A program made the translations under genes and the position numbers. Shown here piece after piece: positions 1-64,000 of a stretch of 64,000 nucleotides of DNA. The notes under the pieces are model-generated. The model had not been told where the DNA came from, ran no database searches, and saw nothing but the letters and a program-made list of their open reading frames with translations. How positions within the stretch are numbered: position 1 is the stretch's first letter; each line of letters opens with the position of its first letter. The stretch is from Yuukianura sp. NJ FZ-2021. Lineage: Eukaryota. The stretch is from assembly GCA_046563655.1 (NCBI GenBank), contig CM102285.1:8494001-8558000 (forward strand), read 5' to 3'.

Positions 1-3000
1 AAAGATTTGGCTAACTTCGGATAGCATGTGAATTGACATTTTTATGAAAATCCTTCAAACCCAAATGCCCGGTTTCTCTTTTGTTTTATGGAGTTGGAAA
101 ACCCTGGTCGAAACAAACCGCAATCCTCCTTTGCCACTGCATTTACCTTTGGTGGATGAGGAACTTTCTCCTTTGTTTGCTAAGGAAGATTCGCATCGCT
201 AAATCTCTCACCTCCTCCCTTCATGCCCAGACACTTTGGTTACACTAACTGGAATGGAAATTTGTGAAAGATGGATGACAGAATGCACAACCCAGTGACA
301 TTTCTCCAGTGTCAACATTTTTTTTTCTAACGTTAAAGTAGTCGAATCTTACGGCGTTTCTTGCGAAGCGTAAAGGATCATTCCAGTTTGTATGTTAAGG
401 GAGGGTTAAATGGAAGCAAATGACTTGATGTTAATGTTATTGACAAAGTGATGCTCACTTTCACTTTGTCGCCTCCTCGCTATCTGGATTTCCATCCCCT
501 GGAGTCATTTGGGCTGCGAAGGGTGAAAGGACGGGTCAAGTGGACCATGATGGAACACACTACACTTTGACATGTAACCCGGTAGAAAGTCTTCATCCGG
601 ATCCATAGGGTATGCTACGTGGCCTAACTTATGGAGGCATGGGTGGTCCCCTTTCTCCAAAACTTTCTCCATGGGTGCCTCGAACATGCATTTCCTCTTT
701 AGCTTCTAATCAATCTCCATGCGTTCCTCAACAGACTTGGAGAGAATATGCAAACACAGCCTCCCATATGCTTTTACTCACACTCAATTTATAGTTGCCT
801 TGTTGACATTTAAGGAGAAACTCGTGTCCTTTGAAGGAACGGATACCTAGGGGAGGGTGCTCCACTTCTGCATGGGGTCAACCAAAGGCGGAGTGAGATC
901 AAAGGGAGAGGTCAGGAGAAGGTCATTAAGTTGGAGCCCTGCACAGATTCTTATTGACTCTGCTAGGTCTGCCTTTGCACAAACTACAGAGACTAGGGAT
1001 GAAGGGCTCTTTATTTGAAGTTGTTCTTTGAAAAGGAGCCTTTCTTTTTAGAAAAGCTTTTTTAAGAAAAGACCACATGCCGCTCGGAGGGACTCCAGTC
1101 ATCCATGGATGATGAGAGACTTCTGCTAGCAGTAGTATAGTAATAGGAGTGAAAACAGGCTTCACTCCGAGGCATGATACACTTTCTTCCCTGGAACTGA
1201 TAACATGGATTTCCTCTTCGTCTGTCTACCTTGATTTGAGAGGTTCATTGGATGAGCCTAATGATGATGGAAGATGAATAGAAGACGAGGAGGCGCTATT
1301 AAGAAAAAGACTCAGGCTAAGTCTTAAACATCTCACATCCAAGAGCCTTCTAAACAGTGTTTTATTACGGAACATCGGAAAACAGGATTTTTATTTTAGA
1401 AAACTAAAAAATTTAGGAAAAGAAGAAATTTCTATCTCCTGTTTAGGCATGGCTCAACAGCAAGAACATAAGGAAATTTAGATAGAGCTGTAGAGTCATC
1501 CTGGTAATGAAATCTGATGGACGAAGACGCTTCTGCAGGTGACTTGACTCCTTCTGCTTTCACTTCTCCTAACGTAAATATTGTAGGCATAAATCAATAA
1601 CAAGCTTTAAGTGTTCCATGGCCCAATTCCAAATGAAGACACCTTTCAGCACAAACTCCCTAACGTTACTTTGTGTCCGCAACCTTCAATATGTGATGCT
1701 CCAGGAATTGTGATAGGTCTCCATTACCTGTCCATTTCCGTTCGTCATGTCAACTTTCTCACTGCTTCAGCCTTATTTGAAGGCAGTAGATGTTCAAGAC
1801 AGGACTCATTCGAGTCTTATTACTATTTATATGACTAAAGTGCAGAGTAGGGTTATAGAGCATAATGGAAATAATGGTTCGTTGTGGCAAGTGAAAGGTA
1901 AATAGGACGTTTGAGTCTAATGCTAAGAAGGAGAAAGTTGTTTGAATGCATGATACTACATGGGCGTTGGAACATTGGCCATCGATCCATGCTGTCTCTC
2001 GCACCTACCATAAACTCTGGCTCAGTAATAACAGTAATGGAAATGGAATGGAGTAGGGGATTTGCCTCCGAATTCAAGGACACAAAGGCTTCCCAAGGTT
2101 GGATTTTAGGCTAGGATGGTTTCGAACACTCTTTGAGCCTTAGGTTTTCAAAACATATAAAGCTGATTGAGTTGAATTCAAAACAAATTTTGCCAAACTT
2201 GGGAAGGGAAAGTGTAATTCCAAAATTAGAGCCCTTGAGGCTACTCACTTCCTGAAGGTGGGGAGCTTAGCAATTCCTTGGTGCGTGAAAACATTGAAAC
2301 TAGGATCGAAGAAAACGCTTTCATTTGTAGAAAATAACTCGGAGGTAGATTTTGCTATTGAAAATATCCATTTCAACTTAGAGTGCCCACTTTAACTGCT
2401 TTAACTGTCATGCAACCTTATGCCTCTAACGTAGAAGCAGCCGTTGGTGGTTTTTGACTAGCCATAAGTGGAAGGCTAAGAGCACTTTGAAAGTATTTTC
2501 TTAAACAGAACGAGAAAGTTGAATTCGTCTATTTTATTCATGACCTGACACAGAGTACGGGATACTGGAGTACTCGACAATGTGGACAAAAATATGCTAT
2601 ATTACTTGATCAACTTTTAGTTTCGAAAAAGTAAGATTTCTTGTTTTTTTGAAAGCGATAGAGGCGAAAAATAGTCTTCTGTGGTTTTGTAAGATTTAAA
2701 ATTTTGCAACTCTTCCAGAAAAAATACACAGCAAACATTATTTCTTTCATTTCAATAAAAAGAAGTTGTTTGGAAAGTCAGGTTTCAAAAGATAGACAAT
2801 AATTTCTAGCTTTCTTTCTTTAAAAAACACCTTTTTTTGTAGAAATGTTGAAAAAAATTCATTCTGTTTTTGCGCTTTCTGACTTTCTCTATACCTTTAT
2901 TTTTTGTTTATTGCTTTCCTTTTTTCCTGGATGAAATTGGTTTGAGATTGGAGGAGATCTTGTGAAAGAGCAGCTTCTCTTTCTTTAAATTGTGAAATCT

Positions 3001-6000
3001 GTCAATGCTCAGTGAGGCATTTCATTTTGTGAAAATCCGAATTGTAATTTGATTGTATTCAAAATATGAGAGATTGGATTTTATTTTGAATCCGAACCCT
3101 TTTTGACTTTTTCCGCTCTGTGCCTCTGCTTCATCTCCTCCCTTAGTGATGGAAGATGACATTCATAGAGCGACACGCCTCACCACATGCATTTTCATTC
3201 CAAATAACCTAACAAAAGACAATAGGGTGAGAAACAAAGGGATCCCCACCTTCCACACGACTTGAGCCTCAAATAATTGAAGGCTTTGTGTCAAGAAGAT
3301 CCGACTTTGCCTCATTGTTCGGCCTCGAGTCAAGTGGGGTTGAATTCCATTTCCGAGAGATCATGATCTACATTCAATCCGCCTGAGTTATGGATTATGA
3401 TCCTCCCCCTGACTTCAGCTTCCTTCCGACTGCTAGGTTAGCTTAGACTTTCTTTGCCAAAGACCAGTTCAAATCCCAAATCCAAAGAAGGAGGCGGAAT
3501 ACTTCATCTCTTTATGAAAGTCTATGTGCTTTCTCTTGGCAGCAGACAACCTGCTCAAACATTTTTATTCTAGAGATGACTACTAATATCATTGTTAGAA
3601 GGTGGGCCTAAACCTTACTCAGGGACTGAGCATTCTTTAGCTACCCACAAAACCAACTTTCCTTTGACGCCTTCACACGTGATCTCGTCATTTTTCATTT
3701 CCCCATAGGAAATCACTTTCTCCTTTTCTAAACAAATTCAACTAAAAATTCATTTTCAATTTCACCAACATCAAGAGCCTGTCGAAATATTTCGTGCAGA
3801 TTAGTAATTCTGTCAACAACAAAAACTTGACTTGAAATCCATCCTCCTGTGAAATCCTTTTGTCATTTCAAAATCATAAAGTTAATTTAATTTCGGAGAA
3901 TTTTACGAAATGGTTTGGGCGGGATGTGAGATTCATGTGGAATTTGAAAGTTCACATGAAGTAGGATGATATTCCGCAACTTTGGCTTGTCCACGGGTGC
4001 ACGCACTCTGCTCAGGTTTAAAAACTATTTTGAACAAAAGCAGAAAAAAGTTAGTTACTTCGCGCTCAAGATCTAAAGAATTTTTCTAAGACCTCTCTTT
4101 CTCTTTGCCTTTTCCACTGAAGTAAGGATGCGTTACTAAAGTCGGCTTTACTTGAGCAAATTTTGTTTGTTTTTCAACCGCCTAGCCCCCGCAAAGATTC
4201 TTTTAGTTCTGATCCTGCCCTGAAAGTTCTACTTGCCTTATGCATTATGTGTCGTCTTGTGGAGGATCAAAAGAAAGTTGTGTGAGTTTGGATATGTGAG
4301 CGTAATTGCCCAGCAGCCATCACCCTTTCTACGCAAATGAATTGGACTAGCAGTACTGACTAACCGAATAATTATTTTGAAACACTGGATTCTGACGAAA
4401 ACAAAGAAAGTTTGCGGTGGGTACGTGGTAATTACAATCCTGAAAGGCTTTTCTCTTTTTGTAATTACAACTTCCTATCTCAGAACTCAGCAGAAACTCT
4501 CCCCTTTCACCCAGTATGTCTTTCTTCACTTTCTCCTGATTTTGTTTGAAATCAAGTCCAGAGAGACCTTAGGTTAGGCAGACAGGGTGGGACTCTGTAG
4601 ATTACTAGACGAGGGAGAGAGAGCAAACCGCGATAAGGCATGTTTCACATGCTGTGTTCCGTGGTCCACGAAACAAACACAAATTCTAGTCGTCTAGTCT
4701 CCAATTCTATTATTCCTAAAATGGAAAAGATTCCGTTGATAAGTTTTCTCCTCTGTTGGTTAAGGCTTTTCAAGGAGAGGGGGACCTAGGTTTAGCATGG
4801 ACAGAGAGACAAAGGGAGAAAGTGGGCAGAGGAGAAAGTCAAGCTGAATAGAGTCATGGGTTCCTAGGGCAAATAAATAATGTTCTTTTCCTCACGTTTG
4901 TACTTGTTTTCACAAAGGGATTTTCTCCTTCCAGAATTCAAACTAAAAAATCCCTGGGCGCCATCCTTATCTTTCTATCGTAGCTTCAGTTTGAAGCTTT
5001 TTTTTTATTCTTCGATCATCTTCTGCTAACAATTGAAGGAAGAGCAGTCTAATCTTACAGTACTTTTATGCATGAGAATAAAGGAGCTAGGAACGAAAGA
5101 ATTCTTCTAAAATGAAAATCCCTTTCTTTTTTCTTCTCATTTTTTTTTTTTTGTGAATTCTCATAGCCTGTTTATCCATTTTTTCTTGTTTTCTCTTTGA
5201 TGTTTTCTCCTTTTTCAGAGCACGAAGAGGATGAGTAACGAAAAAAGAGCACGAACTTCAACTGTGCTTAACAAAATTCCCTGCAGCGACTTACTGTGTG
5301 TTCTTAATAAAAGGGAGGGAGGAAGGCACAAGCAATTGTTTTCCATTTCCTTTGTTTTCTTGGAAAATTGTGTAGAATTATTTACCATTTTGTGATAATT
5401 TACACACTGGAAAGGTCAATTCACATAAGAGTAAATAGGTTTCTCACTTAAACTTTAAATTGGGGAAACACAAGAGAAAGTTGTATTATTTAATGGAAAA
5501 CAAGGTTACAGGAATCAGTTCAATTTAACAGCATTGAAAACTTCAAACTAACAAAATTAAATTCATAAACTGCGAACTTTCTTTTTATGTAGAAAGTAAG
5601 GCAGGACTTCTGTAACAGAAAAAAAGTATTCGGGATATCAAGCAAAAATTGTTGTTTTTGGAAACATTTTTTGTAGAGTATCAATTTTTAAAATATTGCC
5701 ACACATTGACGTGTAATACGAATGAAATAAAAAGAAATGGAGAAAGTTTTTGAACAGTAACTTTTGATGCTTCTAAACAAAAAAAAAATGGAGAAAGTGC
5801 TGCAAAAAAGTTGGTGTCGAGGATTTGATGTCCATGTTATTTTTTTCGTGTTCAAATCTCGCAGTTCAAAAATGAAACAAAAACTTTTTACTACATAACC
5901 TAACAATCGTCCGTGTAGAACGGATATCAAACATGATGAAATCCTTGGTTTGTGGAACAATTTACTCTTCTTTACCCCATTGTTTCCCTTCCAGAGGACG

Positions 6001-8016
6001 ACGAAAAGTTACATGTACTCTCTTGGAACGCCATCACATTCACCACGTTTTCCACCATACTCTCCCCTCATAACTTATTAATGAAAACGAACTTTCTCCG
6101 TGTCCCACCAAAGGAACGGAAACAGACGGAGAGCCTACTTGCCTACTTTGTAAGCTTTAAAACTTTTTTTTAGTTCTGTCCAACCTATATATTTTAGAAT
6201 CCACTACCTCAAAATTCTGGATTCTACTTTCAAATTTAATACGACGGTACGGTATTGACTAGTTTTGGGCTTATTATTACACCACACCACCCCATATGTG
6301 TCGGTCTCTGTCTTTTACTTTGGCAAGAGCGGGGGAAAGCATAGGAGCAAGCCAAAGACTAATGTATTATCCATATTCTCCGGACACACACAATTTGTGT
6401 TTCTGACTTTTACCATTTCAAAAATTGTATTTGGCATTCAGGGGAGTGAACTCGCCTAACTGTCTTTTAGGTCCCTTTAGACCAGGGAGCTTTGAAAGGA
6501 AACTTATTTTTCCTATAGTCTTTTGTATATCAGTTAGCTTTCCCTGGTTTCCGAAGAAAAGCCTTAGAATCATGACGATTTTGCAACACGCAAAGGGAAC
6601 TACTACTCTGACTGGCTGGAGAGCCTTAATCAGTAAATTGGAAGAGTTCGTTTTTTTGCAAGGTGTCTCTTGAATATACCTTTGGAAAAGAGGAATCAAA
6701 AACCTTGGACTCTTGAGTGTATTTCAGGAAAGGCGGTTTGCTATACTAGCAGATTTGATTTGATAGTTATTTTTTCATTCCTTATTTTTCCTTTCTGAAG
6801 GTGTGAGAGTAGGGCAAGGGCGTGTTCGGTTTTTACAAGGTTCAACCCTGGCCTTAATCAAATCGTTTGAGGGTCTCTGGAACTCCTGAAAACCTCTTCT
6901 GCTATATTTTTTTGAAATTGTGGGAGTTTTGTATTGGTGGTGTTGTAAAGAGCCAGAGAAAGGCAAATTGATTTGAGAAATAATTGTATGGGCATTTCAT
7001 GCAGAAGAACCGGATTTCGAGGAAACCACTCGACGAGGGATAAATTGGGAGGCTTTCAAGGCAGGTAGGGCACCAACTCTCTGGAAAATGGAGGCAGCCA
7101 AAGCCTGTACTCAAGGCACAAAGGAATGGGAACCCAGTGGGAGAAAACCGACTTCGTCTGTGAGAACTTCCATTTCCTCCATAGACGCAAAAACTAAGCA
7201 ATTTAGGCTTTGGTTTTAGTAGGAGATGAGGCACGGGGAAAGATAACCATCATGAACACGAATTCAACTAAATTAAAACAAAAGGGCCTGTCATAACAAT
7301 AGGACACACAAGCAGAGGAAACTTACGTGCTTTCAAAAGAGAACCAAACAAAAATGGGATGGGTATGGAGAAAGTATTATGGGAATTAAAGTGAAAGTCT
7401 CCAGCAGGCCTTCCGGCGCCCAAAGTCAGGGATGTGTGCAAAAGTTGCAAATTTTCAAAAAAAAATATATTTGAAGTAGAAAGTACCTAGAACTACGAGT
7501 AGAAAAGTAGGTACTTCAGGGGAGGAAAAAAAGAAATTCCAACATGCGAACTTTTGGCACAATTTAATCTACTAAAAGTTCTCGTTCGATAAAAGCATTG
7601 AAAGTAACATCAAAAAACCACTAACAGCAATAAAACAATTTCAAAAAGTAAAACGCGTCTAAAATACTACATGTATTAAAAACCCGTAAAACCAGAACCA
7701 GCAGTTCCAAAGTACCAAATTCTACAAGCATCACAAAATGAGTTATTTATAACAAAATGCAAAAAAAAAATATAAAACCAAAATTTTGAAATGACTGCCC
7801 ATACAAGGTTAGCAAGTGCAAATACAGTTGGCCAAAAATGCTCAAGAAAGTAATAACTCTAGCTTCAAATTAAATGAAATTTAAAGGATAGTCCAACATA
7901 GTGGAACTCCAAACTTAGATTACTATTGATAAAAGGAAATCAATATCTTGTTAAATAAATAGAAATAATTGTGTTGAATTTGAAAAAGTTCACTCAAAAT
8001 TAATGTTTTGTCTTAC

Positions 8017-8036
8017 CTTTCAATTTTCTCGTCCAT
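8017..8036 (-). CDS. Possible first coding micro-exon (MDEKIE + 2 nt) of a minus-strand gene running off the left end of the window
   Basis: Minus strand reads aaaATG GAC GAG AAA ATT GAA AG|GTAAGA: a good ATG context followed by a perfect donor. The 8 kb to its left has no convincing ORFs and looks intronic. No recognisable homology. Confidence 0.25.
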
Positions 8037-8615
8037 TTTCGGAGAACTCTTTGAAATGTTCAATACCTTTGCCTACTTTTCTAAAATTTACATTGTCGTA
8101 CGTATTTAGTGTAAACTAATTTGAAATCACTAGAAAGTATTAATCATAGGTCACTCGTAAGCGTCAAAATCACTTTACTGCCTGTAGCAGTTTTAGTCTA
8201 AATTAGTCCATTATTGTCGCTGCGATTTGAATTCGTAGAGGGGAGCTTAAGTGGTAGTAGTGGAGCTTAGGGATTTGCATACGATATGAGGGGAGTTAGT
8301 GATGGTCATGGTGGGATCAGTGGGTCAGTGTCCCACCTTTGGAGTGACAGTTGCCTTGTAACTGTAGTGTTTGTATTGTGGTGGGTTTGGAGGGATGAGG
8401 AGTCTTTGTAGGTTGATGGACTACTGCTGTGGAGTGGATTGGAGAAGGGCCCTTTTCCTCCTTTCCCCAAACCACTCTGTCTATTTTCCACCGGAGCACC
8501 CCGCATGTCTCTCCAAATAAAATAATATGTCATGGAAATTGTAGCAAAAATGAACACGGGTTACTCTTTCTCTTTTTCTAAAATTTGGGTTTAGCATAAA
8601 GCTCAAGAAACTCAT

Positions 8616-8684
8616 TTAATTCCAAAAGTACTCCAAAAGTAGCGGAAGTTAATTCCAAAAGTACTCCAAAAACCCAGCGGAAGT
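8616..8684. repeat. Short tandem duplication (about 33-35 bp x2)
   Basis: TTAATTCCAAAAGTACTCCAAAA..AGCGGAAG occurs twice head-to-tail. Confidence 0.7.
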
Positions 8685-11600
8685 TTCAAAAACTTCCCAA
8701 GGCGGTAGAGACAAAGCCTTGTTTACTTTGACTTTTTGTTTCAGGTTTTTCAAACTTCTGGAAAAACTTTAGTAAATTTTTGAATTTAATAAGTCGAGGG
8801 TGCTAGAGAAAGCATGTTGTGTTTGACCAGCTTTAGGTTTAATTTGAATAATCGTCTAAAAAAATTCCAAGGAGAGTCTTCTGTTAATTATTTTTAAAAA
8901 CGAGCAGATTACCATAATTCTTCTGCAGGGAAAGCGAAGGACACGCTTTTTGGAAAAACGAGGACCAAAATTCCAGAATCCCGTCGTGCTAGAATAAGAC
9001 GCGTCTATTTTTAACTTTCTTTTTTATAACTGGCGGAATCTGAAAACAGAACTGGAAGTCTCTCGTGGCCTAGGTATACACCTTCCTTTTCGTCCATTAC
9101 TTTCTTTTTCCTGCTTTCTCGCCGTGTCAATGCTAATAACGCCCAGGAGAATCTCAAGACTTGAAAGCGAGAAAAGGAAAGCAAGGAAAAGCATTCCTCA
9201 CAAAAGATTAAAAGACTTCTCTGCCCAGGAGCTCTTACAGGCCTCATATCCAATTCTGGACGAGTAGGAAATGGAAAATGTTAATTGACCGAGTGGGACA
9301 TTTCCCAAATCAGGTTGACCCATGACACGTCTCGTTTTCTCAAGAAGCCACTGACAGACAGAGTGCTCTTGAGCACTAAAAGTATAACTCCTGAGCATGA
9401 CACAAGAAACAACCCATGAGCAGAGTCGTAGTGCTTCGGTAGTGCAATTATTCACTAGGATATGTTTGTAGAGTGGTTTTAGGTGAAAGTGGATTTAGCA
9501 CGCAAAGGCCCATTTCCCTCCATCCATCCATACGTACTAATCTCATGCTCAATTACAGTTTGAAATCGAAATTAGACTCGTATGAAGGCGGGAGATGGGC
9601 TTCAAGTACTTCAGTATGGCGAGGGCAAGTATCTAGGGAGATAAGGAACGCCTCAAGTTTACATAAGCCTAGGCCCATAGTTTCTCTTAATCAAAGCCCT
9701 CCGCCTTTCCCTTTACGAGACGAACTCAATGGGAGTTAGTAGTGGATCTGTTCACGTACTGCTGGGTTTTCGCTGGCACTTCTTTGTGCAAGAGAAAGAC
9801 GGAGAAAATTCCTCAAAGTCATCTTCATCTCTCCACCATTTCCACACGCCTCCTCTCCTCAATTGGAAAATTAAACACATCAATTATATCTAGATACCTA
9901 TTGTTAGCTTCAAGCTAAAATTAGAAACCGAGGTCAACTATACAAAACACCCATCAAGTGATCATTTAAGTCCTCAGAGAACCACAATACCACCAGTTGG
10001 ATATAACTATTTGCAACAGTAGTTTAGCTTACATTGCATCACCCTAACATCTTAAGTTATTAGACACGCAAAGTACAGAAATAGACCAATTTAGTCGAAA
10101 TTGAAAAATAGATTCGAGTTACCGTGAATGTCTGAGACCTCAGACGTTTAAGACTCGACAAAGTATCGAATGAAGAAAGTACAACTTGTAATGCCGTGAC
10201 CTTGAAGCGGTAACCTTCTACTGAGTGAGCGGTAGGGTTTTATTGAACGAGGTATCTTTCAATTTATTGTTAAAAATGTGAGTCTTTAGGTGGAAAGTGG
10301 AAATCTTACCATTTTACATTCCTTGGGTGGAAACCACTAGCAAATTTGAGGGTCAACGAAGACCGGATGCGGCGTATCGACTTGTACTGATGCTTGAATT
10401 TTATTTTTCTTTGAAGTGAAAGCAAATTCTCTCATTCCCGGTGTACAATTTCTTGAAAATGGTCTTTGGAAGGAGGGCGGGCTCGGAGAAAGCCTCCTCA
10501 ATGACATGGTTTTGTGCGTTATTGGCTTATCTCCATCTCGGTTCCTTGAGAACTGGAGTCTTCAAAGGAAATGACCCTACGTTCCGAGAATCCTCAATTT
10601 AGGGAGTGATAACTGAATCCGAAAGAGACCAACAATAACACAGAAAGGGCTGGAACAAGGCTACCTTTGACATTTCTCTCCTGTCTGACCTAAACTTGAA
10701 CTTGAACTTATATGTAGAGTACATACTATAATACTGGTCTCCTCTTATGCAATTCTACTGCTTTCACTGTAGTCATGTGTTATATAAGTAAAACACCTAC
10801 AATTTCTCTCCGTGGCTGACGATTCACAGCATGTTTCTTTCAGTGAAATCATTTATGAAGTCCCACTATTACTAAACTTCGGATCTACTGAAGAATCTGA
10901 CGCGTGTCACAAAGATTTTAAAATTGAATTTGATTAAGCACTATCAAAGTTAACATTCGAGTAAAATGAATTGTTCTTTGGTTACTAGAAGAGACACACA
11001 AGGATGTTGAATCGCTTCAGCGTTAGGAATTCCCATGATTCTGTCAAACGTTTTTATTATTTAAGTCTTACATTTTTCTTTAGACTTTGCTAGGAACCTT
11101 TCGGTTAGAAATACAAATCAGGGCAGAAAACTAAAAATTTATCAGAAAATTGTCACATTTTAAGAGAGGCTACCAGTGCGTTCAAGATTCCTGTACATTT
11201 TAAGGTTTCGGCTTTGCATTAACCCGGACTGTTGTACGTGTCTTGAATGTGTTAGAGTCAAATGTCGCCAATGTCCGACACGATTTCATAAACACAATTC
11301 CATTTCTGACGCCTATCTAATGTGCTGTATTAAAACAGATACCTGTCCTAACCTAACTTAAGCCCAGAGAACATGTAGGTGCTGAGGCGTTGAATGACTC
11401 GGCTTTGTGTTAAACTATAATGCCATATTAAGAAAACTTGCAACCTATCATGTTGAATTTTAATATTTCGCATCAGATTACGTTGTGTGAAAAATGAGAA
11501 CTAGAGCAGAGGTTCATTTCGTAAACTAGGTCGAAACGTTGTTTCTCAGTTACAGTTGCATTACAAGCCACGAGGCTGTTGAGACATTAAGTTGTGACGT

Positions 11601-14600
11601 AGTTAAGTGTTTCAGCGTTGTAATTACTGTAAACTATCATGTGATTAAGAATTCGCGAGTAAAACGTTAGTTGTTGCATGGAGCGTAGAAATGTTGTCAA
11701 GTTACTACTAACACTTTATAAGTATTTTCGTAAGCTAAGCAGGGGCTTGTAGACTTTCGAGTTTGTTCCTACAGTAAATGTTCATTGTCATTTAAACAAA
11801 GGGTTTTAATTTAATTCCAATTGTTTCACTGCCTTTAGAACTGGATTAATCTTGATGAGTCTGTGAGAGCTAAAGGCGTGAAATGGAATTCAGAATTCAC
11901 TTACACCTTCGTAGCACAAGAAACATCTCCCCTTGTCTCTGCGGAGTCATGAAGAAAACAATTTGACAAGTTACAGCTTCCTACCCACTTTCACCTCTTC
12001 ATTCAACTTCTGCACAGTCAAATTGCTCTATTCCAAAAGTATATCATTTCCACTAGGAACTTGGAGTGGATAAGATTACAATTCCATAGGATACGGCAGA
12101 CGACTAACATTCCATGCAACTTACGACATGAAGTCAGAATTTGAAGAGAATGGCAGAGTGGAATTAATCCCTCTGGACGACGCAGGGGAAAGTGAGAGAA
12201 AGGAACTTTCCCTTGTGCCCACTTTTTCCACTTAATTCTAAAAACCCATTACTTTCTTCTCAATTAACAAGGGCTGTGAAACGGGAAAACTACAGAGTGG
12301 GCGTTCAAAACTTCACATAAAAATTTACTTAAATGTAGATCACTTCAACGCAGTTCATAAGTTAATTCACAAGAAATAATGTTGAAACCGTGAAATGAGT
12401 ATTTTTATATATCAAATTTTTAAACCTGCAAATACAGTTCCACTGTACCATGAAAAAATATAAAATCACTCGGTAGATCCTAGTTTGGCGATTGCGAATG
12501 CGATTTATTTTTGCCCCTTCATCATGCGTAACTGGAGAGGAATCTCATTTTGGGTACTAGGTCTTTTTCGTTTTAGATTAGCATTCACTTTCAACATACC
12601 TTGGCCTGGTCCAAGAATAGGTCTCAACGTCTCCAAAATGCGCACAATTGGATCTCCGAAGGAGAAAGTTAATGCTGTTCCTGCTGATGAGACTAATTTC
12701 TAAGAATATCATTCAATATCACCCGTCTTGCTTTCTCTGCAGCTCCAAACTGCTACCTCTTTCCGTATAACAAGTGGAAATCCAAACTTCGGGAAAAGTT
12801 GAGATGCTCCGTCTTGCATGAAATTCATTTCAGGACTCTCAAGTCTCGACTTCTCCGTTCCATATAAACGGCAAAGGAAGGACAAGATCCATAATCAGCT
12901 TTCTCTGTCGACCTGATTTAGGACCTGATTTCAGAAGCATAATAAGCACACCCTAATGCATTAAGAGGAAACTTTAAACTTAAAGTAGAAACCTGGTTGT
13001 CAGTCTATTTTAGGCGACAGGAGACAGGCTCCAGGGAACAAAGAAACAACTTATCATTTTGACTCTTTTTAGAATAACAAACTTTTCGCTAAAAAGTACC
13101 CTTCACAAACAGTAATGCCAAAAGCTTAAAACTTTAGTTTCAAATTTTCTAAATTTCTATTTCTTTGATTAAGCTACAGGTTAAGTATTTTCCGATTCAG
13201 TTTGGCTTTCTCTAAAAGTTTATGTTGGAATTTAAACTCAAAACTGTAGATGTCTTATTTGAACTCAAAATTTACCTCTAAAAGGCCAAAGAATTATATT
13301 TTCTTGTCAAAATAATTCTACAACAACTTAGGAATTAGATTGATGGTTGAGATAAGACAGGCGGAGAGACATGACAAATTCATAAAGTTTCACGAGATTA
13401 ACTTTTTTTAAACTTGAGTATCGGATGACCTAATTTTAAAAGAGTCTCCGTTTTTACATATAATAAATAGACAGGAACATGGGATTTCCTAACGACTTTC
13501 TTTTTCTAAAACTTCATCACTCATGAAAAATCAATATAGTTATAATTAAACCTAGTATAAGGGAAGCTGGATCCTTCATATCCCTCAACTTTGAGCCAAA
13601 TAAGGACTTTCCCTTGCTCAACTTTCACTTTTTGAAGACCGGGACAGGAGAGCCACTCCAAAAGTTAAAAGGACGAAGAAGGTAAGATTGGAATAGAGAT
13701 GACGGTGATGTGGCAGAACAAACCATGCTTCTGCCCAACTTCTCAAATTCGTCTTTGATAACTTTTGTGTCTAGTTCTGGCCTGCTTTCTCGGTTTCAAA
13801 CTCCAGATTTTGAAATAAAAAAGAGAGAAAGTTTTGTCTTCTTGAAACTTTCGGTTTCCTTAAGATGGAACTTCTTGAAGAGTGAAATTGACTTTGGATT
13901 GTCTATTAATAAGGGAAGATGGTGGAGGAAGTTTTGGGCTTTTACATAAGCTTACAAATGAAGTGCAGAATTGATTTAGCACTTTTTCAAGTTTAGCACG
14001 AGCAAAAGTTTTCCAAGGTTGAAATTTATGAAGCAATTAAACGACGACGAAGGAAAAAGTTACCACTTCCTCAGCACTATAGCATGAAAACTATGCTGTT
14101 CAAACTATAGGTATCATACCTCAGACGCTAAATTGGTTATTTTGTCCAAAAAGAAAGTTTTGACCTAGTTCTTTCTTCGGAGGATTTTGAAATGCTAAAA
14201 ATCTTGAGCAAGGACATTATTTCTGCTTTCATATTTTTTGAGTCAGACGAGACAGACTGTTTCCACTTTTGTGAAAATGTTATCAAGCCAAAAAATCTGG
14301 ACTTTTGTAACTTTCTTTCTGTTTCTACTTTATTTTGAAGGAGGCTTGGAAAAGTTGTCCTATATTTTCATAATTCTTTATCGAAATCTCCCCAGACACT
14401 TTCTTCTTGTTCCCGAGAAGATCTTCTGCGACAAGGAAGAGTTATTCTGTTATTCTGCAAAAGAACGGAAGAATTGGATCAATAGAAACATCATATTTGG
14501 AAAGTGAAATTCCCTTTGGAGTCGGCAGTCCCACCTAAACCTCAACAACACTTTCCCTTCTTTTCAAACGAATTTCAAACTTTTTTTTAACTTTCTCCAA

Positions 14601-15345
14601 AACATTACTTTCGCGCCTCCCTGGAGCTGTTGAATTTCTGCAGACTTCAATTAAAGGAAAACAAACACCATCTCCTCCCCAGTGCTTCTATTTAACTTCT
14701 AATTTTACACTTTTGTAAACACTAAAAGCAGCTACAGTTTTTACTTTACTTTCTTGATAATACAGCACTATTTGGATGTATACCGTTTCTGCATTCCACT
14801 AATTTGTAGCATAAAGGTTCAAAAGTTGTTGGCTTCAAATTACAGTTTATTGTCATTTCAGAAGGAGGATTCCAGTGTTATTTGAATTGTAATTTTTGAA
14901 AAAGTCTGTTTTCGAAAACACTAATATCAATTATGCCACGGAACTTTAGGCTTTTTATTGAAACTTTTGTATGCATAATTTATTTTCGTCAACTTTCATT
15001 TCATTTGGTACAGGCATTCTCCTGGAATAGTTTTGTATCTGACTAGCATTTGCTTACCAACTACAGTCACCATTGGAAAAGAAACAGAAACTTTGTACTT
15101 GTAGTTAAGTTGATCTCAGTCTCAGTTCAAACAACACCATTACCGCAGCACGCTATAATTCAATTTATTTTCTGCCCTTTCCTTACCGTTACCCGACCTT
15201 CGTCAACAGATTTTAGACAAGGTTATTTTATTGAATTGTCTTTGTTCGGTTAGCAAAAATAGTTTTATTTTCCAATTATAAAAAAATAGTTGTCATTTTC
15301 CATTTTGAAAAAAATCACAAGAATTCCTGATTCGTTGCAAACGTT

Positions 15346-16017
15346 TTAGTATCCGTAGCTCTTCGGAGCGGAGTAGGCGTCGTGGACACGCGGAAGAGCC
15401 AGGCTCTTGAGGATCTCTTCTGGGATTGGTGGGGATGTTGGAAGATGGTCTCCCTTGGCGACGAATCCATGTTCATCAGCGGTGTAGGTGACGGTGAATC
15501 GCTGGCCCTCGGGGCTTGTGAAAGAGTAGGATCCTTGCTTGACCTGGGCTGGTCCTTCTGGGTGTCCAAGGTGCTTGAGGCTTCCGGACTCGCTTTGGGA
15601 AGTTCCATCGCTGGACTCGACGTTCATGGTGTAGTGTCCAGCGTTGTCGGTGCTGACGACCTGTCGAACAATTGTGGCAACTGGAAGGCTGGATTTGACG
15701 AAAGCCGTTGAGGAATGGCCATATCCGTAGTCGTTCTTGGGCACATCAGCTGGAATTGGTGCTGGAGCTTGGTATCCGTAGGAGGTCATGACCTTTGGCG
15801 TATCAGCGACGACGACGACCGTTGGACGCGGAGCGACATAGCTTCCGTAGTGGTTGGACTGCATTGGTGGGTCAGCCGGAGCCAGCGTGGTCATTGGTGG
15901 AGCCATTGTGTATGACTCAATTCGGATGTCGGGCTTGACGACATGATGGTTGTAGTAAGCGTTGGGCATGCCCAAGGCACTGACGATGCACAAAGCGGCA
16001 ACTGCGATAACTTGCAT
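15346..16017 (-). CDS. Cuticular protein, CPR family RR-1 type (chitin-binding R&R consensus), 223 aa, intronless
   Basis: Hydrophobic signal peptide [16 protein letters not shown]; Pro/Ala/Tyr-rich linker; R&R consensus [32 protein letters not shown] followed by the RR-1-typical [11 protein letters not shown]. Confidence 0.95.
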
Positions 16018-16090
16018 GATGAAACTTTTTGGAAAATTGGATTTCGAAAATTGGAATTTTAGTTGTGTTGTCGTAAGAGGTGGAAGTCGG

Positions 16091-16130
16091 TGACTGGATA
16101 CTGGCTACTCAGTTTGTCGCCCGTTTTATA
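16091..16130 (-). promoter_or_regulatory. TATA box + Inr-like core promoter of the cuticle protein gene
   Basis: Minus-strand TATAAAA at 16130-16124, with CCAGTA/CCAGTC initiator-like motifs about 28-35 nt downstream and about 80 nt upstream of the ATG. Confidence 0.7.
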
Positions 16131-16712
16131 CCGTCCGGATATCATGGATTGACCTTCTTGTTGTTGACACAGATCAAAAAATTTCTTATTTTTAGAAAAA
16201 CTGAGTTTAGAAAACGAAAATGACACGAGCTTTTAGTATTTTCTGGTTTTGAAGGTTCAGATGAAGGACGCGCCCCTGAAGTACCCAGGAACAGGCCCTT
16301 TTTACTTTCCATTTCCTTCTGGTTATACCATTGTCCTTCAAATTTTTTTTAAAGTAACAATATAATTTATTAGAACAACAAAATAATGCACAAACACCTG
16401 CCCTAGGCATTATGGTTATGGTTATGTAAACACTAAAGTTATGTTTGTTTCTCAAGCGATTAAGGACGTGTGGTATGCGTCTAAAACAATAATCTTTAAA
16501 TTTAGTAACCAGGATAACCGAGCTTGTGCAGTTAGTAAATATTGCAGACATCGACAAAAAAAAAGCACCCTCATGAGTGATGAAAAACGATCAATGCAAA
16601 TTATGATAAAAACAAGTATGGACTTTCAAACAAACAAAATACTGAGTCTAAGTTCGGTTGCCGTCGTTTGGGTTTTGTCAACAACTTTACTGAGAATGCG
16701 ACATTGAAATTG

Positions 16713-16986
16713 AAAAATGGTTATGCTCATGTCAGCGTAGGAATGTCGTACAGTGACCCACAATATATCAAACTTTAGGCAAAGACTTGATCTACGTATA
16801 AAAATTATGAAATTATAATTCTAACCGTGAAAAAAATGGACACAAATATTCAACCCCTTTTTTTGCATAGTTACACTTGGAATTAAATAAGTTTACTACA
16901 CGTAATAGTACTAGATCAAGTCCAGATAAAGTTTGATATATTGTAGGTTACTGTACGACATTCCTACGCTGATCAAAACCATTTTT
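16713..16986. mobile_element. Foldback / MITE-like inverted repeat (about 275 bp)
   Basis: Left arm TCAGCGTAGGAATGTCGTACAGTGACCCACAATATATCAAACTTTA..GACTTGATCTA (16732-16794) is the near-perfect reverse complement of 16912-16972. Outer AAAAATGGTT/AACCATTTTT and inner A-tract/T-tract segments extend the symmetry. No ORF; no target-site duplication identified. Confidence 0.6.
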
Positions 16987-19900
16987 GCATGGCGGTGTTA
17001 CAGCGGAATTTTTCTGCCAATTCCGTATCAAGCCTATGCAATTCCTTAAAAATGTATCCTCATTTTACTACCGTCTTCTAAGGTACTATGTGGAACAGAA
17101 AATCGTCTTCCTGAGTTATATTTTGTGACGTTTGCATTAAGCATTTTTAAATTTAAGATTACCAGAAGACAATACATAGAACCGCTTTAATTCATATTCA
17201 TAGTAGGTACCTAAAATTATGTTGAAGCTTGATATTGCACGTTCTAGTATACAAACCCTAGTTAAGTTTAGTTGTTTTCTCCTAAGAGATCGATAATATT
17301 TCAAACCAAAGTTTTTAATCCAATTACTACGAGAGTTGCTACAATTCGCCTAAATTCTATAATTAGCCCTTCAAAAGCACCTTAAGTTTCCAACTCGAAC
17401 TTTCGAATTCTTCGTTCTAAAATTTTGGCCGTTACACAATTTGGGAAAGTCTGAACACAAATAGCTCAGTATTAAACTCTTTTTTGAGGTCTTAATTAAG
17501 TATTCAATCCAAAACTGGCAAAATCTTTTCAAAGGAAAAAAAATGTAGTAGAGGATTTGCTGCTCAACTTTTTCTGGTAGAGAGTCGGGTGAAAGTAAAT
17601 CCTCCACTAATTCTTCTTTCGGATTGGAATGTTCCTTGTGCCTCCTTTGTCTTTTCTTGGCTACAAAAGATTTAAGAGTGCGTCTGTAGCCTTCGAGGCG
17701 AACTGGAGGCCTTCAGTGGTGGTAATAATGACCGCGGGCTTTGGTTTTCATGCCGTTTCTCACTAAAGTCTCAGCTCGTCCCCTTTCAACTTCTTAATTG
17801 AATTTCTTCTCATTCCCCTTCGTTTTGTTCTTTGGAAAGCCGAAGAAAGTGTGGGCTCAATCAAGACGATACCCAGGAACTACTCGGGATCCGCAGTTTC
17901 CCGGTTGAAACTTCAGAAGGACTGCGATTCACCTTCCAAATTCAAGACAGCTACAACTCTCCGCTGCCTTGTCTTCCAATTCGCCTTTTCCCTACTTCCA
18001 GAAAAGACAATCCAATTCCTCACGTTGGCTCACTTTCGCGTTTTCTAATTTTGTATTTGTGGAAAATTGGCTCAAGAAGCAGATCACAAACCGTTTTCTG
18101 TTTGCCAAAACTCTTGAGCTAGGAAATGAAACACCACCACTTCCATACCAAGTCGTTCAGAACTGAAGAAAATTCTGGGAAATCACTTTGGGGGAAGTAG
18201 TTGAGAATGCATTATGGTAAGATTTAGACTCATTTAACTAAACGACTTAAGTCAAACCGGGAGTTAGTTAGCTATGAGTTAAAACGTTCCGGTGAATTCA
18301 AATTGCAGTTTTTGCTTTGTGAATTTAAACATGAAGCCTGATTTTTTCCGTTGTCGACTTTTCAAGCGTTGTTGCAAAACCTTGAATGACCTTCTGACCA
18401 AAAAGAAAAAGTTGTGGAAAGCAGAATGTGATGAATACAGCGGTGGAATTTATTAGATTTGGAATTTATGGAAACACAATGGAGGTAATCAAAAGTAAAG
18501 AAGAAGAAGCCTTCCAAGAGAAAGTTGAGGGTGACTTTCTCCTTCTGCTGCTCCATTTTGTGGGTGTCTAATGAATGTCTCTGGATTCTGGAACTGTTCA
18601 AATAGATTCTAATGAATATGAATTGTAAAGGATTGTAAAGCGTTTAAATGGGAATTATTCAAGGACTTATCCACTTGTTCCCTGAATCTCGTGGGCAGAA
18701 CAGACGGTTCAAAGGGCTTTCGTTCATGTTCCAAGGGGCCTTTTAGAGACAATGAAACTTTAACTAGTCTAGAGAGCCCAGTTCCGCACTCCCTGTGGCT
18801 TCCTTCAGACAAACCAAATCTCGGAAAGCATGATAAACCAGGGAAATGAACCAAATAATTAATGAGCCAATTACAAATCTCACACATAACTCCCAAGCCT
18901 TAACAAGGACGTTCAACTGCATGTGAAAACTCTCGGGTTACAATATAATAGATTTGAGGCTCAAGTAGTCCCGTTATTGCAAGGTATCATTACATAAAGG
19001 ACCGTCATTACAGCATGTTAGGTTTCGTTTAGGTTCATAATTGTCAATTATCAATTACTATGAGCCGTAAAGGATCAAAGCGGATCATTTTCAATTTATG
19101 TAACCTACCGAGAACTTTAATGTTTTCAAAATTTGAACAGCAACCATTTTTCGAACTTTACTTTTGTTGTTAGCGTATACGGTTAGTGCAATTTTCACGG
19201 TTTCAAAATTCCAAAATTGTAATCACTAATCCGATTCGAAGATCTCCTTTGATTTTTAGTAGATTTAAGGTTTTTCGATCTAATCTTAATCACATAAATC
19301 TAAATGTAGTCCGTATTTTGTCCATTTCCTTGCACGTTCATGTTAGAAGGGAATTTCTGATCTCGAGAACTTTTAAATTCGCAACGATGTTTTATATGAA
19401 ACTATGTTTTTCAAACAATGGTTTTGAAATAATGCCGAACCACGGGAAGCAAAAGCGGACCATTATGCAGAATTTGAACGCCTAACCAAACCAGCGTGAG
19501 AAGTGGTTTTGGCTTTTGCAATTTAAAATTCGAGTGTCGTCTTAAAACTGTCTTGCTCTTTTCCGGCGTGATTTCGGGCAATATGGTGCTGATTGAATTA
19601 TTCCCTGTGACTGACTCGTCGTAAGAGGGAGTACAGAAGGTGATTGGATACTTGCCAGTTGCTCAAGTGCTCCTTAAATAAGGAAACACTACTTTTACAG
19701 CCGTGTTCGTACTGGAGCATCATCTCTTGGCACGCACAACACGCGTTCTACCAAACTTTTCAAAAAATGGAGAAAGTTCAATCGCCTGACGCCTAGAGCA
19801 TGAACATGTTTTTTTGACTGTTTTACCTTAAAAGCTTAGCATTGATTGTACGGAACTGATGGAAGCTTTCATCGGGCGTGAAATGTTGTTTAACTTGTTT

Positions 19901-20580
19901 TTGGTGAATCGACAACATTTGCAGGGTACATATTCTAGTAAGTTTCAATAAAAAAGATAGAAGCAAACAGTTTACTGTTTTTTCTACGTTTATACGCTCT
20001 AAGAAAAAACTGAAATAAATCTTCAACCGTTGGGTTCCTCTTTCATTGGTGTCAAAAAATGCAGCAGGTTCAACAACACGGAAATGTTTGGACAAATATT
20101 CTTTATGACTTAAAACGATTAAAAATACATAGGTTGTAACACGTAGCATATTACAGAGTGAAATGGGACACGTGAAAGTTTTCACTTTCAATTTTTTTTA
20201 AGGTAACTGATTTTTTAGTGCATTAATTAGAAGAGAATTTAAGATTGAGATTGGGAGAAAGCCATTGTTGCTTGGGTCGTGAGGGTGGTGGAGAGCGTGG
20301 GTGAAAGTGCTCCATTCTTAAAGCAATGTTGTCAGGTCTTTCTGACGAAAGCGCGGGAACCAAGTTATTCAAACTCTACGAAAAAACACAAATTCAGTCA
20401 GAGGTTTTGGGTTTTAGAGATTTCGAATTTTGATTTTATGCTTTAGTTTTAAAATTTCAATTTGCTTAGGCAGCATCTTTAACAAAGGGCCGTTTAATAG
20501 TTACGACCTTCCATTCCACCACTATCGAGAAAGTATCTACATAGGAAATAATTATTAATTACAAGGTAATTGATTAATAA

Positions 20581-23500
20581 ATGGTTGATTCAACTGAAAA
20601 CTTCGTAGAGTATGGAACTCCACTGGAACCTCTGGAAGAAGGTAAACAAAATTACTTACTAAAACTGATTTTCCGCGCTTGATGTTTAGACACGGGCAGG
20701 ACGGGCTTAGTCTTTTGCGAGTCACTTTTAATGGATTCAATGATTATTTTCTTGTAGATGATGTACCAAGCAAGAAGCCCGTATCTGTTCAGGATCAAAT
20801 TGCCGTTGATGATCAAGGCCGGCGACGATTTCATGGAGCCTTTACTGGTGGATTTTCCGCTGGTTATTATAATACTGTTGGGTCAAAAGAAGGTTGGACA
20901 CCAGCTGAGTTCAAATCATCCAGACAAAATCGAGCAGAGACATCAACTAACCGGAAGGGCCAGAATGTGCAGGACTTTATGGACGAGGAGGTAGATATAC
21001 TAAACAAAGAAAAACAATAATGGAGCAAAATAGTAATGAGGGTAATACTAATGATTAGTAGTGAACTTGCCCTGATTCAGTTCCCATTTGGTTTCTATGC
21101 AAAACCTGGCATGCTAATGTGATTTTCTCGTAGGACTTGGGAGCGTTTGGTATTGCACCTCAAATACTTCGCGCGACTACTGATTTCGAACAGCGGGAAA
21201 GTCGTAAACGTGTCCGACCATCTCCTGACTCGGGGCCCATTCCAGGAGTACCAGTTTTGGAACAAATTATTCAGCCAGTGAAGTAAGAAGTAGTAAACTG
21301 CTTCATGAATATTTTTCACGAACTTTAATACTTTCCAGAATTGAGATTTTTTTTACCATTGAGTAGAGACACAATCGGAATCCGTATTCTTCAGCGAATG
21401 GGATGGAGACCAGGACAAGGGATTGGACCACGATTAACCAAAGCTGAGAGGATAGCCGAACGCGAACGGAGAGAGGAAAAGAAACGTCGGAAAAGCCAAA
21501 AGAATAAGGAAGACATACGTGATCAGTCAACAGAAGAATCCTCAAACACTGCAGAAGCAAGAGTGTACGGGTGTTATGTTCCCCCTGAGTTTCGAAAGGC
21601 TAAGGAAGATTCGGATTCCGAAGACAGCATCATCGACATCTCTCAAGTCACCTTTGCACCGGACGATTTTGAAGATCCGCTGTGCAATCCGAAGGAAAAT
21701 ACGTTTGGACTTGGTTACACGGGGTTGGATCGTTCTGCCTTATCATTCGGAGCAATTGATTTATTTGGAACTGACGCTGGAATAAAAAGTCGTGTCGAAA
21801 ACCGCAAGTTAAACATTCGAGGAGAGGTAATCTAACAGCTAAAAGAAACATCATTATGGTCAATACAAGTTTAATTTCTGATATTTTGAGTCATATTTCT
21901 CAGGCTTTTGGAATTGGAGCATTCGAAGACGCTGATGAAGAGGTTTACAACCGAAATGACTTTTCTCAATACGATTTCTCTCTTGAAACTCCGGAGGAAC
22001 GAAAAAAACGTCGAGGTGATGAACGGCGTTCAAAGAATGAAAAACCTGCAGGTACTGACGCTGGGGTGCTACCTGGATTCGTGGTAGCCAAACGACCTCC
22101 ACCACTGCGGAAATATTTTCCACCGCCACCATTGCCTAAGAACTTTGAACCGAAACACTACATTAAACGGTCTCGTTTTGATCAGCCGCCTCCGACAGCT
22201 GTTGAGGAATCATCTAAGAAGAAGCTCGGGCTTGATCGTCATCGTCTTACCATTGAGGAGCGGCAAGTATTACTTGGTGAAGAGAAAGTACCGCTAACCC
22301 CACAGGAACAACTGGAGATAGAGGAAAAAGCAAAGGAGGAGGCGGAGCAGCTCAAGAGGGACAAAGCAATTGAAAAAGCAGAACGTCTGAAGAAGTTTAC
22401 GGAAGTTCTTCAGACATACACCTCTAATAAAGCCGCTCCCCAAGGCGGGCAAGGAACTGCAGCGTTTAAGCCGTTCGTGAAGAATCCGGAGAAGCAAGAG
22501 CGTTATGAAAAGTATATGACTCTGATTGCAGCCGGATTTTCAGGTAACTTTACGAACTACCAAAGCCTATTTTGTTTTATTTACATGTGGTTGATGTAGT
22601 TTTGTGTTTTCAGAATGCCTCAAAGATTTACAACCACTGGAAATGACGGAATGGGAACGGGAAAGAGAGCGGATGGAATTCGAACGAGCATCAGCTTTGT
22701 ATCGACCTATGGGAAACGTTATTGCATCTCGATTTGTGTCTGCTCAGTCTCATGACATTTCTCACTTGGGTATGGCAAACTCGCTTTATTTTCATAAGTT
22801 AAAATTGACAGACAGTGACACAGACAAACATTAGCATATATAACTTTAAAAAATACATAATTGTGTTTTTTTACAGTCCCAGTGAAAGAAGCAAAAGAAG
22901 AGAAGGATCCTACGCAAGATCCGAAAGTGGCTGCAAAATTGGGCCTCTTTGGAAAATTAACCCATAAAGTCTACGAATGGCATCCAGATCGCCTCATGTC
23001 TAAACGTTTTAATGTTCCCCATCCACATCCTGAGTAATTGAACTGAAAGTTATTATGTTTTACCTTGACGTTCTTTATTAGTCTCTCTAATATACTTCTT
23101 TTAATTTAGATCGAAAATGGTTGGTGTTGTTCGGCGGGATATCCTGCGTTCAGTTCCTCTTCCTACTGATAACAACTCGACAGCCGGAGGATCTTCTACA
23201 AGCGGCGGCGTAGAAACAGCCATAGTTGTGCCACCGCCTCAACCAGTCAAAAAATCACTGTTTGACAACCTGGATTTCTCAAAGCCTCCTCCCGGTCTTC
23301 TTCCAGTTCAACAAACGGCAATAACAACATCGGAAGAAGATATTTGTGCTCCAGGAACCGAGCAGGAAGGAGTAGAAAACAAACTCACACAGCCCAAAGC
23401 AGAAACGGAATCCTCCAAAGCTGAAGTACAAGAGCCCGTAGTTACAAAACCTCCGATTGATCTGTTCAAAGAGATATTTGAAAATTCTTCATCTGAATCT

Positions 23501-24349
23501 GACGAGGACGAACCTCAGAAACTACCAACACCGCCACGTTTAGCTGCCCCAGCAAAACCCTCGCGGTTTGAGACTAGAGAACGCAAGTTCGACAGAGAAA
23601 GTGGAATTCATCTAGAACGAAGGGACGAGAAAGAGCTGAAGGACAACCGAGAATCAAATCATCATGATCCACCAAAGTCAAAAGGGATTTTTGATAATCT
23701 GGATTTTTCTAAACTGGACGCCCCAAGAGAGAAGAGCGAGGTGACCGAACGAGTAAAATCAAACAGGGATACCGGAGATGAGAGAAAGTCAGTCACCAAA
23801 AATGAGAGAAAAAGCGACGCAGAGGAAGATGATGTCTATGGTCCACTCCCTCCTCGTCCTTCCATTTCTGCCAGTTCGACCGTGTCAACGGACATTCAAA
23901 GGACAAAGGCAGAGCCTCGTAGTGTCTTATCAAAGAGTAGCAGAGGGAATCCTATTAATTCCACATCCAGCCAACAGAATAACGACGAAGTCATGTGGGT
24001 TGAAGTATCAAAGGGAAAAAGAAGCCAACACAGGTCTAGCTCCAGCAGCAACGAAAGTGAAAGTATCAGAACTCGTAAACAGAAGAAGAAGAAGAAATTA
24101 AAGAAGACGCATCGACGGAGGGCGTCTTCATCTTCCAAGTCAAAGAAATCCAAAAAGAGAAAGGATGTCAAGTCTAAAAAATCCAAGAGGCATAAAAGGG
24201 AGTCGTCAAGCGAGAGCTCCGGAAGTGAAGATGAAACAGAAACGGATTCAGACTCGGACGACTCTGCTCTTCAAAAAATTAAAATTCATCAATCATTCAA
24301 CAACAAGGCTCTACTGTCCAAATTAAAAGAACTGACACGTCCCAAGTAG
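20581..24349 (+). CDS. GPATCH1: G-patch domain-containing protein 1 (splicing factor); exons 20581-20641, 20758-20990, 21134-21282, 21367-21826, 21904-22543, 22614-22769, 22877-23033, 23110-24349
   Basis: N-terminal [10 protein letters not shown] and the conserved [32 protein letters not shown]...DFMDEED segment; G-patch [61 protein letters not shown]; Lys/Ser-rich tail. All seven introns are GT-AG and keep the frame. Confidence 0.95.
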
Positions 24350-24619
24350 TCAAATGTGCAGGACTAGCGCAAGCGCACGCCCGTGTCTTGTAGAAAACGA
24401 AATTAAGAAGTTAATTTATTTAACACTTCCAATTTCTAAGTCTTGTTGACAACAAAATATTCAGCTCCTTCGACATAAAGTTTATGATGATGATGGTGAC
24501 ATCCGTTGCGTTCAATCTTCATTTCAATTCCGCCAATCCTCAAACATTCCTAAAAACACAAAAATTTTGAAATTAAGATGAAAGCGCGTTTCTAACTAAC
24601 TTTTCATGTTAAACTTTAA

Positions 24620-24688
24620 GCGATCATTATAAAAACCAATCGTCACCATAAGATCAGACTGGGGCGGTATATACTATAATCATGTCCA
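24620..24688 (-). ncRNA. SNORD31: Box C/D snoRNA U31/SNORD31-like (yeast snR67 site); predicted guide for the 28S P-loop Gm (yeast Gm2619 equivalent)
   Basis: Minus strand: ATGATTA (C) tagt ATATACCGCCCCAG T CTGA (D') tcttatg GTGACGA (C') ... ATGA (D). The guide ATACCGCCCCAGTCTGA matches human U31 as I recall it and is complementary to the conserved 28S CUGGGGCGGUA. It lies in intron 24550-24726. Confidence 0.85.
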
Positions 24689-25140
24689 GCTTTTCAAAGT
24701 AATTTTTGAAAGTGACCTTCCATTACCTCTTTAGTGAAAGTTGCTCGCTCATGATCCTTGGGAGTTACAAGAAGCGCTGTGCTGTCGTATTTCCAGCACA
24801 TCTCCCAAGGAATCGCTTCAACATGGAACATGGACAGATGACAGCCAAGTTGTTACTAAAATTAGTGATCTAGTACGTCACGTCTTGTGTTATGATGTCA
24901 GACAATGTACTGGAGAGGGGGAATCCTTTGGGGTTGAGGGTGGGGATGATTCCGTTCTGAATCTTGTTCTTGGAACAATGTGACACTCCAGCCGCGTCTA
25001 AAACACAAGAATGACATGAAATTCGATTTAATTAATTTCAAAATTACTGTTGAGGATATTGCAGAAGACATGCTACGGCAAGGGGTAAGCTCGTGGCAGA
25101 GTATGACGTAAAGGGATGCCTTAAAGTGTAACTCCCTGTA

Positions 25141-25251
25141 AATCTCAGGCTAGTGTAAATTAATTAAATCAAGTAATTTTCACTGCCGTTCCTTTTAAGG
25201 AACACCCAGTAAAAATACTCATACGAACGAGACGAGTGCTCATCATTGAAA
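25141..25251 (-). ncRNA. Box C/D snoRNA U30/SNORD30-like; predicted guide for 18S Am in ACGAACGAGAC (human Am1383 equivalent)
   Basis: Minus strand: ATGATGA (C, 25246-25240), guide GTCTCGTTCGT, ATGA (D'), internal GTTCCTT/AAGGAAC hairpin, GTGAAAA (C'-like), CTGA (D, 25148-25145). The guide is an 11-nt perfect complement of the conserved 18S ACGAACGAGAC, and human U30 carries the same TCTCGTTCG core. Confidence 0.75.
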
Positions 25252-25493
25252 TACAAGGCTACACTTGAACTTAAGGCACAAAGTGGGGGTACTTAAAATG
25301 GAATTTTAGACATTCCAGCTAAAGGATTACGACAAAACCACTTACTTGGAATTTGCATTTCATCAAAAAACGACTTTCGGAGAAGGTTGATGTCCATCAG
25401 TGATGAGCCTTAATTAAATCAACACAGACTTAATTAAAAACATTTTAGTCTTCAAAGTAGACATTTTGAAGTTGGCCTTGGTTGGCACGCGTT

Positions 25494-25576
25494 TTGACTC
25501 TCAGAGTGTGTTTAAAGGAACAATGAATCTTCATATGTCGATCAAAGCGAGCTGAGTTGGTCATCATCTGAGTCAA
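25494..25576 (-). ncRNA. SNORD29: Box C/D snoRNA U29/SNORD29-like, copy 1 (yeast snR71 site, 28S Am2946 equivalent)
   Basis: Minus strand: ATGATGA CCAACTCAGCTCGC T TTGA ... ATGAAGA ... CTGA, with a TTGACTC/GAGTCAA terminal stem. The guide pairs with 28S GUGAGCUGGGUU (two G-U pairs), and the D'+5 rule lands on the A. Confidence 0.85.
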
Positions 25577-25760
25577 GGACGCGGTTCTTGAAACCATGAA
25601 AGTTGAATAGATCAAAAGGTCAACTCACCTCAAAAGTCAATCTCAACTGCCACAGCAAGACTCCTGTTTATGCCACCTTCCTAGAAATGTATGACATCAA
25701 ACATGAATTAGTTCGCATATCATTGTGGTTCTTGAAAGCGTCATTTGTTTTCGAGCGTTT

Positions 25761-25835
25761 GATTTCAGAGTAGGTAAGTAGGAACAAAGACTCTTCATGG
25801 AAAAATCAAAGCGAGCTGAGTTGGTCATCATATTC
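25761..25835 (-). ncRNA. SNORD29: Box C/D snoRNA U29/SNORD29-like, copy 2
   Basis: Same C box (25831-25825), invariant guide CCAACTCAGCTCGCT-TTGA, C' ATGAAGA, D CTGA (25768-25765); in intron 25681-25885. Confidence 0.85.
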
Positions 25836-26135
25836 TTTGGTTAAGTGTTGACAAATTAATTAAAAACAGAGTGAAATTGACTTACATCAGCATTAATCAT
25901 AGAGATCATAGAATTCATGACTTGACTCGGAACTGTATGGCCATGTAATCTCCTCCTATCCAGCAACTCCAGATCAAATCTCGTAGTCTCATGTCATGTC
26001 AACTCAGCCAGTCAGTCACAGCTCACACACGCTCGTCCATCTGATTCCAGCAGCCCAGGAAACTATGCAAACACAACCAGAAACGGATCAAAAGCTGAAC
26101 GCGTGATTTCAAAGTTAAAGTTGACAGGCACAATA

Positions 26136-26208
26136 TATTTCAGAGTAGGTAAAAGGAACAAAGGTTCTTCATTGCAAATCAAAGCGAGCTGAGTTGGTCA
26201 TCATGAAA
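26136..26208 (-). ncRNA. SNORD29: Box C/D snoRNA U29/SNORD29-like, copy 3
   Basis: C box 26204-26198, invariant guide, C' ATGAAGA, D CTGA 26143-26140; in intron 26063-26253. Confidence 0.85.
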
Positions 26209-26419
26209 ACCAAAAGTATTTAGTGTATAGATTAGGATGGAAATGAAACTTACAGTATTCTGGGCTGCGAATGTGGCTTTGAAGACAAAACTTGGCCTCG
26301 CTTCATCTCCAAATCAGCTGGCAGTTCCCTTAAAAAATAGAAAATGAGCAATTGAAAACTGTCAAAACAAATTACATTCACAACTAACTGAAGTTCTGCT
26401 TGCTCAATCCTTTGGGCAA

Positions 26420-26494
26420 CTTTTCAGAGTAGATAATAAGGAACAATGAATCTTCATGGAAAAATCAAAGCGAGCTGAGTTGGTCATCACATTC
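26420..26494 (-). ncRNA. SNORD29: Box C/D snoRNA U29/SNORD29-like, copy 4
   Basis: C box GTGATGA 26490-26484, invariant guide, C' ATGAAGA, D CTGA 26427-26424; in intron 26329-26536. Confidence 0.85.
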
Positions 26495-28711
26495 TAAAAA
26501 TACTTAATGAAACAAAATTAATACCGTTTTGCTTACCCCTCGTGACGCCCGGTTCCTGGAGAGCAGACCGTCTAACACTAACTTCAGCAACTTTCGCTGG
26601 AAAAGAACGTCTTAGGTGATACCGTGTGTTCTCCGAATTTGGCCTTTGTCTCCATACTTTCTAAATCCGACATACAGTATTACGAGTGCTGCTGCTCCCT
26701 GACTACAAGACGGATGCCTGGAATCGGATGCCTAAAAATAGAAACAAAGATCGTAATTAATATTTCTCACTTAAATTGTTTTTCCTGCTGCTCTCTTACA
26801 AGTACAAGCATCCAATTTCCTGTTCATCCCGCCCCCTTCACTTTCTCTGGAATTCCTTACATCTTCCAAAGAATAATTGCTCAGATCTCAGATGCATTTT
26901 TTGACAACAAGCGACTCTTCTTTCTTTGATCCACGGAGGCAAAGTATAGAATCATCATCAAAGGTAAGTGCATCTTCACAAGAGCTCATTTTGAAATGTC
27001 CTTGCTTTCGCCTTTCATGTGAATCCGCTTTCTAGGATCCACTGGAGAATGCACCTGAAAGCAGAAGAAAACTAATTATTGTGCCTGAATTTATTTTTTT
27101 TAAAAACTCATTAAACTGTAGGAGTCCTTTCATGTTTTCGAGTAAATTCGGCGCTTAATTCTTCTATCACCCTTTTACCCAATTATCAAGACAGTCAATT
27201 TCCAATTAATGTCAGATTCACGCCTTCCCTTTCTCATGCGAACACAAAAGACTTTTAGTTGAAACCCAAGAGAAAGGAGCTTTCTAAGCAAGAACGCAAA
27301 AGAAAAGAAAAGCAGCGTCTTGGTAGAAAAAAAATTGACTGGAAAGAATAGAAACTTAAAAAAGTTACTCGACGCTAAACCAATAGTGATAACAAAAGAA
27401 AGCGTCGCAGCCCCACTTTCTCCTCCCTCTTCAACACAAGCAAACACAATCCACCACTCTCTCGCCACTTTCACGGCTGGAGCTCCCAGGGAGTAGTTTA
27501 CACACCTTCCCTTCAGTAAATTATTTCCAAATCAACACCACCAACGAAATACTAGAGCAAAAAGTAAGTTCAGCCAAAAAGAAAAAAAATCCACCGAAAA
27601 ATCGATTAGTCTCGCCCATATTCCATGCACAACAGTTTGTCCATAGAGGAAGAGGTTAAGGTCAGTTTGCCAAATAATTAGACCGAATCATTTGGAATTT
27701 TTGTGGATTCGAATTACGGAGCCAATGATAAAGGGCGTGGCAGCAGTAAATGAAAAATCCCGCAACGAAAATTGGAACTTGTTCAACTTTTTAAGTTTTA
27801 CAAACGAAAAGCCTTCCCTAAGCCGTTGTAAAGCGGGCATTCAGAAGGACAGGATCGGAAATTCAGCTTATAAGATGAAAAAAAAACACGAGCAGCTATT
27901 AAGACCATGAGAATTAGAAATAAAAATTAGCACACCACTACTGGCCCTTCATCTGTTCTTATTGTGTAAATACAAGGTTTCAATTTATCCTTCAACGAAC
28001 AAATTAAGCGTTTTACTTTACCAATTTTCCTTCAAAGTTCTGTACTCAAGCCTGAATGTCAAAAATAGAACTAAAAACCTAAAGCTGAAAGCTGAGCGAA
28101 ACGTCTGCTGAAGAACTGATCCAAACTAAGAAAAAAAGAAACCAAACACATTTTTTTTTCTTTTCTTCGTCTTCTTTTTTTAAATGAAAAGCTGGCTTTT
28201 CCTCCCAAAACAAATCTTCTGTCACTTCCACTGCAAAAACTACGGTACGGTAGTTTTTCTACTCTTGAGTACTGGAAAAATTCAAAGCTAATTAGAACCA
28301 GGAAGAGCGGAGCTGAAAAAGACCGATAGCTGGCTACAAGAGATTTAAACCGGAAGAGACCATTCAGTTCATATTACCACGAGCAGAAACGTTATAAACT
28401 TATGCCAAAAAAAGTAAAATGAGGAAAAAGTTTGTGAAGCACTCTTTATAAACTTTCCCCAGCTGCTTTTGACTGACACTAGAAATTAAAATGTAGAAAA
28501 CTAACATTATCCTAATCGCATCCCTCTCAGCCTCTTACCAAAAACTTTCCCTTTGTTTATCCAAGACAAAGGCAAAAGTTTTACTTTCTCACGTAAAGTT
28601 CCCATATCCAGCTTCCACCGAACCTCTAAACCGTAGCTGAATCGCTTAGAACTAAAGAGCGGGCTTTTTCGAAATATGTAATCTACGTCTCAAGTCGCCA
28701 TTTTAGTCATT

Positions 28712-28876
28712 TGGATTGTTCAGACAAATGCCTCAAGATCAGTCATGAATCCACAAGTCCGCAAATCCAACACCGTTCCACAATTGTAAAAGAGAACCTT
28801 TCACGGTAGTGGAGTTACATGTGTAGCAAACTGTAAACTGTGGTCAGGCTCGTCATCGAATCATCATTACAATCCA
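28712..28876 (-). ncRNA. SNORD15: Box C/D snoRNA U15/SNORD15-like, copy 1 (double guide: 28S Am2281 and Gm2288 yeast equivalents)
   Basis: Minus strand: TGGATTGT stem, ATGATGA (C), GATGACGAG C CTGA (D'), about 110-nt insert, GAGGCATTTG T CTGA (D), ACAATCCA stem. Both guides and the long size match human U15 as I recall it, and both pair with 28S CAAAUGCCUCGUCAUC. Confidence 0.9.
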
Positions 28877-29159
28877 GAATTCGTCCGTTTCTGTCAAGTA
28901 AATTAACACACAAAAAAAACAACTAAATATTCTTACTCGAAGAGTTCCAACAAGGCGAGGAAATCCAGTCTGTTACTCTGTTAGTGCATTGCCCGTACAA
29001 CTAATGTCGAATTTTCCCGAGAGTGCGTTGCATTTCATCCTATGCCTTTCCAGAAAATCTGAAACAAAAGAAAAAATTAAGTAAAATCATAAGCTGGAAG
29101 AGCAATGCATATTTATTGTTACGCAAAGTACTAAAGAAAACTACTTATTAAAAATGGTT

Positions 29160-29324
29160 TGGATTGTTCAGGCAAATGCCTCAAGTTCATTCATAAATCC
29201 ACAAATCCGCGAATCCAAAACTACTCCACAGTTGTAAAAGAGAACCTTTTACGGTTGTAGAGTTTCATTTGTCGCAGATTATAAACTGTGGTCAGCCTCG
29301 TCATCGTATCATCATTACAATCCA
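29160..29324 (-). ncRNA. SNORD15: Box C/D snoRNA U15/SNORD15-like, copy 2
   Basis: Same 165-nt architecture, 8-bp terminal stem, both guides intact; in intron 29059-29378. Confidence 0.9.
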
Positions 29325-29579
29325 GAATTTGTTAGTTTTCGCGACTAATAGCTGAAAAAACTATATATATTTTCGTACCAAACACTTCCAGTAACACGCG
29401 GTAATCCATCCGGCTGGTGTAATGTACTTATAGCACAAGAGTGTCGAGTTTCCGGAAGATCACATTGCATCATCTTGCAGATTTCCAGAAAATCTGAAAC
29501 ACAAGATCAAATGAGTGAAATCACGCTGGAAATACGAAATATGTACTGAATGAAAGTCTTCAAATTGCTTTCCCTATTC

Positions 29580-29744
29580 TGGATTGTTCAGGCAAATGCC
29601 TCAAGTTCATTCATAAATCCACAAATCCGCGAATCCAAAACCACTCCACAATTGTAAAAGAGAACCTTTCACGGCAGTAGAATTTCATTTGTCGCAGATT
29701 ATAAATTGCGGTCAGGCTCGTCATCGTATCATCATTACAATCCA
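29580..29744 (-). ncRNA. SNORD15: Box C/D snoRNA U15/SNORD15-like, copy 3
   Basis: Same 165-nt architecture, 8-bp terminal stem, both guides intact; in intron 29494-29792. Confidence 0.9.
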
Positions 29745-32700
29745 ACATATTTTGCTTGTTGATTTAATTAAATTTCTAAATAATGCACTTACAGTAGACG
29801 AAACATTGGATAACGCTCCTGTCTATTACGCCGTCAAGATCAACTCCTTGGAAGTGGAGAGCAAGATTTCTAAAGAAATCTCCCATTTTTGTTTTCCAGC
29901 ATCTTCCGCTTCTACATCATCGCGTCGTTGCTTCTTTTCAAAAAACCTGCGCTAAAATGTAAGATCGAATTAACTTCCAAATGTTAAGAATCACAAGCTG
30001 TAAAAGCTGGAAACAGCCACTCCAATGAAAGTTTCAATACTAAACACTCGTTAGTTCGCACAGCACAACAGCATTCCAAAATTCCATTTCGCAGAACGTT
30101 TACACAAAGGGAACGACAAATGTTTTCACTTTTCCCAGAAACGAAACAGTTGTACAGATCCAATTACATCGTTTTCGTTAATTGAATTAAATGCACTTCG
30201 TAACTTATTGACTCACTTTACAAATCACGGGCCGTCGACCTTTGCCTGACCTTGAAATAATCAAAAAGGAACAGTGAAAGTCAGGTTCCGTTGGTTCTTT
30301 AATTCATGGCGTGACATGTCAATGTGGTTTCGTGTGACTTCAGTTGATTCGATTCCATGTCATCTGCCTTCTCCTTTCCCTTCCTTTCAGTCACTTATCA
30401 ATCTCACAATGAAGATTGAGTGCCTTTGAGGTGAGACGCTCTGAAAGTCAATAGAAAATCAGAGATTGGAAATTTGAACTCAAACAGCATCTCTCTACTC
30501 GATTCTTCCATTCCAGTTCAGAAACCATTCAATTTCCAAACACATTTCTACTAAAACTTACGGAAGAATGAATATTCCAACTCCAGATTCCAGTTCACAA
30601 AGAAATCACAGGACGGTGCAGAGTCGTGTATTCCAGGAAACAGATTCTAAAGTCTTTGTTAAAGGCTTGATAGAAAGTTATTGGATCTCCAGTTGTACGA
30701 CATTTTTTTGAACAAATCATTTCCTGGATTCGGATCCACAGAATCATAATGCGAATGAACGTTTGAGAAATATGGACGAAAGTTGCTGAGCGTTTTGAAG
30801 TCAAAGAGATCCTTACTCCCATTTTCCAAACTATGTTAACTTGTATATAATGTAAAGAGATGTGAGTTTAATTTACTACGGCTTCTTCTATTCAATCTTC
30901 TACTTCTACGTCATTGACCTCCTTTGTCACAGAACATTACGAACAAAGTCTGAAAAAAATTCAAAAGAAAATACAAATGAAATTGACAAAATTCCCAGAA
31001 TTTGATCGTAGTAGTGCACAAAAACTAAATTCGAAATAAATTACATCAAGCTTTCACTTCAACATTCAACAACGAAAATGAAAAAAGTAAACGTTGTTTT
31101 CCATTTCTATGCGGAAGTTATACGAGAGTTAGGGGAATTGTGGGAACTCCTGAGCAAACAAATGTAAGTTAACTTAAAAAATTGGGCTGAAATAATAATT
31201 TTAATAGGAACGCTTAAACCAACATGTCACGCAAGAGACCAACTCCCTATTTCTGGATTGGACAAACCCTATTCCTTATTACAATTTGCTATTTACAATT
31301 CCATTTACAAATAATATTTACTAAAGTGGAAGTCAATTTTCACTTGACCTGAGAAAGTACATGTCATTTCATTTTGACAATTCATGAACCTCCCACCTCC
31401 ACACAAAAGAAAGTCCGCCAACTTTCCCATTGTCTCCTTTCATCAGGGTGGAAAGCCATTCCGAACAGCAAGCATGTCTATACCAGTGAAAGCAAAAATA
31501 CCTTCTGCATGTCCCTCGTGGGGCATTGTGGCACAGCGGCGTCATTAACTTCTATATTGAATTTTTTTTCTCGTATTTTGCTCCATCATACCGGTGGCTG
31601 CTGCATTTTACGAATCCAGGTTTTGTTTAAAAAGAAAAAGCATAATGTGTTTTCACTTTGGACTTGGAAAAGTGAAACAAACTGAAATGAAATGTTTTTA
31701 GTTCCGGCAAAAAAAAAGCTCAGAAAACAACACAGCAATTTCGGAATGCGTCTTTTTAGCTGAAAGCGAGCGACTTTCACCTACCATCGAAAATGCAGGG
31801 AAAGTCCCAGTTGTTAATAATACATGTACCTACTAACTTTCACCGGCCCAGGACCCAGTGGCCATTCTTTTTCAGAAAAAGAGAACAACGAACCGAGACT
31901 TTTTCTTTTAAAAATCAAACAGTCCGCTGCATTCAATGCTGCACAACTCATGTGAACAAACTAACCGGAAGTAACTGAACACACGAGAGCGAGAGAGAGA
32001 GAAAGCGAACTTTATACAAAACACAACTACAGTGGAGCACTGTCGTGAAAAATATTTTTTGTCTGTCTAGTATGTTAGTACTTTCTCGTTCCGATGCTCT
32101 AGAAAAGTGGATTTAAAAGTTTTAGTACTTCTAATCCACGGCGAGCCGAATAGCACGTTTTAGAAGCCGCCTTTAGTTCTCGAAAAAAACTAAACCTCAA
32201 AGGCCAAATTTCTGAATGTCTCACACGCTAGAAGTTCCAACCGAAAAAAAATAGGCACCAAAGCACGCAACAAAAAAAAAAGCCTCGCTTAAACTAAAAC
32301 CGCATGAGGAAAAAACTTCTTCATTTTCTCCTATGCGAACAGAACTGAAAGCACTCTAGCCCTTACAAAGGAAACTTTCTAGCAGTTTTTTTTTAAACTA
32401 AAACGAAATAGAAAATTATCTCTTTTATTCCAACGGGATTTTGACAAAGTCTCCCTCATCAAAGTTTCAAATCCAGAAAAAAGCCTTAAAAATTGCTTTC
32501 GACACACCCAGCAGCTTCAGAAGAGACAACCTTTGAATTTTGAAAGATTTCACCAAACATTGCCAAATGACTCACCCATGACCTCCTTGTTGTTCAAATG
32601 ACAAAATACTAGGTAAAAACCCAGCAGTTCACAAGAAGTTGGAAACACATTAATTTGCACCGCAGTCCTAATTAAAAATGAAATTGGAAGTAGTGAGGCC

Positions 32701-34024
32701 AAATTCTGTCAGGCGTGCAAGAATAAATGTTTCCTACAATTCCACATTATTAGGTCTTCGCGGAAGTCAATTCCCATTTGTTGCTTTTGCCAAATCACAA
32801 AAAATCTGACAGGAAAAGCCTAAAGAACTTCTTCAGATGACGTCACCGGATTCGGTGAAAAACCTGTTTGCCAAAATATTGGCCCAAAGTGCGACGACGC
32901 ATGAAAATCATACGAACACCTTACACTTTAGGGAAAAACCGCGACTATCACCGAGGTCTTGGAACTCAAAACTTAAAATTCCCGCTAAATCAAAGTTTTT
33001 CGATGACTCTGTGCCTAACACCGGCCGTGTTGAACTGCCGTTTTAGTTTTAAACCCGTTTTTGTTTTCCATGAACTTTTCAGGGCCGTATCAAATTAACA
33101 CAGACCTTGAATTCCACAGTTCTCAACTCCGTAGTCCCATTAGACACCTAAAAAGAAACCCGAGAAAGGAAGCGAAGCATTAGACCCTGACACAGATGAA
33201 TTATAACTTTCCTCGTGCTTTCACTCTTGAGAGCATCAGCTAAATTTTCTGTTTCATAAGCATAAAGAGAACCTTCTGCAAATTGTTATTCACTGTCACT
33301 GAGTCACCGTCTTAAAAAAAACGCATTTTACACAGATTCATCCTCGTCTAGCCTAAAATCTACCCCCACCGAGCTCCTCATTTCCTTTGATTACATCATT
33401 TCACTGTAGCTGCATCTGTAGCCTTAAAGCAGTACTGCAAGACAAGTTTTATACGAAGTCGTATCCGCCATAACCACCATAACCGTCTTACCACCTCAGA
33501 AACGCATTATTTTCCAAACAAGTTCCAGAAACCGACTACCTTCTATTCAATATTGCACAATAATGGAAAAAAAAATTCTTAAAGTGAAAATCAATTTTCA
33601 TATTCTTCCTGAAAGTTCCGTCACATAACAAAAGCTATAGTGTCACTCATCGCTTTCTCCGAACTTACTGTCGGCTACACCCCTCAAAACTATTCCATTT
33701 GGAGCTGAAAATTTTAAAAATTTCAAGTAGGTTCTTCGAACCGATACAAGAACAGGCAAACTCTTATTTTCCATTAGCAAAATGAGTACTTAGGATCAAG
33801 GAAAGAAGAATCCCAGTAGTACTGATGTGTGTCTTCAAAGTCTTAGCCAAATCTATATTAAAGCCTCTCATAAATTCTAGTTCGCAGTCGATGATTAGAG
33901 CAAAGTCAGCAGACTTTTTCCTACTTTCTCCAAGAATCAGCAGGATTTAAGAACTTCTAAGTTCCAAGTAATCTTCATCCAGTGAATCTTCCGGAGTGCA
34001 GAATCCAATTCCCTAAACAGTGTT

Positions 34025-34099
34025 ACTTCTAATTTCCCTTGTCACACTCTGTGACAAGGAAAATTAGGAGTGTACTTTATGTGTGACTCACACATAAAG
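34025..34099. repeat. Two adjacent palindromes (22-bp stem with 3-nt loop; perfect 12-bp stem)
   Basis: ACTTCTAATTTCCCTTGTCACA-CTC-TGTGACAAGGAAAATTAGGAGT (34025-34071, 20/22 Watson-Crick pairs) and CTTTATGTGTGA-C-TCACACATAAAG (34075-34099). Confidence 0.75.
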
Positions 34100-37000
34100 A
34101 TGGACAACACAACTACAGTCGAAACTCTCATTGTGCAACATTTTTCCCAATTTAAATTAAAGTTTAACGAGGCAAAACTCACATTCTTTCAAGAATTCCA
34201 GTCGTAAAGATCTGAGACTTCTCCGAAACAGAAAAAGTGATGTGAGCTTTACTGTAAATGTTAATTTAATATTCAACTTTACGGTAGCAACCGAACACTT
34301 TCCCATGTCACACATTGAGGGGTTCTACTGTAACACCAACATCTCACTAACACAACGGAAATGAAATAGAAAGAAAGTCATCAAAGTTCGGTCATCCCAG
34401 TAAGAAAAACATCCTCATCTCCAGAGAAAAATCAGACTCCATTAGGATTTATCTTCTCTGGGTCTGCACGGATATAAAAAAAAACTCAATCAAAAAAGTA
34501 CATTCACAAAGTGTAAATATTCACCCCAAAAAATACATCCCTTTGTTTACTTTTCATTTTCTGTAACAAATCTTCCTCTGCCAATATTTTCTTATTCGTC
34601 AAAAGATTACATCAGCCTCCTCTCCGGCCTTACACTTGAGCAGATTCATGATTGCCCTCAAACATCAGCCAGAGATTGAGTTATTCATCAAATATCATCA
34701 TCATAAAAGAAAACCAGACTGGAGAAACTCAGTTTGTGTAAAAACAGACACAAAGCATCTTCCCCCAGTTTCCTAAATTTGGATCAAAGACGTCAATCCA
34801 AATTGGAATTCAAGCAGAAATGGTTCAAGTTGGAGCAGAAAGTATTTATACAAAGGAAGTAACTACAAAGATAGTAACCAGATCCATCATAAGTTCAAAT
34901 CCTACAGCCCATGCCTTTCTTTCTTAAATGTCACCTCATCAATTTCCATTTTCATTTCAAAAAATTGAAAATTTCTGCCTACTTTCACTGTTCTTTAAAT
35001 TTTCACTCATGCCATAATGTCAAAAACCCTGTAAATAGAATACACTGATAAATATTTCAGCTTCGTTCTACTTTTTCAAAGAAAAACAAGCAGAAGATAC
35101 ACTTCGCGTGCCTGAATATCTCATTTGTGTCTTTTCTCATTTCATCTCTCAAGTGCCTGCTCAAGTGAAAGTAAACGAGAAAACACAATGACAATTTCAA
35201 TCAGGGTTTCCGCATGTGCGTTATATAAAATTAATCGCGTCGTTGAACTGTAGGCTTCCAACAGGCGAATCATCATTTCCCCGAACTCTCAAGACTACTT
35301 TAGTAGGTGACTCTCTAGAAGTCGTCCCAGGTAGGATAGACTACAAAACAAGTCTAGTTCCAGGTTAATGTTGGAACGTGGAACATCTCATTCCCAGTGA
35401 GTCGGAAGGGCCAAAACTGTCAGGCAGTCAAGTAGAAGGCGAAACCTACCCGGGTATTATCCATCCATTCGGTCGCGGAAGTTCTGACGGGGAGAAAGGC
35501 GCAAGAATACTCCCGGCTCAAATAAGTATTTATAGGCAGCCAGTTTCAATTTGCTACTCCACACAGTAACACGACCTCAGTTGGAACGGAAGACAAGGCA
35601 GATTACTCTTCGTCAGCAGCCTTCTGCTCTAAAAGTCACTTCTGAAATTTCAAAAAACTTGGTTCTAAAATTTCAAACACTCAAATTTTTAACTTTGTGC
35701 AAATCTTTGGGCCAAGTGCCAGAAAAAACAAGCCTATCAATATCATCAGTTGAACAATGGTTTTCCCCAGGAAAGCTTACAGTTAAAAACTATTGTGACT
35801 CAATCTAAGTCAGTCACTTCAAAAAGCTACTCAGCCGGGAAAAAAACGAAATCGGAGAAAAATCTTCAAATCGTCTCAGTTCGCTTCCGGTTTCACGGTA
35901 AGTCAAAAATGTCTCTTTTGTCATTCACCAACAAGGAAATGGAAAACTGTCACTAAAAAAGAAATGTCGGGCGACATGAGTACCCGGGTTCCGGTCACTG
36001 ACACGATTTTTGACATTTCCGCAACAACGCTTCAAATCCTTACTCCAACATTCCATCTGAATAGTAAATCTTCTTACCTAAATTTTGGCTACACGTGCCA
36101 AAATCTCACACTATGTACATATATTTCATAAGTAAAAATTTTTGAAAACTTTTCCAGAACCAAGATTTTATTCATCGCCAAAAATAGGACTCATAAAACT
36201 ATCAAACTCTGCTATAAAGTTTGGACGATGAGACATTAACCACTTGCTTTTTTGAATAGAAACGTCGATGATGTAAAACAGGGAAGAGGAACGTGTTTTC
36301 TTTTGAAAAAAAAAATGGCTTTTGAAAAAAAAAAGAACTAAAAAACCGTAAAATTTTTCTTGCTGATGAATCAATAGTATAAAAAACGTTTTGTCTCCTG
36401 ACTCATGAGGTAGCGTTTGCTACTTACGTAAAACCATTTGGATCGCATGCTTCCCAAGCCTCACTTTAAATCACGTGGGTGTTAATTGCCTTAATAATTT
36501 ATGTCAAAAACTGAAAATGAGCCAGATTTCTTCTTTAATCCACCAAATCTCCCCCCATTATTTCAAAGACTACTGAATCAACTGAAGGCTTTGACACGTC
36601 ACTCATAAAAGTTCGCTCTTAAAGAAAAAAGCTCCACTTAAAGTCCATCTCCTCTTCGAAGTACTTTCTAAAAAAGCAAAATTTCAAGAAAAAAAAAACA
36701 CTTTCTCCAAATTGGAGGATTAAAAACTAATTTCGAACTTTCAATTGTTGAAGTTCTAATGTTAGGCTCTAATGCCTTCCGACAGGTCAAAAGCTCTGCC
36801 ACTTCCTTTCTTTTTTGAGCATTAAAAAAAACTTAAGTCCAAAAACATCACTTTCCCATTTGCCTCATCTTTTCCCCAAGACTTTCTTTTTATACTCATC
36901 TTTAAAAATTCAATTTTTACCATTTCCAGACGTGGGTTTCAGTTTAAAAATGCTCAATTTCTTTTATAGCCTTCCAAAAATTTCCTCTGCCAAAGCAAAT

Positions 37001-37934
37001 AAAGTTTTCCACAGTCGAAAGATGGCTGATTTAAAAATCTAGGTTTCAACTTCCCTGCGGATTTGATATATACAAACCTAAAAAGTTCACCAAATACGCT
37101 TTCAACTGTATCCGTCAAAAACAAAAACAAAGCAAAGAAGAAATGCGATTTAGGGCAATTTAACCAAAATTTTGGAAAAGTCGCGGGCGTTTCACCCCCT
37201 TTAACATGTTTTCATCATTTCAAACTGAATTTTCCATCTCTCCGTCGATCCTATTCTACCAATTTTAAAATTTTCAAAAATAAACACCTTCTATTCATTA
37301 TCGTCCAAAACCAGAAAATACTATAAGTGTATTTATTTAATTCGACCTTGTCCCATTGCCCCGGACCTTTGTCAGGGGGTGGGTATAAGACTGCCTCAAC
37401 ATTCATTGTGCTCCTTAAAAAATGACTAAATACTAAAATAAACCATTTTTCATAACTTTTTAGCATTCAAAAGTCACATTTCATCCTCAACATCAAATCT
37501 CAGCATCTATCATCGCCTGACCCCAATCACTTCAGTTTCAAAATCAGTCCAAGTTCAGCCATTTTTGAAACAACCAGCATCATTCAGCATCAGTACTCAA
37601 GAAACCTAAATCCCTAGTCTGTCTGCCAACAGTTTTAAAAATTTCTGCCTCTGACATTCTCCTCCATATGTCATCGTTGATGAAGCGTATCCTAATAACA
37701 TAGAAAATCCGAATCAAAGCAGCTTCAGTTCTCTCGAGTGTTGACAGAAACCACAAAAGTCGAACAAGGTGACGACCAAAACATCAAAACTTGACCCAAT
37801 TGCACAAGTAATCAAAGGAATCCTAATTAACACATCGCTCAAAACCTATTGCGACAGCCAAGGCCAAGCCTAATCCTCTAAATCCGTGAAACTGAGCTCT
37901 GTCGTGGCATGCGGGAAGCGCCACTTTTTAAAAC

Positions 37935-40900
37935 ATGACATTTGAGCAAGAATCACACTATCCTTACAGTCAGAGGTCAATAATCAAGGGCCGCTCATCT
38001 TCACTCACAGCTCCAGCGTACTCGAGTCCATCGCTGGAAGGGATCATGAATAGTACTAGAAATACAAGTACTGGAAGTGGTGGCGTGGTTGTCAGTGGCG
38101 CTGGCGCTCCTGTTTCTGGCAGAAGACCTGTGCCAGGAGGTATTCTCGTAAATTCGTCTCCGTCGTCATCGGCAAGAGAAAATGGGCAATCAGCCCGATA
38201 TCGGACTAGTAGCATTTCAGATTACCCATCAGGCACAACAGCCAACAGTCTTCTTGGAGCTTCAGCCAAGCCAGTAGTTCCAACTACCAACTCAGCTCTT
38301 CCTTCGAACCAACAATCTCCTCCGAACAATACTCCACCAACAGGAAAACCTCAAGGCACAAGAAACGCAAATTCAGGCTCCACTCAGCGCAAACATGGTA
38401 GCGGTGCTCATCGCTCCCAGTCCGCTCGAGTAGTCGGTTCAAAACCGAAAGTGAAACGCCGTGACCCGCGTGACCTTCGTGACTACCAGCAGCATTTGGA
38501 CTTGGCCTCAAGTGAAGGAGCCCTTAGAGACTGTGAGGACTCCTACAATCCCTTCCTAAAGAAAGTACCCTCTACTGGTCGCCTTGTGACGACCAACAGT
38601 TCAGGCGAAATGAGTAACAGTTCACTGTACACAAGTAACGGGACCATGGCTCCACCAGCACAACCTCAGCAGTCCTCCCCCCACTCGACACCCCCAAGGG
38701 ACTCTCCCAAAGTCCTCCGCAGACAGTCTACGGCCTTCGAAGTTCGACGCGGTTCAGATAAGTCTACTCCCGACAAGGATCCCGTGTCATCCTCAAAGAA
38801 GCTGGGAACGATCCCAGCCATCAGCACACCCGAATGCTCCCCAACGCCACAGCGTCGTGCCTCTACTAAGCCCGTTGGACTACCAAAGTCACCACAAGTC
38901 ACGCGGTCTAGCTCTACCAGACGAGCTAATTCAGTCAAAGGACGAAGGAACACAACATTTCTAGATGTGCCTGACCTCAATTGTTCACCACCAGAAGATG
39001 AGGACGAAGAGTCCTACAGACTCAGAACTTTCAATGTCACATCAAAAGGTAAGCTCAAATTTCTCTACTTTCTAAATGCTTTCTCCTCTTATTTGTCTAA
39101 TCTCCGCCAACTTACAAAAAAAGTCATTGGAAATAGAAACCTTGAAAGTCTCGTTTTGCTTTCTCCACATTTACTACAATCCATATGTAATCTAGAGAAA
39201 ACGAATAACTTACTTACTGTGTAAGCCCATTGTCATAAAGTGTCTAAAGTATTATGTAATCCTTTCCGCGTTAATCGCCACACTTCACACAAAATTATGA
39301 TTTACAAAATTATAATTTACTATAATTACAACTCCCTAACTACTTCCCTCTTTCATGTTTCATCCAAAAGTAAGTCACTTTCTCCTCTGGGAGAAGTTTC
39401 TCAAAACAATTTCCTCTTTTCCCAAAAGTTATGAACACCTTCCAGGAAAAGAACAATAAGGTTTCCGAAAAAGTTTCACTTTTTTATTAAAAACTAATCT
39501 CCGGCCTCTTTTAGAACAAAAGCATCTTGGTTGTCTCTGGAATGACGTCCTTCCGTCGGTCCTTCCTCTCGTAGCTTTCTCTGAATAGCCCCCCTTTCCA
39601 GATTTCATTTTCATTTTCAACTAATCTCAGGAAACTGCTCAAGCATTCGCCCCCAGCATTCCAAATTACAACTCCCACATAAGCCTAAATCCAGCACATT
39701 TCCAGGAACTGATTTCATTTTAACTCGTAAATACGTAAACAGAGAACAAAGGCAGCTCCAACCGCAATCAGAGAGGTAATTTGTACCTCTGATCACCAGG
39801 TTTTGATGACCTTAGCTAATTACAACAAGATCAAGAGTTAAGTTAGTTAGGCTAAGCTAACCTAACCAACCTTACCCTGAGCTCTAGCTGTCTTTTAATG
39901 TGTCGTTACTTCTTAGATACTTTCTCTCAACTAATCAACTCCCTTTTCAAAAGAACTTGTCGTCTCTTGCCATAATCCTCTCAAGCAGTCCAATCCTTCC
40001 AAAATCTAAAGCTCCTCGTCAAAGTCAAGTGAAAGCCAACAAGAAACAAAGGCTTTGGAACCAGGAAAACAACAAAAGACTTTTCACTCGTCCTTATTTG
40101 AAGGTTCCTCCATGCAGAAGTTCTTTAAAACATTATTAAAGTTCAACTTTCTCCTTCCGCCCTACCTCACTTGACAACACTTTATTAAAATGCAATATCT
40201 GAATAGTATCTCCATTTTCTCTTTCACAACACTTTTCTCTCTCTCTCTCGAACTTTCATCTTTTTTAACCTCGTAACTTCTCAATTCAAAAGTAAAAGTT
40301 CCCGTTAATCCCCATTTCCCGAGATGACTCTCCGGAAGTCCTGCCTTTAGTTTCCACACAACTTTCACCACCACTCCTGTTTGTGCTTCCAGACCACGTC
40401 TAAACGGAAACAGAATTTTCCAGTTCCATTAAAACGGAATGGCATTTGAGCAGGAGCAGAATAAGTTTCATTTGAACACGCAATCCGCCCATGTTTTCTC
40501 CCGATAGTTTTCTACTTCAAAAACTACATTGCTGCGCAAAGAGCCAAGACCAGGGTTGTTTGTGATAATCAGTCTCGTCCAATGCTTTCTCTTGGATTCA
40601 TGATGGAATAATAGAAAGTATTGCCTTTCCTCCATCCTAAAGCAGAAGGTAGAGCAATAATTCAAACATACTTGGGCATGAACCCTCTACCTACAGTATA
40701 CGCTAAGCATAGGTTGAAGCGAGTATGCGAGAAAGTAGGTCCGGTGAGGTCAACCTCGCCTATTCTCGCTTTCACTAGTTCCAAAAAAAATCTTTTCTAA
40801 AAAAAAGTACGTACAACAGGGAGAAAGTTGGTAAGCCTAAAATGAATAAATGCCCGTATATCTCATAGCTCTCTTTGGTTTGGTTACAAAAGCAAACAAG

Positions 40901-43900
40901 GAGCAGATAAACTAATGCAAAGAGTTGCAAGTGGACTAAGTTCGGCTTCAATACCTTTCTCTTTTAACACCAGCAGTATTCTAGCCCATTCAAATATTCA
41001 AATTCGGTTGTTGCTTTCTACCGCAGTTCGAGCCATAAGCTATCCGCAGTAGCTTTTTGGTCAATGTCAGCCTAATCCTATACAAAATGCGGGCTTTCTC
41101 CGGGAGAAAGTTGTCCTTTCCTAAACAGTAACACTTGAACCTTTTCAAATTTGGCGCCTATGCTACTCAATAATTCAAACCACATTATCCTCCATTACCC
41201 ATCACCTAGTTCAAGTTAGACACAATTAGTTGGTAATTCCATTCTTCAGACGAGAACCTATCACGCCACGCCAATTTTAGCACAACAACCAACAGACAGA
41301 CAAATTTCAAACGCATTTTTCATTTTCTCCCGACTTCAAATGACATTAAGGTTCTGGAACATTTCAATTCTATTAGAAAAAAACATTTACATCTGTTTCC
41401 ATATTTAGAAAAACCAGAAGCATCTTTTTAAAACATCTTCCTGGATCCTCCCCCTTAACCTTCAGTTTTATAAGTTCATGTGACGTCTGGTACGTAAATT
41501 TAAAGAATGGCACACTCCGCCACCTACTACTATCATCGCCAGAACGTGTCTGTTTAAAAAGAGTTGAAACATTGCTGCAAATGCGTCTTCTCTCTTTTCA
41601 ATCCCACTCCCCATAATTTTAAAACGTGCAAAATTTTTGAAAAAACACACAAGAAATCTTTGTAAAAATACAAAAAAGTGAGTTATTTCCTCTCCAACTG
41701 TCCATTTTTCTTAGCAAAGTTTCCCGGTTTAAATCATTTTCCAATCTAAACAGTGGATTTCAAGAGCAGTTCTGTTTCTCTTTCTGCCTCAAACCCAAAC
41801 ATTTACAGTTAAAGTCCAACTTATCTGTCTTCCGATTTCTATTTTAGAACAAGACTCGCTTCGCTTCCAACATTTTCTAAGGTCATGCCTCACAATTTTT
41901 CAAATTTATAAAAAATCAAACAACCATTTCCATCAAACAACACGTAACGCCCTCAAACCTTACATATTCATGTTCCTTTGCAGTTTGCACACAAAAACCA
42001 CAACTTCAACTGGATCTTAGCCAATGATAATTGACACTCATCTTCAGTTTACACTCTTCAAACTCCACAAAAGTTACATCACCAACAACGTAAAAACCTT
42101 TTCCAAATCCGTTGGCGCCACTATTCCCCTGGAACCGCCGATTCCATCTCTTCGCACACGCTTTGACGGTGGGCGTTGTCCAAAAATTTCAATCATGCTC
42201 AAAACAGAATCCAATAATTCACATGTCCCAAAAAACTTCAAAATCTTGTTCCTCAAATTGATTTTCTTTTCAAGAGATTTGTACGTGTCAATTGTCATGG
42301 ATTGCACAGGGGAGTGTCTCTCCAGCTTTGCATCTTCCAATTCCCTCAGTCCCGTTGGCATGAAATCACAAAACAAAAGACGCATCACCACAACTCTATT
42401 TTGGAACATGAAAATGGAATTGAACAGTTCTGTCTCCTCTGAATTCCCAATCTCCTCTTCCTTCTAATAATATCCTTCCTGATGGAAGAGCCAAAGACAA
42501 AAACTACAACTTTCAAAACTACTTTTCAGTCGGTATTTGAACAAAAGAGACTGAATATGCCAAAGAAAAGAAGGCGCAGAGTTCACTTTTAGATGTTTGT
42601 TTAGCAGATGATGAGCACAAAGAATCTTGTCCCGCAATTCAAAATTTCCAAAACTTCCTCTCAGACTATTTTGACATGTAGAACAAGATTTGAACGATGG
42701 GAATGACCTGGGCACAGACTAATATCCTCCGAATTTCAGACAAAATCCAGCCAACCATGTAAATTACTTCCACTTCCTTTTGCAATTTAAAGCTAAAACT
42801 TCCTGCTCAAAACTACCTCACAGTCATTTCAGTTAAGAATTTCCGAATCCAACTCCGAACCATGACTTCCGCTTGTCATTCTGTCTGAGGAACAATGAAA
42901 ACCATGTTTTCCCGGGTAATCCAGTTTACACTAAACACAAAACACAAACAACGCTGTCATTTGTTTTGTGTTGTGCTGAGTTTTTGAGACTGTCCAAAGA
43001 CCCCGATTTCACACCTAGCAGCACTTGGAGTTGGCAAAACTCCCAAAAATCTTGTAAAGAAAGCCAAACCAAAGTATAAGAACTCGTCAAAATTTGCCAA
43101 AAGAAATTTCTAAAACTTCCATTTCCCAGTAGACTAAATGTTATGTTGAGCAACGGCGCCTCTTTCCTAGTCTCAGTCATAACTTTCTGAGAGGATCCAG
43201 GAAAGATTTGAGAGGGTGTTTCGGATAGTACTTCAAGTGGAACTTCTTCCCACTTTTGTTGTCATGATTTCCTCAAAAAAAAAATGACAAAAAAAAAAGT
43301 AGTGAGACATGAAATTCCAGTCATTTCTGCTTTCTTTAGCGAAATGTCCAAAGGATGAGGCGGAGGTGGAAGGAAGTAAATAACACAAAGGGAGGCTTGC
43401 CCTCTTGCCCCAAATCCAAACCTGTTGCCGCCATTCACTTTCGGATCGGTCGATTGAAAATCAACCCGGGTTCTCTGAACTTTCACCCACTTCCATTCCA
43501 TCTCCGCTTTCAGCGGGAAAAAAGTAAAAAAAAATGTGACCACTTCAACTGCTAAAAGTAAATCAAAGTGAAAAATGTCACATTGTTAAGCCACTCTTAA
43601 AACAGCGAGTCATGAAATTTCCAATTTCATTCTAAATTGGCGTCAACTGGAATTCCTGAGAAACTTAAAAACTCAAAATTAAGTCCAAAGAGCCCAAAAT
43701 AAATAATTTTCTGTCACTTTTCTGAAAAAGAAATATAAATAGTACGCATTTCCTCAAGATATTTTTTCTCCATAAATACATTTAAGCCACATTTTCTTGA
43801 ATTTCCTTGCACACGATGATAAGGATTTGCCAAAAGAAAATTTATTGAGGAGAAAGTGTAGAAAAATCTAAAAGCGGTTTGCGGTTTATTCATAAATCCT

Positions 43901-46900
43901 TAGGAGAAAAGCAGAAAACTGTTAGGAGTTTCAGCCACACCAGAACCACATCTGTCAAAAATGTGTTTCTTTTTTCCTTTAGTGATTTTAGATTATTTTT
44001 CATCTCTTCTTTTTTTTTTCAAAAGAAGGATCAAGTCTTTTCCCCAAAGCGATTTCGTTTTTGAAACTCGTTTTCATCTTCCTTTCCAATTCAACTTTCT
44101 CTCTCTGCTGGAGCTCAAGCAAGTTCAAAAGACTACAAAATTACTAAAAAACAAATAACAGAAGAAGGCAACCTGCACCTTTCCACCTCTTGATTTCGTT
44201 TTTCAAATTCCTTTTCTTATTTTGAAAAATGTCTCACTCAAAATCACAGCCGGCGACTTTCTTTTGCCGCCAGCATTCACTCAAGCGCGTCTTTTCAAAA
44301 ACCTAGAAACTAGTCCACAAAAATGTCACTGATATCAACAAAACATTGAGATCTCATTTCCTACTTTTTGAAAGATGGATGACCACCACACAGGATGACA
44401 GTTTTCTTAAATTTTGGAAAACTACCATATTCATAGGAGCTTCTAAAAATACTCTTAAGTTAAGAAAAACAGTAATCTGACATGTCACTACGCTCATCTA
44501 TCTACTTCGACCAGTGTCTAAAAGTTTACTAACCTTATAGCCTCTTTTAACATCAAATGCCAGCATCTCTCATCCTCCAACTAAGATTAATCGGACCAGA
44601 TTGGATGTCACACCGAATCAAAGCCAAAATACTAAAAAACACTTCTAAAGCCCAAACATAAAAGAAAACAGTTCCTCTCTATCCACATCGTTTCTGTTTC
44701 CTTCCACTAAAATCCGAATTCTCGTTAACAAAACTTGGCCAGAGAAGGCATCACACAGCCCATCGCAAATTCCCACGTCATAACGTCATAGGTTAGCCGT
44801 AAGCATCCACATTACACAGAAAACGCATCAACTTCCAAGTCCTAATCGGAATTCGGAAGTCATAGAAATAAGCTACTCCACGTGCTTGCTCCACTACCCC
44901 GTGATCTCTCCTAGTTTCACAATTTAGAACAACACTTTTAGCATTTCTTGTTCCAAACTTCAAATAAGATGAGATACAAAACCATTTTAATGAGACACAT
45001 CACACCCTTCACACTAGAACACACAGAATCCAATCCAACATCTTCCAGCTGTAGAATCTCCCACAAACAACACACAATCTTTCTAGCAGTTTCCAGTATA
45101 CCAAGCAGATTTAGATTTTGCAGTACTAGGAAGTTTCGAAAACATCGCATTTAACTTTGCCCTTTCAAAGACAGTTTCCATCTGCTACAACTCCTTGGAC
45201 GTTTACATTTTGGAACTCGTCCTATTTTCACCACCTACACAAGATCACTTGGATAAAGAAGAACTTTCCTATAGGTTTTTCCAAACCGAGAAACCATAAA
45301 AAAATTAAAAGCGACACAGGAATAACGTTATGGGGGGAGGAACGACTCAAATTGTAACTTTAAATTTTGATTACCCCATTAACCTCTCTACTGCACTTCC
45401 CTTCTTCGTGATTCCCTCTTTTCACAAAACCTCAAACTCCATATGCATGAACACAAATTTCCAAAATATTCCAAACTTCAAAAAAGTTTAATTTTTCTGA
45501 ATCACGTTCCTAAATCTACTACAGTTTTTTACACAAAACAGAATTTCCTACCTACTATTTAAAAAAAATTCCCTCACAAAATACAATTTCCTACATATAA
45601 AAAAAATTTCCTATGCAAAAAAAAATCCTACATAAAATTCCTATACAAATAGAATATTTCCTCCATAAAATCCAATCCATTTTCTTCGAAAACTTTCCCG
45701 GGAGTCTTAAGTCTGTTTTTCTAAAGCCTAATTTATAGCTCGAGTGTGTCTTTTCGCAATCAGCATTAGTAGCTATTCAAATGAAGAGGAAAGTAATATA
45801 AGTAAGGCTTTTCAAATCCTCCTAAGAGCTTAGACCACAACGTTTTCTCCTGATGGCTCCAACATTTATGTGGAAAAGATACAAGTTAAAAGGAGGAAAA
45901 ACTGGAGAAAGTTATGGACAAACCCAACATCCCCCTGGGAGACAACCTGGCATAACTCACTTTCACTAATCGAAACTTAGGTTTAATTGGACGTAGGCAA
46001 CATAAGCTTTCTGTAAAGGAAAAAGCTCTAGAATTGCTAATGACTCAGCATTAAAGAGCGTTTCCTGGAACTAAAAACCTCTAGGCATTTATACTTCCCC
46101 CACATGCACACAGAATTCGGCCAATGCTCCCTTTAGTACAAACAAATCAAGCTCAAGCCAATACTCAAAATACCAGAGAAAGCGAGAAAATCAGACATTT
46201 AAATTTATCTCATTATCACTTGGACGTTTTAATTTTAACTCAACACGACTTACTATTTCAGAATTTCCCTGAATTTTAGCGTTTTCCAATGCAAATAAGG
46301 TACGTTTTATGGCTTGATTTGGATTCACATCTCCCGCCTTTAGCTATTTTTTGCCTCAGAGAAAGTCAAAAGTGTACTTCAGGTTAATCGGCTCATTTTT
46401 CTTAGTCTAGTTTCGAAAAATTGCTTCGAAATTGTAATTTGACATTTCAAAGTTTTCTTTTGCTTAGCACCTTGTCGAAATTCTTATAAAACTGCTTACA
46501 TTTCATAAGAAAAAAATGAGTTTGAACTTTTTTGGACTTTCTTTATAGAGAAAGTTGCTACGGGACACGGCAGTTTCTAAATGAATACAGCGTCCCCCAC
46601 TTTCCCTTGGCCATTTTATCTCAGGTCATGAAATACTAAACCAAAGTGAAAGCAAGTGAAAGCGAAGGAAAGGAAATGAATATTTGAATAAACCTCTCCA
46701 CGTCTAAGCTCCAACCGTCAGAACCACATCCTTCAACTTTCTCCAAAATCCTAACAGTAACAATGACAAGTACCGAAAAACCTGTCCTTGGCATAACTTA
46801 ACTTAAATGGAGAAAGTCAGCCAAACATCCAAAATTCAACAATTTCTAAATTACTTTTAACATTTTCTGTCTTGTTTTCCAGGGATTGTGAACCGTGGAG

Positions 46901-49900
46901 ATTCATTTCGACGGCGTAGGTCCAGAAGTAACAGTTTGGTTCCTACTCCAGCCACAACGCCTGAACCCCAGCGTAATAATACATTTGTATCTTCCGAAGA
47001 TGGACTGCTGCTGCCCGGCCCCCCAGGGGACTCGTACCCCCGAAGGTCACCTCTCCCCAGCCCCAGAAGCCCCCGCACCTCCGCCCTCCTTCCGGACAAC
47101 CTCCTCCAGCAACTCCAGCAAGGAACCACGGGTGACGATCAGGAGGAGGAGGAAGAACACGAACCACTGGCCAATCATCGCGTGGCGATGATTGGGTCAC
47201 GCGGAGTCGGCAAAGCAGCTCTCGTTAGTCAATTCATGACTTCAGAATGTATCAACGCCTACGACCGTCAAAATGGTAAGCAATCCTGAATACTCTAAAA
47301 AAATAACTTTTCCAAAAAAATTCCCCGAAAACCCGGGTATTTGCAGCCAAATGTCACTCTCGTAAAAAATACCACATAAACCAGCGGCTACGCTCAAAAA
47401 ATTTGACATACCATAAACAACTTTTAGCAAGAAAAAAGTTTAGTTTTTCTTTAAGAATTTCGTAAGTTCCCCAACGACAAAAAGTCTGTTGAAAGGAAAC
47501 TCGTTCCGATAGACCTCAAACTCGTTCGTGGTAGCAGCAGCGCAGTAGGTTTTACAAGCCAAGCTAAAAATGTCAGATCAGCGCCGGATCCCGGGAAAGT
47601 GAGTGGTGAATGATCTGTACTGCATTGCATGTCAAGCCCAACTGCCTACCGACCCACATTTCCCCTGGGTGCTCTCTCTGTACAATGTTCGTGGAGCTGA
47701 AAATTAATACTTGAGCATATGATTAATGTCTCGTACCCATTGTGCGGGGGAAAGTACTTCAAGTGAAATGGAGATGCTGGCCAGCATCCAGCATCCCAAG
47801 ACTCCCAAGGGACAGTTCCCCAGCCCTTTATTCACTAAAAGACTCCAATTCCAATAAAAAATCCACAAATACTGGCACGTCAGTGCATCAACCTCCTGCT
47901 AAAAAGCAAGGAAAGCAGGAAAGCACATCTCAAGTTAGAAACTTCACACATGCCAAAAATATGTTCTCCTTAAAGTCAGCTTTCCTTCCTTATGGCCTTG
48001 CATCATTTTCAAAATCTGCTGTCTCATCAACACTATGTTGTCCCAAGCGTAAAATAAAAATAACGTTCACTTCTTGCACCCGAACTCAAGTTCTCATCTT
48101 ACTTTTAGTTTTAGCAGTCCGCTCGAGCCTTCTAACAAGAAATAGCTTCTTGAATTGCAATGCTGCCGGAAAAAAATGAAAAAATCTTTACTCGTATAAA
48201 GTCAAAGTCCAAAACGTCAAACTTTTTCACTCCACTGGTCACCGCATAACTAAAAAAAAAGAGAAAACTGGCAAATCAATACCAATTTCAACGCATCACC
48301 AAGTTCAAGCCATAAAAATTTCATGCTGCTCTCCCTTAAAACCACAAGGATCCTATTCCTACAACTCCCTATCTTCAAAAACATTTTTCTAAATAATAAA
48401 ACCTCATACGAAAAGCATGCCACAAATATTGCTACAAAATCGGCTCTAAAGAGAATAAAAATTACAATGGCTGTTCCAATCCGAAGCCACTGCAATAAAA
48501 TCATTTTTAAAATGTCAGCCCAAACACGTTAATAAGTTCATTGAAAGCCATTGAAAGCGAAGGCTTCAAAAAAAACTAGCGTTTTGTTTACCTTCACCTT
48601 CAGTTTTATTACACAAGTTAGCTATTAAAGTTAACAAAGTTTACACTCTAATTTTACTTAAGTCATCAAATGAAAATGCATCTGGAGTACTACTCCCATT
48701 AAAATGTTTCATTACTGCCAATAATTCAACTTACTAAAAACCAATCCTAGTAGTACTAAAACTAGTCTAGTCGTTCTTGTTAGACTTTCTCCTCCTGCTT
48801 TCCCGCTCAAAACCAGCAGACTTTAAGCACAACCGTAAAACCGCATAGCATTAATTGTTCCAGCAGAATAACCTAGCCGAGCCCAAGGACGCATACAGCA
48901 TAATGTGAAACCCAAACCTAGCATAACCAAGAGCTCCATTTCCAATTCCCTCGACACTTATACCATACCTGCCACCTCAGCCAATTATGACTTTTAATTG
49001 ATTCATTTAAATTCGCATCTCCAAGTCTAAACACGCCTCCAAAGTCAACCCATCCGACTAATACAACTTTCCCCACAAACAAAATTTCTCTCATCAAAAT
49101 GCAAAACTGTGTGGCACACTTGAAACTTGAACTTTCTGTGACTACAAAACCTACAACAGCATATCCCTCCCAGGCACACGGGGTGGTAGTCTGATTGGAA
49201 GTGAAAGTATTGCATGTCAAGACACACAAAGAGAGATATGTTCTGAACTTTAGACAAAGGAAAGGTGAAACAAGGAACTTTCAAGCACCTATACACCCAG
49301 CTCCACTTTTTTTCGAACTTGACATGAACGCCTAGCCTATCAAATGAACAAAGAAAGTTAACATTTCTTTTAGCAGTCCAACAGTGGCTTATACTCCACT
49401 TTCACTTTGGTACAAAGTGAAAGCACTGGAAATAGAAGTTGTGGAGGAGGAACCTCGTCGTAAATCAAATTCAGGCCCATTACATATTCTCCTGGGAGAC
49501 TCCACTTTCAAAAGAACTAAAAACTGTATCATTCGCAAGCGAGTTACATAATAGCCATAGGCCTAGGTAGCACTAGCTAGCAGTGACCTTTCACTCTCTC
49601 AGTCCAAGTCCGACCCAGCATGGAACAACAGTATTAGAAGCCATGATGACCTATTCCGTTTCCAGTTACTAGTTAGAGAAATGCCCTAAATTCATGTTCA
49701 ATTATTTGGAATTGGGCAATTGAAGAAGTACTGACATTTCAAAATTTCAAAATTGCTGTCCTCTCTCCAGGAAATAAAAGTATACATTTTTCATGACGAC
49801 GTTCATGAAGTTTTTTTACCTGTGTCAATTAACCCGTCTTACGGCAGCTTTGTCGTCACAAATTCGGTTTCTCGGTTCCCTTAACTTGCCAACAACAGGC

Positions 49901-52900
49901 TTCCTGCATCTTTTGTCAAATGCAATAGAAAATACAATGTGTACACACAACAGAACTAGTCCCGTAGAATTCCTTTTCTGGAAAGTGCCACTTCCTGCCT
50001 AGCACTCTGCTGGAATGTTCTGGAATACTGCGGAATGTCAAAGGACAATGGCCCTGCAGGCTACGCATCATCTCCTCTGCTTTCTAATCTGATTCCCATG
50101 TAAACACAGTTCCCTCAGACCAAATATTGCATCTATCCCCACCTCTTCCCACCGACCAAACAACCTCGTCCCTGACTTTCTGTGTTCTAAATTATTCAAA
50201 CACAAGCCACGTTCCAGCAGAGTTATTGAAAATGGAGGCTTTGAAACCAAATAAGCAGGATCAGGGCCACCATTTGACTCAATTTTCAATCTACTCAAAT
50301 CTAACAAACATCCACAGAAAAGCACTTCCTAAATCCCATTTTAACTCCACCTTCGCTCCATTTCCGAACAAAAACAACAATAGTACTCGTACATCAAGAC
50401 GGCGAAGATGAAGATCTAAAGCCCTCAAAATCTCAAATGTTCAAAGTGAATTTGATTCCACATTTTATGACTTTCCAAAATAGGTTTCAGCAAAGACTCC
50501 CCAAATAAAGGAAAAACACTCGTAAACCTGATTTCAATTTCAAATTTTTTCTCTTCTGAAATTTCAGATGTCGAAGGAGAGGAAACTGTTAGCGTGAATC
50601 TGAATGGAGAAGAATCCGAACTGACATTTTTCAAAGTCCAAAATTCTAAGGTAAATTTTCGCACTTTACACTAGCAGAATTCCTTAAAAAAGTAAACTTA
50701 AGCAAAGCAATTTTTAAAGTATCTCAACTAAATCTTGTTACAGACGGAAGTCAATCGACTGGACCCACCAGAAGCCTTTGTGGTCGTATACTCTGTCGTG
50801 GACAGATCAAGTTTTCAGAAGGCCGAAGCAGAACTACGGAAACTACAGGAACTGGACATGACTCGCTTGAAAGCCGTGGTTCTCGTAGGAAACAAAATCG
50901 ACTTGGTTCGAAGTCGAGCAGTTTCAACTCAAGGTTAGTCAAAAACACAGCAAATCCTCCCCAAACAGAACTTCCGGTTTTACCGAATTTCATAAACTCT
51001 TATTAAAACATATATAAAAATCTATATAAAACAATTATTTACAAGTTGTTGATCCTCCAGTATACTTCAGGACATGTTCCACAGCAAAAACAAAGCCAAA
51101 GCATAGTCGTTAGTAATTCAATCCTTTCCGACTATTTCCTTTCACGGTCAGTTGCTTTAATTAATTCCACGTTGTAGCACTACAACAAATCGATATGACC
51201 TCCCCATTGGGAAGGGGAATTGGATTTCAAAGTTAACAGAGAAAGTAGAGAAATGGTCACAGGACACAGAACCATAAATCTAATGATGCCATAGTACTGC
51301 GTACTACACCAAAGTAAATCCGACAACCAAAAATACATTATACAACCGAAACCTGAGAGAGATTCCACTCCAGAATTAATTACGACCTTCTTTGTATTTG
51401 GAAGAATTAGTCAACTCAATTCCTGCTCAACTCTTTTAGGCAGTTTAGCCTTAATGCCTAAAATTCCACTTAAACGGTTGGTTACAAAGGACTTTCACGA
51501 GTCGCCTGCCTGTGGAGCTAAATTAGAACGGAGAAAGTCTCCTGGGAGGAAATGAAGCCAGATTAAATTGAAACTAATCTCCCTCTCCTATTCATATCCG
51601 CATAGCACACAGGGCGACACAGAGGCAAACCGCAGTTAATTACATCAAATCAAATCTCTATTTCAAGTTTCAACCTCAAGAATTTGTTTGAATCACGCAA
51701 TACGTTGAAGATTGATGCGTCTGTTTTCTTGTCATACAAATTGTCAAAAGTTACAAAAAAAAAAAATTTTTTTTACAGAAGTTTAACTTTTATGGAGTAA
51801 ATGTTGCAAAATGCTCTTACGACGGTAATGCTTTGTTTTTGTGGTCAAAATTTGACAATGTGAATTACTTTCCGTATTCTAATTTAACACCAGAAATACA
51901 AAATGAATGGAGGTGAAAGAGTTCTGTAATGCAAAAATCAAACATTATATGAGAGAAAGCATTGTGAATTTCTGAAACGACTTTTGATCCCACAAATCCT
52001 ACAGCTTTGCTTAGCGGATAATTCCATACTAACTGTGCTAAAAACGAAATCCGAACTTTATTAAAAATTGATCTGACCGCCATTTTGATCTTTTGCAGAT
52101 GGACGATGCCTTGCCGTTTCCTTTCGTGTCAAATTCATTGAAGTTTCTGTTGGGATTAATCACAATGTGGATGAACTCCTCGTTGGACTCTTACATCAAA
52201 TTAGACTCAAACAGTCACAAGCTGGTAAGTTACAATTTACTACAAGTAGGTCAAAAAACCTACTTCTGAGAGAGGTCAAATTAAAAGAGATTTAGGAGAC
52301 ATTTGATTGCTGGAATAACAGTTCTAGAAAAATTCAAAAACATGTTTGAAAATGAAATTCAGAAACAAGTTTGATCCAAAACCTTCGGCCTCATTCATCA
52401 CTCTGCTAATTTTAATTTTATGACTTTTCCTTCAACATTTCCTCTTTTACTGCATTCCGTAAAATCCAAAAACAAATGAAATATATGTTCTGCCCTACTT
52501 CCCAAAATTTTTGGTTTTTTAAACAAATTTTGTACAAAATTCTAAAAGTAGAAAATCAACTACTCCAAGATTGTATAAAGCTATTGCCAAAAATATCTGT
52601 AATTCTCATTCCAGAGAGGATTTTGGAACAAAAAAAATGCAATTTTTTTAAAGCACAAGAGAGAAATGCTTTCCCTTATTTATTGGCCATTTCTCTTAAC
52701 CTGATCATAAAGAGAAAAGACTAGTCGAACATGGAATGCTTCCAAGTGCTCTCAAAGTACTGTACAAAGTATTAAAGAAGCCTTGTCTTAACTTCAAAAA
52801 CTTTTTACACTCGACTGAATTCAACAAAATTAAGATTTTTTAAGGATAGAACTGCCGGAAAAGTGGAGGCATAGGCCAAATTCAATTTAAAAAAAAGTTT

Positions 52901-53456
52901 TGGACAAAAGTCGGAAGCCACGTCTGAACTGAAATAGAAAAAAAAATGTTTCAGAACTAGTTCTTCTGATGTCTTTTACTACTCTGCCGTATTTTAAAGA
53001 GAAATCTAAGAATTCGTTCAAGATTCACCTAAATTGACTTCATCATTCCAAGTTAAAGAAGCTTTAAAAATCAAAGGAGCGCAATTTGCAAGATTCATCG
53101 TGATTCTTCCTAATGATTAATGAACTTTTGAAAAATACGGAACCAGCACAAAGAAGAATCAATGAGGCAGGGAACATGACTCATCCCTATTCCTTAGTAA
53201 AACACAAAGTTATGATGAACTGGAAAACAATCAAGTTGGGGTTCCTTAATTGCGTTATAATTAAAAAAGTTGCTATTCCTTTCTAGTAAAAGTTCTTTAA
53301 TTACTTTTTTGTCTTCCCTTTTCAGCAAATCATGAGAGTTGGTGTAAACATCGCGGAATCCTTCGTGCCAGCGTCAAGGCTCGACAAATGCTTACTTGGC
53401 TCTTGGGAAAAGAAGATGCAAAGTTTAAGAACTGCGAAAATCTCCATATTCTATAA
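37935..53456 (+). CDS. RGK-family (Rad/Gem/Kir/Rem) Ras-like GTP-binding protein; coding exons 37935-39048, 46883-47275, 50568-50650, 50744-50933, 52099-52224, 53326-53456
   Basis: The spliced frame gives a long Ser/Pro-rich N-terminus, then LRTFNVTSKG|IVNRGDSFRRRRSRSNS, G1 GSRGVGKA, FMTSECINAYD, AFVVVYSVVDRSSF, G4 VGNKIDLVRSR, KFIEVSVGINHNVDELLVG and the RGK C-terminal motif KNCENLHIL-stop (Cys at -7). All introns are GT-AG and phase-compatible. Confidence 0.92.
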
Positions 53457-54511
53457 AGTCAACAAAAATGAAGAAAATGCAGCCATTATGAAAAAGCTTT
53501 GACCCTTGACCGCAACGGAAATCAGAGAAGACGAATAGAAAGAAAGCAATTTGAGTTGCTTTCAGTTTTGCTAAATCTAGTGCAATTTAGTAGAGAATTC
53601 TCGCTTAACTTATTCTATTTTTTAGTTGAACTATCTATGTTAAATTCTTGTATGTTAAGTCATTAAAATGTTAGTGCATAAAGCTTTTTTAAACCAAAAT
53701 GTTAGATTTAGACAATACTTCATGCTCCTTGCTGTCCTTGTCATAATTTACTCTATGACTTTCACTTTAATTTCTCGTTATACGCAATGGAGCATAGAGC
53801 ATATTACGTTTTAAGTTTAAACTTTAAGTTGAACTTCTAAAACTAACTCTACTCAACTTATAATTTAAAAAACGTGTCAAAGTTATAGCACCACAATCTT
53901 CGGTTCACTTCGGCTGTTCTACTCGTATCCTCATCCTACCACTTTCACCACCATGTTGAATTCGAACGAAATTCAACAGCACGAGCACATCTAACCTAAC
54001 TTGCCGAATCCACAATTTTTGTACTCTGGACAGATTGAAAAACACGCCTAGAACTGGCTAACCAACTCAATTTTCGTTGAAAGAAACAAGAAACAAGAAT
54101 TTTGAGATGGCGCACAGGGTGGAACTTAATTTTATAATTGATATTATGATATTATTAATTTTAATTATATTTAAATAATAGCGCATTCAACAATATAAAA
54201 CTATAATCAGAGGTGCTAGTCACGTTCTACTAATCTTCGAATAAACTTTATGAAATTATCGGTACAATTTTCAAGAAGAAACTGAACCGCAAACAGAACT
54301 TCGTACTTTTGTGTAGAGAAACGGAAACAACATGGATGTTTGTACGGATATATTTGGTATTGAGATTTCTGATACTTTAGATACCCGAAACCCGAGATGG
54401 AGATGCGAAGACGAAGAGTAGTAAGCTGCGATAGACGTTTGAAGCGATGCTGGATAAAGTGTACTAACCTGAACTAAAACATGGAAAATGTTTGGCAACG
54501 TATTGGCAATC

Positions 54512-55406
54512 CTACGACTTTCCCCCCATTGATTCTTTTCGGACAACTTGTTCTCCCTTGGACTTCAATTTTCGGTTTAGGATGGACTGCTTGCGATGTT
54601 CTTCTTCAGCATCCAACTGCTTCCTTCTGTCAATGGCAAAATCTATTTCGCTGCTCAACTTCATAATTTTTTCAGCCAAATTCTGCTGCACTAGAGCTCT
54701 CCTCAGTTTTCCAGGCCCAACCGGTGTTCGTCTGCCATCAAGGAACGTATAATCGGGCAAATCCGTAAGAGGTCCGTAAGCGTTAGGATTCGCCGGCATT
54801 CCTTGTCTGGAAATAAGTAAATTCAACGGATTACTAATACTGAAATCAAATCAGCGTTTCAATACAAACAAATAACCAACTTAATTTTAGTACAATCACA
54901 ATCAGAAAAGACTTCCTCGTTTGTCGTAAACCGTTTAATTATGTCTGCGCCCTTGACTGGGTAGCAACAACGCATGCCCCAGGGCGAATTACGTCCACGA
55001 CAAGAATAGGATACCGATACTGTGAAGAAAGCAAAACATGAATGTTACTAAAAATCGAAGGATTGTTTGAAGCTAGTAAGTCAATCACTAATGAAACCGA
55101 TGAACGAAGAAGTCTTCCCTTCATTGATAAACTATTACTATTCTTCAGACTTAATTGTTTCTCCACAGTCGAATGGTAAGACAGGGATAACTAAAATCAT
55201 CATTGAATAACTCAGTCATCGGCAGTAGGCTACCAAGCGGCAACCATAATCAATACATAAATTAATGAAAAAAGTAATACTTACTCTTTCCGCCAATTTG
55301 ACCCAGCTGAAAGTGGAACCGTGTCATGGATTGTTCTTACATGGAAGTTGAATACGGCTGACCTCGATGAGAAGACCGGGATCCATCTTAGTAAATCCGC
55401 CCTCAT
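54512..55406 (-). CDS. mRpL52: Mitochondrial ribosomal protein L52 (mL52); exons 55406-55285 and 54806-54512
   Basis: Arg/Ser-containing transit-peptide-like N-terminus, then AGSNWRKE|QGMPANPNAYGPLTDLPDYTFLDGR, matching the MRPL52 signature (AG.QWR..QGL..NP..YGPLT.LPDWS..DGR); GT-AG intron 54807-55284. Confidence 0.93.
55139..55209 (-). ncRNA. Box C/D snoRNA snR38/SNORD1-like in the mRpL52 intron; predicted guide for 28S Gm (yeast Gm2815 equivalent)
   Basis: Minus strand: TATTC stem, ATGATGA (C, 55203-55197), AGTTATCCCTGT followed by a variant D' CTTA, GTGGAGA (C'-like), CTGA (D, 55148-55145), GAATA stem. The 12-nt guide is a perfect complement of 28S ACAGGGAUAACU and lies on the same strand as the host. 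Confidence 0.85.
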
Positions 55407-56575
55407 TGTTTACTCTTCTCCCAGATTTAACTTCAGTAGAGTAGAATCGATATTTAACTAATATTAATCGTTGACCTCTTCTTAATTTCTAAAAACAGAG
55501 TGAACGCTACGAACGCCTCCAAATCCTCTCAGCCTGCTTGTAGTTCCCATGCGGTGCGGTGCTACGGGCAAACAAACACCATGCGGACAGGCCCTAATCC
55601 ACTTAAGCAGATCATACATCGGCAAAATTCGATCTGAACTAACCAAAAAAATATTTCTTCAATATCAAAAATGGAAAAACTAATTCAAGCAATTAAATTA
55701 AACTTGAATAGCAAACCTCTTCGAATATTAATTTTATTTTTTCAACACGTAGAACGAATGAATTCCACAGATTGCTTGAATGCTTTTAGAAGAGAGAAAG
55801 AACATTGAACATGTTACTGGGCTGTTCTAACTGTTTAGAATACTCATAATTGTTATTCTGTCATACCTAGTATCTTTCTAATTTAACTGAATTTAACCTT
55901 GTTATTCGTATCAACAATACATTCAACTTTTTTAATTTTTCAAATTTTTTTAAAAGTTTAAAATTTTAATCTTTTTTTTAAGTTCGTATTAGTTAGTAAA
56001 GAAAAAGAGTCGGATTAAAAACATATTTTCTTTTTCTGATGTGTGGGTAATTTTTAATTGGTATTGTATTGTCCATTTTTAAGGTTTTTATCAAACAACA
56101 TAGTTTGGAGACGTGAGTCAAGTATTCCGATCACTTCCAAACTACTAACCAAACTGTACTTCTCAGTAAACCGAAAAAGCACTGCCGAAGCCGACTTCTG
56201 AAGGTAAAATTTGTTTGAATACAAACTTTGAACTCACACTTTTCGCGCTCCTTTTTACGAGTCAAATTAATTCGCCAGCACAACTCAATCGATGTCGCTT
56301 CAAAAAGGCGATCTAACTACTACTGTAATTAAGAAGGTTTATTCAGGAGAAAAGTTTAATTCTTTGCCGTAAAATACTAAAATACAAGACTTCGAAGACA
56401 ACGAAAGTCATATTTTCGTATTTCTGAAATCAAGAGATTGTAGGAATTTTGCAGTTTAATTTAAGCGCATGAGGATGACTCGTCAAGCGTCATCGGAGGA
56501 AATGAGCTAGAAATTGCACATTTCGTTTTTATGTAAACTGAAGTGGTAAGATTCAACTAACTGTAATTTACCAGT

Positions 56576-56803
56576 AGAACCTTCCATGCATTCGCCGAAG
56601 TGAAACGCTATTGGACGTGGAACTTTCTGGTGAGCTGGAGAAGGTTCTCGACTTTCGCTAAAACAGCTTCTCATTCTAACAGAATGACAAAACAAACTCA
56701 AGCCATGGAAGGAAAAGGAACATTCTCCAACACTCTACAAACTTCGAAGCTTCCAAAAATTTTGGTATAAAACCCCCTCACTTCCACAACACTTTCATCA
56801 GTA
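56576..56803 (+). promoter_or_regulatory. Heat-shock promoter: clustered HSEs + TATA + Inr
   Basis: nGAAnnTTCn dyads at 56576, 56619, 56639 (third unit cGACt), 56717 and 56745; TATAAAA at 56766-56772; TCATCAGT initiator at about 56795-56802; followed by an A/C-rich, G-poor leader. Confidence 0.8.
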
Positions 56804-56974
56804 CTTTCAAACGCCTTTTCAAAGGAACTAACTACAAAACAACCAAACTTACAAACTCTCTTCCAAAACTAAAACTCACAAAAAGAAAACGTTCATACGT
56901 TCAACCACATCTCATTTTCAAAATAAACTTTTCTGAACTTACTAAAACCAAACTCTACCAGCAACACTTTTAAA

Positions 56975-57808
56975 ATGCCTACTTTGGTCTATCCACACTT
57001 CGTCACTGCTGCTCAAGAAATTCCAGTATGGGCTTTGATTCAACACGCTGCTTCTGCCGCACCCACTGGAATTGACGGAGGATTTCAACAATTCTGCAAA
57101 GTAGCCAAGGCTGCTGGACAAGGACGCCAACAACACTGCGGTCGAACTCGCTCTGCTGCTGCTTCCGAACAGAAGCCATGCTCCTCCAGTCAAGCTCGTG
57201 CACAACAATGTCCCGGAGCAAAAGCACTTCAAAATGAAGGTGAAGGGGTCATCAACTTCCACGATTTCTTGAACAATGCTGCTGCGATTGCGCAGTCATT
57301 CTTCGGACCCCAGAGTGGACAAGGCGACAATGCAAGTGCTGGAGCAACTTCAACCAAAACGACTGATGGAGTATTGTCAGAGAGCATCTCTGCTGAAAAT
57401 GGGTTTGAGGTCAACTTGGATGTGTCCCAGTATGCTGCAGAGGAATTGAATGTCAAGACATTGGACAACTCCATCGTCATCGAAGCCAAACACGGTGAGA
57501 AGAAAGATGGACATGGCTTCGTTTCGCGCTCATTCACCAGGAGATACGTCTTGCCTGAAGGAGTGAAGGTTGAGAACGTCACATGCAAGTTGGCGTCCAA
57601 CGGTGTTCTCACTCTGTCTGCGCCAATCGTGAAACCCAACAATGAGCGCGTAATTCCAATTAACTTCACGGGAGTCCCAGCGACGGTTCCAGAACCAGCA
57701 GCACCAACTGTCGTGGCAGAACCAGCACCAGCGTCTGGCCAACAGGAAACTGCTCCTGCAGAAACTCAAGTTCCTGTGGCCATGGAAGAGGAAAGCAAAC
57801 TGGATTAA
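56975..57808 (+). CDS. Small heat-shock protein (HSP20 / alpha-crystallin domain), 277 aa, intronless
   Basis: Alpha-crystallin domain FEVNLDVSQYAAEELNVKTLDNSIVIEAKHGEKKDGHGFVSRSFTRRYVLPEGV...LASNGVLTLSAP followed by the IXI motif ERVIPI; AATAAA near 58022-58053. Confidence 0.95.
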   Translation: MPTLVYPHFVTAAQEIPVWALIQHAASAAPTGIDGGFQQFCKVAKAAGQGRQQHCGRTRSAAASEQKPCSSSQARAQQCPGAKALQNEGEGVINFHDFLNNAAAIAQSFFGPQSGQGDNASAGATSTKTTDGVLSESISAENGFEVNLDVSQYAAEELNVKTLDNSIVIEAKHGEKKDGHGFVSRSFTRRYVLPEGVKVENVTCKLASNGVLTLSAPIVKPNNERVIPINFTGVPATVPEPAAPTVVAEPAPASGQQETAPAETQVPVAMEEESKLD

Positions 57809-59240
57809 GGATTCCATTGCGTTTTGCGTTCGAGTAGCACAAAATTTAACTCACTCAGTAATTTAAACACAAAAAGTATCGAATTTTAATGTTTACCATT
57901 AGCTTTTTCGTACCGAGCATTTACGATTGTAAATTATTTTTTGTTGTATCTAAGTTGCTGAAATAGTCACACTATAGATTTAAGATTTAAGATTATTAAT
58001 TTCGCCCCTGTTTTTTTTAGTAATTAGTAATAATAACTTGAAATAAAAATAAAAGTAAAACTATAAAATCAAAATACCATCATAATTGAAATTTTAGACA
58101 ATTTTTTAAAGTATTTTAAAGTATTTTCCGCAAATAACGCTTCAACGTAAACCGTAGATGTTTTAAAATCAAAAAATAAAAGTGATCAAGGTGAGGATGA
58201 CTCATAAAAATCAAAACGAAAAAAACAACTGATGCTGATGCTGATCAAAAACATGTCTTCGTTTTACTTTTTTTTTTTTTGTAAATATGAAACAGAAACT
58301 GAAATTCTAAATCCGTTGCTTTATGCAATGCTGTACATAAATCAGTATCTAAAAATAGAAAGCTGTTTAAAAACTTAATGAGTTTGCGTGTCGGTTTTAA
58401 TGATTTTATTATAAACAAATTGTGTAGAATATTATATTTTTATAAATAAATTCTAGTCAATCTTCCGTTTATCCGGAGATTACAGAGAAAGATCGTCAAT
58501 TGTGAACTCCCAAATGAATTATTAAAGTAACGAATTCAGATTCATAAATTATTTAAGATAATAGTTACTTGTTTTAATAAACATTTACAGGTTTTCCATG
58601 ATTTAGTATGGGATTTCAGTGCAGTATCCTCTGGATACTACGTTAAACACTTAAAATCATCTCCCTAGTCAAGTAGTTTGATTCATTAAGTTAACTCCCT
58701 AAACAAACACGTTTACAACAATATAGCCTTAGTAGGCACTAATCAATATGATAACTAGAGTAACTTTTATTTCTGAAACATTTTCTGCCGTATTTTAAAA
58801 TCCATAACAAAAGTTATTATTCAATCAGTATAGCTCACATGTCACCATAAACAATAAGTAAAATTAACTAAACCAGGCATAAAGAAATTAAAGAACTTTT
58901 ATCGTATAATTGTAACCCAATCGCGATTGAAAAGTAAATGTCAATGAATCGAGAGGAGACTAGCGTTAGCGGAGAAGACGTTAAACTTTAGACCTTAGAA
59001 TTTAATAGTTATGAATTATTTAAGCAACATAGGTATTAGCACTCCTACGATACGATACTTGTTTTGAACAAAAGGGGGGTTAGGTTCTTGGCTACATTTC
59101 ATGTACATTAACCTTTGACCTACATCCTCAATACAGTTAGTGCGATAGATAGGCTAAATCATAGGTGACTTGATTATTTCTAAGTGTCCATACACCTAAG
59201 TAGGGAGTTTGTAATTTACGAAATAAACATCCCTATGCAC

Positions 59241-62200
59241 TTAATTACCTCGAAGTCGTTTGGGTGGAGGTTGAACCCTTTGGTAAGAATCGTCTGAATT
59301 ATCCGAATCAGTTCCACAAACGCTGATATCCAGATTCCGCTTTCGAAGACTTGAGGATTCTGCGATAGATCGGTACTCCCCGTTTTCCTTGCTAGTACGA
59401 CCATTAGAAGCCTCATCAATCTCAATTATTTCAATTCCATCGTCACCATTTGACCTCCCTGAAAACAAGACAAAGAAACGTTGACATTTTAGCTTCAAAT
59501 CTACTAGGAATATTTTTCATGAACATAAGTTTGAGTTAAAATCAGAAAAAGGTTTTCAGCACCGAATGTCTAAGACAGGGATAACTTTTGATCATCATGA
59601 ATCAACAACTGTAAAAAATTGCAGCTAAAATTAGACAAAGAACGTTATTTGTACCTGATCTTCTAGCGTTGTTGGCATTGTGTGGTGTAATTGTGAGCGA
59701 TCCCTTTGCTCGTAGTGGTGTAGCATTGGCAAGCGGCTGTGGAATTATGGTGATCTCATCATTGATTTTTAGGGGCTTGAAAGAATTTGCTCCCCCTCCG
59801 GCAGCAACTGTTCGTGACGTCACTTGCATCTGACCTCGATTGTTCGGATTATTGGATCCCGACGGGATTGGACGGCCCGAATTATTACTGGCATTTGCCC
59901 GTTTAGAGTTCATGCTGTGGGCAGAGTAGACATGACTCTCAAAAAGTTTGTACATGCCGAACGTTGCGGTGCACACGGTGCATTTGTACGACAAATGGGC
60001 AGGTTTCAGCGTCACATTATGATCCTTGGCTACATGAGCCAAAAGCTTCCATTGGTAAACCTATGGCACAAAAATTAAGATTAACTCGTGCACTAAATCA
60101 CAAGAAACTTAATAAACATGAAATGAAATGAAACATGAAAACAGATACAAATTACAAATGAACAGAAATTCCGAATTTGACAAAACTCACCTTGCCACAC
60201 AGTGGACAGCGCCCGTTGTCCTGTCCTTTGTTGGCTGCCTCCTGCATCGAGGATGTTACCAATCCATGAGAACCGAGCAAGTGACGTTCCAGCCCTTGAT
60301 CAGTGAAAAAACGAAACTGGCATTTCTGGCAGTTCAGTGGCGGCTTGTTATAAATCATCTTCGGATGGATCTTCACTTTGTGAATCCACTGCATGTGATT
60401 TCGTAACTGATCCAAATCCTATAAAATAATCAATTCCAGTTTTAGACAATCCTGTTTTAGTTCTGATGAAGAATAAAACCTGGACTGTTTCATTGTGTAT
60501 CGTGAATCGTTATCGTACCTTGATATAACCATCGCAAATTTCGCAAATGACGAAAGAGGCCTTGCCTTGAGGTTTCGAATGGGAAGCAATTGCAGGGGCG
60601 GGGATTGAGGACTGACGAGGAAGAGGAGTAATCGATATACTCGGCTGAGAATTCTTTCCTTGATTATTACGACTCACCAACTGTGAGGCACTCTGTTATA
60701 ATTACAAAGGGATAAATTAATTGACGATTAATACCAGAGACAACTGAATACTTCATTTTGTTAAATTCTTACTCGTTGAGAAGCATTGGATGCACCAGCT
60801 GCCATTCCCATAGTAGACAAAAACTTCGTATTTGAGTTACCAGCCATTTGTAACTGGTTACCAATAACCTTAAAAGTGTACATGTCTCATGTTAATTAAA
60901 ATTTTGTTAATTGTTGAGGATATAAATGAATGTCAATTTGAACTTAATGATTGAGCAAGGAACTATGGCATTACCTGATGAATAACTTGTCCTCCTACAA
61001 TTTGTGGCTGTGTCAATACTTGTTGGCCAGAAGCGGTCCGCATTATCATTCCTACAAACAATGCCCAGTATTTAGAATTTTTAGTCTCATGCTGAGTTTA
61101 TGATTTTAGACAAAGGGAACTTAAAAAATATTCTCAAGTTATCGATTTTTCTGCTTACCCCGAGGAATGCTCTGCTGGTTAAGTTTGCTAACAGGATTCA
61201 GCATCCCAGGGTTGGTTCTTATTAAGCCCGGAAGTGGTTTTGCTTTTGGAGCTTGGAGTAGCGGTGGAAGTTGCATGCGATTACCCTGTTGAATGTATTT
61301 GTTTGACATGGAGCTCATTGTGGGGTACTGGGCAAGAAGACTTCTTTGCGACTGCTGTTGCTGAGTATTACTTCCAACGTAAGCGCCAGTCTGGTTATTA
61401 TAGGCTCCTTGATTTACTAGTCGATTCTTCGGCATTTTTGGTAATTTGCCAGGCGTATCCCAGTCTAGCGGTGGCTCCAGATTCTTGTCCATCCGAAATC
61501 TCTTCGTACAGCTTACTAAATGCCTGGTTAATTTTGCCTTAGAATTGTCTTCGAACGTACAATGGGGGCACTGATGAACGGCTGGTGCTCTGAAAATTTA
61601 GAAAAATTCAATTAAGACATTGATTACAGTCAAAACTCTTTTGCTAGCACTTACCTTTCTAGTCTTGGTCGGATTTTGTGATCCTGTTCCATGTGAAGTA
61701 GGATTTCATTCGGAAGCTTAGTCGTATGCTTACAAAAGTTACAGCGGTAGCAATTGTTTCTCATGTGCGGAGTCTCGAGATGCGTCGACATAACCAATTC
61801 TGATTCCGTTTTGAAATTGCAGTTCTTACATTTGTGAAGAGTATGTCGGAAGGGCTCATTGTTTTCCTTGCTTTCTTCAATGTTATTTTTCAAAGAAATT
61901 ATATGCTGTTGCGTTTGTATGTTGGGTACGCCGCTGCGACTCTTCGCTCGTTCCTTCTCGGCCTTACGTCTCTGAATCTTGAGGAGGTCAACTTGGACAT
62001 ACTCCTGAACCAAGGACATGCCCAAATTGATCAGGAGCTTCCCCACGGGGCTTTCGAAGTAATCTTCCGATTTCTTCTTGGGAGTGATCTCTTCAATGTC
62101 TTCGTCTCCGCCATCGGCTGCAGCCTTCTCCTTCCTAACTTCTTCAGCGATTTCCTTCACGTATGCCTTCAGGACTTTCTGTCCACTTTGCTCGAAAACG

Positions 62201-63387
62201 TATGGAACGATAAATGACGGGGCTTCAATTAGAAAGGCGTCGTCCGGTATGTTGATCGTAGCTCCAGCCTTGGTCGGCGCTGGAGCTAACAAAATGTCCT
62301 TGTTAGTAGAATTTGATTTGGTTGTACTTGAGTTTGAAGTGGCAGAAGACGGAAGGGAGTTATTGGACATCGTAGAGGTGACAGTAGGCTTTTGTATGGG
62401 AATTGGTCCTTTACCGGAGAGAATTGAATTAGTGTCGATAATGACAAGAGTGGGCTCTTTAGATTGTTCTTTCTTCGTCGCTGGTGGGGTATTGATGTTG
62501 ATGATGGTACTGTTACTGCTATTTGCCATAGCTGTCGCTGATGCAGCCAGTTGGGCCAAGGACTTTGTATCGTTGACAACGATGGCTTCCGACTCATCGT
62601 AGTCATCCATAATTTCTTCACATGAGTCTCCTCCGTCTCCGACTGAGTTGCCAATTTCTTCCACGGAAGAATCTCGGGAGTTGTCGTTGTCGAATTCCGA
62701 TGTGGAGTTCGGCATAGGTGACCTTGAACTATTAATTCTGTCCTGATCTTGATCTTCGTCTCTATCATCATCATCACCACTGAGTACGGTCGTTTCTTCA
62801 ACGTCATCGTCCGTTTCACTTCCGGCATCAGCACCCAATGGATCTTCCGCGACGATTTCCATGATCTCATCGTCGATGACTGGACGCTGTTTCATAGGCT
62901 TACCGCCCCCTCCATTTACACGTTCCTTTACATCGTCTTCTTCGTCGTCATCTTCTTCAGCTATAGAGTCTACTGAATTGTCCAGTACTTCGGTAGCCAT
63001 CAGGGAGGAAGTGACACTAGAATTGACCCCTTCTTCCGGTTCATCGTCGTCGACTCCACTTTGACCTCCGTCTTCCAACTCATCATCACTGACCCCGTTC
63101 TCCACTCGTGTCAAGGGGTCATCTTGAGGAAGCTCTTGAATTTCATCGTCTACAACATCTTCATCAGCTGATCCATCATGATTACTCTTATTTTCATTAC
63201 CTTCTTCATTATCCATGTCTTTTCCGTCTTCTGTGATATCTTCAGTTCCCGTGTCCATGGAATTGTCTATGACGTCACCCGTTTCGGATTGACCTTTGTG
63301 TGATTTGACCTCAGATGTGACACCGTTGTGTTGTTCGTCGTCACTGTGCGATACGAAATGTGATTCACCGTCCGGAGGTTGTGGCAT
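59241..63387 (-). CDS. MEP-1: MEP-1 (MOG-interacting and ectopic P-granules; C2H2 zinc-finger partner of Mi-2); exons 63387-61655, 61589-61159, 61051-60975, 60868-60773, 60692-60519, 60418-60191, 60060-59655, 59458-59241
   Basis: Acidic N-terminus, DDAFLIEAPSFIVPYVFE, GMSLVQEYVQVDLLK, multiple C2H2 fingers, PSISITPLPR, FVICEICDGYIK|DLDQLRNHMQWIHKVKIHPKMIYNKPPLNCQKCQFRFFTDQGLERHLLGSHGLVTSSMQEAAN, LKPAHLSYKCTVC. These match insect MEP-1 as I recall it. The first in-frame ATG is at 63387 (the ORF-track start at 63453 is not ATG). The end of the last exon is less certain. Confidence 0.92.
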
Positions 63388-64000
63388 TGTGACTCGAAGT
63401 AAAATGGCGACTGGTGGGGTCACGTGAGTGCGGCAGAGAATCCGTAACGTCACTACTTTACCAAAAGCTGAGAGACCACCACTAAAAACAGGGACTCTTC
63501 TGCAGCAGCAGCTTTTGCTTTAGCACTAGCAGCACAAAATCCTCTGTCGAGTTTTTTCTGCTCAACGAAACGAAGAAAGCGACCTGACAATAATTCTAGC
63601 ACGGGGGGAACGAAAAGAAAGGGAACCAAAAGCGGCAACTTGACATCATAGACTAAACATTTTACTCCATTTTTCAGAACGAACAACCACAACCACAAAT
63701 GGCACTCAAAAATGTACCAATCAAAACGCTTCAATCGTCAGGGCGGCACGTAAATCTAATACTGTTGGCACGCAGTAAGCCACGCCCCAGGGCGTTCTCA
63801 ACTTCTTAACAGTAGTTTGTCGTTGTAGCCTAGTCTTAAGCCAGATACTTGTTCTATGGTTGGGGCCAGGGCAGGGTGGGAAGCGGGTGCAAAACGAAGT
63901 TTTGGGGGCACACCGCCGCCCTCCCCTGGCCATTGAACCACTCCTCTAGTCGTTGTCGTCGCCGCTCCAACGGCACGGACGGCCGTGTCAAGTCTCGGTG

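Follow-up and report, generated by a model that had tools for sequence, protein, structure and literature searches.

The window, by which we mean the whole 64,000-nucleotide stretch of DNA that was analysed, carries on its minus strand three U15-type, four U29-type and one U31-type snoRNA together with one uncertain box C/D element (Table 1). Family-level Rfam matches are found for eight of these nine elements, and a default scan of the entire window at gathering thresholds returns nothing because every element scores below its gathering cut-off. The SNORD15-, SNORD29/snR71- and SNORD31-like copies retain intact boxes, terminal stems and guide elements, and paralogues share 85-90% identity within the snoRNA, falling to 32-50% in the flanks. 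A preliminary description had listed nine intronic box C/D snoRNAs and anticipated matches to SNORD15, SNORD29, SNORD30 and SNORD31; eight of the nine stand, with SNORD15, SNORD29/snR71 and SNORD31 all recovered below cut-off, whereas SNORD30 is absent and the ninth element ('U30-like'), which has no family match, is doubtful.

Table 1. Features of the snoRNA locus and its surroundings (positions within the window; exons are modelled from motifs)
Feature	Position	Strand	Basis or remark
U15-like box C/D snoRNA, copy a	29583..29740	-	SNORD15 49.9 bits, E 1.9e-8 (gathering 75)
U15-like snoRNA, copy b	29163..29320	-	SNORD15 48.4 bits
U15-like snoRNA, copy c	28715..28872	-	SNORD15 46.2 bits; guide analysis
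U29-like snoRNA, copy 1	26424..26496	-	snR71 (clan CL00051) 20.2 bits over 26430-26496; paralogue alignments
U29-like snoRNA, copy 2	26136..26209	-	SNORD29 22.6 bits
U29-like snoRNA, copy 3	25765..25837	-	snR71 20.0 bits over 25787-25837; full length aligned with paralogues
U29-like snoRNA, copy 4	25496..25573	-	SNORD29 21.6 bits
Doubtful box C/D candidate ('U30-like')	25145..25246	-	C box ATGATGA, D box CTGA
U31-like snoRNA	24618..24689	-	SNORD31 28.3 bits, E 0.005
Possible H/ACA snoRNA (SNORA17-like)	30428..30570	-	27.3 bits (gathering 29), E 0.05
Modelled exons E1-E4	29951-29793, 29493-29379, 29058-28937, 28651-28539	-	
Modelled exons E5-E8	27054-26861, 26731-26537, 26328-26254, 26062-25886	-	
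Modelled exons E9-E12	25680-25629, 25408-25346, 24997-24727, 24549 to about 24397	-	
AATAAA poly(A) signal	24415..24420	-	last exon
TATAAA, then 20 nt later CTTTTTCCTC	28421..28450	-	candidate internal TOP-type promoter
TATAAA, then CTTTCTCTCTCTCTC	31991..32016	-	candidate promoter/TOP start of U15 unit, upstream of the range first described
Blocks conserved with L001	27502..27786	-	two of three collinear short blocks

The SNORD15 matches of the three U15-like copies have E values of 1.9e-8 to 1.7e-7, and the bodies are 89.5% identical among copies, with flanks at about 50%. In copy a, where both guide elements are retained, a terminal stem (TGGATTGT/ACAATCCA) lengthens the element to 29744-29580. 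The two guides address overlapping target strings, and in all three copies the predicted A and G lie 7 nt apart, in agreement with LSU-A3764 (box D) and LSU-G3771 (box D'), the pair that human SNORD15A is described as guiding (PMC5027482). Here, as for the other copies, rRNA targets are assigned by guide identity with the family consensus and from the literature. Two bacterial MAG contigs that contain the U15 5' motif, about as many as chance would give, served as a control and score only 21-23 bits on SNORD15 as against 46-50 at this locus.

The U29-like copies score 20.0-22.6 bits on the SNORD29/snR71 clan, their bodies being 85.9% identical; their terminal stems vary in sequence from copy to copy with pairing kept, as exemplified by the 7-bp stem TTGACTC/GAGTCAA of copy 4. 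In the comparison that gives 89.5% for the U15 bodies and 85.9% for the U29 bodies, flank identity is 37-50%. The U31-like copy has variant boxes (C = UGAUUA, D = AUGA), substitutions that would preserve a base pair, and its D' guide, D' box and following UC (UACCGCCCCAGUCUGAUC, 18 nt) are exactly those of the SNORD31 consensus. The U30 identity proposed for the ninth element finds no counterpart, since SNORD30/snoU30 gave no match at E values up to 10, whether 9 kb, 1.9 kb or 151 nt of sequence was scanned. Its outer stem extends to 25258-25136, it folds with a terminal stem (z -2.35; 6 of 200 shuffles fold equally well) and a guide-like element predicts a methylated A, so that it is plausible as a box C/D candidate only. 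Upstream of exon 1, the SNORA17-like candidate has a two-hairpin fold (z -2.06), with ACC in place of the ACA box.

The exon model (24397..29951) is built from motifs and has predicted junctions, the least certain join being that of E4 with E5. Canonical splice sites, as had been claimed, can be placed: GT..AG borders are available around 9/9 elements and all 11 modelled introns are of this type. In the model the donor lies 37-99 nt ahead of the snoRNA, and the acceptor follows at 64-105 nt in eight of the nine snoRNA-bearing introns and at 148 nt in the other; box C/D snoRNAs are described as occupying a conserved position ahead of the acceptor (PMC8162545). The splice signal is modest under generic matrices, under which the acceptors are weak: the donor-plus-acceptor sum is equalled at 0.9-27% of random places per element, in a test where the paralogues are not independent. 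The AATAAA said to end the unit is present at 24420. The supposed start at 29951 is instead the acceptor of E1, and the host gene therefore begins further upstream. No credible ORF emerges, in line with the earlier reading: the longest ATG ORF in the 1689-nt spliced model is 72 aa (matched in 61 of 300 shuffles), and Pfam gives nothing above cut-off for 23 ORFs of at least 60 aa or for 13 exon-overlapping minus-strand frames. As those 13 frames cover the exons flanking the U15 copies, the statement that U15 lies outside RpS3 here also holds.

Further material comes from L001, a metagenome contig of a related species. It has five U29-like copies that are likewise flanked by splice sites, with an upstream donor scoring at least 6 in four of the five and a downstream acceptor in four of the five. 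Between the window and this contig the snoRNAs alone align, at 78-91% identity; exons, introns and coding sequence show no similarity. The contig stops short of any U30 or U31, and the 1.15 kb upstream of its first U29 copy contains no U15.

Collectively these results indicate, with a probability of about 0.82, that the minus strand from 24.4 to 29.95 kb holds a genuine cluster of box C/D methylation-guide snoRNAs, encoded in the introns of one or more non-coding hosts of the Uhg/SNHG type in this arthropod, a figure that refers to this reading as a whole and not to the number of units. The proposal of a multi-intron non-coding locus of this type, with one snoRNA per intron and U15-, U29- and U31-type guides, is thus supported. 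The host transcript or transcripts, as modelled from motifs, would be non-coding, spliced and polyadenylated. By analogy with the known family, RNA polymerase II would transcribe the host, each snoRNP would assemble on its own intron about 65-105 nt before the acceptor, and splicing with exonucleolytic trimming would free the snoRNAs, leaving the spliced exons as a disposable by-product. The U15-type copies would then direct 2'-O-methylation of large-subunit rRNA at an A and a G spaced 7 nt apart; the target would be an A for the U29-type copies and a G for the U31-type copy.

In plants and yeast, snoRNAs are also made from their own promoters or from unspliced polycistronic precursors cut by nucleases. 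Were this so here, the GT..AG borders would be incidental, a view consistent with the weak acceptor scores and with the report that about one third of Bombyx snoRNA loci are intergenic (PMC3089462). It is nonetheless improbable, because each of the nine elements has a GTAAG-type donor 37-99 nt ahead of it and such donors precede four of the five L001 copies too, though the flanks are otherwise unalignable, and because the acceptor spacing matches that of two snoR38-like snoRNAs in coding-gene introns of the same window. Rather less probable still is that the exons form an unrecognised protein-coding gene, a coding host as RpS3 is for vertebrate U15. A 69-aa ATG ORF does run across E1-E2 (12 of 300 E1-E4 shuffles have one as long), but Pfam finds nothing above cut-off in any frame, tblastx of the U29 part against L001 detects no coding conservation, and identity between the duplicated exons E2 and E3 has fallen to about 50%, against some 90% still found for their snoRNAs. 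Functionless decayed copies or chance motif matches might be suspected from the scores, every one of which is under the Rfam gathering cut-off, and from the non-consensus C and D boxes of the U31 copy. Against this, inside the window and across species alike, conservation is sharply confined to the bodies of the snoRNAs, the guides are those of the family consensus, the U31 box changes would leave a base pair intact, and sequences that match the U15 5' motif by chance fall some 25 bits short of the window copies; this explanation has the least to recommend it of all.

Within the preferred reading of a non-coding host, the arrays may form one unit or two. The U15 and U29 arrays are separated by a snoRNA-free gap of 2.2 kb, and we lean slightly towards two tandem units because this gap holds a TATAAA with an oligopyrimidine tract and blocks conserved with L001. 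The start of the U15 unit would lie upstream of 29951; the TATA/oligopyrimidine site near 31.99 kb may be its promoter and TOP start. The second unit would comprise U29-(U30?)-U31 and end at the AATAAA at 24420. At the 28450/28430 site the tract CTTTTTCCTC is C-initiated; alternatively, the TATAAA at 28450 could be a poly(A) signal variant. TATAAA followed by such a tract within 40 nt occurs at 3 of 55 sites in the window, against about 1.9 expected, and is not enriched. An AGTAAA at 28585, followed by a U/GU-rich stretch, also counts for two units. Of the conserved blocks, that at 27786-27763 is 22/24 identical to L001 and contains a CCAAT, that at 27531-27502 ends in a donor (aag/GTGTGT), and a third, weaker one lies at about 27.40-27.37 kb; in a shuffle test only the first beats all 30 shuffles by itself. 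A single host gene, which is a variant within the same explanation and a possible if less favoured one, would yield one primary transcript that starts upstream of 29951, possibly at about 31.99 kb, and extends as far as the AATAAA at 24420. U15, U29, the U30 candidate and U31 would all be carried on it, along with a 1.5 kb snoRNA-free intron (28538-27055). It accords with the single strand and consistent one-per-intron layout of all elements, with the position after the gap of the region's best acceptor (27054, score 8.1), with the lack of a canonical AATAAA or ATTAAA on the minus strand from U15 copy c to 27095, and with the few Drosophila Uhg introns that likewise lack a snoRNA (PMC4430873). 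The TATAAA and tract, the CCAAT-containing conserved blocks and the lack of U15 in the 1.15 kb that precedes the U29 copies of L001 all speak against it.

Uhg1 of Drosophila reportedly carries homologues of U27, U29 and U31; unlike that gene, this locus gives no U27-type match in the Rfam scan. Here U15-type copies adjoin the U29-type array. The Drosophila Uhg genes (Uhg1-5, 7, 8) are non-coding with no recognisable ORF, have up to 16 introns and hold one snoRNA per intron, only two introns being empty (PMC4430873). The present locus resembles them as a non-coding host with duplicated box C/D isoforms in arrays, but differs from Uhg1, 2 and 5 (PMC4430873) in having no E-box near the candidate promoters, no Myc E-box (CACGTG) being found within 24-33 kb.

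The locus also bears comparison with a vertebrate host. The snoRNA order in SNHG1 is U29-U30-U31, and here too the U29-type copies precede the U31-type copy on the same strand. Vertebrate UHG/SNHG1 is described as non-coding and as hosting SNORD22 and SNORD25-31 (PMC7154078); by contrast, the Rfam scan of this locus finds no SNORD22 or SNORD25-28, SNORD30 is not demonstrable, and U29 is present in four copies. Non-coding snoRNA hosts are assigned to the 5'TOP class (PMC8162545), which the oligopyrimidine tracts downstream of the TATAAA sites recall. The 'ancient linkage' of snoRNA families suggested earlier would be based on two or three co-located families, and comparative work has argued that snoRNA positions drift (PMC3511168). 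As snoRNA host genes of the same kind are known in flies and vertebrates, the locus constitutes a sound but ordinary annotation.

Mammalian Snord15 is described as multi-copy and intronic (PMC12667501), and the U15-type copies share family and dual guide with Snord15a/b of the Rps3 introns. Unlike the Rps3 host, however, this one has no RpS3 or other Pfam signature and contains three tandem U15 copies in duplicated exon-intron units. Elsewhere in the window, the two snoR38-like snoRNAs lie in introns of mL52 and of a C2H2 zinc-finger gene. They lie on the same strand as the elements of the cluster and are similarly placed, the donor being 25-110 nt ahead of the snoRNA and the acceptor following at 76-118 nt. 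Their hosts, by contrast, are protein-coding genes with only one snoRNA apiece.

The minus-strand locus at about 24.4–29.95 kb is a real snoRNA host, a further example of the known Uhg/SNHG kind, which the preliminary description had spotted correctly. Eight of its nine elements match snoRNA families, conservation is limited to the snoRNAs and no credible ORF is present. In box C/D snoRNAs generally, a terminal stem brings together a 5'-proximal C box (RUGAUGA) and a 3'-proximal D box (CUGA); C box, D box and stem were seen in all U15 and U29 copies. At gathering thresholds Rfam returned no match anywhere in the window. With E-value reporting over 23.5–32.5 kb, SNORD15, SNORD29 and SNORD31 were all matched on the minus strand, so that the Rfam outcome foreseen earlier was obtained for these three families in this mode of reporting, not at gathering cut-offs, and failed for SNORD30. 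The SNORD15 alignments are full-length (E 1.9e-8 to 1.7e-7, below gathering), and they agree with the family consensus in both guides (D' GAUGACGAG, D GAGGCAUUUG) as well as in the C and D boxes, which bears out the claim of three U15-like copies. Two U29 copies match SNORD29 at 22.6 and 21.6 bits and the other two, in a narrower scan, match snR71 of the same clan (CL00051) at 20.2 and 20.0 bits, placing all four in the clan at 20.0–22.6 bits, below gathering. The D' guide type of SNORD29/snR71 is ACUCAGCUCACU, aimed at an A, and the U29 D' guide ACUCAGCUCGCU agrees in the alignments with the guides of both families. Because consensus boxes and guides are present in the alignments, these low-scoring elements are read as homologues.

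Features of the host locus and of the surrounding window (scores and gathering thresholds in bits)
Feature	Position	Strand	Family	Score	Gathering
U15 copy a	29583-29740	-	SNORD15 (RF00067)	49.9	75
U15 copy b	29163-29320	-	SNORD15 (RF00067)	48.4	75
U15 copy c	28715-28872	-	SNORD15 (RF00067)	46.2	75
U29 copy 1	26424-26496	-	SNORD29/snR71		48/60
U29 copy 2	26136-26209	-	SNORD29/snR71		48/60
U29 copy 3	25765-25837	-	SNORD29/snR71		48/60
U29 copy 4	25496-25573	-	SNORD29/snR71		48/60
Ninth element (box C/D candidate)	~25246-25145	-
U31 copy	24618-24689	-	SNORD31 (RF00089)	28.3	40
SNORA17-like H/ACA candidate	30428-30570	-	SNORA17	27.3	29
snoR38-like box C/D snoRNA	55138-55210	-	snoR38	44.6	45
snoR38-like box C/D snoRNA	59535-59606	-	snoR38	42.2	45
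R&R cuticle protein (Chitin_bind_4)	15346-16104	-
G-patch gene	21329-24349	+
mL52 gene exon	54512-54850		PF18699 (E 1.5e-30)

The evidence for the U31-like copy is divided. Its D' guide, D' box and following UC (UACCGCCCCAGUCUGAUC, 18 nt) are identical to the SNORD31 consensus, in which the D' guide is ACCGCCCCAGU, whereas its score (E 0.005) lies below gathering and its boxes are variant. The C box reads UGAUUA and the D box AUGA. In the K-turn, C-box G6 and D-box C1 pair with each other, and since these are the altered positions the change from G-C to U-A would be compensatory.

Genome contigs scanned with the U15 5' motif (20 specified bases, about one chance match expected) gave two loci, each on a bacterial MAG contig (42 kb and 368 kb), which serve as a control and are not relatives. 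They score 21–23 bits on SNORD15, about 25 bits under the window copies, and this implies that the C box and guide by themselves could account for U29 scores of 20–23 bits. It is therefore the pattern of conservation that carries the case for U29. Viral contigs scanned with the U15 motif and with the U29 motif gave no match to either.

Identity among the four U29 units is 85.9% in the snoRNA against 36.9% and 42.0% in the flanks; for the three U15 units it is 89.5% in the snoRNA, with flanks at 50.3% upstream and 49.8% downstream. When metagenomes were scanned for a degenerate U29 motif, a single contig was found, L001, from a related species, of which 2732 nt of 3215 nt were examined. Five U29-like copies lie on one of its strands, four of them scoring 23.2–28.0 bits on SNORD29/snR71 and the fifth best matched by snR61, also of clan CL00051, at 24.1 bits. 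The snoRNAs alone align between this contig and the window in blastn (78–91% identity), and tblastx found no coding similarity between the two. Across the nine U29 copies of both species the body is 85.3% identical and the 10-nt flanks are 31.7% and 35.7% identical, ACUCAGCUCGCU is invariant (9/9), and the terminal stems vary in sequence from copy to copy with pairing retained, as in TTGACTC/GAGTCAA (window copy 4) and TGACC/GGTCA (L001 copy a). It is this body-versus-flank conservation that supports the four U29-like copies originally proposed. The second and third modelled exons (E2 and E3) open alike with ATTTTCTGGAAA, and these duplicates are now about 50% identical.

The U15 copies also have an internal stem, CCGCAATT/AATTGTGG in copy a and CCACAGTT/AACTGTGG in copy b, in which both sides differ between the paralogues and pairing is kept; the plasmodium_snoR21 model has a matching stem. 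One further C/D-like motif, the tenth (about 26963–26885, in modelled exon E5), was dismissed because it lacks a terminal stem beside its boxes, 38 of 200 shuffles fold equally well (z -0.82) and its matches are partial, at 16–18 bits.

Nine GT..AG introns were drawn by motif, with one element in each. Each element follows its donor by 37–99 nt; the acceptor comes 64–105 nt after the eight supported snoRNAs and 148 nt after the ninth element. Box C/D snoRNAs are known to hold a conserved position ahead of the acceptor, with about 50 nt between snoRNA and branch point (PMC8162545). When scored with generic splice matrices the signal is moderate, the donor-plus-acceptor sum being matched, depending on the element, by 0.9–27% of 20,000 random places, with weak acceptor tracts and duplicates that are not independent. 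L001 provides the better argument for splicing, because its flanks cannot be aligned with those of the window and yet donors scoring 6 or more precede four of its five copies and acceptors follow four of five (the contig ends past the fifth). At the level of motifs the locus is thus a predicted multi-intron host with one snoRNA per intron, and the layout on L001 is equivalent. The first modelled exon (E1) starts at an acceptor, cttacattttag/CGCAGG, at 29951, and the host consequently begins further upstream, not at 29951 as had been supposed. The AATAAA noted for the other end of the unit is present at 24420, about 130 nt into the modelled last exon. On the plus strand, a gene that encodes a G-patch domain, together with a 414-aa open frame lacking Pfam matches, terminates tail to tail with this exon, less than 100 nt away.

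The absence of a credible ORF, as initially reported, is sustained. In the spliced model of 1689 nt the longest ATG ORF has 72 aa, a length reached by 61 of 300 shuffles, and none of the 23 stop-to-stop ORFs of 60 aa or more on both strands of 24350–32200 is above the Pfam cut-off, two having sub-threshold matches at E ~0.05. The interval 28530–29960 holds 49 frames of 25 aa or more; the 13 on the minus strand that overlap E1–E4, the exons flanking U15, were scanned and none passes the Pfam cut-off (two have E 0.04), which argues that the U15 host is not RpS3, in line with the earlier proposal of a different host. The host is accordingly one with no conserved ORF, in which exons are poorly conserved and the snoRNAs are conserved between species and duplicates.

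A box C/D guide generally comprises 10–21 nt that lie upstream of D or D' and are complementary to rRNA, with the target 5 nt from the box; the targets here were predicted by this fifth-nucleotide rule. All three U15 copies keep both the D and the D' guide, with overlapping target strings, and in each there is a spacing of exactly 7 nt between the A and the G that are predicted to be methylated. Human LSU-A3764 (box D) and LSU-G3771 (box D'), the sites guided by SNORD15A, stand in the same relation (PMC5027482). The predicted target nucleotide is an A for U29 and a G for U31, which would agree with Am4493 and Gm4166 respectively (PMC3511168). The supported copies carry guides equal to the Rfam consensus, and their pairing with rRNA is predicted from these sequences.

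A second invariant element of the U29 copies, UUGUUCC, follows the C' box about 11 nt from box D in all nine copies of the two species, although the bases adjoining box D vary among copies. It would match rRNA beside the U29 D' target, and it may provide accessory pairing there. The near-identical UUUGUUCCUU occupies the equivalent position of the Dictyostelium DdR11 consensus.

The ninth element, described earlier as U30-like, has ATGATGA, CTGA and an outer stem, and its fold (z -2.35) is equalled by 6 of 200 shuffles. Scans of 9 kb, 1.9 kb and 151 nt gave it no match to any Rfam family with E up to 10, nor any covariance-model similarity to SNORD30 (RF00088) or snoU30 (RF01283). The U30 identity proposed for it is therefore unsupported, even a search of the 151 nt alone yielding no match to either family within that E limit. 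Its putative D' guide is predicted to direct methylation of an A, and could presumably pair with the sites of SNORD30. These are LSU-A3804 and SSU-A1383 (PMC5389715, PMC5027482). That the element is a real snoRNA has somewhat less than an even chance, and that it is the U30 equivalent is doubtful.

Drosophila Uhg1 carries U27, U29 and U31 homologues, and the order in SNHG1 is U29-U30-U31. Seven Drosophila Uhg genes without ORFs are described, with up to 16 introns and one snoRNA per intron (PMC4430873, PMC13228274, PMC5932544), vertebrate SNHG1 is the host of SNORD22 and SNORD25-31 (PMC7154078) and mouse Snord15a/b lie in Rps3 introns (PMC12667501). The locus fits the Uhg/SNHG class on every testable feature except the Myc E-box: regulation of the Drosophila Uhg1/2/5 type involves a canonical E-box at the promoter, whereas CACGTG does not occur between 20169 and 36092. 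Orthology of the locus to SNHG1/Uhg1, and the ancient linkage proposed at first, are conjectural. U29 and U31 types are co-located here, U30 is represented by a doubtful candidate, and SNORD22 and SNORD25-28 gave no match at E up to 10 within 23.5–32.5 kb. The examined L001 sequence ends ahead of the expected U30 and U31 positions. Comparative work concludes that old snoRNAs do not keep stable intronic positions (PMC3511168).

A stretch of 2.2 kb free of snoRNAs separates U15c from the first U29, and this gap shares three collinear short blocks with L001: a CCAAT-containing 24-mer (22/24 identical, exceeding all 30 shuffles), a second block that has a donor at its end and a third with ATTGG. 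TATAAA occurs on the host strand at 32016, followed by CTTTCTCTCTCTCTC, and at 28450, followed by CTTTTTCCTC; both tracts are C-initiated with 10 or more pyrimidines and are candidate TOP starts. They are two of only three sites, among the 55 TATAAA sites of the window, with an oligopyrimidine tract within 40 nt, a count that is not enriched (3 against about 1.9 expected). A U15 unit could terminate at the AGTAAA at 28585, which precedes a U/GU-rich stretch; that neither AATAAA nor ATTAAA is found in the gap interval after U15c counts against two units. Two tandem units are, if anything, a slightly more probable arrangement than the single host transcript first proposed. A single TOP-type non-coding gene over 24.4–32 kb, uniting U15 with U29, a genuine U30 orthologue and U31 arranged as in vertebrates, perhaps with the SNORA17-like H/ACA RNA as well, and directly orthologous to SNHG1/Uhg1, is improbable; if true, it would mean that a host locus and its internal order have been kept since the protostome-deuterostome ancestor despite complete exon turnover. 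The SNORA17-like candidate lies upstream of E1 and may sit within an upstream intron; it has a two-hairpin fold (z -2.06) and an H box AGUAGA, with ACC replacing ACA. Neither the gap (27055–28714) nor the upstream interval 29952–32100 contains repeats found elsewhere in the window, or tandem arrays. On L001, 1735–1657 (minus strand) comprises TATAAAA, then an extended oligopyrimidine tract and the donor GTAAGA, directly 5' of the first U29 copy, with an acceptor-like site just ahead, so that a promoter and an internal exon are both possible.

As a snoRNA host of known type, the locus reveals no new kind of system. It is nevertheless left empty by protein-centred pipelines and by Rfam at gathering cut-offs, it encodes predicted guides for conserved rRNA methylations, and its correct annotation averts false 'hypothetical protein' models. 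It also provides an arthropod data point on which snoRNA-host associations, U29 with U31 and U15 outside RpS3, are conserved or drift.

The window also encodes an HSP20 protein, a G-patch protein and the cuticle protein listed in the table. The two snoR38-like snoRNAs have the guide GUUAUCCCUGUC in common; both are intronic, the host of one being the mitoribosomal mL52 gene and that of the other a C2H2 zinc-finger gene, and both sit relative to the acceptor as the snoRNAs of the host locus do. Between 26000 and 58000 the plus strand has a long negative GC skew (-0.07 to -0.32) and a positive AT skew, so that the minus strand is enriched in G and T for about 32 kb, a region that spans several minus-strand genes.
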